From positions 119,724,001-119,788,000 of the forward strand of contig CM059431.1 of assembly GCA_030390025.1 (NCBI GenBank): DNA of 64,000 bases, read 5' to 3'. The stretch's first letter is position 1; each line of letters begins with the position of its first letter. The DNA comes from Squalus acanthias. Lineage: Eukaryota. A program made the translations under genes and the position numbers. This document shows positions 1 to 64,000 of this stretch, one piece after another. Under the pieces are notes generated by a model. The model was given only the letters and a program-made list of their open reading frames with translations. It ran no database searches and was not told where the DNA came from.

Positions 1-74
1 CAGAACATTAACTCTGTTTCTCACTCCACGAATGCTGCCTGACCTGCTGAGTGTTTCCAGCATTTTCTGTTGTT
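1..74 (+). repeat. Penelope-like element (PLE) terminal fragment, truncated by window start
   Basis: ttaactctgtttctcactccacgaatgctgcctgacctgctgagtgtttccagcattttctgtt matches copies at 955-1055, 29501-29640 and 50315-50454. Confidence 0.65.
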
Positions 75-954
75 AAAATCTACAGCTACTATTTTATTGA
101 CAGAGTTAGAGTAAATGACCCATAATCTGCAGTCTATGCACAGACAATTAAATCTGGATATAATTGTGAAACCATTTGTTACTATCATAACGGTTGTGTA
201 GAAGTGTTACCTTGAGAAATCTTTGCCAAAATAACCAAACTTTTTAGATTGTGACAGGCTGTAGATGTCAGTGTTTTATTACATACATGTCAGTGTAATG
301 TCTGTCATGAAACTAATGAAGAAAAATGCAAGCATAACTTCATACTAACTGGAGAAATTTCTACATATTCACTATATATCTACAGAGGTCTGACTATGAA
401 TATAAGTTGATGGTTCTTGACATTGTTGTGCTGAAGAATTAATTTTCAGGAAGGAGCACTTAGCTATCCTGGTATATCAACTTCACCAAGTAATGGACAG
501 GAGCTTGTCTTCAGAATGAGACCTGCTTCCATCAACCTATGAAGCTAAATGTTTATATGTGTACACTTCCGATGCAGAGCCTTGCCCACCTTGAGCACAC
601 ATTAGGAATTGCGGGCATGCTCCCCATGGATGGAAAATTATCACTACGATTTCCCAATACGTGCTCCCGGCAGGCAAAGCTCTCTGCTGGGAGTATCTGC
701 TCACAAAATCTACCTTATGGTGTCAGTTCTTCCCTCTTGTAGGACTATATTGCATTGTCTGTACCCATATACAGAGTAGTTCATTAGAAATCAGATTAGA
801 ATGATTTAAGAATTTTTTACCGTTTTAGTTTTCATCAGAAAGCAAAAAGACGATTCATCCCACCAAATGTATTCCTTTCACAGAACACGCACAATTTGCA
901 CTGCTTTACTGCTTTGTTCTGTTCCTTTTTACATGCTGTTTAATTGTAATATCT

Positions 955-1055
955 TCCACTTCTGATGAAGAGTCCCCACCTGAAACACTAACTTGTCTGT
1001 CCTCTCTGATGGACCTGCTGAATGTATCCAGCAATGTTTGCTGTGTTTCAGACAA
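955..1055 (+). repeat. Degenerate PLE terminal fragment with hammerhead-like core remnant
   Basis: CTGATGA (962-968) ... GAAAC, followed by the same gacctgctga...ccagca...tttcaga tail as the other copies. Confidence 0.55.
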
Positions 1056-1639
1056 TCCAGCCCTCTTATTTCAATGCTCAATCATGCAACTTGTTAGCGT
1101 CTTGTGCTTGACTGGATTTCCTCAAAGTACAGGGTATATTTGATCCAGCCTTATGTGCCTCTGTGCACAATCTCATGCCATTCATGAACCACAAGGACTT
1201 CCATTCTATTAGTATGTCGGTTGCCTTCATTTTATGGCAATCTACACCACCAGGATTATTTGATGGAGAAAGAAGTGTGCAGGGAGAACTCTTTAGTGAT
1301 TTAGGAGTGAATTTCCACGAGGATTTTCCTCCTTGCCCTCCGGATCTTTGGCGGAAAAACTGCGGAAATCCTTGGAAAACGGTATAAGTGCCATTTACAC
1401 AAGTGCATCTTTTTCTTCAGTGCTCACTAGGATTGCTCCCTATACACAAGCACTGTTCTCTTCCCCTTAAATGTGCTGCCTTGACCCCTTTTCTCATATT
1501 CCCATTCTTGACCCCTCCAACTATCACCCCAAGTCGAATCCCAAGCTCTCTTGGCTGCTCTTCACCCAGCTCCATGCTCAGCCCTTTCAAAATTTCCTTG
1601 CCAATCCCTTAAATCTGGATTTCACCTTTAGCTGTCTCA

Positions 1640-1835
1640 GTTTGACTATCTGTCACTCCCTCGCAAATGTCCTCTGCCTTGCTACTTCTCTCTCCTTTAA
1701 AAGCCTTTTCAAATTTCTATCTCTTTAACCATGCATTCTGCCATCTGTCCCAACTCTTCCACTATTGCTTAGCATTTGTTTCGCCTCTGTGAAGTACCTT
1801 GGGATATTTACTATGCTAAAGACCTGTTGTTGTTT
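1640..1835 (+). mobile_element. Old L2 LINE 3' fragment
   Basis: Resembles the L2 3' ends at 42270-42740 and 60265-60710 (ctcctttaa...tctttaacc...gtgaagtaccttgggatatttactatgctaaag, (tgt)n tail). Confidence 0.5.
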
Positions 1836-2069
1836 CCCTGAGGAAATTATTATTGATGAGATGTGTAGAGGAGGGGATTGAGATTGACCCATTCCTAGTA
1901 AGATCAGTATAACCTGATTAATCAGTATAACTGGTGCTACAGCAATGGGCAACATGGGTGTACATTATAACCATAATTGACTTACTGGCTTCCAGGGATT
2001 GATTCCTTGTCTTGCTGGTTGTCGCTGCAAGAGCTGAAACAAATGCTTTGCTTCCCAAAGATTTAGTAG

Positions 2070-2345
2070 ATAAGATTCATCTGGAGCATCATTAGGGTTT
2101 GATAGAGTGAATAGGGAAAGACTATTTCCTCTGGTTAGGGATTTGGTGACCAGGGGTCATCAAAGCAAACTTGTCACTGAGAGAGTGAAGAGACAGGTTA
2201 GGAGAAATGTTCTTTACACAAAGGATTGTTGGACCATGGAATGCTTTGCCACAGGGAATGGTTGAGCCAGTGACCATCACATCTTTGAAGTGAAAATTCA
2301 ATAAATATTTGAAGTAGAGGAAGATACAGGGCTATGGGAACTGAG
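2070..2345 (+). mobile_element. CR1 LINE 3' fragment
   Basis: Degenerate GFDRVNRERLFPL...FFTQRIVGPWNALP coding remnant plus gatacagggctatggg UTR, homologous to 37765-38320. Confidence 0.7.
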
Positions 2346-2899
2346 CGATATTCTATGGTTCTTTGCTGGCGATCATTCGGACATGGCATGTGGAATTGGA
2401 CTGGATTCTTTGCGTTTCTTCTCCTTAACAGGTGGCAGCTCTTGCTGGTGGCATTTTGTCTATAATTCTGTTCTCGAGTAACATTCTGGTGGTGTGCTGA
2501 TTTCCCATGTGTATTGAATACAAGAACTAGAAGGAGATAGGAATTCTGGGCTAAAAATTGGATATAGCCAAGAAAGTGGCAGTGTTAAGATTAAATGAGG
2601 TTAAGCGGCACCACCTGAAATTGGTCTAGTTAAGATGCAGACTTCATCCTCACTCTTCATTAACATGATTTTAGTCATGATTTCACTGCTAAAATTGCTG
2701 CTCATTGGCGTTACACTGAACAGGTGGACCAATTTCGAGGATGGTTTAATTTACAGCCATGACAGCCACAGGCTTTTTCCACTACTTACAGGGAAGGTAC
2801 ATTCATGCTGCAGCACTTCATTGTCAGGCTGCTTAGCTGTTCAGCTGCCCCAACAGCACAGTGAAGAGGCGGACGGTGAAACAACACTTACAAGTAGTG

Positions 2900-3496
2900 A
2901 TGGTAGAACATAGACGGAGGGAGAGAGCCCGTAGGTTCTCCGATGAAGTTCTCCAGGCATTGGTCTCCGCGGTGGAGAGGAGGTGGACGGTGTTATACCC
3001 GCAAACAGGCAGGAGGCCGTCGCCACACACATCCAGGTCTATGTGGCATGAGATCGCAGAGCCACCCAAGCTCTGACTTCTGCCATCATGTATGGGATGC
3101 CCACCGTCGACCGGGGCTTGCAGGGTGTCGCAGCAGGCCAACAATCTGTGCTCCAACAGATTGCTGGGAGTGCTGAGGCTCCGCCCTGAAATAGTGACAG
3201 TGGGTCAGTGGAGCAGGACTGTGTTGTCCTCTTTCAGATTGACAGCATTCCTCTTCCCAACACTGCCACTGCACCATTGCCTTGCCGCTGTTGTCAGCCA
3301 GCCAGCCCAGACTGCTGCCGCACATGTCGAGGTGGTGCAATCTACAGCCGGGCCTTCCAGGTCCGGAGCTACTCGAGGTTGTCCTGAAAGGCCATCTGCA
3401 GTCTCCCTCACTGAAAGTCAGCAGCCTTCCAAAAGCTATGCTACAGCCACTGGGGGAGCACTTTGTAGGAGCACTAGAATAGGAAAAGCCACATGA
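2900..3496 (+). pseudogene. Harbinger Myb/SANT-like DNA-binding protein gene, internally deleted
   Basis: MVEHRRRERARRFSDEVLQALVSAVERRWTVLYP...W fits the Myb/SANT-like (Myb_DNA-bind_5/NAIF1-type) N-terminus; low-complexity C-terminal part matches 26270-26690. Confidence 0.8.
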
Positions 3497-3711
3497 AAGA
3501 TAGACATTCAGGGATTGCACCAGGTTGATTAGTTAATAGTATAATTGTAAATATGTGTCTTGTGATTATTGATAAATTTATTACTTGTGTTTGGAATATG
3601 GTGTGGAGTGTCTCATTTCAGCTTTGTGCCCAGGAGAGCAATGTGATATTCCATGACACAGGAATGGTATGATGGAGATGTGGTGTGTAACGGGGATCTG
3701 GGGTTTCATTC

Positions 3712-4826
3712 ATTCGAATCAGAGTCTGATGAGCCACTCACGGACATCACGTCCGGATGGACGAATGGGTGCCTCCCTCCCTCCTCATCCTCTTGCTCCT
3801 CATTCTTGTCCTCTTCCTCCTCGTCCTCCTCTCACTTGCCCTCCTCGTCCTCCTCTCCCTCGCCCTCCTCCTGAGGTGGTGGAGCAATCCCTACTGGCGA
3901 GGGCTGTGCCCTCATGATGGCCAAGTTGTGAGGCATGCAGCAGACTACCACAAAATGGGAAACCTGCTCTGGCGTGTACTGGAGGGCTTCTCCGAGCAGT
4001 CAAGGCAGCAGAACTGTTGCTTCAGTAGCCCGGTGGTCGGCTCGATGATGTTCCTGGTGGAGGCATGGCTCTCATTGAGTGCTGGGCGCGAGTGTTGGGG
4101 TTGCGGAGGGGAGTCATGAGCCAGGTGCAGAGCGGATAGCCCTTGTCTCCGACGCAGGATGAAGGCCCGTGGCTTCTGCCAGGATAGCGGGCATGCACAT
4201 TGAGGATTCACCGTGCATGGTTGCACAACAACTGAGCATGAAGTGAGTGGTTCCGGAAGTCTCAGGATTATTATACGGTGCCCGCAAAGCCATGTGTGTG
4301 CAGTCGATGGCGCCCTGCACATGGAGAAGCCCGCTATCCTGGCAAAGCCACATGCACACTTGTCCCGCTTCTCTCTGCTGAGAGAGAAGCCAATGTAGTC
4401 CCTTCTCCTGCTGTAGAGAGCCTCAGTGACCTCCAGATGCAGCGATGGACAGCGAACTGTGAGATGTTAGCTATATCTCCTACTACCAAATGGAAGGATC
4501 CTCTGGTGAAGAAATTGAGTGCCATGGTGAATTTGACTGCTGCTGGGAGACCCGTGGTCACCCTGCTCTCAGGCTGCAGGTCTGGTTGCAGCAGGTGGCA
4601 GAGTTCTGTGTCCACCTCCTTGCTGAAGTGGAGCCTCCGAAGACACTGCTCCTCGCTTAAGTGGAGGTAGGAGAAGTGCTGTCGGAAGACCCTAAGGCCT
4701 CCTGTTGAGAGCCCTCATGGCCCTCTTCGTCCTGCCTCTGTATGCAGGTTCCCATCTTCCTCGCTGCCTCTGCTCCCTCTGCCATAGATCCTGGAGGGTG
4801 AGGTTGACTGCCAGTATAGCCCCCAT
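3712..4826 (-). pseudogene. Harbinger/HARBI1-like DDE transposase, frameshifted
   Basis: Motifs across frames: FRQHFSYLHLSEEQCLRRLHF, TELCHLLQPDLQP...ALNFFTRGSF...GDIANISQFAVHRCI, VQGAIDCTH, AHDS, ESHASTRNIIE..GLLKQQFCCLD, acidic tail; the GDxGY segment appears deleted. Confidence 0.85.
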
Positions 4827-5475
4827 GACTGTGAGGACGTGTTGTGAGCAGAAGCCTTTAAAAACGAACGAGGGACTTCTGCACTTGAATCAACACTTCC
4901 TTTACCAAAATCTTGAAATAACTAAAGAAAGCTGTTTCAGTTGCAGGAAGTAGCAAATAGCCACTGAAACTGCTGAACCATGTGAGGTGCAACTGATTGG
5001 GGATGGTGCCTTTAAATATCGCTGCTGCAGCCTGCTTCCTACTGGCAGACGCCCGCTCTCCCTGTCGTTGTTCTGCGCTGACGGTATGGTAAGTGACTAA
5101 ATCCAATGTTGGAGATCAGGCGTCAAGTGAGCATTGCACATTCATTGACATCACGATCTCTGTTATTTAAATCTCTCTGGCGCTAGTGTTTACCAGCAGT
5201 GTTACCGGCAGCTCGAAAATGGCCCACGCCGATGGATCTGCCTGCAGCTAGTGGAAGAGCGCCAGCAGCCGTCTTTTCGCCATTTCATAGTGGTAGTGGC
5301 CGACACTAAAGCTTCCAATTTCTCCACCAAAGATTATTCTGTTATGTAATCCATGCTATTTCATCTTATTATTTAGACTTCATTTGTTCCTTATTGCTTC
5401 ACTGGGTAGCATAGAATAGGAAATTCAACTTCTGCTAATACAGCATGAAGTAATTGTTTTTATGAAGAAGTTTTA

Positions 5476-6024
5476 TCTCTGATTTTAACCTCCTGAGCAC
5501 CACTAGGATGAGGCATGCAGGGGGGCTAAAATATAAGCAGCATGGCACACACCGAGCCCCATGCTATTTACCAGGCCGTGTGTGAGACCTTTGCCCAGGC
5601 TGGGGCCTTTCTCATCAGGGAAACACAACGCTGAGGATCAGCAAGCACAGAAGAGGGCGAAAAACGTAAAATTATTTTAATTGTTAAAGGTTTCATTGGA
5701 GGCCAGGACGAGCAAGCATACTCCTCCAGGTCTCACAAGGAATCCTTGGGTTACCCATGCCCTGGGATTGCCATGATTGCTTGGGTTCCTGCCATCTTCA
5801 CCTACCTTGCCAGGGTCTGTTCCCAGCCTCCTGCCATGCTCGCCTGACTCTGCTTCCTAGACTGATGTCATTGACACCAGGTTCGGGTAGGAATTGGGCC
5901 TGGTCTATTTAAACGAGATCTGCAAGTTAAAATGGCCTAGGTCTCACGTCAGCGAGCTGAGGTAAGCATTACGCTCACTCCACCAGCCCCAAACTCCCCA
6001 CCCGCCCCGAGTTAAAATCGGGAC
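5476..6024. mobile_element. Harbinger-type MITE
   Basis: Inverted ends gattttaac / gttaaaatc; central ggaggccaggacgagca...tcctccaggtctcacaagga module. Confidence 0.55.
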
Positions 6025-6635
6025 TTGTGTGGAGTTATCTTCAGTCAGTAGTATGAAATAATAACCTATTGCAATGACTGTGTTTGGTTAATTAAACTTC
6101 AGAAATCTAGGTGTGCCCTCAGACAGTTGCTGTTGAACCTGATTAAGTGGACAAAGCATTGGTAATGTTACTACTTGATGTTTTAACTAGCAGTTAGTTG
6201 TCACACCAAACTAGAGTATATGTTTAATAAGGTTTGTCATCTGGACTACTTTATGCATGCAGAAACATCATTACTACATGTATAAAATGCGTAATTTTAT
6301 TGAAGAAATGGAGAACTGGCTCATGTATAGTGTTTTATGATGTCCATAGGGCATCCCAAAGTATGAATTGCTCTTTTAGCAATCACACCATTGTTAATCT
6401 GTAGTGTGCCCAGCTTCTTTAAATTCAACAGAACAATAACTCTTAATCACTCTCCCAAAATGCCTTCCTACCACTTTTGAAATACATTGTACAGCAGTAC
6501 AAAATCATGATTAAAAGGTAGATTTTCTGATTTCTTTTTTGTTTTGATTACAATGAATAGAAAATCTGAGCTGCACTTGCCCCAGGATGGTCCATTACTA
6601 TGGGCGAGGACTTTGGAAATCTATCCCAAACACAA

Positions 6636-8856
6636 AGGCTGGAATTTTACCCTTAAAAAAAGGGTGGATTTGGAGTGTGGGGGTAGTTGAAGTGTTAAAA
6701 CTGTGATTCCTGACCTGATCCCGCCTCCAACCCGCCCACTTCCAGTTTTAACAGAGGTGGGACTGGGACAGGACTGGAGGCAGGTGACCAACCCGCTCCC
6801 AGGGGGCGGCACATCAATATAAATATTAAAATGAGGCTGGAAGCCTCTTTTCTAACCTCCAATTTGAATTTAACTGCCTGTGAACGGGTTTCGCACAATT
6901 CGTGAAACCCGGCAGTTAAACCGAGGCGGAGACTGCTGCGTCCAGGAGGTAAGTGGCTTTATACCTACCTCCTGGATCCAGGATCCCTGCCTAACCCATC
7001 CTACCGCGATTGGAGACCCCACCACGAGGCCTCCGATCACCTTCTCAGGCCTCCTCCCGCAGGCCTCCAATCCCCTCCATGATGCCTCCAGCCCCCCACC
7101 GATGATGCGGAGGCTGGCCACAATCGTCTGCTGGCCAGCCCTGATCCTCTCTCCCACCCGCGATCACCGGCTGACACACCCCATCAGCCCCCTGATCCTC
7201 CAGAACCGCCCCACCCCCCGCCGATCCCTGGTCGACTCCAATCCCCAATCCCCGGCCGACACCCCAGCTGCTTCCCCCACCCCCGCCGCCAAACCAGCTG
7301 ATCCCGGACACACAGCAGTGGGGGAAGCAATTAAAATCATTAGTGGCTGGTTTACAGCCACTTAACAATGCTTTTTTCCCCAGCTTTTTGAATTTGACAG
7401 TTCGCCCACCAGTTTCCCGCTGTGCTTAGACCTCGTCTGTGAAACTCAGGCGAGAGGTCATTGGCCATTGTTTCAGCTGATCAGTTGACAGCTTCAAATG
7501 TCAAGACATGTTCCCTTAGCCACTAACATCTCTAAACTGCATTTCCACAACAGATTCAGGATGCTGCAAGTCTTTACACAAGTCTCCATTCAATCTGACC
7601 TCATTACCTCTCCCACCATTGACAGATCGCTTCTGTCATCTCTACTTCACCTGCTATCTATTCCATCAGCATTGGTGCACTTTATAATCTCTCACAATGG
7701 TCCTCAGAACCCCACCACGATCAGCCCCAACACCAGCATCACCAGGCATACCAGCAGCACCAGGCACACCAGCAGTACCAACAACAACACCAAACTTCTC
7801 CGCAATCAACTAATGATGCACAGGAAACAGGGCATCAGCACCTGACCTCATTGCTGCCTGGGACGCCAGAGATGGCCTCACCATGGCCAGATTTACTTCA
7901 CTTGACGCTGTACACCCTAGCTGCCACATGATGCGCCAGGTTGCCACCACCCCACACCAACACCATAAAGCATCCCTATGCCCAAGCCATTCCTTTCACA
8001 CTCATGACCATTGCGGGGGGTACAGTTATGTCTCACCATTCAGTGCAACTCACTAAGCCACTTCCAAAAGTCCACACAAATCTATCCAAGAACGCAAAGT
8101 TTTGAAAATAAAGATTTCAGTGTTTGCCAGCACAGTAACAGAAACTTTACATGAATATTGGATAAAACAGCCAACTGCCTACTCTTGTGTGTTGTTAGTT
8201 GGTACTTGCTACACTAGTATGAGGGTGAGTGTGAGGGGTAGCTAGTGAGATGAGGATGTGATAATGTAGATAGAGAGGGATGGGTGGAGGTGCAAGGTAA
8301 TTTGGTGTGAGTAAGGATGTGCAGGAGTAGGATAGGGAGGGCAGAGTGATGGGGATGTGATGAGAGGCTCAGCAGGATGAAGTTGAGTGTGGCTTTGTAC
8401 TAACGTTTCATGATCTATTGAGACACTGCACGCAGGTCCTCCTGACCACATCCCTGCTTGTGCCCTCCTCTGCAATGTGCAACCAGGCTGTGTTGATCTC
8501 CTGGGGAGGTCTTCTCTGCCCATGGGAAAGGAAGAGGACCTCCCTGTGTGCTGTGACTCCCTCCACTGCAGTGCGTGTCAGTGTTTGCAGCACCTTAATG
8601 TTGTAGAACACTGACAGCACAACTGTCAAATTAAAGTTGGACAGGGTCCCTTTAAGGAAATCGGCTGATGACGTGTCAGCAAGAGATGTCATCTGACCCG
8701 CTTCCGTCAATTGGCTGGGAAACTCGCTGGGCGCGGCTTAACAAGCCCAATCTCTGTAAATTCATTTTACAGAGCGGGCTGGAGACAGCAGTGGGGCCGC
8801 GACCCGCCACCGACGTTGTCCGTCACGGACCCGCCGAGGTTGGTAAAATCCAGCCC
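6636..8856 (-). mobile_element. Non-autonomous Harbinger element with Myb/SANT remnant
   Basis: TIRs aggctggaattttacc / ggtaaaatccagccc; minus ORF 8408-8710 has REVLF...RRPPQEINTAWLHIAEE..SR.VVRRT..QC; 7480-8856 is the reverse complement of about 47607-48900. Confidence 0.75.
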
Positions 8857-9043
8857 ATCTTTTCTACAGGTCACCCTTCAGCCTTCTCTTTGCTGGAGAA
8901 AAGAGCTTCAGCCTGTTCAATCTTTCCTGATAGTTCTAACCTCTCAGTTCTGGTGTCAACTTTGTGAATCTTTTTACACCTTCCCTAACGCCTCTATATC
9001 GTTTTTATAATACGGCGACCAGAACTGTGCACAGTACTCCAAG
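8857..9043 (-). mobile_element. CR1 LINE fragment
   Basis: LEYCAQFWSPYYKNDIEALGKV on minus strand. Confidence 0.75.
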
Positions 9044-9046
9044 GAT

Positions 9047-9163
9047 GGGCTGGAAATGGCAGCGGGCAGATTGGGAGCGGGAATGAGGCAGTAATTCTGC
9101 ATCATAATTTTCAAAACATCACCGACCAATTCCCTCGGAACGGCGGGAATGAAAATCGGGGCC
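9047..9163. mobile_element. Short Harbinger-type MITE
   Basis: Ends gggctggaaat / aaaatcggggcc. Confidence 0.45.
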
Positions 9164-10339
9164 ATCGTGTCACTTATTGTCATAAATTATGAACCATGTG
9201 TTATTTAGCAGAGGAAGATACGAGATTTAACACCTCTTTCTCTCTGTCTCTAGATATAATTTACTGAGGCTCAGTTGACTGCATGGAGCCTCATCACATG
9301 GAAGCATGGGTCAGAGATCAGCACTAAAGGTCAATTCTGTGAGCCATCACCTCGCTCCACATTCAGAGTGGAACCTCAAAAATAAAGCCCTTGTGTGCCT
9401 CCTCCATGATGGAGTTTGGTGACCTATATATTGCCAATCTTTCCATCCCCTACACATCTGGATAGTATCAGCCTCTGATATTACTCTTTCCCATTCCATC
9501 ACATTGTCCAACTATGTTATTCATTGCTTCTTGATCTTTCAGACAACAACTTTCCTTATGACACCAGATTAATATTTTCCTTATCATATTACGTCTTACT
9601 TCTTCTCTTATTTCTTCTGCTAAATTTCCTCAAGAGCTGTCTTTTCTAACATGCCTTCAGTCACCTCTGCTAACTCTACTTTTACTGCTCAGCATCCTTT
9701 CTTCTCTGTGAAATGCCTTGGGATGTTTTATTACATGAAAGGCAACATAAAAAATCTAACTTGTTTTTGTTGTTGCTAGTTCAAGGATTTTCACTCGTCA
9801 AACTTTCTTATATAGTGTTCATCAAATGTCTGTAACATCATAACTCAAACCCTAGTCTATTTACTTCAACTTCAAGGTGCAATATTCACAGCCGTACAAT
9901 GCTGTTTAAAGTGTTCTACTTCTTAACGCGAGTAGCATCATGTCATGCCATCTGTTTTTAAAGGGACACAACGACATTGATGAAGAGAAAGACAGGAGGA
10001 AAAACCCTGACTCTACACAACCATATAAGTTTGTCCTTCAATGCACCTGGAAAATGTGGACCAGGAATTTCCTCAGAGCTACTTTAACTTTGTCACTTAA
10101 TCGTTGCCGGAAGTGTAATGGAAACCTCATTTATGCACGTAAACGGGAGTTCCACTACACTTTCGGAGTTATGTTGGCGGAGCTGGAGCAGCTCCGATGA
10201 GCAAACATATTAGCCACAAAGATTGGGAGTTGTCTCCTCAATGCATTCCACACTTCTTGAAACAGCCAGAGGCACAGCGTATCTGGAAGGATTAAATCAC
10301 CAAAAATATGTACAATGATTTTCCATGCATTGGGACTCG

Positions 10340-10800
10340 GGAGAGGAAGCCGGGGGATTTGTAATTGGGGGTCGGGAGAGGAGGCTGAGGATGGGTGGTG
10401 GGTGCGGGGGGGGGAGGTGTGGGGGATCAGGGGTTGCGAGCAGTGGCGATTGGAAGGGTGGTTAAATGTGGGGTTGGGAGGAGCACTCCTGCTCCTCCGG
10501 GCTCCACATTCAGGTAAGTAACTTACCTTTTTTCTTGCAGGCGTTCTACCTGGTTGGTTTCCCTGAGTGCAGCCCATGACGGCACTGACTGCCTCAGGTC
10601 AAACCAATCTTGGATAGGAGACCTCAAGCAGGTGTTGGGCCCTTCATTTGCATATGCAAAGGGCCCAATGCCTGCTTCGAGGGTGGGAAATGATGCCTCT
10701 TGTTTGTCCTTACCCAATACGGTGGGCGGTGGACTTTCAGACGGATGTGTGTGTGCGCTTCCCACCGGCCATTTTGTGGCCTTAGATTCAATTTCTAGGC
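10340..10800. mobile_element. Partial Harbinger-type MITE
   Basis: G-rich segment, gagcactcctgctcc module, caggtaagtaacttacct palindrome, right end caatttctaggc. Confidence 0.5.
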
Positions 10801-10924
10801 AATAAACCGAGATAGCAGGAGCTGCACATGAAGATTGAAAAATGACACTGTTGTCCTGGGTTTCTGATGATTGTCCATCGACATCACAACAGAAAGTCAG
10901 AAGAACCACCACAGAAAGTCCAGG

Positions 10925-11087
10925 TGAAATAAGCATACAACCAGAGGTAAAAGTACTTCCATTGTTGGAGGAATGGCTAACATCAGGCCCCTCGGAAGGA
11001 ATGAGGAGGAAGCTCTGCAACTCCTAGGAAGACACGCTGCAGAGCTTGTTGGAGATGGACAAGCTAGAGAGGAGCTATCAAGTTCAG
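10925..11087 (+). pseudogene. Old Harbinger Myb/SANT second-exon remnant
   Basis: Reads NKHTTRGKSTSIVGGMANIRPLGRNEEEALQLLGRHAAELVGDG..., similar to exon 2 of the copy at 25890-26052; ends at tcag|gttggc. Confidence 0.5.
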
Positions 11088-12075
11088 GTTGGCAAAGGGC
11101 TGAATCATTTACACAACTGTGAGTTTTTGCATTCTGATGACTCATTCCCCAGTATTCCTCTCTCCCCCGATCCCCTATCTCCAAACCCTGTTCCCCAGTC
11201 TCTCGCTCTCTTCAGGAACCTGATCTCCAGTCCCCTGTCACCCTTTCCCTCTATTCCCCCCACCCTGTCCTAATCTCCCAACCCCACCTCCCTGAGTCCC
11301 AATCTCACCAAATCCACCCCCACCTCAAAATCCCAGTATCTGGGCACCCAATCTCCTGCCCCTTAGTCTCAGTTTACCGAATCCATCCTATCCCCGCTTT
11401 GTGTTTCTCCACAAACTGCTCCCGTTTCCGGTCACTCCTCAGTGGGAGGGCTGAATCTTTGTGTTGGCAGGAGGGGGTCGCTGATGTCATGGACCCGGTT
11501 GTGGAACGTTACACTGGCTCAAAATTTAAAAGCGCAGGTTGAAGCAGTACCCAGGAGACTTGGCATAACACACGACAAGCTGGATGGAACTGTTCCATTG
11601 AGTTCCATATGTTTGACACCCCTGGTCTACATAGTAACAATGGCTGCACTTCGAAAGTAATTGGTTGTGGAACAGTTTCAGACCGCCTGAGGAAGTGAAA
11701 AGTTTGATATGAAGGCAAGCTTTAAGTGCTATATAAATGTTTTCTTGCTTTCTCTCTTTCGCTCTTTCTCGCTTTCTTGCTTTCTTTCTTGCTTTTTAAA
11801 GTTTCACAGAGAATTGGCATAAGTCTCCACTGTTTCAGTTTACACAACAACATGGGTGCATCAGTAAGTCTGATTTTACAGTACATGTTGGAAGAAGAAA
11901 GAAGAGGAAGAAGAACAGCAGAGGAGAGCCAGGAAGGATTGACTATTACCCCAGGCTGCATGCCTACCTCGGGCAACAAAGCTACCTCGATCTCACTGAA
12001 CAGGAATATTTGCCGAGGCTATTCCACATGAAAAGAACCAATGAATAATTGTGCCATCTCCTGCACGGCACAATA

Positions 12076-12390
12076 GGGGCAGCACGGTGGCAGGGTGGTT
12101 AGCACTGTTGCCTCACAGCGCCAGGGACCCGGGTTCGAATCCGGCCTCGGGTGACTGTCTGTGTGGAGTTTGCACATTCTCCCCGTGTCTGCGTGGGTTT
12201 CCTCCGGGTGCTCCGGTTTCCTCCCACAGTCCAAAGATGTGCGGGTTAGGTTGATTTGGCTATGATAAATTGACCCTTAGTGTTAGGGGGGATGAAATAC
12301 GTGGGGTTACGGGGATAGGGTGGGATATGTGTCAGTGCAGGCTCGATGGGCCGAAATGGCCTCTATCTGCACTGTGGGGATTCTGTGAAC
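12076..12390 (+). mobile_element. HE1-like tRNA-derived V-SINE
   Basis: Pol III A box (tggcagggtggtt) and B box (ggttcgaatcc), V-domain tgtgtggagtttgcacattctccccgtgtctgcgtgggtttcctccgggtgctccggtttcctcccaca, CR1-derived tail (gatgggccgaaatggcct). Confidence 0.9.
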
Positions 12391-12444
12391 CATGGCACAG
12401 CAACAACACTGCACTGCCAGTATCAGTAAAAGTGAGAAAGGCAC

Positions 12445-12850
12445 TTTATTGTCATGAATTCCTTCCCAGGACTTGAGCAGATATATCTAGTGCAGTACTG
12501 AGAGAGTGCTGCATTCTCAGACGTGCCTTCTTTCGAATGAGACGTTAAACCGAGGCCCTGTCTGCTCTCTCAGGTGGATGTAAAAGATCCCATTGCACTA
12601 TTTCGAAGAAAATCAGTGGAGTTCTCCCCAGTGTCCTGGCCTACATGTATGCCTCAATCAACATTAATACAAACAGATTATCTGGTCATTATCTCATCCC
12701 TGTTTGTGGTATCTTGCTGTGCTCAAATTGGCTGCCACCTTTTCCTAAATTACAACAATGACTACACTTCAAAATTACTTCCTTGGGTGTAAAGCACTTT
12801 GGGACGTCCTGAGGTTGTGAAAGACACTTTATAAATGTATGCCTTTTGGT
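12445..12850 (+). mobile_element. DeuSINE (SacSINE1/AmnSINE-related) with L2-derived tail
   Basis: gtgcagtactgag...gagacgttaaaccgaggccctgtctg...ggtggatgtaaaagatccc Deu-type core; tail gtaaagcactttgggacgtcctgaggttgtgaaag. Confidence 0.8.
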
Positions 12851-13177
12851 TTTTTTCTTTTTTCCAGCCAACAGCAGAAGATTCAACAAGGATCAATCAG
12901 TTTGCAGTTCAAGCTGTGTTACCCATATCACTTACATCTTGATTTGACATGCTGGTGGATCTATTAAAATCAGCACCATTGTGGAGTAATAGTGGCAGGA
13001 GATGCTGACAGAGTTTTTTTTGAAAATAATACATTTCTAGCTTACAGGTTAGCATCTATTGCATCCACGATGACACTCAAACGTGTGTGCAATATCCTAT
13101 GTTATTCATCAACAGAAAATGACAGCACTTGATGAATGTCTGAATGATCTGTCATCACTGCCAAATCATTCTGCATG

Positions 13178-15450
13178 TCATAGAGTCATAGAGTCATAGA
13201 ATCACAATGGCACAGAAGGAGGCCATTCGGCCCATTGAGTCCGTGCCGGCTCTCTGTAGCGCAATCCAGTCAGCCCCATTCCCCCGCTCTATCCCCGTAG
13301 CCCTGCAAGTTTATTTCCCTCAACTGCCTATCCAGTCTCCCCTTGAAAACATTGAGTGTCTCCGCTTCCACCACTTTCATCGGCAGCGAGTTCCAGGTCC
13401 TCACCACTTGCTGCGTAAAAAAGTTTTTCCTCATGTCCCCCCTGTATCTCTTGCCCAAAAACTTAAATCTGTGTCCCCTAGTCCTTGTACCATCAACTAG
13501 TGGGAACACCTTTCCCCGTCTAGCCTATCCAAACCCGTCAAAATCTTGTACACCTCTATCAAATCACCCCTCAACCTCCTTTGCTCTAATGAAAACAAAC
13601 CCAGCTTCTCCAACCTGTCCTTGTAGCTAAGATCCCCCATCCCCGGAACCATTCTGGTAAATCTCCTCTGCACCCTCTCAATGGCCTTCACATCCTTCCT
13701 AAAGTGCGGTGACCAGAACTGGACACAATATTCCAGTTGTGGCCTAACAAGCGCTTTATAAAGGTTCAGCATAACTTCTCTACTTTTGTACTCAATACCT
13801 CTATTTATGAAGCCCAAGATCCCATATGCTTTGCTAACTACTCTCTCAATATGTCCCGCCACCTTCAGGGACCTATACACATTAACTCCCAATTAGCTTA
13901 GCCAAACACAATCTGCCTTTTACAAATCCGTGTTGGCTCTCCTTAATTAGCTTAAACCTTTCCAAGTGCCAATTAATTTTTTCCTTGATTATTGTTTCTA
14001 AAACTTTACCCACCACTGATGTTAAACTGACCGGCCTGTAGTTACTAGGATTGTCCTTACACCCTTTCTTGAACAATGGTGTCACATTTGCCACATTCCA
14101 ATCCTCAGGCACCTCCCCTGCATCTAGGGAAGATTCCAAAATTATGGCAAGCCCTTCCGCTATTTCCTCCCCCAATTCCCTTAGCAACCTGGGATGCAAG
14201 CCATCTGGACCAGGTGACTTATCCATTCTAAGCATACCCAACCTTTCTAGTATATCCTGTCTATCAATTTTCACCCCTTCCATTGCTTCTATCTTTTCCA
14301 CTTCTACCGATATTTTGTCAGCATCCACCTCCTTAGTAAACACCGATACAAAGTACTAATTGAGTATTCTAGTCTTGCCCTGCACCTCTAAGCATATCAC
14401 CTTCTTTGTCCCTAATAGGCCCCACCCCGCCTCTTACTACCTGCTTACTGTTTACATGCCGGTAGAAGATTTTTGGGTTCCCTTTTATGTTAACTGCCAT
14501 TCTACTCTCATATTCTCTCTTTGCCAATCTTATTTTCATCTTCACTTCCTCTCTCAACTTATTGTATTTGGTCTGGTTCTCCCTTGAAGAATTCACCTGA
14601 CATTCATCGTACACCCTCTTTTTTTGTTTCATCATCTTCTCTATCTCCCTCGTCATCCAAGGAGCCCTTGCTTTGGTTCTCTTACCCTTCCCTCTTGTTT
14701 GAATGTACCTAGCCTGTACTTGGAACATCTCCTCCTTAAAGATTACCGTTGTTACCATTGTTCCGTTACAGTTTTCCCTGTCAGTCTTTGGTTCCATTTT
14801 ACCCTGGCTAGATCCTTTCGAATCCCATTGAATTTAGCCCTATTCTAGTTTAGAAGTTCCACTCTTGATTGTTCCTTGCTTCCTCTCCATTGCTAATCTA
14901 AATCTTATGATACGATGATCACTCGTACCCAAGTGTTCTCCCACAGACACTTGGTCGATCTGGCCCACCTCATTCCCCAGCACCAGATCCAGCAATGCCT
15001 CCTTCCTAGTTGGGCCAAGAACATACTGGTCAAGGAAATTCTCCTGAACACATTTCAGAAATTCCTCCCCCTCCTTTCCCTTTACCCTAGCATTATCCAA
15101 ATCGATATTTGGGTAATTAAAGTCCCCCAATATCACCACTCTATAGCTCTTGCATATCTCTGCGATTTCCCTGCAGATTTGCTCCTCTACCTCCCTCTCA
15201 CTATTTGGAGGCCTGTAGAATACCCCCAATAGCGTGATCACACCCTTTTTGCTCCTTAACTCTAAAAAAATGGATTCTGTCCTTATCCCCTCAAGAACAT
15301 CCTCCCTTTCCAACACTACAATGTCTTCCTTAATGAGCACTGCCACCTCACCTCCCTTTTTTCCTTCCCTATCTTTTCAGAACACCTTGTACCCTTTAAT
15401 ATTAAGTGCCCAGTCCTCACCATTTTTAAGTCCCGTTTCCGTTATTGCTA
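13178..15450 (-). mobile_element. CR1 LINE, 5'-truncated, internally deleted ORF2 (APE endonuclease + partial RT)
   Basis: GVFYRPP, GDFNYP, LDLVL, SDH (endonuclease); KSPGPDG, NYRPVSLTS, QHGF (RT); YKALVRPQLEYCVQFWSP; (tcatagag)n tail at 13178-13200. Confidence 0.95.
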
Positions 15451-15584
15451 GACAGTGCCCACAATTCGGTATCATTGCTAGAGCGTGCCCAGAATGCCCA
15501 TATCTTAAGTGAAACATGGATTTTCCTCTTTTTGGAAGATAAGGACATTAAAATTAGGTTATCTGCTTGAAACATGCCTTAGGA

Positions 15585-18500
15585 CATCAACAACAGCAAC
15601 AAAGTAGTAAAACGTGCCAAGGTGCTTCACAAGACTATAATAAAACAAAAACTTTGACACCGAGCCACTTAAGGAGAAATTAGGGCAGGTGACCAAAAGC
15701 TTGGTCAAAGAGGTAGGTTTTAAGGAGCATCTTAAAGGAAGAAAGATAGAGAGGCAGAGATGTTTAGGGAGGGAATACCAGAGCTTAGGGCCTAGACAGC
15801 CGAAGGCACGGCTACCAATTATTGAGCGATTATAATCAGGGATGCTCAAGAGGGCAGAATTAGAGGAGCGCAGATATCTCGGCTGTTTGTGGGCCTGGAG
15901 GAGATTACAGAGAAAGGGAGGGGCAAGGTCAGGGAGGGATTTGAAAACAAGGATGAGAAGTTTGAAATCGAGGCATTGCTTAACTGGGAGCCAATGTAGG
16001 TCAGCGAGCACAAGGGTTATGGGTGAACAGGACTTGGTGCGAGTTAGGACATGGGCAGCCGAGTTTTGGATGACCTCAAGTTTACGTAGGGTAGAATGTG
16101 GGAGGTCAGCCAGGAGTGCGTTGGAAGAGTCCAGTCAATAAAAAAGGCATGGGTGAGGGTTTCAGCATTGGATGAGCTGAGGCGGGGCGGAGACAGGCGA
16201 TGTTATGGAGGTGGAAATAGGCGGTCTTAGTTATGCCGCGGATATGTGGTCAGAAGCTCATTTCAGGGTCAAATATGGCACCAAGGTTGCGAACATTGTG
16301 GTTCAGCCTCAGACAGATGTTAGGGAGAGGGATGGAGTCAGTGGCTAGGGAACAGAGTTTGTGGCGGGAAACGAAAACAATGGCTTCGGTCTTCCCAATA
16401 TTTAATTGAAGAAAATTCCTGCTCATCCAGAACCAGATGTCGGACAAGCAGTCTGACAATTTAGAGACCGTGGATGGGTCGATAGAAGTGGTGCTGAGGT
16501 AGAGCTGGGTGTTGTCAGCGTACATGTGGAAACTGACGCTGTGTTTTCAGGATGATGTCGCCAAGGGGCAGCATGTAGATGAGAAATAGGAGGGGGCCAA
16601 GGATAGATCCTTGGGGGACATCAGAGGTAAGCAGAAATAAAAGCCATTGCAGGTGTTTCTCTGGCTACGATTAGATAAATAAAAATGGAACCAAGTGAGT
16701 GCAGTCCCACCCAGCTGGACGACGGTGGAGAGGCGTTGGAGAAGGATGGAGTGGTCAACCATGTCAAAGCTGCAGACAAGTCAAGAAGGATGAGGAGGGA
16801 TAGTTTACCTTTGTCACAGTCACAAAGACTGTCATTTATAACTTTGATGAGAGCCGTTTCGGTACGGTGGCAGGGCGGAAACCTGATTGAAGGGATTGAA
16901 ACATGGAGTTGCGAAAAAGACGGGCACGGATTTGGGAGGCGACAACACGTTCAAGGACTTTGGAGAGGAAAGGCAGATTGGCGATGGGACGGTAGTTTGC
17001 AAGGACGGAGGGGTCAAGGTTTTTTTTTGAGAGGGGTGATGACGGCAGATTTGAGAGAGGGGGGTCAGTACCTGAGGAGAGAGAATCATTAACAATGTCA
17101 GCTAACATGGGAGCCAGAAAATGAAGTTGGATGGTCAGCAGTTTGGTGGGAATAGTGTCGAGGGAGCAGGAAGTGGGTCTCCTGGACAAGATGAGCGTGG
17201 AGAGGTCATGAGGAGAGTTTGGAGAGAAACTGGAGAAAGATGCGAGATCAGGGCTAGAGCAGGGGGGAACCTTAGAGGAAGTTTGGCCCGGTGGGCTAGG
17301 GAAGGAAGGGAAGTGGCAGAGGCAGCTCAACGGATGGTCTCAATCTTAGAGACAAAGAAGTCAATGAGCTCCTCACACTTGTTGTCGGAGGTGAGGGTGG
17401 AGGAGATAGGGGAGAGGGGTTTAAGAAGACGGCTAGCAGTAGAGAATAGAAGCTGAGGTTTATCTTTGCATTCCAGAATGATTCTGGAATAGTGAGCAGT
17501 TGTGGCAGAGAGCAGGACCCGATAGTGCTTTATGTGGTCCAGCCAGATCTGGCGGTGAATGACTAAACCAGTTGTCCGCCATTTCCGTTCAAGTCTACAT
17601 CGCTTGGACTTAAGGGAGTAAAGATGAGGGCCGTACCAGGGGGAATGGACAGGGTGAGAGAGGGTAATTGTTTTAACAGGGACTAGGGCATCAAAGGTGG
17701 TGGTGAGGGTGTGGTTGAGCAGATAGGTAGCTGCAGAAATGTTGTGGTGAATGGAGGGCCAAAGGCTTCACAGTTGGGATTTTGTAAGTGTAGTTGTAAG
17801 AGAGAGGGCCAAAAATTTGGCCCTTCCCGGGTGAGTACACAGTCTGTACTCGTCCGTAATGCGTCCCGAAGTGCCGGTTTCCTGCATGCACTGCGCATGC
17901 GCGGGAAACCGGAACTTCCGGTATGGTGAAGGGGCGGTTCCTAGGTGAACCGCGTGCTTGCTAGAGGCTGCGCGCACGCAGCAAACTTAGGTTTTTTTTC
18001 AGGTTTCTACGCGAGGGTAAGTATTGAAGAAACTACGCTATTAAAAAGGAGGCGCAAGACCCGTTTTCAACAAGGTAAGTGGTTAATTAAGTATAATTTA
18101 AAAAAAATTTCAACAGGTTTATCTTTTTTAGATACTTTAAAGAAAGGTAAGTTTATTTTTATCACTTTTAAAAAGTATTTTAATTTTTTCAAAAATTTAA
18201 ATTTTTGTTTAAAGTGGTTAATTTATTTAAATATAGTTATTTTATAAATGTGATGGTTTTTTTTAAATTTATTTTAAGTTTAGCTGTTCTTTTGGGGCCG
18301 ATTTCAATTCACAGATTTGACAGGTCTCCTGTCAAATCTATGAATGAAAGATGGTCTGCTGCCATTGGCTCTCCATGGCCCACATGATCCCAGGGGACGC
18401 ATCGCATTAACTGCGCCCCTGGAACACGCAAGCACTGCGCGCCGGCACTTGGAGCAGGCCCAGGACCCGAAGTTCCCGTGGGCCCAAAACACAACGGCAG

Positions 18501-18985
18501 GCGCGGTAGGTCAGAGCGCGCGCAATCCTTACCCCCGCGGCAAGCCGGAGAGGCGAATTTCTGGGCCAGATTTTTTTCCAGGGGCGGACACAGAAGGAAG
18601 TAGGGTTGTGGGGGGTGGGGGGTCAGGGGGGCGGTGGGGCGAAGGAGGATGTGGGTGGATGACGATACAAGGAAGATTGACACAATGGGAGTTGCGAGGC
18701 CACGAGAGATGGCCAGGTCAAGGGGATGGCCGTGAGCATGGGTTAGGGCATTTACATGGAGGGAGAGATTAATGGAGGATAGGAGGCTAGTGAACTCAAA
18801 GGAGAGAGAACATGATGAATTGAGATGGAGGTTGAAATCACCGAGGATGAGAAGTCGCTCAGTGCAGAGGCTGAGGGAGGAAAGCAGTGAAGATATCTCG
18901 GTAATAAAATTTTTATGGTACTTGGCTGGCGGTAGAGAACGAGAATTTTAAATGAGAGGTGAGAGGGGTGGAATAAGGTGAGATG
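15585..18985 (-). mobile_element. L2 LINE ORF2 remnant, interrupted by a MITE
   Basis: [61 protein letters not shown]; endonuclease remnant at 18700-18985. Confidence 0.92.
17806..18567. mobile_element. Harbinger-type MITE inserted in L2
   Basis: TIRs gggccaaaaatt / aatttctgggcc, 3-bp TSD AGA (17803-17805, 18568-18570), AT-rich core; L2 sequence resumes on both sides. Confidence 0.85.
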
Positions 18986-19189
18986 CACATCACTGTGCAT
19001 AGGTTACCTGAATGTAAAGTATCTCATCTACAGAAACATTTGAAAGAATAATTGAGAGCTGACTGATCGCATTGTAATTGTCTGCATTGTGTGTGTATAA
19101 AGATCATCAATCTTCAATCTTTCATTTTTGTTTCTTCAGTTTGGTTTCACTGCGCCAGTTCTCAATTATACTTATTACTTTTTTTTGAA

Positions 19190-21020
19190 ACATAAGAACA
19201 TAAGAAATAGGAGTAGGAGTAGGCCATTCTGGCCCCTCGATCCTGCCCCGCCATTCAATAAGATCATGGCTGATCAGATCTTGGCCTCAACGCCACTTTC
19301 CCGCCCGCTCCTCATAACCCTTGACTCCCCTGTAGCTCAAATATCTGTCTATCTCCGCCTTGAATATATTCAATGACTCCGCCTCCACAGCTCTCTGGGG
19401 TAGAGAATTCCAAAGATTCACGACCCTTTGAGAGAAGAAATTCCTCCGCATCTCCGTTTGAAATGGGCGACCCCTTATCCTGAACTATGCCCCCTAGTTC
19501 TAAATTTCCCATGAGCGGAAACATCCTCCCTGCATCTACCCTGTCAAGCCCCCTCAGAATCTTATATGTTTCAATAAGATCACCTCTCATTCTTCTAAAC
19601 TCCAATGAGTATAGGCCAAACCTGCTCAACTTTTCTTCATAAGACAACCCCTTCATCTCAGGAATTAACCTAGTGAACCTTCTCTGACCAGTCCTCCAAT
19701 GCAAGTATATCCCTCCTTAAGTAAGGAGACTAAAACTGCATGCAGTTCTCCAGATGTGGTCTCAAGACTTCCCTACTTTTATACTCCATCCCCCTTGCAA
19801 TAAAGGCCAACATTCCATTTGCCTTCCTAATTACTTGCTGTACCTGCATGCTAACTTTTTGTGTTTCATGTACGAGGACACCCAAATCAATCTGTACCGC
19901 AGCATTTTGTAGTCTCTCTCCATTTAAATAATAATTTGCTTTTTTATTTTTCCTACCTAAGTGGATAACCTCACATTTTCCCACATTATACTGCATCTGC
20001 CTAATTTTTGCCTACTCACTTAACCTATCTATATCCCTTTGCAGACTCAATGGCCCGTATTTCCCGATCCCTACGGGTGTGTACGAGGTGACACCCATAG
20101 GGGCATCGGAAATGACGGTTTCAGGCATGCGAAGCGCATGCGCTGAAAACCGTCATTTCCGATCTGTCAAGAATCCTCTTGTCAGATCGGACGCCATCCC
20201 TGGAGAAGGGCCTCTGCGGGTGGAGAGTTCCGCTTTATGCAGAACCTCCGCCCGCTGAAATCACTTAAAAATCTTACGCCTGGTAAAAGCAGGCGTAAGG
20301 CCTGCTTTTACCAGCATAAGAGTTTAAAAAAAGTTTTAAAAAAAAATTTCACTCATTTATTCATTTATAATTTTAAAATACTTTAAAAAAGTAAGTTTAT
20401 TTTTAGCCCCGTAAAAAACTTTAATTATTTTATTCAAAAAATTACATTTTTGTTTAAAATATTGAATTTAATGTAACTTTAACTCATTTTAAAAACCTGA
20501 TGTTTTTTTTAAAATTTATTTAATGTTTTGATGTCTTTTTTCAGTGATCCCCATTCGTACTTTTGACAAGTCTATCTGTCAAAAGTATGACGGGGGATTC
20601 CCTTCTCCCATTGGCTCGCCTGGCCCACGTGATCCCAGGGACGCTTGCGAACCGCATGCGCCCCTGGGATACGTGGGCCCTGCGCATTTCGACTGTGGAG
20701 AGGCCCAGGATTGGAAATGGCCAGACCTCGGGAGCTCTCAGGTAAGGGCGTAGATTTTTTCACAATAGGAGGCATCCGCACACAGGAAGCCTCCTATCGG
20801 AAATTACGGACCTTTGTGTCCTCCTCACAACTTGCTTCCCACCTATCTTTGTATCATCAGCAAATTTGGCTACAGTACACACGGTCCCTTCATCCAAGTC
20901 ATTAATATATTGTAAATAGTTGAGGCCCCAGCACTAATCCCTGTGGCACCCCACTAGTTACAGTTTGCCAACCTGAAAATAAGCCATTTATCCCGACCCT
21001 TTGTTTTCTGTTAGTCAGCC
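19190..21020 (-). mobile_element. CR1 LINE 3' portion, interrupted by a MITE
   Basis: RRFTRLIPEMKGLSYEEKL...RGDLIETYKIL, QYNVGKCEVIHLG, FADD region at 20850-20870; (cataagaa)n tail. Confidence 0.92.
20052..20812. mobile_element. Harbinger-type MITE inserted in CR1 (relative of the 17806 family)
   Basis: TIRs ggcccgtatttcccgat / atcggaaattacggacc; AT-rich core; shared attggctc...ggcccacgtgatcccagg block. Confidence 0.8.
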
Positions 21021-21516
21021 GCCCTATTGAAGGCCCAGGCCCACCTAATGTCATATTCAGGCAGGCCTGTTAATGGAACAGGCGTAAAGCTGCTTTATTA
21101 CCAAAATTGGGGACCTACTTACACAACGCAAGTTCCACACACTTGTACCAGGTCTTGAATGGCTTAAACAGCAGTCCCTACAGGGCCCTCTGGAGACCGC
21201 TGAAAAAACGGCCACAAAACGTTCTTAAAAGTTATAATTTGGTGGAGCCAGAAGGAGCAGGAGTCAAGGCTTCTCCCCCTTGAATTTGCCTTCCCCTAAT
21301 ACCTGTGAACCATGTCAGTGCCGGAGCTGGGCAGAAATCGTCAAACTCCTGACTGGCGAGTTGCGTCGGGATACCCGTTTGCTGCCTACGGCTCATGGCT
21401 GCCATTCGAATGAGGCCCGATTTTGGTTTGGGCCTCAGGCCAGCACAGACCAGCGTGCAGAGCAATTGTTCCGCCAACCTGCTGCGCGAATTGGGCGCAT
21501 GTCAAATTTCTCCCCC
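21020..21516. mobile_element. Partial Harbinger-type MITE
   Basis: ggagccagaaggagcaggagt module; right end caaatttctcccc. Confidence 0.45.
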
Positions 21517-23049
21517 TTTAGGTGGAAACATAGAATTAGAAGTATGCTTATTAATTAAATATAAAGCAAAACTTGAGAAAACATTATTCATTTCATATTC
21601 ATATTTTATTATAATTGGCTCATTCACATTAACTTCTCGATGCATCTGATTGTGATAACTGAGCTCCCATTTAGTTCGACTTGCCAGAGGGAATTTGGCA
21701 CTGAGCAGATAGGTTCACAGGGAGTTGCTGCTCAGAAGCTCTCACTGAATCTCCCATGCAAGCTTTGCGTTATTAGAATCGAAGCACTAAGACACTTGTT
21801 TGCATCCTAAAATTCTGGCAGCCCTAAAGTAGTCAGGTCAATGAATGCTTTGAAACGATGCCTAGTATTTTGTTCATAGTGGACCTTTCAGTCTGCTCGC
21901 CACAGAATTCCTCAGTGACTCAGTTCACAAAGAATAGAGTTTTCCCTTAAGAGATTTTTATCTCCTTATTTCGGTGTCCTTGACTTGTGGTGGATCTGAC
22001 TCCCATGCACAGTTTTTAAGGGTTTTACTTTTCTTCTCTTCTTACCATACTTCTTGCTCTACACAAAAGAATGAGGCTGATTGTTACTACGGATAATGTG
22101 GGAATAATCACAGCATCAATGAGCGTGAATATTATTCAAGAAATTCAGAACAAGTGAAGCCCAGGCCACTGGAGGCCCTCAGACAGAGGAGCCATTGAAA
22201 GCCATTACACTGGTTTCAGTGACAGTCACAGATCTTTTTAAACTCGTGTGAGTCTGTCTTGCTACTGTGCTCAGCATGGGTTACTGTCTGTCATCTGATA
22301 GTTTATTGCTTCATTGGAGCATCGAAATCTAAGATGTTGAATTTTTTTTTTTACAGACACGATTCTGATGAAGGATTTAAGAGCTTTCACCAAACAAAAA
22401 TGGCTACTTGTATATTCCCTCATTTTCTCCAAGACGAGAAAAAAATCTAAAATTCAACAGTTAATTCCATAGTTAATTTTGGATGGTTTAAAAACAGAGC
22501 TAACTGCATTTAGTTTCTTGCTTTTCTGTGCAAGATAGCACAATTTCAGCAGGGGAAAAAGGATCCAAATAAAACAAACCTTCAGTGAATTAAGTCATTT
22601 TACTGTACAGTATTTGGTAACAACAATAAACAAACTGAGAAGGACAGTGGATTTAGAAAGCTGACATCAGACTTTACTATAATCTCTTGTTAGTTCGCTA
22701 CAGTGAAGGACCAATTTATAAAGGAAATGCAACAGTGTGCTCAGAATACAGAAAACCAAGTTCAAAGCTTTGGACTGCATTTATCATGCATTTGCTGGCA
22801 CAGCATGTTAAACAGCGCATATTACAGAGGAGTTGATTACAGAACTTATTTGATGAGTATGAAACACAAAACAACAGCAGTGAAAGCCTTTCTGCAATCA
22901 AAAACCTCTATTTGGCACTATCAATAATGCGATATTTTCTTTCTTTCATACTTTTCTCCTGTTATAAATAAGGCAAATACACATGATGGGATCTTCAAAC
23001 AGAATATTCCACAACAGATTTTTAATGCAGCTGAAAACATAGATTAAAA

Positions 23050-23472
23050 GAAAGAACATGCATTTATACAACACTTGTCACATCTTCAGGATGTCCCGAA
23101 ATGCTGTACATCCAATAGATTAATTTGACGTGCAGTCCCTGTTGTTATGTAGGCAAAGACGGCAACCAATTTGCTCACAACAAAGTCACACAAACAGCAA
23201 GTGAATGAATGACCAGGTATTTTGTTTTTGGTGAGTTGGTTGAAGAAGGAATGTAGGCCACGACTTATTAGGGAAACCTGGTGCTTTTTTATGAATAGAG
23301 CTATGGGACAGACTGGACCATCGTTTAACATCCTATCTGAAAGACAGCACCTCTGGCAGCCCAGCTGTTACGTGTTAACCTAGATAATGTGCTTGAGTCC
23401 TGGCTGGGGCTTGTACTTACTATCTCCTGGCTCAGTGTCGAGATTGCCACCAATTGAGCCAAACTGGCACTT
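23050..23472 (-). mobile_element. Degenerate DeuSINE copy
   Basis: Reverse complement resembles 12445-12850 (tail, ttgtttgtg...aaattgg, tgttaaac core). Confidence 0.6.
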
Positions 23473-23784
23473 ACTCATGTATGGAGTACTATTCCCCATT
23501 GTTTGACTTAAATTGTTCTCCTTTTGCTATAGTAATGGCAAAACATTGGGTAATACCCCTTAAAAGAAAAATTCAAAGTCGATCACCTGACTACCACTTC
23601 CCTACCTAAGACACTCTCGCATTACCATTTTTGGTTCTTATACCCAAAAGGTACTGAAATATATGGGACGAGTGAGAAATAGGATTCTATTCTTACAATT
23701 TAAAAAAAAGCACTTAAAAGGATGTCTAGAGAAACTTTGCTTTTATGTCCTAATTCATTCATATGTCAATAGATTAATGTACAA

Positions 23785-24886
23785 ATGCTAATCTACAGAA
23801 CAAATGGGAAACTGTTCAACCTCCGTCGCCTCCAGTCCAGATCCAAGGTCGTTCTCAACCTCTGTCATCGAATTACAGTATGCAGACGGCGCTTGCGTCT
23901 GCGCACACTCAGAGGTCGAACTCCAAACCATCGTCAACACCTTCACCGAAGCATACGAGAGCGTGGGCCTTACACTAAACATCCGTAAGACAAAGGTCCT
24001 CTAACAACCTGCCCCGCCACACAGCACTGCCCCCCGATTATCAAAATCCACGACGAGGCCTTGGACAACGTGGACCACTTTCCATACCTCGGGATCCTAC
24101 TGTCAACAAGGGTAGACGTCGATGACGAAGCCCAACACTGCCTTCAGTGTGCCAGTGCAGCCTTCGGTCGCCTGAGGAAGAGAGTGTTTGAAGACCAGGA
24201 CCTCAAACCCGGCACTAAGCTCATGGTCTACAGAACAGTAGTGATACCCGCCCTCCTGTATGCTTCAGAGACATGGACCATGTACAGCAGGCACCTCAAA
24301 GCACTGGAGAGGTACCACCAATGCTGCCTCCACAAGATCCTGCAAATCCATTGGCAGGATAGGCGCACCAATGTCCGTGTTCTCGCTCAGGCCAACATCC
24401 CCAGCATCGAAACTTTAACCACGCTCGATCAGCTCCGATGGACGGGCCACATTGTCCGCATGCCCGATACGAGACTCCCAAAACAAATGCTCTACTTGGA
24501 GCTCCGACACGGCAAGAGAGCCCCAGGTGGGCAGAGGAAACGATTCAAGGACAACCTCAAAGCCTCCTTGAAAAAGTGTAACATCCCCTCTGACACCTGG
24601 GAATCCCTGGCCCAAGACCACTCAAAGTGGAGGAGAAGCATCCGGGAAGGCACGGAACACTTCGAGTCTCTTCGTCGGGAGCAAGCGGAAGCCAAGCGTA
24701 AACAGCGGAAGGAGTGCACGTCAACCCAAGCACCCCACCCACCCGCCCCTTCAACCACCATCTGCCCCACCTCTGACAGAGACTGTAGGTCCCGCATTGG
24801 ACTCATCAGTCACCTGAGAACTAATTTTTCGTGTGGAAGCAAGTCATCGGTTCCGAGGGACTGCCTAAGAAAAAAGAGAAGAAGAA
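23785..24886 (+). mobile_element. RTE-clade LINE, 5'-truncated
   Basis: LQYADG (YADD), GLTLNIRKTKVL, FPYLG, LLYASETWT, LRWTGHIVRMPDTRLPKQ, C-terminal zinc-finger-like CPTSDRDCRSRIGLISHLRT; (gaa)n tail. Confidence 0.92.
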
Positions 24887-25018
24887 ATGCATGACTGACA
24901 GTGCAAGTATAGGCCAATGTAAAAATCCAAACTGAGGAAACCAAATCATGCAGAAGTAAGATCAAGTGGGAACGCAGATGGCCAAATTAGTCAGTGGAAG
25001 ATAATAATAAAGAACTAA

Positions 25019-26700
25019 GGCCTAGAAATTCGATATAGCCATGAAACGGGCAGTGTTAAGGCCTAATGATGTTAAGCTGCGCCACCTCAAAATGGTCTAG
25101 GTAGCACAAAAAAATTTGTGCTCACTCCTCAACAACATGATTATAGTCTTGATTTCAATACTAAAACTGCTGCTCATTGGCTTAACGTTCAACAGGTGGA
25201 CCAATATCAGGGGCCAGTCTAATTCCCAGTCATGTGTGGTACAGGCTTTACTCAGTGCTTAAAGGGGACGTGCATTGATGCTACAACACCTCATTGTCAA
25301 GCCAGTTGGAACTGCAGCTGCCAGAAGAAGAAGAAGAAGAAGAAGGAGAATAAGGAACTGCAAAGCCATGGTGGAGCGTTCTCAAAGGGAAAGAGCCCGG
25401 AGATTTTTTTACAAAGCTCTGGAGGCAATGGTTGTGGCTGTGGAGACGAGCTATCCTCTTCCCACAGACTGGAAGGAAGCCCTCACCACACACCTCTTGA
25501 AGGCTGTGGCAGGAGATAGCTGCCCATGTGACGGCCAGCATTGTGGTGCCAAGGTCGGCCATCCAGTGCCGAAAGAAGCTTAATGACCTCACACGAGTGG
25601 TCAAGGTGAGAGAATGCTTCAGCAAATGTCAGATCCCACCATCTGCACCACAAGCCTCAGACATTGCTCAATGCTCCACAGCTCCAGCACTCAACTACCA
25701 ACAATCTCTATCTACCACTACTCACAGCTCACAATCGAGGCCTCACTTCACCTTCACAACCTTACCACTGCTGCAACACTCACCCCCACGTTTCAGACCT
25801 TGCACACACTGACGCTATACAACCTTGGCAGGCACATCATCAAATCACATTGCACCACACTCACTCACACACTTCTCTTTCTCTTGCAGGCCAAGGTCAC
25901 ACATAACTGCCGGTAACAGCGGCAGAGAGGCAGGGGGCAGGCTGCCATTCAGGAACTCAGCCAGCTGGAGAAGAGAGTTCTGCAGATAATTGGGCGGCAG
26001 ATCGTAGACGCTGTGGCAACCGGCGAGGTTGAACCCCTTGGGGACAACAATGGTATGGTCATTCCTAATCCTTCTCACATCCCACTTTCCCCATCTCCCA
26101 CAATCTTTTCTCACTTTAAAACTAATGATGCTGTATGCATGCATATCTTGCTTCCCTCCCCCCGACTCCCCTCACCATAACCTGCCTCTTGTGCATTTCT
26201 GCTTTCAGATAACGAACAACAAGCAGACTGTCCCCGAGGTGATGCATGAGAGCGATGGGGGAGAAGAAGAGGGATTGCAGGGTGTCTCAGAAGCCCAGCA
26301 ATCTGTGCTCAACAGATTGCTAGGAATGCTGAGGTGCCACCTAGGGGGAGTGGCAGTGAGTCAGTGGAGCAGGACCTTGCTGTTCTCTCTCAAGATGGCA
26401 GCATTCCTGTTCCCACCACTGCCACTCTGCCATTGCCCTTGCCGCTACCTGTCAGCCAGCCAGCCCAGACTGCTGCCACCCATGCCAAGATGGTGCAGTC
26501 TGCAGCCGGGCCTTCTAGGGCCAGAGCTGCTCGAGGTTGTCCTGCAAAACCATCTAAAGTCTCCCCCACTGAAATTCAGCAGCCTTCCGCCAGCCATGCT
26601 GCAGCCACTGGGGGAGCACTTCGTAGAAGCACTAGGACAGGAAAGGGCACCCGAACGACAGGCACTAAGGGATTGCACAAGGGTGATTAGTTCATATCAT
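25019..26700 (+). mobile_element. Left half of a Harbinger element (same family as 2548-5328)
   Basis: Left TIR ggcctagaaatt and about 200 bp subterminal homology to 2548-2780; Myb gene remnant; no transposase or right TIR seen. Confidence 0.8.
25368..26690 (+). pseudogene. Three-exon Harbinger Myb/SANT gene (exons about 25368-25605, 25890-26052, 26209-26690)
   Basis: gccATGG start; RERARRF...QCRKKLNDLTRVVK|gtgaga; ctcttgcag|AKVTHNCR*...LEKRVLQIIG...|gtatgg; gctttcag|; frameshift and stop present. Confidence 0.75.
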
Positions 26701-27557
26701 TACAGTAAATATGCTTGAATTGACCCACTTTTATTAAAATTGGGCACCAAAAGTGTAGAAAAATGCTTTATCATCCAACACTGATATTCTTCACCTCAAT
26801 GAGCCCAATATTCAGACAGAAATATAAAACAGGAGCATTCATACATGCCCAAGTAAGGGGAGGATTAAATAGGACTAATGTATCTGCAGTCCATCTTTTA
26901 TTTTTTCTGCAATGGAAATGGAATAAGTTCATGTTTTCAGAATGCACAAAATTTTCAATTTATCGTCACTTTCTATTTCTGTTGCTGAGCTTTCCATCCA
27001 GTCATCTAACCTGCCATTATTTTGATGAGCCTTAATCTTCTTTATAAGCCTCATTATATTGAACCTGATCAATTGCCTTCTGAAAATCTGAGTAGATTGA
27101 ATCCATTGGATTACCCTAATCAATCTTGTCTTTTTGAACATATCTGTGAGGTAACTCGTGTTCTTCCTACATTCACGCTGATCATTCTTTATTGCATTCA
27201 TATTTTTTAAATGACCATAATAGAATCTGTAAAATGCTGCAGAACATTTTACCATACCCAACATTCGGTTAACTTTTCTACAATTTACAGGTTCATATCT
27301 CCCTTTCTAAAATGTCATCATATAATTCGCTATCCTCCAATCCTCAGGCACAGCTCTTATGTTTTTCAAAGTCTTAAAACAACTAACCAGAGCTCACCTA
27401 TTTCCTCCCTTGTCCCCTTGAGAAATCCAAGCTGTATGCCTTCTAGACAATGAATTTCTTGTGTTTTTCATAATGTATGCTTTAATGAGGTCTCCATATG
27501 CTATAGAATTCTCAAGCCAAAATCATTTGATCTGGAATTAGTCCATTTAGAATCATA

Positions 27558-29500
27558 GGCCCTGATTTTACCATCCCCACGCCAACCCTCGACGGGCAGG
27601 AAAGGGTCGGGGAAGGGGTTAATATCCAAAAAATTAACGTAAGTAATGAAGAAAGTAATGGCACTAAAGAGTGACAAATCCCCAGGACCAGATGGTTTCC
27701 ATCCCAGGAATTTAAAGGAAGTAGGTGAACACATTGCAGATGCCCTAACTATAATCTTCCAAAGTTCTCTCGATTTTAGGAACCATTCCTTTAGATTGGA
27801 AAATTGCGCATGTTACTCCGCTATTTAAAAATGGCGAGAGAGGGAAACCAGGGAATTACAGACCAGTTAGCCTAATATCTGTTGTGGGGAAATTGCTAGA
27901 GTCGATAATTAAGGATAGGGTGACTGAACACCTCAAAAATGTTCAGTTTATCAGAGAGAGCCAGCATGGATTTGTGAAAGGTAGGTCATGCCTGACAAAC
28001 CTGATTTAATTTTTTGAGGCGGTGACTAAAGTAGTGGACAGGGGGATGTCTATGGATGTCATTTATATGGGCTTCCAGAAGGCATTTGATAAAGTCCCAC
28101 ATAAGAGCCTGTTAACTAAGGTAGAAGCCCATGGAATTGAGGGCAAATTATTGACTTGGTTAGGAAATTGGCTGAGCGGCAGGAGACAGAGAGTAGGGAT
28201 AATGGGCAAGTACTCTAATTGGCAGGATGTGACTAGTGATATCCCGTAGGGATCTGTGTTGGGGCCTCAACTATTCACCGTATTTATTAATGACTTAGAT
28301 GATGGTATAGAAAGTCATATATCCAAATTTGCTGATGACACAAAGATAGGCGGCATTGTAGGCAGTGTAGATGGAAGCATAAAATGACAAAGGGATATTG
28401 ATAGATTAAGTGAATGGGCAAAACTGTGGCAACTGGATTTCAATGTAGGCAAATGTGAGGTCATCCACTTTGGTCCTAAAAAGGATAGAACAGGGTACTT
28501 TCTAAATGGTGAAAAGCTATAAACAGTGGAGGTCCAAAGAGACTTGGTACATAGATCATTAAAATATCATGAACAGGTACAGAAAATACTCAAAAAGGCT
28601 AATGGAATGCTGGCCTTTATATCTAGAGGACTAGAATATAAGGGGGTAGAAGTTAGGCTGCAGCTATACAAAACCCTGGTTAGAACACACCTGGAGTACT
28701 GTGAGCAGTTCTGGGCACCACACTTTAGGAAGGATATATTGGTCTTGGAGGGAGTGTAGCAGAATAATAGCCGAACTTCAAGGGTTAAGTTATGAGGAGA
28801 GATTACACAAATTAGGGTTGTATTCCCTAAAATTTAGAAGGCTAAGGGGTGATCTGATCGAAGTTTTCAAGATATTAAGAGGAACAGATAGGGTCGATAG
28901 AGAGAAACTATTTCCGCTGGTTGGGGATTCTAGGACTAAGGGGCATAGTCTAAAATTTAGAGCCAGACCTTTCAGGAGTGAAATTAGGAAACACTTCTAC
29001 ACACAAAGGCTGGTAGAAGTTTGGATCTTTCTTCCGCAAATGGCAATTGGTGCTAGATCAATTGTTAATTTTAAATCGGAGATTGATAGGAATTAAGGGA
29101 TATGGGCCAAAGGCAGGTATATGGAGTTAGGTCATATATCAACCATGATCTCATTGAATGGCGGAAAAGGCTTGAGGGGCTGAATGGCCTAACAGGCTTG
29201 TGGGGCTGAATGGCCTACTCCTGTTCCTATGTTCCTATCCCGCTTCCAAGCCACTGCATTCCTGGCTGCTGTCTTATTTACAATGGTGATTCGGGCCCTG
29301 GATGAGGCTCCCATTAAAAACAGGCATGGGTCTACTTAAGAGTCAGAAGTCATGTCCTGATGATGTCATTGGTGCTGTGACATAATTTTAAGGTTGACGC
29401 AGGGGGGAGTCCTGCTGTCTGTTCACTGTCAGAGGAGCCGACTGGCCAGAAGAGGCCCAGGTAAGTATTGAATTCCTTGTGGGTCAAGAGGACCAGGAGA
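27558..29500. mobile_element. Harbinger-type MITE split by a CR1 insertion
   Basis: Left end ggccctgattttacc at 27558; MITE-like sequence resumes at about 29238 and runs to the caggtaagt/ccttgtggg module. Confidence 0.5.
27640..29238 (+). mobile_element. CR1 LINE RT and 3' end
   Basis: KSPGPDG, QHGF, FQKAFDKVPH, FADD (28328-28339), YKTLVRTHLEYC, RGDLIEVFKIL; duplicated 3' UTR block and (tgttccta)n tail. Confidence 0.93.
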
Positions 29501-29640
29501 GAACTGAAATCAGTTCTGATGAAAGATCATTGACCTGAAAAGCGAGCTCTCTTTCTCTCTCTACAGATGTTGCCTAACCTGCTGAGTGTTTTCCAGCTTT
29601 TTCTGTTTTTATTTTAGATTTCCAGATTTCCTGGAATTTT
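29501..29640 (+). repeat. PLE terminal fragment with hammerhead-like core
   Basis: agtt-CTGATGA-a-agatca/tgacct-GAAA...agct; short 5' inversion gaactga/tcagttc. Confidence 0.6.
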
Positions 29641-31718
29641 CTTCTTTTTCTTTTTTATTAGCTGTGTTCAAGCTGTGTTTTTCTCTTTTCCAATCAGATA
29701 TTTTCTACCATTGTTATGTTTTCATTAGTTATCAATCATATTGTGCAAAACATTTCACTCCAATTTCAGCTTTATGCACAATCACATTCTGCCAAAAAAA
29801 TGAAGTTCCAGAAAAACCATGGGAGTTTTGCTGATCTCCTGTTGTAACTCCAGTAGGAGACTGGTGAAACTCATTGGAAAATGACAGATGGGTCTCCACC
29901 TTTTCCAAGATTTTTCGACATGCTTAGAAAGGGGCAGATCCTTTGCCCACCCATTCCATATAGATTGTGAATTGCTCAGGCCCAAGCACTGATCCTTCCG
30001 GTACCCCACTAGATTCAGCTTGCCAACCTGAAAATGACCCGGATGGACGAAAGTGGGCAACACTGTGGGAGAGGAAGGGTCCAGGCTCCAGGAAAGCACC
30101 CTGGACTCCTGCAAAAATGGAAAAATGTTGCTTTTAACAAAATTCTTCATCACCCCCTTTACACAGGGGGCCAAGGCAATCGTGGCTGAGTTCTTAAGGG
30201 AATTGGCTTGGGCAACCCACCTAATGGCAGGCAAGAGCCAGATTCCCCAGCTGCGGAGGGAGGTGGGCATTGGAGATGCAGCCGCGGTGCCTGTACCCCC
30301 TTGCCCATGCAAATTATGTGCCCTCCCATAGCCTCTACAAACTGCCGTGGAGTCAGCACCGGCAGGTATGATCCCGACGGAATTGCTGGGATTATTCCCG
30401 AAGATATTGAGGGACAAAGCCATCACAATTACATTCCAGCAAATAATGATTCTCCGAGCCACATGATCCTTGACAGCTCCTCACTCAGCCCACAATATAC
30501 CCCCAAATAGAAAACTTGGCGCATTACAAATTTCACAAAAACAAAAATCACATATTTACCCATAAGCTTGGTGCTAACAATTTCCCATTTCATCTTTTTC
30601 AAACAACTCAATGGACAATATAAAGCTTCTGAAGATTGTGGGCTTCTACTACACTCACTCTTCCCCCAGTTCACAAATAGAGAATCAAGGCTTCCTCTCA
30701 GTTGAGTGGCTATTAACAGTTAATGTTCAAGTATAACTGATGGGCACTCAATTGCAAGTATACTTGGATAAAGATATTTTGATTTGGCACTTAATTAAAG
30801 AGCTTGGGACTAGAAATGCAGGATGCAATGTTAATATATTACCATTAATTACTGATGAATTTACAATATTTTCAGTTGAAAAAATTACAAAAATGCATTC
30901 TTTTGATTACTCTTATTTCTACCATTCACCTCTACATGATCCATATTTTACCATCCTCCAGAACACAGCCTAACCTTTAGGTTGCAGTGATGCATGTTCC
31001 CTGATCTTGACAACAAACAGCCCCAGAATTTCAACAGCTCTGGTTGAATGCTGTGGTATAGCTTTAACTACAAAAAAAAACATATTACTGATGGTTCATA
31101 ATAACCTGGCAGCGTTGCTACAGGAATAGTCTCGCAGAAAACTAAACTACAGCAGTGAAAAAATGTGTGACTTGAAGATTGATCCACAATCTGTCTCTAT
31201 TGACTGAGGTTTCGAGGTTAAGAGGTTACCATGAGGGGTATCAGAAAAGAAAAACATGGATGATGTTTTAGACATTGCAAGACAGAAACTCTTGGGGCTG
31301 GAGAGGACAGAGAGTGGGCACATTACCTGCCAAGGGGTCAGAATTTGGACCAAACCCATTTTTGCCATGTTTGTGCCTTGTTTAATTGCTGCCCAAAGTT
31401 TGACTGGAGAGAGATGTGGTGAGTCTTCCAGTTGCCCACCTACCTGAAGGGGGCGTGGCTGGAGAGCTCCCAGGCTATTCTGGGAAATCCACACCATTAT
31501 GTCTTTGCTAGGCCTCAACAGAACTGTTGCCAGTTAAAGCCCAGCATGAGTTCTGTTCAAGCTCTTAGAAAGGCCCCAAAAATCACAAAGGAAATGCTAA
31601 TCGTTTGCAGAGGGGATTGATTGCCTTTCAAACTGTGCTACCTTAGGAGCATTAAACAAAAATTACCTTGCTTCTCTTCAGCCCGTCCTGGGTTATTATT
31701 CCACCATCAGAATGGCTA

Positions 31719-34700
31719 TGGGTAGCTCTGACATACACTGATGGTTCGGGGATTGTAGCTCTGACATCCACTGATGGATCGGGGATTGTAGCTCTGACAT
31801 ACAGTGATGGCTCGGGGTGGGTCACTCTGACATACACTGATGGATTGGGGATTGTAGCTCTGTCATACACTGATGGATCAGGGATTGTAGTTCTGACATA
31901 CACTGATTGATCGGGGTGGGTAGCTCTGACATACACTGATGGATCGGGGATTGTCGCTCTGACATACACTGATGGTTCAGGGATTGTAGCTCTGACATAC
32001 ACTGATGGATCGGGGTGGGTAGCTCTGACATACACTGATGGATCGGGGATTGTAGCTCTGACATACAGTGATGGATCGGGGTGGGTAGCTCTGACATACA
32101 CTGATGGTTCAGGGATTGTCGCTCTGACATACACTGATGGATCGGGGATTGTAGCTCTGACATACACTGATGGATCAGGGATTGTCGCTCTGACATACAC
32201 TGATGGATCGGGGTGGGTCGCTCTGACATACACTGATGGATCGGGGATTGTAGCTCTGACATACACTGATTGATCGGGGATTGTAGCTCTGACATACACT
32301 GATGGATCGGGGATTGTAGCTCTGACATACACTGATGGATCGGGGATTGTAGCTCTGACATCCACTGATGGATCAGGGATTGTAGCTCTGACATACACTG
32401 ATGGATCGGGGATTGTAGCTCTGACATACAGTGATGGATCGGGGATTGTAGCTCTGACATACAGTGATGGCTCGGGGTGGGTCACTCTGACATACACTGA
32501 TGGATTGGGGATTGTAGCTCTGTCATACACTGATGGATCAGGGATTGTAGTTCTGACATACACTGATGGATCGGGGTGGGTAGCTCTGACATACACTGAT
32601 GGTTCAGGGATTGTAGCTCTGACATACACTGATGGATTGGGGTGGGAGCTCTGACATACACTGATGGTTCAGGGATTGTAGCTCTGACATACACTGATGG
32701 ATTGGGGTGGGAGCTCTGACATACACTGATGGTTCAGGGATTGTAGCTCTGACATACAGTGATGGATCAGGGATTGTCGCTCTGACATACACTGATGGAT
32801 CGGGGATTGTAGCTCTGACATACACTGATGGATCGGGGATTGTAGTTCTGACATACACTGATGGATCGGGTGGGTCGCTCTGACATACACTGATGGATCG
32901 GGGTGGGTCGCTCTGACATACACTGATTGATCGGGGATTGTAGCTTTGACATACACTGATGGATCGGGGATTGTAGCTCTGACATACACTGATGGATCGG
33001 GGATTGTAGCTCTGACATACAGTGATGGATCGGGGATTGTAGCTCTGACATACACTGATGGATCGGGGATTGTAGCTCTGACATCCACTGATGGATCGGG
33101 GATTGTAGCTCTGACATACACTGATGGATCGGGGATTGTAGCTCTGACATACACTGATGGATCGGGGATTGTAGCTCTGACATACACTGATGGATCGGGG
33201 ATTGTAGCTCTGACATACGCTGATGGATCAGGGATTGTAGCTCTGACATACACTGATGGATCAGGGATTGTAGCTCTGACATACACTGATGGATCAGGGA
33301 TTGTAGCTCTGACATACACTGATGGATCGGGGATTGTAGCTCTGACATACACTGATGGATCGGGGTGGGTAGCTCTGACATACATTGATGGATCGGGGAT
33401 TGTAGCTCTGACATACACTGATGGATCGGGGATTGTAGCTCTGACATACACTGATGGATCGGGGATTGTAGCTCTGACATACACTGATGGTTCAGGGATT
33501 GTAGCTCTGACATACACTGATGGATCGGGGATTGTAGCTCTGACATACACTGATGGATCGGGGATTGTAGCTCTGACATACATTGATGGATCGGGGATTG
33601 TAGCTCTGACATACACTGATGGATCGGGGATTGTAGCTCTGACATACATTGATGGATCGGGGATTGTAGCTCTGACATACACTGATGGATCAGGGATTGT
33701 AGCTCTGACATACACTGATGGATCGGGGATTGTAGCTCTGACATACATTGATGGATCGGGGATTGTAGCTCTGACATACACTGATGGATCGGGGATTGTA
33801 GCTCTGAAATCCACTGATGGATCAGGGATTGTAGCTCTGACATACACTGATGGATCGGGGATTGTAGCTCTGACATACACTGATGGATCAGGGATTGTAG
33901 CTCTGACATACACTGATGGATCGGGGATTGTAGCTCTGACATCCACTGATGGATCAGGGATTGTAGCTCTGACATACACTGATGGATCGGGGATTGTAGC
34001 TCTGACATCCACTGATGGATCAGGGATTGTAGCTCTGACATACACTGATGGATCAGGGATTGTAGCTCTGACATACACTGATGGATCGGGGATTGTAGCT
34101 CTGACATACACTGATTGATCGGGGATTGTAGCTCTGACATACACTGATGGATCAGGGATTGTAGCTCTGACATACACTGATTGATCGGGGATTGTAGCTC
34201 TGACATACACTGATGGATCGGGGATTGTAGCTCTGACATCCACTGATGGATCAGGGATTGTAGCTCTGACATACACTGATGGATCGGGGTGGGTAGCTCT
34301 GACATACACTGATTGATCGGGGATTGTAGCTCTGACATACACTGATGGATCGGGGTGGGTAGCTCTGACATACACTGATGGATCGGGGATTGTAGCTCTG
34401 ACATACACTGATGGATCGGGGTGGGTAGCTCTGACATACACTGATTGATCGGGGATTGTAGCTCTGACATACACTGATGGATCGGGGTGGGTAGCTCTGA
34501 CATACACTGATGGATCGGGGATTGTCGCTCTGACATACACTGATGGATCGGGGATTGTAGCTCTGACATACACTGACGGATCAGGTTGGGTCGCTCTGAC
34601 ATACAGTGATGGATCGGGGATTGTAGCTCTGACATACACTGACGGATCGGGGATTGTAGCTCTGACATACACTGATGGATCGGGGATTGTAGCTCTGACA

Positions 34701-36267
34701 TACACAGATGGATCGGGGTGGGTAGCTCTGACATACACTGATGGATCGGGGATTGTAGCTCTGACATACACTGATTGATCAGGGATTGTAGCTCTGACAT
34801 ACACAGATGGATCGGGGTGGGTAGCTCTGACATACACTGATGGATCGGGGATTGTAGCTCTGACATACACTGATGGATCGGGGATTGTAGCTCTGACATA
34901 CACAGATGGATCGGGGTGGGTAGCTCTGACATACACTGTTGGATCAGGGATTGTAGCTCTGACATACACTGATTGATCGGGGATTGTAGCTCTGACATAC
35001 ATTGATGGATCGGGGATTGTAGCTCTGACATACACTGATGGATCGGGGATTGTAGCTCTGACATACACTGATTGATCGGGGATTGTAGCTCTGACATACA
35101 CTGATTGATCGGGGATTGTAGCTCTGACATACGCTGATGGTTCAGGGATTGTCGCTCTGACATACACTGATGGATCGGGGATTGTAGCTCTGACATACAC
35201 TGATTGATCGGGGATTGTAGCTCTGACATACACTGATGGATCGGGGATTGTAGCTCTGACATACACTGATGGATCGGGGATTGTAGCTCTGACATACACA
35301 GATGGATCGGGGTGGGTAGCTCTGACATACACTGATGGATCGGGGTGGGTAGCTCTGACATACACTGATTGATCGGGGATTGTAGCTCTGACATACATTG
35401 ATGGATCGGGGATTGTAGCTCTGACATACACTGATGGATCGGGGATTGTAGCTCTGACATACACTGATTGATCGGGGATTGTAGCTCTGACATACACTGA
35501 TTGATCGGGGATTGTAGCTCTGACATACGCTGATGGTTCAGGGATTGTCGCTCTGACATACACTGATGGATCGGGGATTGTAGCTCTGACATACACTGAT
35601 TGATCGGGGATTGTAGCTCTGACATACACTGATTGATCGGGGATTGTAGCTCTGACATACGCTGATGGTTCAGGGATTGTCGCTCTGACATACACTGATG
35701 GATCTGGGTGGGTCGCTCTGACATACACTGACGGATCAGGTTGGGTCGCTCTGACATACACTGATGGTTCAGGGATTGTAGCTCTGACATACACTGATGG
35801 ATCGGGGATTGTAGCTCTGACATACACTGATGGATCGGGGATTGTAGCTCTGACATACACTGATGGTTCAGGGATTGTAGCTCTGACATACACTGATGGA
35901 TCGGGGATTGTAGCTCTGACATACACTGATGGTTCAGGGATTGTAGCTCTGACATACACTGATGGATCGGGGATTGTAGCTCTGACATACGCTGATGGTT
36001 CAGGGATTGTCGCTCTGACATACACTGATGGATCGGGGATTGTAGCTCTGACATACACTGATGGATCGGGGATTGTAGCTCTGACATACAGTGATGGATC
36101 GGGGATTGTAGCTCTGACATACACTGATGGATCGGGGATTGTAGCTCTGACATACAGTGATGGCTCGGGGTGGGTCACTCTGACATACATTGATGGATCG
36201 GGGATTGTCGCTCTGACATACACTGATGGATCAGGGATTGTAGCTCTGACATACATTGATGGATCGG
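31719..36267. repeat. 33-bp minisatellite, about 138 units (consensus gggattgtagctctgacatacactgatggatcg)
   Basis: Direct tandem repetition read from the sequence; variant units (gggtgggtagc, gattgatcg, ggttcagg) recur in blocks. Confidence 0.98.
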
Positions 36268-36799
36268 TGCAGGCAGTTCTTATGAGTCCTTACAGCTGCA
36301 GGCTACCCACCCTCATGATTCTAATGACTCCATCCATACAAGTAGTGATATGGTCTGCACCCCTCTGTATAGGTGTCCAGATGTTCTGCTCCACTACACT
36401 TGCACTGGCAGTGAGATTCGCAGTGTCATAGGAAATGTCACCTCTGTAACTTTACGTCCACAATGTGGCCATACTTACAAATGGAGTTCATTGCATTGAG
36501 AATTTGGTTCTATGAAATTAAAATAAACAATTAAAAAAATGTAAATATTCTAAAATACAATGAATAGTGAGAAGCCACAGGACTTGATTCAGATCAAATG
36601 TATGTGCTGATTTGTTAACCCACAAGCGACAAATTTAACAAAGAACTACAGTCAGTGCATGATACTTTGTTATGGATTTTGTTCTATGTATGCCACATGC
36701 TTGATAAGCAATTTAATTGATGAAGTTATGAATTTTAAATGCAAACTGCATTGATGTACAGCTTGTGGGGTGTTTCCTGTAATTGCACTGTGAAACACT

Positions 36800-37500
36800 G
36801 GGCCAAAGTTTGCTGTCAAATTAACGATGAATCTAATGGCGCTCACCGTAATTTATGCGTAAATGGTACACCAACTTCAGAGGAGGGGCAGATGCGTGGT
36901 TAATCTCAAATATTCAAAAGTTGCTGTCCGAGTTGTGCCGCTCTGCTGTTGTCTTTGCGAAAGCGGCAACTCGCTGTCTGCCTCACCATTGAAATGCATT
37001 GCATGGTGTGAAGTTGCTGTATTTGCGCGATAGATATGAACTAAACTTGCCACAGAAAGTTAAGTCTTGTCCATTTCAGTCTAAGTACCCTTTTAACGAT
37101 GTGATAAGTGTTAAATACTGCCAAGCAATGTCTCTGGCACTGAAAATCAACTATTACAAGTGCGGAGTCTCATTCCTTCAGGTTTTAATTGTTTTGGAGA
37201 TTTTTAAGATGTTTAAAATTTACATTTTTTTTTACTTTTTCTTTCTGTCTCTTTTGTTTTCTCTCTCTCTAAGTCCAATCTTTCTTTCCCTCTCTGTATT
37301 TCTCTTTCTGTACCTGATTTGATATTGAATTCACCCACTCTAATTTACACTTCCTTCTCAGTCCTTGTGCTGTTTCTTTCTCAAACCTTCAATCGGATTG
37401 GTTAAGGAGATATACAGTTGCTTGCCTTGTTCACTCAGGTCACAGATGCCCTGTTTCCCTCGCTGTGATGTTATCAGCTCAAATACAAACTATAATGCGT
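36800..37500. mobile_element. Probable non-autonomous DNA transposon fragment
   Basis: Left end gggccaaagtttg resembles the other TIRs; internal block 37105-37142 recurs at about 37730-37764. Confidence 0.4.
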
Positions 37501-37764
37501 GGAGCTGACATCAAGTATAGTATTTGAGAAAGTTTAAAACATTTGCAGTTGGTCATTCCAATGTAATTCTATAGTGCAGACGTGAAGAGAGGTTTAAAAA
37601 AATAAAAGAGAAGAGAAGGTAAATCAGGAATTAGGGATTAAGTTATGTCAAGTTTTGGTTTGTAAGAGGCAGTAAAAATGTAGAGCAGTTCTGAGCTTGT
37701 GGGAAAGAATGAATTAAAGTTTTGGGTAATTGTTAATTACTGCCCAGCCATGTCTCTGGCACTG

Positions 37765-38320
37765 GGTATTTGTGTACAGTTTTGGTCTCGTTACCTAAGG
37801 AAGGATATACTTGCCATAGAGGGAGTGCAACGAAGGTTCACCAGACTGGTTCCTGGGATGGGGGGATTGTCCTATGAGAAGAGATTGAGTAGACTGGGCC
37901 TATATTCTCCAGAGTTTAGAAGAATGAGAGGTGATCTCATTGAAACATACAAAATTCTTACAGGGCTTGACAGGGTAGATGCAGGGAGGATGTTTCCCCT
38001 GGCTGGGGAGTCTAGAACCAGGGGTCACAGTCTCAGAATAAGGGGTCGGCCATTTAGGACTGAGATGAGGAGAAATTTCTTCACTCAGAGGGTGGTGAAT
38101 CTTTGGAATTCTCTACTCCAGAGGGCTGTGGTGCCTCAGTCGTGAGTATATTCAAGACAGAGAGCAATAGATATTTTGAATATTAAGGGAATCAAGAGAT
38201 ATGGGGATAGTGCAGGAAAGTGGAGATGAGGAAGATGATCAGCCATGATTTTAATAAATGGCGGAGCAGGCTCGAAGGGCCAAATGGCCTACTCCTGCTC
38301 CTAATTCTTATGTTCTTATT
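37765..38320 (+). mobile_element. CR1 LINE 3' fragment
   Basis: CVQFWSRYLRKDILAIEGVQRRFTRLVPGM...FFTQRVVNLWNSL; ttcttatgttctta tail. Confidence 0.93.
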
Positions 38321-39322
38321 GCCTTAAATATTCTCTGGGTGCAGCAGCGCTGTTAACTCCGGAATGTGCTCTAAAAAGTTTACATTTAGGGATGTGCCAA
38401 TCCTGCCCAATAGCTAACTGTGCAATATTATAGGGGTGTGACTATAGGACTTCCTTGTGGTCTCAAATAGACATTGTGACTTTTATATATGCCCACTTGT
38501 TTGCGTCTCCAAGCTTTTCAAAGGTAGACTGAGAAAGTATTTGGTAAGACTGGGCCAGATACAATTCGTCAGACAACAAGTGAAGATACTGAGCAACAAT
38601 TTTGATCGGACTCACTTAATTCTATAGTATAATTTGTCTTTGGTAATAATACAAAATAATAAGCATGCTATGCTTCCCCACATCTTGCTTGACTTAAACT
38701 AAATAGCCTAGAAATTCAGCTGTGCAGCGGAAATCTAACCATAGTATTTATGGACGACTGAAATATTTTAGGATGTTCTGAATCCTGTGTACCAAAGGAA
38801 ATATATTATTTTGATCAATTTGATTTCCTCTCTTTGACGATATGTTTTCAAACACACTGGTACGATCTTCAACTTCCATCCGAAACGAGCGTGAAGTCAA
38901 TAGAGTGGCTACGCCACTGGCCTGAAGCTGGAGTTAGGGGGTCCTGAACTAGTTTTGGTTCAGACTGCATTGAACTGCCTCGATCGAGCTGCGAGTGCCA
39001 TCTGGGCACCCCACTGCACGGATGTGGAAGAGCGTTAATTCAGCCAACTCCCATGTTGGTTTGGCCAGCAAGTCGAGTGTGGGCGGTGATGTGCTTCCAG
39101 GCAGGGGGATGCCTGGCATGGGCCAGTAATGTGCCGTATATTTTTTTTATGGGCCCAGGAGGAGCCACACAAAAATAAAAATTAGAAATATCCTGGGCCG
39201 TTTTTTGAGCGGCCTCCAGTGATCCCTTTAAGTACTGTTGGTTAGGCCATTCAACGCCTGGTACAAGCGCGTTCAGCATGTTGCTCACATGCTCCACCCA
39301 TTCGTACTTGCTAATTACAATC

Positions 39323-40158
39323 TGTAAGATCTCACTCCTGAGACCTACAGGTTATTGATTCTTACTTGATATTTACGAGAAATTACACGAGACACACGAG
39401 TTCCATCTTTAAGATATTATTGTCCTTAAGACAGATTCAAAACCCCTATCACTATTGCTCTGAATTCAAGCAGTACACCAATAATGTTACAAGAGATCAT
39501 ACATACAGCCACCCGCTGATGATCAGTCCAGTGTTGATTTTAGGTCCTTGTAGGCGAGATGACTGGCCAGGCCAACTCCTTCCGACTGCAGTGCTGATAT
39601 CTTTTAGTCCCTGTCTTTTATACAGTTCTTGTTCTTCTCCGTAAATTTCCATCATGCAGGGGCTGTGAGGGTCGTTCCTCCAATGTTCAGCTTAAGTTGT
39701 CCGAGCCGTCAATCTCTCAAAAATACACATCTTGTGTCTACTGACCGTTGTTATTTGCAGATGTGGTCGGCCGACCATTTGGCCACAATACAGATTGTGC
39801 AAAACTCGTTAACTCATGTCCTGTTTTGCAGAACTCCCAAGGTCTGTCTCCTCCCTTCAGCTACAGATGTCTTATTTTATGACCCCGAGGCCCCAAGGCC
39901 GTTCACACCACTTGCCTGAAGATGTACCTGTCTTGGTCACGCCCAACCGTTTGTTCCTGCTCAGGGTCTGTTGCTTCCTGAACTGATTAACAGCTTGCAG
40001 CCTTCACAGCACATAGTCGCAGTAGTTTATTTTACATTTGTTCAGCAGAAAGCCTCTCAAGGAAAGCTGGTACATTAAATTAGGTCAACTTTTAAGTTTG
40101 GTCACGTTACAGCAAACTTTTACAGCAAAAGATTACAGCACATGCTTATTTTCTTACA
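39323..40158 (-). mobile_element. Solo LTR, 836 bp
   Basis: Inverted termini tgtaaga / tcttaca, 4-bp TSD AATC (39319-39322, 40159-40162); minus-strand TATAAAA near 39616-39622. Confidence 0.8.
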
Positions 40159-40214
40159 AATCATGCTCCTACAATTGCTGTCGGACACCGATTTGGATAT
40201 TTAAACAGCCTGTT

Positions 40215-40460
40215 TAGAGTCACATCGAGTCACAACGGCACAGAAGGAGGCCACTTGGCCCATCGAGTCCGCGCCGGCTCTCTGCAGTGCAATCCAGCCA
40301 GTCCCACTCCCCCGCTCCATCCCCGCAGACCCGCAAGTCCACCTCCCCCAAGTGCCCATCCAGTCTCCCCCCGAAAATGTCGAGAGTCTCCGCCTCCACC
40401 ACCTCCGTCGGCAGCGAACTCCAGGCCATCACAACTCGCCGCGCAAAAAAGCCTCTTCTC
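40215..40460 (-). mobile_element. CR1 3' fragment with massive sense-strand A-to-G change
   Basis: Colinear with 13201-13432 but about 30 plus-strand T-to-C substitutions. Confidence 0.9.
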
Positions 40461-42269
40461 TCCTCTTCTGTTGTTGGAAACAGGCTAGTGGGCTGCTCAG
40501 CCATTTACAGGCTCTCCTGAAAATTATATCAGGCGAGCTTTGGGCATCAATGGGTGGCTGAGGTGCCCCCCTGCCCCGCCCCACTGACCTCACTTTTTCA
40601 ACGGCCAGATGCCTATTTTCAGCTGACTGTTGACCTTCCCCATCAGCTTTCTCATGGCTTCAAATTTTTTCTTGGCACATCGCTTATAAAAATCAGCTCC
40701 TGCTTTCGTCCTGAGTTAGTTACCTCATATTTGAAGAGAGCAGGTGCCGTGGAGAAAATGTAAAAGTTTGATAAACAATTCCAGTTTTGTATTCATATGG
40801 GAGCTGATTTCCTTTGTATTGATTTCTGCTCCGCACGATGGCCTCCTGCAGTCATGGTAAGATTCACCACACAGGCCCATGGCTGAATCTCTAGAAATTG
40901 CTCTGCCTCCCTCTAGAGAATTGCCAAGCAGTGTCACAGCTAAGATTGGGAGCTTAGCGTATGAAGTAAGTCCACTGTAACAGATGTGAATCCACATCCA
41001 ACTACTGCAGTTTGTGATGGTATTCATGCTGCAATATACAGCACCACCATACAGACAGAAAATTGCCAGCTTGTTGTTGCTTACCTCTTCAGGGAGAATG
41101 TGCAAATGTTAATTGTTCTGTTTCACATATCACATGAATTCCCAGTTTTCCAATCAGATGCAGATGAGATGTACGGATGTAGTCTGTATCCAATATTTCA
41201 CATACGACTCCCCATGTGGAAAAACAGCAAGTGGGGTCTGTAACAGACATGTCTTCACACTGCTAATGAACAACAGGATTTGCTTGAAACTTGGTAAAGG
41301 GTTGTTTATTATTTGCTTCAGACTCAGGTTGAAATCCGGTAAAGGAAATTGAAATGAAGACTATTAATAACCTAATAGTTGATCTCTTGTAGTGTTAATG
41401 ATGAACATAAGTGCATTCCTTTCTTGGCATTATTGTCCCTATGCTTGTCTTTCTCTACTTATTTCGGTTTTACTCGGGTGAATTTCACAATCCTGTGTTC
41501 CCATCAGGGAAGGCATGCTCCAAAGGAGATGAGGTCAAATATGGACTGTAACATTGTAGCTTCTATTCTCTGGCCCATACTACCTTTGAGGGTAGCTCTC
41601 TACTGTTAACACAGGATTTACCATATGTCACCTACCTTTTTGTGTTTGTTTTTCCTCTTCTTCCTTTTTCCTCTTTCTTTCTCTCTCGCTCTCTCTCTTT
41701 CTGTCCCCTTTTCCCCTCTGTCTGCCTCTTACATAATGAATGGCATTGTAAGGGATTGCCTTGGAACATCTGGTCTAAGCACTGCTGAAAGTATTACAGT
41801 GCTTCTTTTGCAGATCATATATGTGTTGCTGTCAGGCTCAGCTTGGGTGTTTAATGTACCCTACTCACCATACACAACAATGGGCCAACTGTATGGAAAG
41901 GGTTAATCAGACTTCAAGTCTGCTAATGTAATACTGCAATTGAGTTTTCTTTGTATTGTAGTAATGTTAGCTTTTAAGCTTTGTTTGTTAAGTAGGGAAG
42001 TATGATTCTTAAATTGTAATATCTGAAAATAGTTACAAGATTACAGCAACTCGAAGGTAATATCACCTGCTTAATGAGAAAAGTTAATAGGAGACATGGA
42101 TAAGAAAGGATTACTAAATTCAGCAGCACAATGACAGGACAGGCAGAAAAGCTCCCTTTGTACCAAAGAGAAAGAGAAAGATTTCATTAGAAGGGAGGCC
42201 ATCCCTTTGTTACCTCCAGACTGGATATTCCAATGCTTTCCTGACTGGCCTCCCATTGTCCACCCTCCA

Positions 42270-42740
42270 TTAACTTCAGCTCATCCTAACTCGCATCAAG
42301 TTCCGTTCACCCATCACCCTTTGCTCGCTGGCTTACATTGGCACCTGGTTCATCAGCACCTCAATTTTAAAATTCTCATCCGCATGTTCAAATCCCTCCT
42401 TAGCTTTTCCCCTTCCTATCTCTGTAAGCTCCTCCAGCCCTACAACCCTCCAAGAACTCTGTGTTCCCTCAACTCTGGCCTCTTAGGCATCCCTCATTTC
42501 CTTTGCCCCACTAGTGACAACCATGCCTTCAGCCGTCTAGGCCCTAAATTATGAAATTCCCTTCCGAAACCTCTCCTCTGCAAGACGCTCCTTAAACCTA
42601 CATCTTTGACCAAGCTTTTAGTAACCCATCCTAATATTTTGTTCTTTGGCTCGGAGTCAATTTTGTCTGATTACGCTCCTTTGAAGTGGCTTGGGATGTT
42701 TTACTACTTCAAACGTACTAAATAAATGTAATTTTTTGTT
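42270..42740 (+). mobile_element. L2 LINE 3' fragment
   Basis: LAGLHWHLVHQHLNFKILI...LLQPYNPPRTLCS...AFSRLGPKL. Confidence 0.85.
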
Positions 42741-44489
42741 GAAGTCTGACTTAAGATAAACGCCTGCCTGAGAAAGACAGCCTGGAACTAGAAAGTTAGA
42801 GAGTGTGCTTTTTGCAGTCAAGTTAAGGGAGTTTTGAAGGTTGAGTTATTTTTACCCATGTCAATCATTTTAGCACAGATCTGTAGCTGCAACAATAGAA
42901 CATAATCAAATCAGTGTTGAATAATACATAATCAGGGATACCTTTTGATGTAACCGTGCAATGTAGAAAGGTGTGAATTGTCATGTAGTCGAGATGAGAG
43001 AAATGTAGAAAAAGTGGTAGTCTGTAATCAGGATTCGGATTCATAAAATGTTTGATCAACCTATATACTGAGCTCAGAACTGTAATGTGTTTGTGTTTCC
43101 AACCATCAGGTGTGGTTGTAAGTGTTATCTTTTAAGTGTATATTTAAGTACTATTGCATGTACTGTATGTTTAATAAATCTATGAATTCTTGACCTCAGT
43201 TCTTCAAGAACCTTATTGATTTTGAGGAATAGATAGAACATCTAATCATAAATAATAACCATCCTCTAAAAATGGAAAGGGTAGTGGATGCCTGTAAGTT
43301 TGGCATTTGAGCCTTGTACGACTCAGGAAGGTATTCATTGGAAAATATAAGAGACATTGGTTCTAATTCTTGATTTGTATTTTTACCTGGGGGCCCTGGT
43401 AGATGATAAATTCAGCCTGAACACAGTCCTACTGGACCATGATGAAAAAAGGGGAAATTAACTTTGTGTCTTTCTTTTCTTTCTTCAACGACAGCAAAGT
43501 CCCAGTGTAGGTTAAGTTTCTCCTGCATAACATGTCCAAACAGTCCTCCATTGTAGTTCAAAATTGCTGGGATGCAATGGAAGAGTTTCCTTTGGTTAAT
43601 GTGTGAGATCCAGGATGAAGCTGTGAGGAGCATTAGTGGAAAAGGGAGGGAAGGCTTCAGCCTACACTGAGCTGTCACCGAGTACTCTGGAAAAGAGTCA
43701 GCTTCATGACGGCTTTACCAAATAAGAACCTGGATTAAGCTGTCGGTGAAGAATAAACCTGGTATGCGGCTATGGACTGTTGCTGGAAGGTGTTACTTGG
43801 AGGTTGGAGATGAGAACGTGCACCTATACATCTGGGGCTTGGTGCCTATCATGATTACATGGTAGAAAGGCAAACAGTTGCTTCTGAAGCTGTGCCCCAT
43901 CCAACTAACATTCAATATGATGTGTGTGCACAACAGTTGGTCAGGTGTTTGGTGACAATGCATTAATATCTATTATTTGTAGTTGGGATTCTAGCTAACC
44001 AGCTCCAGGTAACGCTGTAGGCCAAAGCCCGAATTATGTTAGCTGGACAAGCAGAAGGAAGTTTACCAGTGATCTGCTCTGGTAAGCTATGCTGTTTTAA
44101 CTGGTTAAACTCCAAGAATGCCCTGTGTACTCTTGGGGGTCTTGCAACAATGTGGTCTTCACCTGTATTGCCTGAACTATATCTTTGAATTGATAACATC
44201 TCTATAATGTTAAAATTCAGCATTCTATCTCAACAATAGCCAACAGCTAGGAGGCAGACTAGTTACCCTATTACTTTGGAATGTTAAATAGTAAACAAAG
44301 GCTGAACCATTGCGTGCAATCATAAATGTTTCATACAATTGTGATGAAACAGTTCCTTTACAACACTTAAGTGATAAAGCATCATCTTATTCCATTTGCC
44401 CAGTGGGGGAGGGGGGTTAGTTTAATCAGATTTTTAGCTGATTTGTGTTCCCAAATCAATGGGGAGGCATTTTAATCAATCCCTAAAGG

Positions 44490-44665
44490 ACATTATTTAA
44501 CCAGTTGGGTTTTACGACAATCTTTTGCTGATACCAGCTTTTCATTTTCAGATTGTTTGAACCTAAATTCAAATTCTCAAACTGCCATAATGGGTTTTGA
44601 ACTCACATTCTCTGGATTATTAGTCCAAACCATTGGATTACTAGTCCAGTAACATAAGCATCATA
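44490..44665 (-). mobile_element. 5' part of a tRNA-derived SINE
   Basis: Minus strand reads ttatgttactggactagtaatcc...gtgagttcaaaaccc (B-box-like). Confidence 0.5.
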
Positions 44666-44939
44666 TCTCTAAAACAAAACATGGAAGTTGTGACTTTCAA
44701 GCCCAACCCCACACTTAAGCTCTTTGGATTTACGTAACTGGTCTGTGTCCCTAAGGAGAGAGTCTGCACTCTACAATGGGCAAACAGATTCCCTACAGGT
44801 GGGTTCAGATTTCTCAGTATCATTAACTGGAGACCCTTAGAAACGATGATGGATTTTCATGTATGTTAAACACATATTTGATCAAAATGCCACTTATCAA
44901 TGTTCTCTCATTGCTGTCTCTGTCTCCAATTCTACTTTA

Positions 44940-45960
44940 ACATAAGAACATAAGATATAAGACATTGGAGCTGGAGGTGGTCATTTGGCCCTTTGAGCTT
45001 GCTCCGCCATTCAATAAGATCATGGCTGATCTGATCTTGGCCTCAACTCCACTTCCCTGCCCGCTCCCCATAACCCTTGACTCCCTTACCTTTCAAAAAT
45101 CTGTCTATGTCCACCTTAAATATATTCAATGACCCAGCCTCCACAGCTCTCTGGGGAAGAGAATTCCAAAGATTCACGACCCTCTGAGAGAAGAAATTCC
45201 TCCTCATTTCCGATTTAAAAGGGTGCTCCCTTATTCTGAAATTATGCCTCCTTTGTCTAGATTCCCCCACGAGGTGAAACATGCTCTCCGCATCTACCCT
45301 GTCAAGCCCCTTCAGAATTGGCCCAGAAATTAGGCTCCCTGGCTTCCCGCGGGTGCAAGGATCCCGCGTGCACTTACCTACCGCGCCTGCCGTTGACCTC
45401 TGGGCCCAGGGGAACTTGAGCTCCTGTGCCTCCTGCAGCTGCCGCCGCGCAGTGCATGTGTATCCCAGCGGTGTAGTTAGTGCGATGCGTCCCCTGGGAT
45501 CACGTGGGCCATGGAGAGCCAATGGCAGCAGACCATCTTTTATTCATAGATTTGACAGGAAGACCTGTCAAATCTATGAATTGAAATCGGCCCCAAAACA
45601 ACACCTAAACTTCAAATAATTTTTTTAAAAAACCATCACATTTTTAAAATAACTATAAGTTAAATAAATTAACTACTTTAAACAAAAATTTAAATTTTTG
45701 AAAAAATTAAAATACTTTTTAACAGTGCTAAAAATAAACTTACCTTTCTTTAAAGTATCTGAAAAAGATAAACCTGTTGAAATTTTTTTTAAATTGTAAT
45801 TAATTAACCACTTACCTTGTTAAAAACGCAGGAAAAGTGCAGGAAACCGGCACTTCAGGAGGGCCTTACGGGTGAGTACACAGCGCGTACTCACCCGGCA
45901 AGTGCCGAATTTTTGGCCCTATATGTTTCAATAAGATCCACTCTCATTCTTCAAAACTCT
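44940..45960 (-). mobile_element. CR1 3' end interrupted by a MITE
   Basis: LKGLDRVDAESMF...FFSQRVVNLWNSLP; (cataagaa)n tail; CR1 resumes at 45920. Confidence 0.9.
45320..45919. mobile_element. Harbinger-type MITE, same family as 17806-18567, opposite orientation, internally deleted
   Basis: TIRs ggcccagaaatt / aatttttggccc; reverse-complement identity to 18070-18567 and 17806-17890. Confidence 0.88.
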
Positions 45961-46120
45961 TTCTGCCTCTTTCTGCTGGTCTGTTATTCCTTCTGTCACT
46001 TTGGGTGCTTTTGTGAATAAAGGAGCAGTGGACTGGTAAAGGCCTGAAAGTGAAGGAAAGAGGGCAGCTAGTCATTACAGACACAGACACAAAACATTTT
46101 ATTACATGGATGATAATAGT

Positions 46121-46177
<57 letters not shown>

Positions 46178-46178
46178 T

Positions 46179-46210
<32 letters not shown>

Positions 46211-46225
46211 CTAGATGATAGATAG
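46121..46225. repeat. (GATA)n microsatellite
   Basis: Direct observation. Confidence 0.97.
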
Positions 46226-47606
46226 AAAATACAAGTAGAATAAGAATATAGCAGACTTAGATTTTTCATATTAAGTACAATTATTGCTCCTTTTTTAATT
46301 ACTGCAAGTGATGCAATATAAGCTCTCCAGTTAGGCAATGCAGCATTATGAATAATATTCAATCAACTGCACCTTTACATTTTGAATTTTAGTTATGATT
46401 TCCACATACATAATTATTTGTAATCTATTCATTACAAATATTCTATTTAGGAGATTTGACATTTAAAATAATAATATATTACAAGTGGAGGGAAATGCTT
46501 TTCAGTTTTGTTCTAATTATGCGCTCACAGGATTTCAGGCCTGGAGTTCACCACTCTCCACCCTGACTCTGGGCTCTGGTGGAGCCGACTCCCAATTTCA
46601 CAGCCACTCACTCTCAATCGTGCACTTTGTTATACCCTTCAAATCCTAACCTTTCCTCCCCCAACTAGGAGACCACAGTGGTGGTGAAATCCAGGGGCCG
46701 GGCAGTGGTGGTGAGGGTCAGAGTTTGGAACTGGTAACAGCGAACTCCAGGTCCAGGAAGCAGCAATGCCAAAGGTTGACGCCAGAGTCAGTGGTAAAAA
46801 ATTTACAGATAACTGCACTGAGTTGATCCATTGGTTAGCTCTCCATACTAATATCCCAAATAAAGAATCAGTGGTAGAAAACAATATCAGCCTAAATATA
46901 AAATACTAAAATTTAAAAAATGGCTGCTCTGTTTCTTTTTATGGGGATCTAATTATGAGGTGGTCTGATATCGTTAATATGGACCAATCAGGAAAATTAG
47001 AAGCTCACCGCAGTATCACAGACACTCTGACATAAGAGGATAAATTCACAAATCCTGCAATTCCAAGTGGGGAGCCACACTCAGTGGGATCATGGGTTGG
47101 AGAGAGAGCGCTACAATGCCACTTCTCCAACCTGTGCTGTTTTCAAACACTTTTCCAGACTGAAAGTGTGGGATCAGTGAATCCACTCTTAGCTTTTTGA
47201 TGATATGTAGATTCATAGACTTTCATACTAATTCTCTCTCTCACTTTTCTAATGTACCTTGATAAATTTGACATTTGGCATGTGTTTTTTGATGAGTGAC
47301 AGATCAATTTCACTAAGCACGGGAGTATTTACTGTCAGTGTTATGAATCAGACCATGAAAATTCTTCTTTAACACAATCACTTTTAAACTTACTTCCCAT
47401 GGTACTATAAATACAGTTGTGTGCCTAATTCTTGGATTGTAAGCTCTGATAATTCACAGTATGATGGAAAGTCCTGCCAGTTTCTTTTTTATTAGAAGGA
47501 ATTGTCAAACATAAGATTAATTCTCAGACAGATCCCATCTAAGGAAAACCTCTGAATGCCCTTAGCCAACAAACCATGGCCTGCAATCACATGATACAAG
47601 TGCAGA

Positions 47607-49594
47607 GGGCTGGATTTTACCAACCTCGGCGGGTCCGGGGCGGGTGACATCCTTCGCGTGTGGGGACCTCGCATCAGTCTCGATCCCGGCCTCCAACAAG
47701 ATTTTTCATTGATTGGGCTTGTTAAATCCGCCCTGCGAGATTCCCAGCCGATTAATAGGAAGCGGTTCTGATGACGTCATTTGATGACGCATCATCAGCC
47801 GGTTTCCTTAAAGGAGCCATGTCCACAATCATTTTGACAGTTCTGCTGTCAGTGTTCTGCAGCATTGAGGTGCTGCAAACACTGACAAGCACTGCACAAA
47901 GGTGCACGGCTGCACCCAGGCTCTCCCATGACTCCCTCCATAAGCATACAGAACACAGGGAGGTTTTCTTCCCTTCCAATAGGCAGAAGACACCCCCCCA
48001 GGAGACCAACACAGCTTGGTTGCACAGTGCACAGGAGGGCACAAGTAGGGTTGTTGTCAGGAGGACCAGGCTGCAGTGGCACAAACCTTTCAATGGTCTC
48101 AGTAGGTCACGAAACGTTACTGCAAAGCCACACTCAGCCTCATCCTGCTGTGCCACTCATCACATCCCCATCACTCTGCCTTCCCTACGCTACTCCTGCA
48201 CATCTTTACTCACACCAACTTACCTTGCACCTCTACCCATCCCTCTCTATCTACATTATCACTTCCCCGTCTCACTAGCCGCTCCTCACACTCACCCTCA
48301 TCCTTGTCCAATCATACCAACTAACAACACACAAGGGTAGGCAGTTGGGTGTTATCGCCAATGTTCATGTAAAGTTTCTGTTAATGTGTTGTCAAACATT
48401 GAAATCTTTATTTTTAACACTTTGCCTTCTTGGACAGATCTGTCTGCACCATTGGAAGTGGCTTAGTGAGTTGCAATGAATGGTGAGACATAACGGTATC
48501 CCCCCCACCCCTCCCCCCCAATAGTGATGAGTGTGAAAGGAATGGCTTGGGCATTGAAGAGTGCTTTATGGCGTTGGTGTGGGCTGGTGCCAACCTGGTG
48601 CATTATGTGGCAGCCAGGGTGTACAGCATCAACTGAAGTAAATCTGGCCATGGTGAGGCCATCCCTGGGCTCCCGGGCAGCAATGTGGTTGGGTGCTGAT
48701 GCCCTGTGTCCTGTGCAGCATCAGGTAATTGCAGAGAAGGTTGGGACTGTTGTTGGTGCTGCTGGTGTGCCTAGTGATGCTGGTGTTGGGGCTGATCGTG
48801 GTGGGATTCTGAGGACCAAGGTGAGATTTTTTCAAGGGCACCGTGCTGATGGAATAGATGGCAGCTGAAGTTGAGATGGCAGAATCGATCTGTCAATGGG
48901 GAGAGAGGTTGCTCCAAGGAGGTGACACTGGATAGAGAGTTTGCTCCAAACACTTCAAACCTCCATAAAGCTGAAAAGTGTGTTCCAAATCCTGAGGACT
49001 CCAGCCTTTGGCCAGATTTACTTCAGTTGACGCTGTACACCCTGGCTGCCACATGATGCGCCAGGTTGGCACCACCCCACGCCAACACCATAAAGCATCC
49101 CTTCAATGCCCAAGCCATTCCTTTTACACTCATCACCATTGGGGGGCGGGGGGTGGGGGGGTGGGTACCTTTATGTCTCACCATTCATTGCAACTCACTA
49201 AGCCACTTCCAATGGTGCACACAGATTGGAAAGTGAAAAGCTGTGAAATGATAGCTTTTATACCACTTTTGTAGTTGTCAACTATTCACAGCAATGCAGA
49301 GTCATTGAGAACTCGACACACTTACCTGGCGTGATCCCCGAGCACCGTGAACCTCGTAAAAAACATGGAAAAATCGTTAGGACCTGGTAAAATGCTGCTT
49401 AATAGCTTTAAGCAGCTTCTTAAGTATTGCAATTGCCTGACCCGTCGCTTAGTGCCGGGTCTGCAAACCGCAGGCAGAGCCGGCACTTGGGAAATTAACA
49501 AGGAGGTGGATTTAGAGCGGACTTCTGCCCCGCTGTCAATCACTGCCATTTTGACAGTGGACCCGCCTCCGAACCCACCGACAAAATTCAGCCC
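47607..49594 (+). mobile_element. Non-autonomous Harbinger element with Myb/SANT remnant
   Basis: TIRs gggctggatttt / aaaattcagccc, TSD AGA; ORF AAPRLSHDSL...REVFFP...TNTAWL...RRTRLQWHKPFNGLSRS. Confidence 0.85.
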
Positions 49595-49984
49595 AGAGTG
49601 TGAGAATTAATCCTCTCCTCTCCCTATCATACAGCAGCTACGGAATTTTAGATAACTGTGTTGAGTTGATCCATGTCAGCTCTCTGTACTAATATCCCAA
49701 AGAGAGAATCAGTACTTGGTTTGGGAGCATTTAGCCATACTGTATTCATTTAAAAAATGTTATGAGACCTGGTATATCATTTACATTAGAATTCATAGAT
49801 GTCACAAAAAAATAAAATGCTATAGTACCTTTATGATATATTTATAGATGCATCTTTCTCTAGTTTCTCTCCTATCTCCCCTCATGCCCACTCCGAGCTC
49901 ATCTTGTCTATGGGATCCACCTCCTGCTTCCTTGACACAATTTCCAGTAAACTCCCTATCAAAACTGACGTCATCATCCTGGCT

Positions 49985-50600
49985 TTTATTGCAGCATTGT
50001 GGTCAAGAGGATGCTGTGGTGGTCAGTAACAAAGGGAAGGTGTGGGACAAATGTTGAAAGAGGAATTGTGGTTGTGGTTACTGGTACCGCAGGCGAATGA
50101 TTCGATCCCAGATATCCAGGCCAGAAAGGGGCTGTCTGGGTTGCATCCTTCCTTCCGCTTCTTCCTCTTCTGCGTCTTCCTCTTCTGCTTCTTCCACTCT
50201 GCTTCTTCCTCTTCTGCTTCTTCCTCTTTGCTCTGAGAGCAGCTTGTCCCCTTTGCTGCCTCTGCTTCATCTTCATGTGCCCCCCAGGACTGTGAGCAAG
50301 TGGTCTTCTCAGAGGCAAAACACTGCGGATGCTGGAAATCTGAAATAAAAACAGAAAATGTTGGACATACTCAGCACGCCAGGCAGCATCTCGACCAGAA
50401 ATGTTAACTTTGTTTCTCTCTCCACAGATGCTGCCTGACCTGCCAGCACTTTCTGTCTTCTCAGAGACCTTCATTTACCATTCAAAGCCTTGCAAGCATC
50501 CAGCAGCACTCCCTGCACACTTTAACAACTTTTCGAATGTATTGCACCAAGCCACGACTTCAATAAAATATTTTTAAAAACTCTGAAAACTGAAATCAAA
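49985..50600 (-). mobile_element. Harbinger transposase 3' remnant (acidic tail), split by a PLE insertion
   Basis: Minus strand EEEAEEEDAEEEEAEGRMQPRQPLSGLDIWDRIIRLRYQ* parallels the transposase tail at 3712-3880. Confidence 0.5.
50315..50454. mobile_element. PLE-like inverted terminal fragment with 12-bp TSD
   Basis: gtcttctcagag duplicated at 50303-50314 and 50455-50466; inverted halves of the same tail as 1-74. Confidence 0.75.
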
Positions 50601-50614
50601 ACTTACAATACAGA

Positions 50615-52270
50615 TACACCCTGTCACCTTGTCCCAAAACCCGCGCACGCCCCCCCCCCCCACACACTGCCCCGCCACACCCCAGAGCCATGTAATCTCC
50701 TGGGAGATTAGGGAAAAAAATCTGGAAAATCCCTCTATGAACCCTTTACATGATTGAAATTAGTCCAGGAGATCCTGATTTATTTATAGGATACCTACTT
50801 CTTGCGTGAGCCAAAAACAGGTCCAGCTCTTTCTTGAAGGAATACAGTGAATCAGCACGAGCCAGCAACCTGTTCCACAGGCCCACTATTGTCTAGAAAG
50901 ATCCAAACTAGTTCTGCCCTTATTTAACTTATAAACGTGACCCCTGGTCCTCCCTAACCTATCCAGTTGACTCAATTGGTCCACCAGAACATAATCTAGC
51001 CCCTTCAGTATTTTATCAACCTCGATCAAATCACCACTGAATCTATGCTTTTCTAAAGTGTACAGACCCAGCTCTTTGGGAGAGAAATTCATTATAGCCC
51101 CGTTTGGGGTGCTACAACTTCGAAAGCTGAAAAATTAGTGCCAGGCGCTAATGATGATAGGCTCCTGTGAAATTCAGTTGTCGCGCTCCAAGAGGGAAGT
51201 GGAGCGCTAACCACTTCTCTTAGGGCACTAAAGTCGGAGAGCGGGGCGGTACCGGCAGATTGCGAGACAATTTGCAGCGCATTCCAGATGGCACCTCTTC
51301 AATCACAGAGGCTGCTTCCCTCGCTTAAAGGGAAGGGACAATACTGCACCAGAAGCTATTTGTCGGCACTGCAGTCTTGCAAGGCGACTGCCAATACAGC
51401 CCCAAACACTGTCACGAAGTGGAGGGCTTGGACATCCTGCATCAATGAAAGAGTGAAAACTTTGCGCAGGCACCAGACTGGTGCAAATAATAACGGTTCA
51501 GCGATCTGAAAAGCATTCCCTTTAATTACCGCTCCCGAAGCAGCCATCCAACTTCAGAACGCCTTCTCTTGCTGCCGTTGTCAGCGCAAGGCAATACTGC
51601 AGGGGGCGAAAGTCAATTTCACATCCGGGGCGGTAACAGGGCGCTGCGCACTTGATGACGTCACGATCTCCGGAGCGCTAGAGACCGAGGTGGTAAGTGT
51701 TAGCACCAGCGCAAAACCACCAGGGAAGTTCGTGGGCATCGCTGAATTCGCGACGCCCAGCCGGTAACCCCTTAGCGCCCCGTTACCGCCCCCCGCAGGC
51801 GGTAACGGGAGGCGCAAAGCAGCCGAATTTCTAGCCCTTTGAGCCTATCTGGGTAATGAAGGTGTTTTAAACTAGGAATTAATCTTGTGGCCCTCCTCTG
51901 CACCCTTTCCAGAGCCTCAATATCCCCCACCATGTGAGGAGACCAAAACTGGACACAGTATTCTAACTGAGGCCTAACTAGGGTCTTGTATAAGGACAAA
52001 ATGGCATGCTTTGTTTGATATAGAATTGTCCTGTGAATACAACCTAGAAACATGTTTACTTCACCTATAACTTCACGGCATTGTTCATGAACCTTTAGAA
52101 TATGATGCACTAAAACACCCAAATCTCTTTCTTTTACCACTGGCTTTAATTCTGTTCCATGAAGGGTAGAAGTAGATTCAACACTTGATCTGCCTAAATG
52201 CATATTGTTGACTTCCAGATATGGCAAGGCCTCCTGTTTTAAATGTTGAATAAGATTTATATTAAATTTC
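50615..52270 (-). mobile_element. Older CR1 LINE 3' portion, interrupted by a MITE
   Basis: KERDLGVLV...LYKTLVRPQLEYCVQFWSP...LERVQRRATRLI; LGLYTLEKHRFSGDLIEV. Confidence 0.85.
51078..51837. mobile_element. Harbinger-type MITE inserted in CR1
   Basis: TIRs gggagagaaattc / gaatttctagccc, TSD TTT; excision restores cccagctctttgagcc. Confidence 0.85.
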
Positions 52271-52349
52271 AATTATTCCAATAATATTATTTGCTCAAAA
52301 GTAGCATTAGGCTAGCCTCATATCATTGTACAATATGATCGGAGGCTTC

Positions 52350-52810
52350 GGGCTGGATTTTCAATGACCCGTGGAGGCGGGTTTGGAGGCGTGTGGGGGG
52401 TTAAAATAATGAAAAGAGGCGGGCGGACCTGATCCCGACTCCATTCCGCCTCCACGCAATTTTGACAAAATCGGTCACGGTGTTCCCGACTCCGTCCCGC
52501 CTCCAAGAGGCGGGAGAAGCCATTAAAGCCCTTAACAAGCCCTAAATTGGCTCTGTAATACCATTTTGAAACGTTTTAGCTAGTTTAACCCTTTTCCGAC
52601 GTGAAGCACACCTGATGTGAAACACACCTGTGAAACCTGGCGGGAGCACAAGTGGATAGCTGACTATCAGCTGCAGGTCCACTATTACAACGGAGATGTG
52701 ATGAAGGTAGTAGTAGTATTAGGTCTGAAAGTCGCCTCTGATGCTGCTGCATTGAATGTCTTCAGAGACTGCCTGGCCTTGCTGTGAGAGGACCTAGATG
52801 CAAAAAAAAT

Positions 52811-52842
<32 letters not shown>

Positions 52843-53139
52843 CTCTCTCTCTCTCTCTCTGATGCTGCTCATTTTGCATCCAGGTCCTCTCACAGCAAAG
52901 GTCAGGCAGTCTCTGAGACCAGGCAGTCTCTGACCTGCAATGCAGCAGCAATGATGACATCATCAGAGGCAACTTTCAGACTGAAACCACTAATTGGTTC
53001 ATGGGTTCCCACATGCTGGAACTCAATTGCCCAATTCGGTGAAAATTGCATTAATCTCCCACATCCAATTCCAGTCGGGTGGATAACACGAAATGCGGAT
53101 GACACGACCCCAACCCGCCCCAGTATCAAAATCCAGCCC
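52350..53139. mobile_element. Harbinger-type MITE with internal foldback around (CT)n
   Basis: Perfect TIRs gggctggatttt / aaaatccagccc, TSD TTC. Confidence 0.85.
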
Positions 53140-54009
53140 TTCATCTTCCTCCTTTCCTCTTCGTATTGCTGTATCCAGCTGGTGCGAAATTAAAGATAAA
53201 TTAGCCGATTCATGCCAGCCTGTATGGTGATAGATAAAAGATAGGGTGATAAATATTTCTTTAGTTGGTGTGGGATTCTGAGGAAGAAATGTAATCTCAA
53301 ACATGCACTACTCTCGTACCTCCATGCTTATTTTTTAATTTCAATTTGCAGCTACAATAATAGGAGATAAATCTCTTAATTAGGCCCTGAGAATGAGCTG
53401 GATTTTGTAATATTTGCTGGAGGCCAAATTTGCTCATTCTGCTATTGCTTCCTTCTGAGAGTTTTGCCTGGTAGACAACTAGAAGCAGGATTACATAGAA
53501 CTGAAGGCTCTGCTGCTTCAGGCCATAAGCCAATGACTCTCTAAACCAACTGTTAAACAAAACCTTTATTTAGGAGAAATGCAATGGATTTGGTTTGTTT
53601 TCAATGCTTAGAACCTTTTTAAAGTAATGCTAATGTACTTTACTTGTTAAAATGTTTCTAAACCCAGAATATGCATCCAAACATAACATAACAACAGATG
53701 GTGGCAGATCTGTAGAATTGTCAGTAATGCAACTCGTAATGCCAGACTTCACAGTGCTCAATGTAAAAATGCTTAATAAACATTACTTTATTCCGTAAAC
53801 TTTACCATATGTTCCTGCTGCAGTATTCGCTACATTGATTATCTGAAGTAGAAAATAGATATGTGTTGAATTCTACCAAAATATAGTCATGTCTATTGTA
53901 CGGTCCAACTTTCAGTGTAGAATTATAAATTTAACAAGGTCTCGTGCCACCAGCAGAGCCTTAAAACATTTAGTAGTGTGTAACATTTAAGATGTACAAT
54001 GAATTCTGT

Positions 54010-54144
54010 GGGGGGTAATTTTGACTTTGGGCGTTAATGTAAAACTGCAATATTGGATTAACCATCCATTATGTGTAGCTCCTGAAATGGGTGGCTGATC
54101 CGATATCATCCATTTTACATTATTGTCCCAGGTCAAAATTCCCC
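54010..54144. mobile_element. Short palindromic MITE
   Basis: ggggtaattttgac...tgtaaaac / ttttaca...gtcaaaattcccc. Confidence 0.65.
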
Positions 54145-54945
54145 TTGTATTTCATATACTTTACTGTACTGTCCCATCTTGGCCAGTTGGTAGCAGTCTT
54201 GCCTCTGAGTCATCTTGGGACTTTCTTCTACATTATAGGTGCTATTTAAATGCAAGTTGTTGTCATTGTTGACTCATTAGCATGTTGTAGGGCCGCCTCC
54301 GGCTTGGCAGCTGGCCGAATTGATAGCCTGGCCAGTGGGCGGGAGAAAACACTTGGGGCAGGAGGCCACTGCTGGCCGAAGCCGGGGACTCATGGGGATG
54401 GTCGTTGGCACTGAAAAGGGAACATCAGCTCCAGGCCACGATCGGGAGGGCTGGGAGGCTGCCGACTGAGAGGATTGGGTGAGGCTGGCGATCAGGAGGG
54501 CTGGGGAAGGTTGGGATCGTGAAGGGTAGGGGAGGCTGAAGGCTTCCTTGACGGGCTTTGGAGAGCACTCCTGCACCCCCTGGCCCACAAGGAGTGCTGA
54601 AAGAGCCACTTATCTCGCTGAGCCAGCAGCTCCTGCCTTGGATCAATTGCCAGGAATTCAACAGCTCGGGCCTCTCCCTCACTTACTGTTAAATTTAAGT
54701 CGTGGCACCGATGAAGTCATCAGGCTGTGACTTTGGTATGTTAATTAGCCTCCTGCCTTATCCATGACCTTTAAAATTTAAGGAGATGGGAATGGGGTCA
54801 GGTTGGGGTCGTGTTCCCAATCTGATATTTTAATCCCCCCACCCACCCCCCGACCCTCTCCTGTCCATTGGGGGTGGGGTGGGGGGAGGTTGAGATTGAG
54901 GCCAATATATTTCGATGCAGGACACAACTCAAGTGACAAAATATC

Positions 54946-55110
54946 GGGGCGATTTTGAGTGCGGGTGAAAAACTGACGGTTGCAGATCCGACGCCTGTTA
55001 TATACCTCACCTGATTTATCTTCTATTGACTTCATCAGGTGGGGTGTTTAATGAGTGGCTGAGCTGCAACTGTCAGTTTTCCGCTCGAGCTCAAAGTGAA
55101 AATTATCCCC
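54946..55110. mobile_element. Palindromic MITE
   Basis: aaaactgacggttgcag / ctgcaactgtcagtttt and cacctgat / atcaggtg arms around ctattgacttc. Confidence 0.6.
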
Positions 55111-55959
55111 ATTATTTCTAGATTTTTTCTGCATCAGTGATGAAATAAATGGAGTAAGTTTCTAATTACGTGTTGGTGGTGCGTAACCTCACCTGCTGCC
55201 AGCGTACATTGCATGCGCACTGATTTTCTGATTGGCACTACTGCCAGCATGTGCTCAGAAAAAATAGGTCAAGGAATTATTTTCTTCATTTTCCCCCCCC
55301 AATTTCACAATACTGGATGCTTATAAATATCAATAATTATTATTATGATAAATATCAGATCATTTGTATTTGTTGATCTGATATGCACTGTTTACAAAGA
55401 TGCAGAATTAATCGTTAAACACTAGCCCAGACTAATGGAATGGAAGGGTCCTCTTTCAGCTGGAGAATGAGTTTGAGGAGTCTCAGCCCAGTTCATACCA
55501 AGCATGGCCCACAAACATAAAGCTGCCTCTAAAACATCCCTAGCTTGAAGAGCATAAAAAAGAGAAAAATCCGTCAAATGCTAAAGAGATTGTATGATGA
55601 GTTAGAAGGCTTTGTAGATAACGCTCACACATTCTGGTGGTGTCAGTGTAGGTGATCACTATGCTGAACTACACAACTGGCTCCTTTGCAACCCTAGATG
55701 AAATAATTAAACCCAAGAGCAATAATTAGGATCAGTCAGTCAACATTGTTCAAAGTCATTTCTCAGGTCATCATTGCTGTTCAGGAGCACACTACATTAT
55801 ACTAGCTTCCGAGCATCTCACATGCAATGAGAGAATCCAAAAGGTATTCTCTGTGATTATTGACTACAATACTACCCACGCAGAGACCTACAGAGTATTC
55901 ACATGCAAAATGTAACAGGGAAAGGCATGATTTTGATGAATACGCAGACAATATATATT

Positions 55960-56810
55960 GGCCCCAAATTGCTGGAGCGTTCTGTTGATCTCCTACGGTA
56001 ACTCTGGTCAAACACCAAGGAAAATGGTGGCGACCCAGTAGCACCAGGTCTCTGCTATTTTTGGAGGTTTTGTAGCTGCCTTATATGGGGAGGAAACATA
56101 GAAACATAGAAACTAGGAGCAGGAGTAGGCCATTCGGCCCGTCGAGCCTGCTCCACCATTCAATACGATCATGGCTGATCATCCAAATCCAGTACCCTGT
56201 CCCTGCTTTCTCACACAGAATCCCCTTCGAGCCTGAACCTCCTTTTTCCCCTTACAAAGCAAATGATGGCCAGGGAGCAGAGATTCCGCTCATGAGCCTG
56301 GGAGCGAATCTGACGTTCTTGTGGTGGCCATTAAGCCGAGTGTATATACTGATCTCCATCAGAGCCTTTATGGGCCCCACTCATGAGGTACAGGCCAAGC
56401 AGGTAGTATGGTCCCTCATAGACTTCAGAATTAAAAAAAAACTTACCCAGTCTGTCCCCTTCCTCAGGGGACCGAAAAGAACAAGCAGGATCAAGGTGGC
56501 GACCTGGACAATTCCCCCTGACTCCAGGATGGGCAAACAAGTGATTTTACTTAGGGAATGCAGTAGACAGGCAAATCTCTGGTGCCCATCTAGCCCATGC
56601 CCATTGAAACTCTCTTGTCCACCCGCCCGGGGAGGGGTGGGGAGCTTGCCTATGGCCAAGTTCTCTGTCTTTGACTACATCTAGATCTCTTGAGCAAAAA
56701 TAAATCTTAAGTGCGTCCGGCCTGGACGCCCCATTACAAAACAGCCAGAAAACTCCCAGTAATGATGGACACCCACCAGAGACTGGCAGAATCCATGGAA
56801 TTTTGGGGCC
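55960..56810. mobile_element. Harbinger-type MITE containing a CR1 tail (about 56093-56212, minus)
   Basis: TIRs ggccccaaatt / aattttggggcc; (aaacatag)n CR1 tail inside. Confidence 0.7.
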
Positions 56811-57464
56811 AATGTTGACAATATCAGCTTGAATGTGTGCGCTAATTATCCTGGCAGCAATCAAAACACATTTAGATAAGTATCTCATTTACACGAGGAG
56901 AACTAACTAGTGGATTTCTGTTCTATAAGACGTTAGCACATGGGTCTCATTGTTTGTGTTCAGTTGATAGTTTAATGCTTCATTAACACATCGTATATTC
57001 AGCAAATGACCCAGGCTATATCCAGAAACCACTGATCCTGCATATAATTCAGAATGCTTTACCCTTCTCAAAGCTTTCTGCGAATAGAAATTCCTATCTC
57101 TTCTCATTGAAATATTCCTCATTTCTTTTGGAAAAAATCACTGCCACTGTTGATATCTTTGACACTTTCTTCTGCTATTTTGTCCCATTGTTATATTCTG
57201 ATAGACCAGTGACTTGCTGTACCCCTTTAAAACACAGTGCATATCTAAGTTGCAGTCCATTCACATATTACACGTGATTAATGAATATACCTACTGTATC
57301 AGTGCCATGTGCATCAAAGCAGGAAATTGAATTCTAAAGTGTGTCATAGTACACATAATAAATATATTAAACCATGGGTGTGCTTTGTGTTTTGCATATG
57401 TTTCAATTAAAACAAAACATAAAATTTAGACCTTTTATGTTTGTTCTATAATCATCATTAGCAC

Positions 57465-57880
57465 CGCATCCACCACCTTAAACATTCACTTCCTCCACCA
57501 CCGGCGTACCGTGGCTACAGTGTGTACCATCTACAAGATGCACTGTAGCAACTCGCCAAGGCTTCTTCGGCAGCACCTCCCAAATCCGCGACCTCTACCA
57601 CCTAGAAGGACAAGTGCAGCAGGCAGATGGGAACACCACCACCTCCAAGTTCCCCTCCAAGTCACACACCATCCTGACTTGGAAGTATATCGCTGTTCCT
57701 TCATTATCGCTGGGTCAAAATTCTGGAACTCCCTCCCTAACAGCACTGTGGGAGTACCTTCACCACACGACTGCAGCGGTTCAAGAAGACGGCTCACCAC
57801 CACCTTCTCAAGGGCAACTAGGGATGGGCAATAAATGTTGGCCTGCCAGAAATGCCCACATCCCATGAACAAATATTTTT
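57465..57880 (+). mobile_element. CR1-group LINE 3' end (distinct family)
   Basis: HHRRTVATVCTIYKMHC...LLRQHLP...WNSLPNS; tail caccaccttctcaagggcaactagggatgggcaa shared with 61085-61245. Confidence 0.7.
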
Positions 57881-58282
57881 TTTTAAATCCCATTTTGGGA
57901 GTAAAGTTTTCTCAGTACTTGGAAAAGTGCTTCATGTGGCATTATCTCCAGCACTGAGTCCCTTGGGAGAACCTGACTTAGTCCAGACAGTCAAGTTGTT
58001 CCTTAGTGTGTTATTGCTTGCTTGCAGATTGACTGGTCATAATTTGAAAGGAAGAGAAATAACTAGACTTTGCTTCATAGTACTAAGAAATGGTTGCTCT
58101 ATCTGGCTGAGGGAATTTATTTCTGGCACTTCAGTTGTTAAGTGACATTTTTCTTTGCCTTTACACCCGTTTCTTCTCCAATATCAGATTATAGCTATGT
58201 GTGGCCTCGATGATAGACTCTCAGTTTTTCATTCTTCTATATTGCTTACTGTTGCATGACCTATTATGGAGCTGTACTGTAG

Positions 58283-59933
58283 TGTAAGGGGTTTTGTCGT
58301 GCTTGTATCACAGACGGTGCTGGTGCGAGGTTAGGCCTTCGTTGCCTAATACTATTGCTTGCTCTGGTCTCCGGCCAGCCTTGTTGCAATAAGCACCTGT
58401 GAGTGGTTCGACCCACTCGCCCTTACGGTTCTAACACTGGACTTAGGTGCGAGAGCAGTAATGCAGAGAAAAACTCAAATAGACCCGGTTGAATAGTACG
58501 AAGTGGAAATCTTTATTGCATAGTATCCAAAATCATGAAGTACATGTCATAGGCGCAAATTAATGAGAGTACAAGTATACATACATTCATAAAGCTTGGT
58601 CTATGGTAATGAAGAACGCACGGCACATCGTAAAAAGGGGAACACATTATACTTTATCCTTATTAAAACCACCTTCCCCTATCAATACCTACACTACGTC
58701 TAGATTTGTAGGATCGGGAAACATGCTCACCACTCGTGATACTTCGGAGAATTTTAAAGTGAGGCACTCGGCTCGTTCGCTGCAGCGCCTGACTGTCACG
58801 TGTTTGGAGGGGTCTCTGTACCCCACTTGTTTATCTTCGCTGCTGCGGCAAGCAGGCTGGGCTCCCCGTTGTCATGAAGAACTCGACAGCACTCGGGCCC
58901 GGCTGTAGAATTCAAAGAAAAGTCTTCCTGTACTGACACCAGTTGTCGGTAGAATTCAAAGAAGAGTCTTTGACCGGTTCGTGCAGTAACCTGTAGAGTT
59001 CAAGAAATGGGTCGTATATTTTCGGGCGCGGTCGGGGTTTACTGACCGTGGCGGCACGTGGATTCTTCTTCTTCTCTTGTCGTTTCGTCTTGTCTCTTCG
59101 GGCCTTCGGGTCCAGACACCGTTTACCAACTCTCGGGATGGTGCACCCGGTCACTTGCCCTCGTCGGGGCGGCTCGTTCCAATTGAGGTCCACCCAATGT
59201 TCAAATAACCGACCAGTATGGCTAAAAGTCAAGAGTCAACAAAGTCCAGCCCTAAAGAAGAGCTTCAGCCAGCGATCGAGCGAGTCAAAAAGAGAGCGAT
59301 GGACATTTGTTCACTATAGTTATAGTGCTGTGTTCCCTTATCTCCCGCCCAAATCTTAAAGTTTGTCCTTTGTGAAATATTGGCGCTCAAAACTCCCAGC
59401 ATGGAGTGATTCTTGTCTTTAACGGGTTTCGGTAGCACCTGAGACTGGCCAACTACCCGTTAATGTTTTCCCCATTGTTGGCCCAGCCAGGATCGTATGA
59501 ATCGTCTCCCTGACTGGTTTTGGGGGCCCCCGAATACTTGTTTAATCACCCGAGAATGGCTCTCTCATTGTAGAGCCGTGGGGGTATTTGTGTATTGATG
59601 TGTCTGGATGGGCTTTCGATTGCCCAGTACAATGGTCCTTACTTGTGCATGGAAAACAATTTCAGCACTCAAATATTTTGCTATTGTCACAAATGCAAAC
59701 AGGTTGCATCCTGTCTTTATCAGTGCTTATCGAGTATGATCCCGTCTTATATTGAAAATGTTTACTTGAACGCCATCTTGTCTGCCCACTGTAATTCTGG
59801 AAGCTTCTGCCACGATGCGCGGCGGCCATTTTACAGGCTTCTGTGTCCTTTATATCATGACAGCATTTTGTTTAAATAAACTGATCAAACGAATCTGCTT
59901 CTCTTTCGTTATTTTGAATCGCGAAACTTTACA
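58283..59933 (-). mobile_element. Long solo LTR (1651 bp), CpG-rich
   Basis: TG...CA termini (tgtaa / ttaca), 4-bp TSD GTAG (58279-58282, 59934-59937); minus-strand CCAAT, GC box, TATA-like and AATAAA. Confidence 0.8.
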
Positions 59934-60264
59934 GTAGCTTACAGATGTGGCCTAATTATATACTTGACCGTGCAGTGCTTTTTCATTTCTACTTGTGTAA
60001 TTCATTATTCCTTCAAAAAAAATTACTTTAATAAATGTGAAAAACTGCATTGCAGCAAGCGCAATAAAACTCTAAGCATAAGCCTCTAAATATTTGATGA
60101 GAAGCAAATTTTTCCCTTTACCCAAATATTATGAACTGTTCCATAAATAATTGTGTATTAGAACAGATATATTTCAGATTCCAAGATGCTGTGATTTATA
60201 TTTCATCTTAGTGTTGCTTTTGCAATATTAGAAAACATTGAAGTTGCTGCATTATATGGTTTCA

Positions 60265-60710
60265 CCCTGTGCACGCTGATCTGCTTTGGCCTCAATCAAC
60301 GGCAATGCCTTCATTTAAAAATGTTTGTTCTTGTGTTCAAATACTTTCATGGCTCACCCCTCCCTTTCTCTACATCCTCCGTCAGCCCTACAACCCTCCG
60401 AGAACTCTATGTTCCTTCAAATCTGTCCTCTTGCGCATCAATCATTTCATTCGGCCCCCACCATTAGCGGCCGTGCCTTCAGCCGACTGGGCCCTAAGCT
60501 CTGGAATTCCCTTCCTAACCCTCTCCGTCTTTCTACCTCTCTCTCCTCCTTTAAGACGCTCTTTAAAACCTACCTCTTTGACCAAGTTTTTGGTCACCTG
60601 CCCTAATCTCTCCTTATGTGGCTGGGTATCAAATGTTTGGCCCTGTGATGCACCTTGGGATGTTTTACTACGTTAAAGACGTGATATAAATACAAGTTGT
60701 TGTTGTTGAT
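60265..60710 (+). mobile_element. L2 LINE 3' fragment
   Basis: QPYNPPRTLCS, GRAFSRLGPKLWNSLP...FKTLFKTYLF; (tgt)n tail. Confidence 0.85.
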
Positions 60711-61084
60711 GATCCATTGTTGTTTAGGTTTTTGCCCTGCAAGAGACATGGCACAATATTCCTCGATAAATCTTTGTTATGATGCATTAGTAAAGTTTTA
60801 TTCCGTTTACATGAATCTTAAGTCTAGCTATCTGCAGGTGTAAGTTTCTATACATTCTTCTAATAGGCTAATAGACTACCTGCTATGTTCATTCCAAAGT
60901 ATCATCAGGGAATGGCTCCACACAACTCTGACATGCTTCTGCATGCTTTCTAAACAGAATATAATGTTTGCTTTCGAAAGGTATTATTTTTCATCCAAGT
61001 AAAAAGTCAACAGCTGTTCTGGATATAGAGAAAAACAGATTGGAGCACAGGGGTTAATTAAGAAAACACAATTAAAATATGTTA

Positions 61085-61245
61085 CTCCAGTCCCACATCA
61101 ATGTGGTTGACTCCTAATTACCTGCTGAAGTGGCCTAGCAAACAACTCAGTTGTATCAAACAACTGCAATGCAAGAGGGCGGCCCACCATCACCTTCTCA
61201 AGGGAAATTAGGGATGGGCAAAGCCCATATCCCAAGAATAAGTAA
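61085..61245 (+). mobile_element. SINE/LINE 3' tail fragment
   Basis: caccttctcaagggaaattagggatgggcaa matches 57800-57832. Confidence 0.5.
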
Positions 61246-61592
61246 AAATTAAGGCTGCCAATGAACAAAAACCTGAAGGATCAAACCTTCCTCGCAAACA
61301 GTGGACAACCATCAACCGCCTCGGAACCGGTCATGGTAGATGCTGCCACCTTCTCCATAGATGGAAGATTAAGGCATCCCCATCATGTGACTGTGGAGCT
61401 CCTAATCAGACCCTGGAGCACATCATTGAGCACTGCCCTCAGAGGAAATTCGCAGGCAGCCTACAAGATGTCCACGCTGTTACACCAGAAGCTTTGGCCT
61501 AGATATCTGACTTAGATATTGACATTTGATGTGCTTTGCTACTACCATACGAAAGAAGAAGAATAAAATCCTACAATAGAAAATAACAAGTA

Positions 61593-61950
61593 ATTTTAAG
61601 GATTAAAGGAGTTGATAGGGTAGACAGAGAGAAACTATTTCCTCTGGTGGGTGAATCCAGAACAAGGGGGCATAAACTTAAAATTAGAGCTAGGCCGTTC
61701 AAGGATGATGTCAGAAGCATTTCTTCACACAAAGGCTAGTGGAAAGCTGGAACTCTCCCTCAAAAAGCTGTTGAGGCTAGGTCAATTGTAAATTTCAAAA
61801 CTGAGATTAATTGGTTTGTGTTAGGCAAGGGTATTAAGGGTTACAAACCAAGGCAGGTAGATGGAGTTAAGATACAGATCAGCCATGATCTAATTGAAGG
61901 GCAGAACAGGCTTGAGGGGCTGAATAGCCTACTCCTGTTCCTATGTTCCT
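61593..61950 (+). mobile_element. CR1 3' fragment
   Basis: Homologous to 28870-29238; (tgttccta)n tail. Confidence 0.88.
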
Positions 61951-62152
61951 GTATATGTAAAAGGCCCAGAATCAAACAAAAACAACTCAATCTTGCTTGT
62001 AACAGACCTACCTAGTTTGGCAGTCAAAGGTTAAGCTGAGTTCTGTACTTCTCCCATCTAGTATTTCAGTTCTAAAGTGTTTTTATAATATATGCAAGAC
62101 AGTAAATTCTTAGAGATAGTAAAAACAAACAAGGCTTGTTACAGGACATAAT

Positions 62153-63039
62153 GGGGGAGAAATTTAGTATCGCCCCATTTGGGGTGCAATTATCAGCCGG
62201 GCGCAAAGATTAGCACCTGGCGCTAATTATCGCCTCTGACTGCAAACTTGGCTTTTATCGCCTCTGGAGGTGATTGGAGCGCTATATCAGGCATTACACA
62301 CCTGTCTTAAGGCGCAAAGGCCGAGGAGCGAGGCACTACCTCAGAGCGCTGGCGAAGCTCATGTGATGTCAGTCAGCAATGGAACACAGACACACTGGCG
62401 CCGGCCAGTTCTTAAAGGGGAGGGTCGATCTTGCTCTCCATCCACACCCTCCTCATTGCAGCCTTGAATCTCGGCCTGGAGAGACCTGTACATCAAATCT
62501 GTTGGAAAGAACAATGGAGAGGCCCAGGGAAAGAGCTCAGAGTGCAGCCCCCATATTCTCTTCTAAATTGATGCAAGGAAGATCAGACCAGAAAGAACCT
62601 GCAAAGTGCTGCTCAGTACCCAAAACCTCAACACAGTTTTGAATATCTCCTGCAGTCTCTCTCTCTCTCAGAATTCGTGGTGCAAAAGTTTTGCAGACAC
62701 AAAAAGGCAGGAAACGGTTGCCTTTAAATAGCGCTCCCCCAGTCCCTTCCCGACTGCAAAACGCTCTCCTCAACCTGCTGTTGCTAGCGGCAGGCGGTAA
62801 GACAGGGGGCGCCACTCAATATACGGTCCGGGGCGCTACCGGGGTGCTGCACTCTCGACTGACGTCATGATCTGCCGGCCCAGGAGATCGTGGCGGTAGT
62901 GTTTAGCGCCGCTGCAAAATGTCTAGTTAATTTCGTGAGTGGTGCAAAAATCGCCGCGCACGGGCGCTAGTTGCTTTGCGCCCCATTAGCGCCCTCTTAA
63001 GGCGCTAACAGGAGGCGCAACCAACTGAATTTTCCCCCC
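62153..63039. mobile_element. Harbinger-derived non-autonomous element (relative of the 51078 family)
   Basis: TIRs gggggagaaatt / aattttcccccc; keeps the Myb gene start (MERPRERA at about 62514). Confidence 0.75.
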
Positions 63040-63427
63040 CATATTTTAAAACAAAATCCACTCTTTTACATCCATTATAAACAGATCTAAATACCTTTGC
63101 ATGAGTCTAAACAACTAATACAATCTCAGAGTTCTGATGGTCTTCATAGTCATAAGTCTGAACTTTGAGAGCTTTATGTCATCATCTGAGCCACATCATT
63201 TGGATTACACTTAAGCAATTTGCCTGGCGTGGTGGAACTCATAATGGAACTTTAGGGCCACTTGTGATGCAAATATTCAGAGCTTGTAGCTTTCAGCACA
63301 ACTGCTGCTCCACGTATCTCTGGGCCTTCATTAACAGCAGAGAGAGAAAGAAAAATAAATTCCTTGGACAAAAAGTTATTGACCTAGACATACCTACTTA
63401 TTCCTGAATGAGGACCGTTCTAACAAT

Positions 63428-63605
63428 AATGAGAAGTCGCACAACACCAGGTTATAGTCCAACAGTTTTATTTAAAAATTACGAGCTTTCGGAGCGCGCG
63501 CCGAAAGCTCGTAATTTTAAATAAAACTGTTGGACTATAACCTGGTGTTGTACGACTTCTCATTTTTGTCCACCCCAGTCCAACACCGGCATCTCCACAT
63601 CATGA
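63428..63605. mobile_element. PLE-like insertion: about 65-bp near-perfect palindrome plus 3' extension, 12-bp TSD
   Basis: Arms 63428-63492 / 63501-63564; cgttctaacaat duplicated at 63416-63427 and 63606-63617. Confidence 0.85.
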
Positions 63606-64000
63606 CGTTCTAACAATGACAGGGAAAGACTTCTTCCATGTGCTAGGTGTAGGGTAACTGAGCATATTTATGGTTTCATTACTCCTAGTACAATGAGGAA
63701 ATGTTCCTATTCTGCAACTGCACTTACACTTATATCATAATGCAAAGTAATCTCCACTGACTCTAACCTTGTTTTCTCCACCACTAGAACTCAGGGCAGT
63801 TCGGCATGATAAGTAAGAAGTGATTTTGTTTTAAAGCTCAATGAACCAAAAGCATAAGTCTATATATAGTCAAAAATAAATGAAAGGGAAGAGTTAAAAG
63901 CATTAACACAATGCTAAGGATTATTTAGCATGTGAGTTAAGCATACAGGAAGTTGTGTTCAATCTGAACAACTAAAATAGTAACACATACTGTGGAAAAC

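What the first reader, a model, noticed from the sequence alone, without database searches (positions are those of the whole stretch)
40215..40460. CR1 copy that looks like a genomic fossil of an ADAR hyper-edited (A-to-I) retrotransposon RNA
Seen: manual alignment to the sibling CR1 3' end at 13201-13432 gives about 44 substitutions in about 230 nt. About 30 are plus-strand T-to-C (A-to-G on the LINE sense strand), against about 5 C-to-T. Many are outside CpG (gtttatttccct to gtccacctcccc). The peptide shifts accordingly (KNFFTQQ to RGFFARR, FKG to FGG, INLQGY to VDLRVC). Context is non-random: about 4 of 25 adenosines with a 5' G changed, versus about 26 of 35 in other contexts and 6 of 6 with a 5' U. 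Established: ADARs disfavour a 5' G and prefer 5' U/A, and inosine is reverse-transcribed as G. Inference: the LINE RNA was hyper-edited as dsRNA in the germline and then inserted by target-primed reverse transcription. That would be a heritable record of ADAR acting on LINEs in a shark, distinct from APOBEC G-to-A editing.
Basis: partly seen in the sequence, partly recalled or inferred. Interest (0 to 1): 0.9.

Follow-up and report, generated by a model that had tools for sequence, protein, structure and literature searches.

The report
ADAR-type hyper-edited CR1 LINE fossil
A short copy of a shark jumping gene has half of its adenines turned into guanines on one strand, in the pattern left by the RNA-editing enzyme ADAR, so it is most likely an edited RNA that was copied back into the inherited genome, and a few other copies of the same family show the same mark.

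Summary
Window 40215-40469 is a 5'-truncated 3' end of a CR1-like LINE (sense on the minus strand). Against the column majority of 59 other genomic copies it has 27 A>G of 55 adenines, versus 1 T>C, 3 G>A and 1 C>T. Other copies have 0-4 A>G. Adenines after a 5' G changed in 3 of 26 cases, all others in 24 of 29 (p=1e-7).

Older related families carry A at these sites, so G is derived. No genomic copy is more than 86% identical to the target, while the sibling has many at 95-96%, so it is not a subfamily. Contigs from a second sample and two differently labelled organisms carry the same state at the locus, where they cover it.

Exhaustive word searches found further A>G-clustered copies (L062, with 60 A>G vs 5 T>C in two blocks, and L067, L063, L065) among at least 16,415 copies.

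[quoted passage not shown] I found no printed precedent for LINEs. Retroviral A-to-G hypermutants are the nearest known case.

The parts
40215..40469 (-). 5'-truncated 3' end (ORF2 C-terminus plus 3' UTR and tail) of a CR1-like LINE, hyper-mutated A>G on its sense strand
   Evidence: A/G-merged alignment to the sibling gives 94.9% over 255 nt, against 81-82% unmerged. The best genome hits are 84-86% identical.
40230..40458 (-). Span scored against the family majority, with 27 A>G sites. The + strand shows C at 40233, 40254, 40272, 40285, 40298, 40307, 40318, 40326, 40332, 40339, 40340, 40342, 40343, 40348, 40357, 40371, 40372, 40381, 40394, 40403, 40419, 40426, 40440, 40444, 40452, 40453, 40455.
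   Evidence: Ten other substitutions lie at 40256, 40288, 40329, 40378, 40379, 40385, 40418, 40428, 40433, 40457.
40333..40356 (-). Densest stretch, with 5 edited sites in 24 nt. It was used as an exhaustive genome word.
   Evidence: There are 5 places in the genome at 2 or fewer mismatches. The unedited form from the sibling has 16,415 places.
40203..40211 (+). Possible target-site duplication, left copy (AAACAGCCT). Weak evidence.
   Evidence: the repeat finder family D3, 8 of 9 identical to 40478-40486. Short two-copy repeats are often chance.
40478..40486 (+). Possible target-site duplication, right copy (AAACAGGCT). Weak evidence.
13189..13441 (-). Unedited sibling 3' end of the same family, used as comparison
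   Evidence: It has many genome copies at 95-96% identity. Its ORF2 C-terminus ends ...GDRAGEWG*.

Best explanation
A transcript carrying the 3' end of this CR1-like LINE formed a long duplex with an antisense copy of the same repeat in a germline or early-embryo cell. An ADAR enzyme deaminated about half of its adenosines to inosine, sparing those preceded by G. The LINE reverse transcriptase then used this RNA for target-primed reverse transcription and read inosine as G, and the 255-nt 5'-truncated cDNA became a fixed insertion.

Shown here:
- the strand-specific A>G burst, its density and its neighbour rule;
- the derived polarity of the G state;
- the uniqueness of the copy in the genome;
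- its presence at the same locus in other samples and related organisms;
- recurrence of the mark in other copies of the family.

Inferred: the enzyme, the duplex partner, and that editing came before integration.
For: 1. One-strand burst: 27 A>G against 1 T>C (27 of 57 majority A against 1 of 46 majority T in the span). An earlier, shorter alignment gave 24 of 54 against 1 of 50, Fisher p=1e-7. This excludes strand-symmetric processes.

2. Density: 49% of all adenines and 83% (24 of 29) of adenines not preceded by G. This is the level known for promiscuous ADAR editing of long perfect duplexes (recalled: about 50-60%).

3. Neighbour rule: 5' G 3/26 against T 7/7, A 12/15, C 5/7 (p=1e-7). The second copy, L062, gives T 18/87, A 22/132, C 12/92, G 8/153 (p=3.5e-4). 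Passages I read in PMC8586724 state that A after A, C or U is targeted more often than A after G, citing Polson & Bass 1994 and Lehmann & Bass 2000.

4. Polarity: five copies of older related families (67-74% identical) have A at 16-21 of the 27 sites and G at 5-6. The other majority-A sites show similar proportions.

5. Not a lineage. No genome copy is more than 86% identical, and no copy shares more than 4 of the 27 sites. L062's block 1 also has no hit above 90% (5652 candidates, 40 scored). The A>G sets of the edited copies are not nested. Sharing with the target equals what independent editing with the same 5'-G rule predicts: L062 shares 8 against 8.4 expected, L067 5 against 4.7.

6. 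Ordinary age apart from the burst: 10 non-A>G substitutions in 229 nt, like other copies.

7. Block structure in L062: 32 A>G of 141 A in block 1 and 24 of 74 in block 2, but 1 of 166 upstream and 3 of 68 between the blocks. This is as expected if only duplexed segments are edited.

8. Real, inherited DNA: see the run evidence.

9. A_deamin (PF02137) exons above cut-off lie on six contigs of this genome.
Against: - No RNA evidence. No listed run holding the stretch is on record as RNA, so editing of CR1 RNA in this animal is not shown.
- The sense RNA of the 3' end alone folds no better than shuffles (z=+0.65). A separate antisense partner must therefore be assumed and cannot be identified.
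- The 3' neighbour shows no bias in the target (G 8/16, C 8/15, A 7/15, T 4/9) and only a slight trend in L062 (G 24/152 against others 36/312).
- In L067 the 5'-G avoidance is not significant outside the ascertaining word (4/20 against 5/15, p=0.45). In L063 and L065 it is not significant either.
- The extra copies were found with words taken from the target, so they could only be sense-strand A>G copies. I could not run the mirror search for copies with sense T>C clusters, so strand specificity across the family is untested.
- A word taken from L062's ORF2 block found only L062 itself.
- In cell culture, human L1 RNA showed no ADAR1 editing (PMC5224506, passages read).
- The second sample of organism A may be the individual that was assembled (warning).
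Confidence: 0.8

Rival explanations
1. Polymerase hypermutation. The LINE reverse transcriptase (rA:dC mispairs on the first strand) or the second-strand polymerase (dT:dG mispairs) made serial errors under a skewed dNTP pool during this one insertion.
For: It would also give a one-strand burst of a single transition type, confined to the newly made copy. Hypermutation by retroviral RT with biased dNTP pools is known in vitro (recalled, not read here).
Against: Changing 83% of non-G-preceded adenines in one pass is far above known polymerase error rates. An excess of dCTP should favour extension when the next templated base is the 5' G, which predicts enrichment, not the observed depletion. 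An excess of dGTP on the second strand predicts a 3'-G effect, and none is seen. These last points are inference. The two sharply bounded blocks in L062 are not expected from a pool effect acting along a whole cDNA.
Confidence: 0.07
2. Mutation of the DNA after insertion, acting on one strand. Candidates are ADAR acting on the DNA strand of an RNA:DNA hybrid (R-loop) at the locus, an unknown adenine deaminase on single-stranded DNA, or error-prone patch repair.
For: Nothing here shows directly that the changes came before integration. The flanks cannot be polarised for the period before the species split. ADAR deamination of dA in DNA/RNA hybrids has been reported in vitro (recalled, not read here).
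Against: The burst ends with the element at both ends in the target. In all the copies examined it lies on the LINE sense strand, though ascertainment forces this. Pol-eta-type WA bias does not fit 5/7 edited after C, and the density is too high for repair errors. In the TPRT hybrid the DNA strand is antisense, so deaminating it would give sense T>C, of which there is 1.
Confidence: 0.06
3. Wrong polarity or lineage. The target keeps an older G-rich state and the abundant family descends from a G>A (APOBEC-type) mutated master. Or the target belongs to a small G-rich subfamily.
For: Majority rule alone cannot give the ancestral state. Three of the 27 sites are G in 8-12 of the 59 copies.
Against: Outgroup copies of older families have A at 16-21 of the 27 sites. 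There is no 3'-neighbour bias of the kind APOBEC leaves. No copy is closer than 86%. The edited copies are not nearer to one another than to normal copies (target against L062 84%), and their site sets are not nested.
Confidence: 0.03
4. GC-biased gene conversion, CpG effects, or an assembly or sequencing artefact.
For: Some sibling-against-target differences are CpG decay in the sibling: pairwise 30 A>G falls to 27 against the majority.
Against: Biased conversion is strand-symmetric, but the counts are 27 A>G against 1 T>C. Most sites are outside CpG. Contigs from other runs and organisms carry the same letters.
Confidence: 0.02

Closest known systems
A-to-G hypermutated retroviral proviruses ascribed to ADAR (RAV-1 and avian leukosis virus: Felder et al. 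1994, Hajjar & Linial 1995; HTLV-2/STLV-3: Ko et al. 2012). Cited as given in PMC8586724, of which I read passages only.
   Same: An RNA template is hyper-edited A-to-I on one strand, reverse-transcribed with I read as G, and fixed as DNA with clustered A>G.
   Different: Those are exogenous retroviruses, with cytoplasmic reverse transcription, studied in infected cells. Here it is a non-LTR LINE copied by target-primed reverse transcription, fixed in the germline of a cartilaginous fish and shared between related organisms.
APOBEC-edited endogenous retroelements (G-to-A clusters in LTR elements; Knisbacher & Levanon 2016, PMC4866542, passages read; Zaranek et al. 2010, PMC2873906, passages read)
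   Same: A deaminase hypermutates a retroelement during its copying cycle, and the mutated copy still integrates and is inherited. It is detected as clusters of a single mismatch type against relatives.
   Different: Those involve cytidine deamination of minus-strand DNA after reverse transcription, giving G>A with a 3'-neighbour motif. Here the change is A>G with 5'-G avoidance, which implies an RNA-stage adenosine deaminase. PMC4866542 left non-LTR elements out and used A-to-G only as a filter.
Hyper-edited repeat RNAs in transcriptomes (Porath et al. 2014, PMC4365171; Porath et al. 2017, PMC5625713; search listing and abstracts only)
   Same: Dense A-to-G clusters in repeat-derived duplex RNA with G depleted upstream. 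They are detected by merging A and G before alignment, as I did.
   Different: Those are RNA-against-DNA differences that are not inherited. Here the G is in the genome itself.

Membership tests
ADAR hyper-editing footprint | A>G on one strand only | tested here: met
   Target 27 A>G against 1 T>C. L062 60 against 5 over 1.65 kb, where 11 control copies show 2-13 against 1-13.
ADAR hyper-editing footprint | Dense clustering, up to about half of all adenines in the duplexed stretch | tested here: met
   27 of 55 A in the target. L062 blocks have 32/141 and 24/74, against 1/166 outside them. Normal copies have 0-4 per copy.
ADAR hyper-editing footprint | 5' neighbour preference, with G disfavoured | tested here: met
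   Target G 3/26 against non-G 24/29, p=1e-7. L062 G 8/153 against non-G 52/311, p=3.5e-4. Not significant in L063, L065 and L067. The rule is quoted from PMC8586724.
ADAR hyper-editing footprint | 3' neighbour preference (G favoured; recalled) | tested here: inconclusive
   The target is flat. L062 gives G 24/152 against others 36/312.
ADAR hyper-editing footprint | Long double-stranded RNA substrate | tested here: inconclusive
   The self-fold of the 253-nt sense RNA is -71 kcal/mol, z=+0.65 against shuffles, so there is no long intramolecular duplex. A duplex with an antisense copy is plausible given at least 16,415 copies, but it is not shown.
ADAR hyper-editing footprint | ADAR-type deaminase encoded by the host | tested here: met
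   PF02137 exon matches above cut-off on six contigs. Which of them are ADAR1 or ADAR2 rather than ADAD or ADAT1 was not resolved.
ADAR hyper-editing footprint | Inosine or A-to-G seen in the RNA against the source DNA | not testable with these tools
   No RNA holder was listed, and the source element is unknown.
CR1-clade non-LTR LINE | ORF2 with an apurinic-type endonuclease and a reverse transcriptase | tested here: met
   Exo_endo_phos_2 (E=1.4e-11) and an RVT_1 piece lie upstream of the sibling on the same strand. RVT_1 lies directly upstream of the 3' end in family copies (L011, E=5e-13).
CR1-clade non-LTR LINE | 3' end without poly(A), ending in short octamer repeats of the ATTCTRTG type (motif recalled) | tested here: met
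   The sibling's sense strand ends ...GTGATTCTATGACTCTATGACTC. That this matches the CR1 motif rests on recall.
CR1-clade non-LTR LINE | Placement inside the CR1 clade in an RT phylogeny | not tested
   No tree was built. 'CR1-like' is therefore provisional (L2 and Rex1 were not excluded).

The most novel reading that the evidence does not exclude
In the germline of this shark lineage, transcripts of an abundant CR1-like LINE are recurrently hyper-edited by ADAR and still complete retrotransposition, so the genome holds a readable fossil record of ancient germline A-to-I editing. That record preserves site choice, block length and neighbour preference. ADAR would then act as a mutagenic brake and diversifier of LINEs in a vertebrate that lacks the mammalian APOBEC3 system (that absence is recalled, not tested here).
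Probability: 0.5. Interest if true: 0.8.

Novelty: new variant of a known kind. Interest (0 to 1): 0.66.

Why it matters
Whether ADAR editing of retroelement RNA ever reaches the inherited genome has mostly been assumed rather than shown. A 2016 review of retrotransposon restriction says that such a role for Alu has 'not yet been determined' (PMC4982230, passage read). Cell-culture work found no editing of human L1 RNA (PMC5224506).

A germline-fixed LINE copy with a near-saturated ADAR signature, plus further independent copies in the same family, makes the question countable. Three things follow:
- The rate (a few per 16,000 copies here), the edited block sizes and the site preferences can be read from genomes alone, and across species.
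- Hyper-edited RNA can serve as a template for target-primed reverse transcription.
- It is a one-step source of large sequence jumps: here 12% of the bases, nine or more amino-acid changes and the loss of a stop codon.

Tried and rejected
- A/G-merged alignment with +1/-1 scoring was too permissive (58-62% 'matches' over kilobases). It was replaced by stricter scoring.
- Extension beyond 40469: no homology to the family was found even with A and G merged. The element is truncated there, and 40470-40477 remains unexplained.
- Expression: no RNA holder was listed for the stretch.
- Contigs: no listed piece spans the whole stretch. Sites 40254, 40272, 40285 and 40298 are not covered by a listed locus-specific piece.
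- Self-fold as the source of the duplex: no support.
- Pooled A>G excess in the other copies (67 against 15 T>C). This is a retrieval artefact. It sits in the 29 copies retrieved with the target as query (54 against 7), not in the 30 retrieved with the sibling (13 against 8).
- L064: only 3 A>G, all inside the ascertaining word, so it is not counted as edited.
- Word from L062's ORF2 block: no second copy found.
- L067 upstream of about locus 1299: not homologous to the family, so the bins there are alignment noise.
- Target-site duplication: only an 8-of-9 match of 9 nt, which is weak.
- Earlier notes of this scan: three look-ups, nothing relevant.
None of the listed papers I checked describes a germline LINE or SINE copy with an ADAR footprint. 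Knisbacher & Levanon 2015 (Ann N Y Acad Sci, pmid 25722083) is not held, so I could not check it. No supplements were read.

Full report
WHAT IS THERE

Window 40215-40469 is the 3' end of a LINE whose sense strand is the window's minus strand. It matches the sibling at 13189-13441 at 81.9% over 237 nt. The sibling's sense strand encodes the end of ORF2 (...RKNFFTQQVVRTWNSLP...GDRAGEWG*) and ends in short octamer repeats.

Family copies have an RVT_1 domain directly upstream of this 3' end (L011, E=5e-13). Upstream of the sibling, on the same strand, lie an Exo_endo_phos_2 endonuclease and an RVT_1 piece. It is therefore an APE+RT non-LTR element. 'CR1' rests on the tail motif, which I recall rather than tested.

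The family is very abundant. An unedited 24-mer from the sibling has 16,415 places in the 3.7-Gb genome at 2 or fewer mismatches.

THE OBSERVATION

I collected 60 loci, 30 with the sibling as query and 30 with the target as query. I extracted 62 pieces of 200 nt or more, dropped 2 distant ones (73% and 69% identity), and aligned the remaining 60. Against the column majority of the 59 others, the target shows:
- 27 A>G out of 55 scorable adenines;
- 1 T>C, 3 G>A, 3 G>T, 1 C>T, 1 A>T, 1 T>A.

The result is the same whichever half of the sample supplies the majority. The other copies have 0-4 A>G each. Identity to the majority is 83.8%, and 95.6% once A>G is ignored. Merging A and G raises the identity to the sibling to 94.9% over 255 nt and shows that the element runs to about 40469. 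The quoted peptide changes are there, and the stop codon is lost as well.

THE CONTEXT RULE

Adenines preceded by G changed in 3 of 26 cases. Those preceded by T, A or C changed in 7/7, 12/15 and 5/7 cases (Fisher p=1e-7). The 3' neighbour is flat. Avoidance of a 5' G is the textbook ADAR rule (PMC8586724, passages read).

POLARITY

Majority rule could mislead if the big family came from a G>A-mutated master. Five copies of older related families (67-74% identical) carry A at 16-21 of the 27 sites and G at 5-6. The other majority-A sites show similar proportions. A is therefore ancestral and the target's G is derived.

NOT A SUBFAMILY

With the target as query, the best non-self hits are 84-86% identical (3712 candidates, 40 scored). 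The sibling has dozens at 95-96%. No copy shares more than 4 of the 27 G.

REAL AND INHERITED

Contigs of public runs were laid on 39900-40800, and sites were counted.
- A second sample of the same organism label has a 1715-nt contig over 40299-40800 with 2 differences. It covers 22 of the 27 sites. A 123-nt contig over 40130-40252 has none.
- A run labelled as another organism has a 155-nt contig over 40354-40508 with no difference. It covers 13 sites and the 5' junction.
- A third organism has a 1444-nt contig over 40386-40800 with 22 differences and 14 gap letters, about 5% divergence. Of these differences 18 are listed, and none lies on the 9 edited sites it covers. The other 4 are not listed.

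The insertion, already edited, therefore appears to predate the split of these organisms. Four sites (40254-40298) are not covered by a listed locus-specific piece. The second sample may be the assembled individual.

RECURRENCE (new in this stage)

An exhaustive search with the target's own densest 24-mer (5 edited sites), allowing 2 mismatches, found 5 places, against 16,415 for the unedited form. A second target word found one further place.

Scored against the same majority:
- L062 (contig 13) is a long copy with 60 A>G against 5 T>C over 1.65 kb. The 11 long control copies show 2-13 against 1-13. The changes sit in two blocks (32 of 141 A and 24 of 74 A), with 1 of 166 upstream and 3 of 68 between. 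G is disfavoured 5' (8/153 against 52/311, p=3.5e-4).
- L067 has 13 A>G against 1 T>C in 194 nt.
- L063 has 9 A>G and L065 has 8, both with 0 T>C.
- L064 has only 3, all inside the search word, and is not counted.

Outside the ascertaining words the counts are 11/45, 9/35, 5/45, 5/50 and 0/45 (L062, L067, L063, L065, L064). The background is about 0.4 per copy (13 A>G in 30 copies).

The site sets are not nested, and the overlap with the target equals the expectation for independent editing under the same 5'-G rule. L062's first block is also unique in the genome: the best other hit is 90% identical (5652 candidates, 40 scored). The target and L062 share one private non-A>G change, which could mean a common source lineage. 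A word from L062's ORF2 block found no further copy.

MECHANISM

The pattern has five features: one strand, one transition type, about half of all adenines, G avoided upstream, and sharp block edges. Together these are what promiscuous ADAR editing of long duplex RNA leaves, and inosine is copied as G. The host has A_deamin exons on six contigs.

The 3' end does not fold into a long hairpin on its own (z=+0.65). The duplex partner was therefore probably an antisense copy, within the same transcript or a separate one. With more than 16,000 copies, mostly 3' ends, such partners should be plentiful (inference). The edited RNA was then copied by target-primed reverse transcription and truncated at 255 nt.

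Not shown here: the RNA step, the partner, the source element, and whether the RNA was used in cis or in trans.

RIVALS

- Polymerase hypermutation under skewed dNTP pools would give a one-strand burst. It does not predict 5'-G avoidance, the 83% saturation of editable sites, or L062's blocks.
- A post-insertion DNA process, including ADAR on RNA:DNA hybrids, is not excluded. I could not polarise the flanks or run the mirror search for sense T>C clusters.
- Reverse polarity or a subfamily is contradicted.
- Biased gene conversion is contradicted by the 27:1 asymmetry.
- An assembly artefact is contradicted.

WHAT IS KNOWN

ADAR-type A-to-G hypermutants of retroviruses are known (cited in PMC8586724). 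APOBEC G-to-A fossils in LTR elements are well described; that survey left out non-LTR elements and used A-to-G as a filter (PMC4866542).

ADAR1 restricts human L1 without detectable editing (PMC5224506). A review states that a role of ADAR editing in Alu evolution is undetermined (PMC4982230).

Eight full-text searches turned up no report of a germline LINE copy with this footprint. One possibly relevant paper (pmid 25722083) is not held.

VERDICT

It is a new variant of a known kind: deaminase-hypermutated retroelement fossils, here made by an RNA adenosine deaminase on a non-LTR element. The event is rare (a handful among at least 16,000 copies in the two spots searched) but recurrent.

Noticed in passing
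L062 (G000 contig 13, locus positions about 607-1049 and 1341-1539): A long copy of the same LINE family has two separate A>G blocks (60 A>G against 5 T>C in 1.65 kb) and almost none elsewhere. It is a better specimen than the target for mapping duplex boundaries. Its sequence further upstream was not fetched.
   Followed up: partly
L067 (G000 contig 4, locus positions about 1299-1700): A copy of about 400 nt with 13 A>G against 1 T>C in 194 aligned nt, concentrated in the 5' part of the 3'-end region. The 5'-G avoidance is not significant here.
   Followed up: partly
window 39900-40160: The left flank of the target is itself repetitive (summed contig word depth in the thousands, against about 9-43 for the single-copy right flank at 40458-40800), so the CR1 fragment lies beside or inside another repeat. 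That repeat's family was not identified.
   Followed up: no
window 40551-40566: A C-rich tract with small insertions that differ between contigs and runs, including a 14-nt insertion in the contig of the third organism.
   Followed up: no
window 13441-17339, minus strand: Upstream of the sibling 3' end lie an endonuclease domain (14840-15376), an N-terminal RVT_1 piece (13882-14355) and a second RVT_1 piece (16836-17339). The spacing is too short for an intact ORF2, so these are deleted or nested LINE copies.
   Followed up: partly
59 normal family copies (loci L002-L060): Their private substitutions are dominated by G>A and C>T (84 and 68 of 326 pooled, indels included), the pattern of CpG decay. 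This suggests that these repeats are methylated in the germline.
   Followed up: no
window 40378 and L062: The target and L062 share one private non-A>G change (sense G>A) that is absent from all 59 normal copies. It is a hint that both edited RNAs came from one source lineage, for example a master copy lying next to an inverted copy.
   Followed up: no
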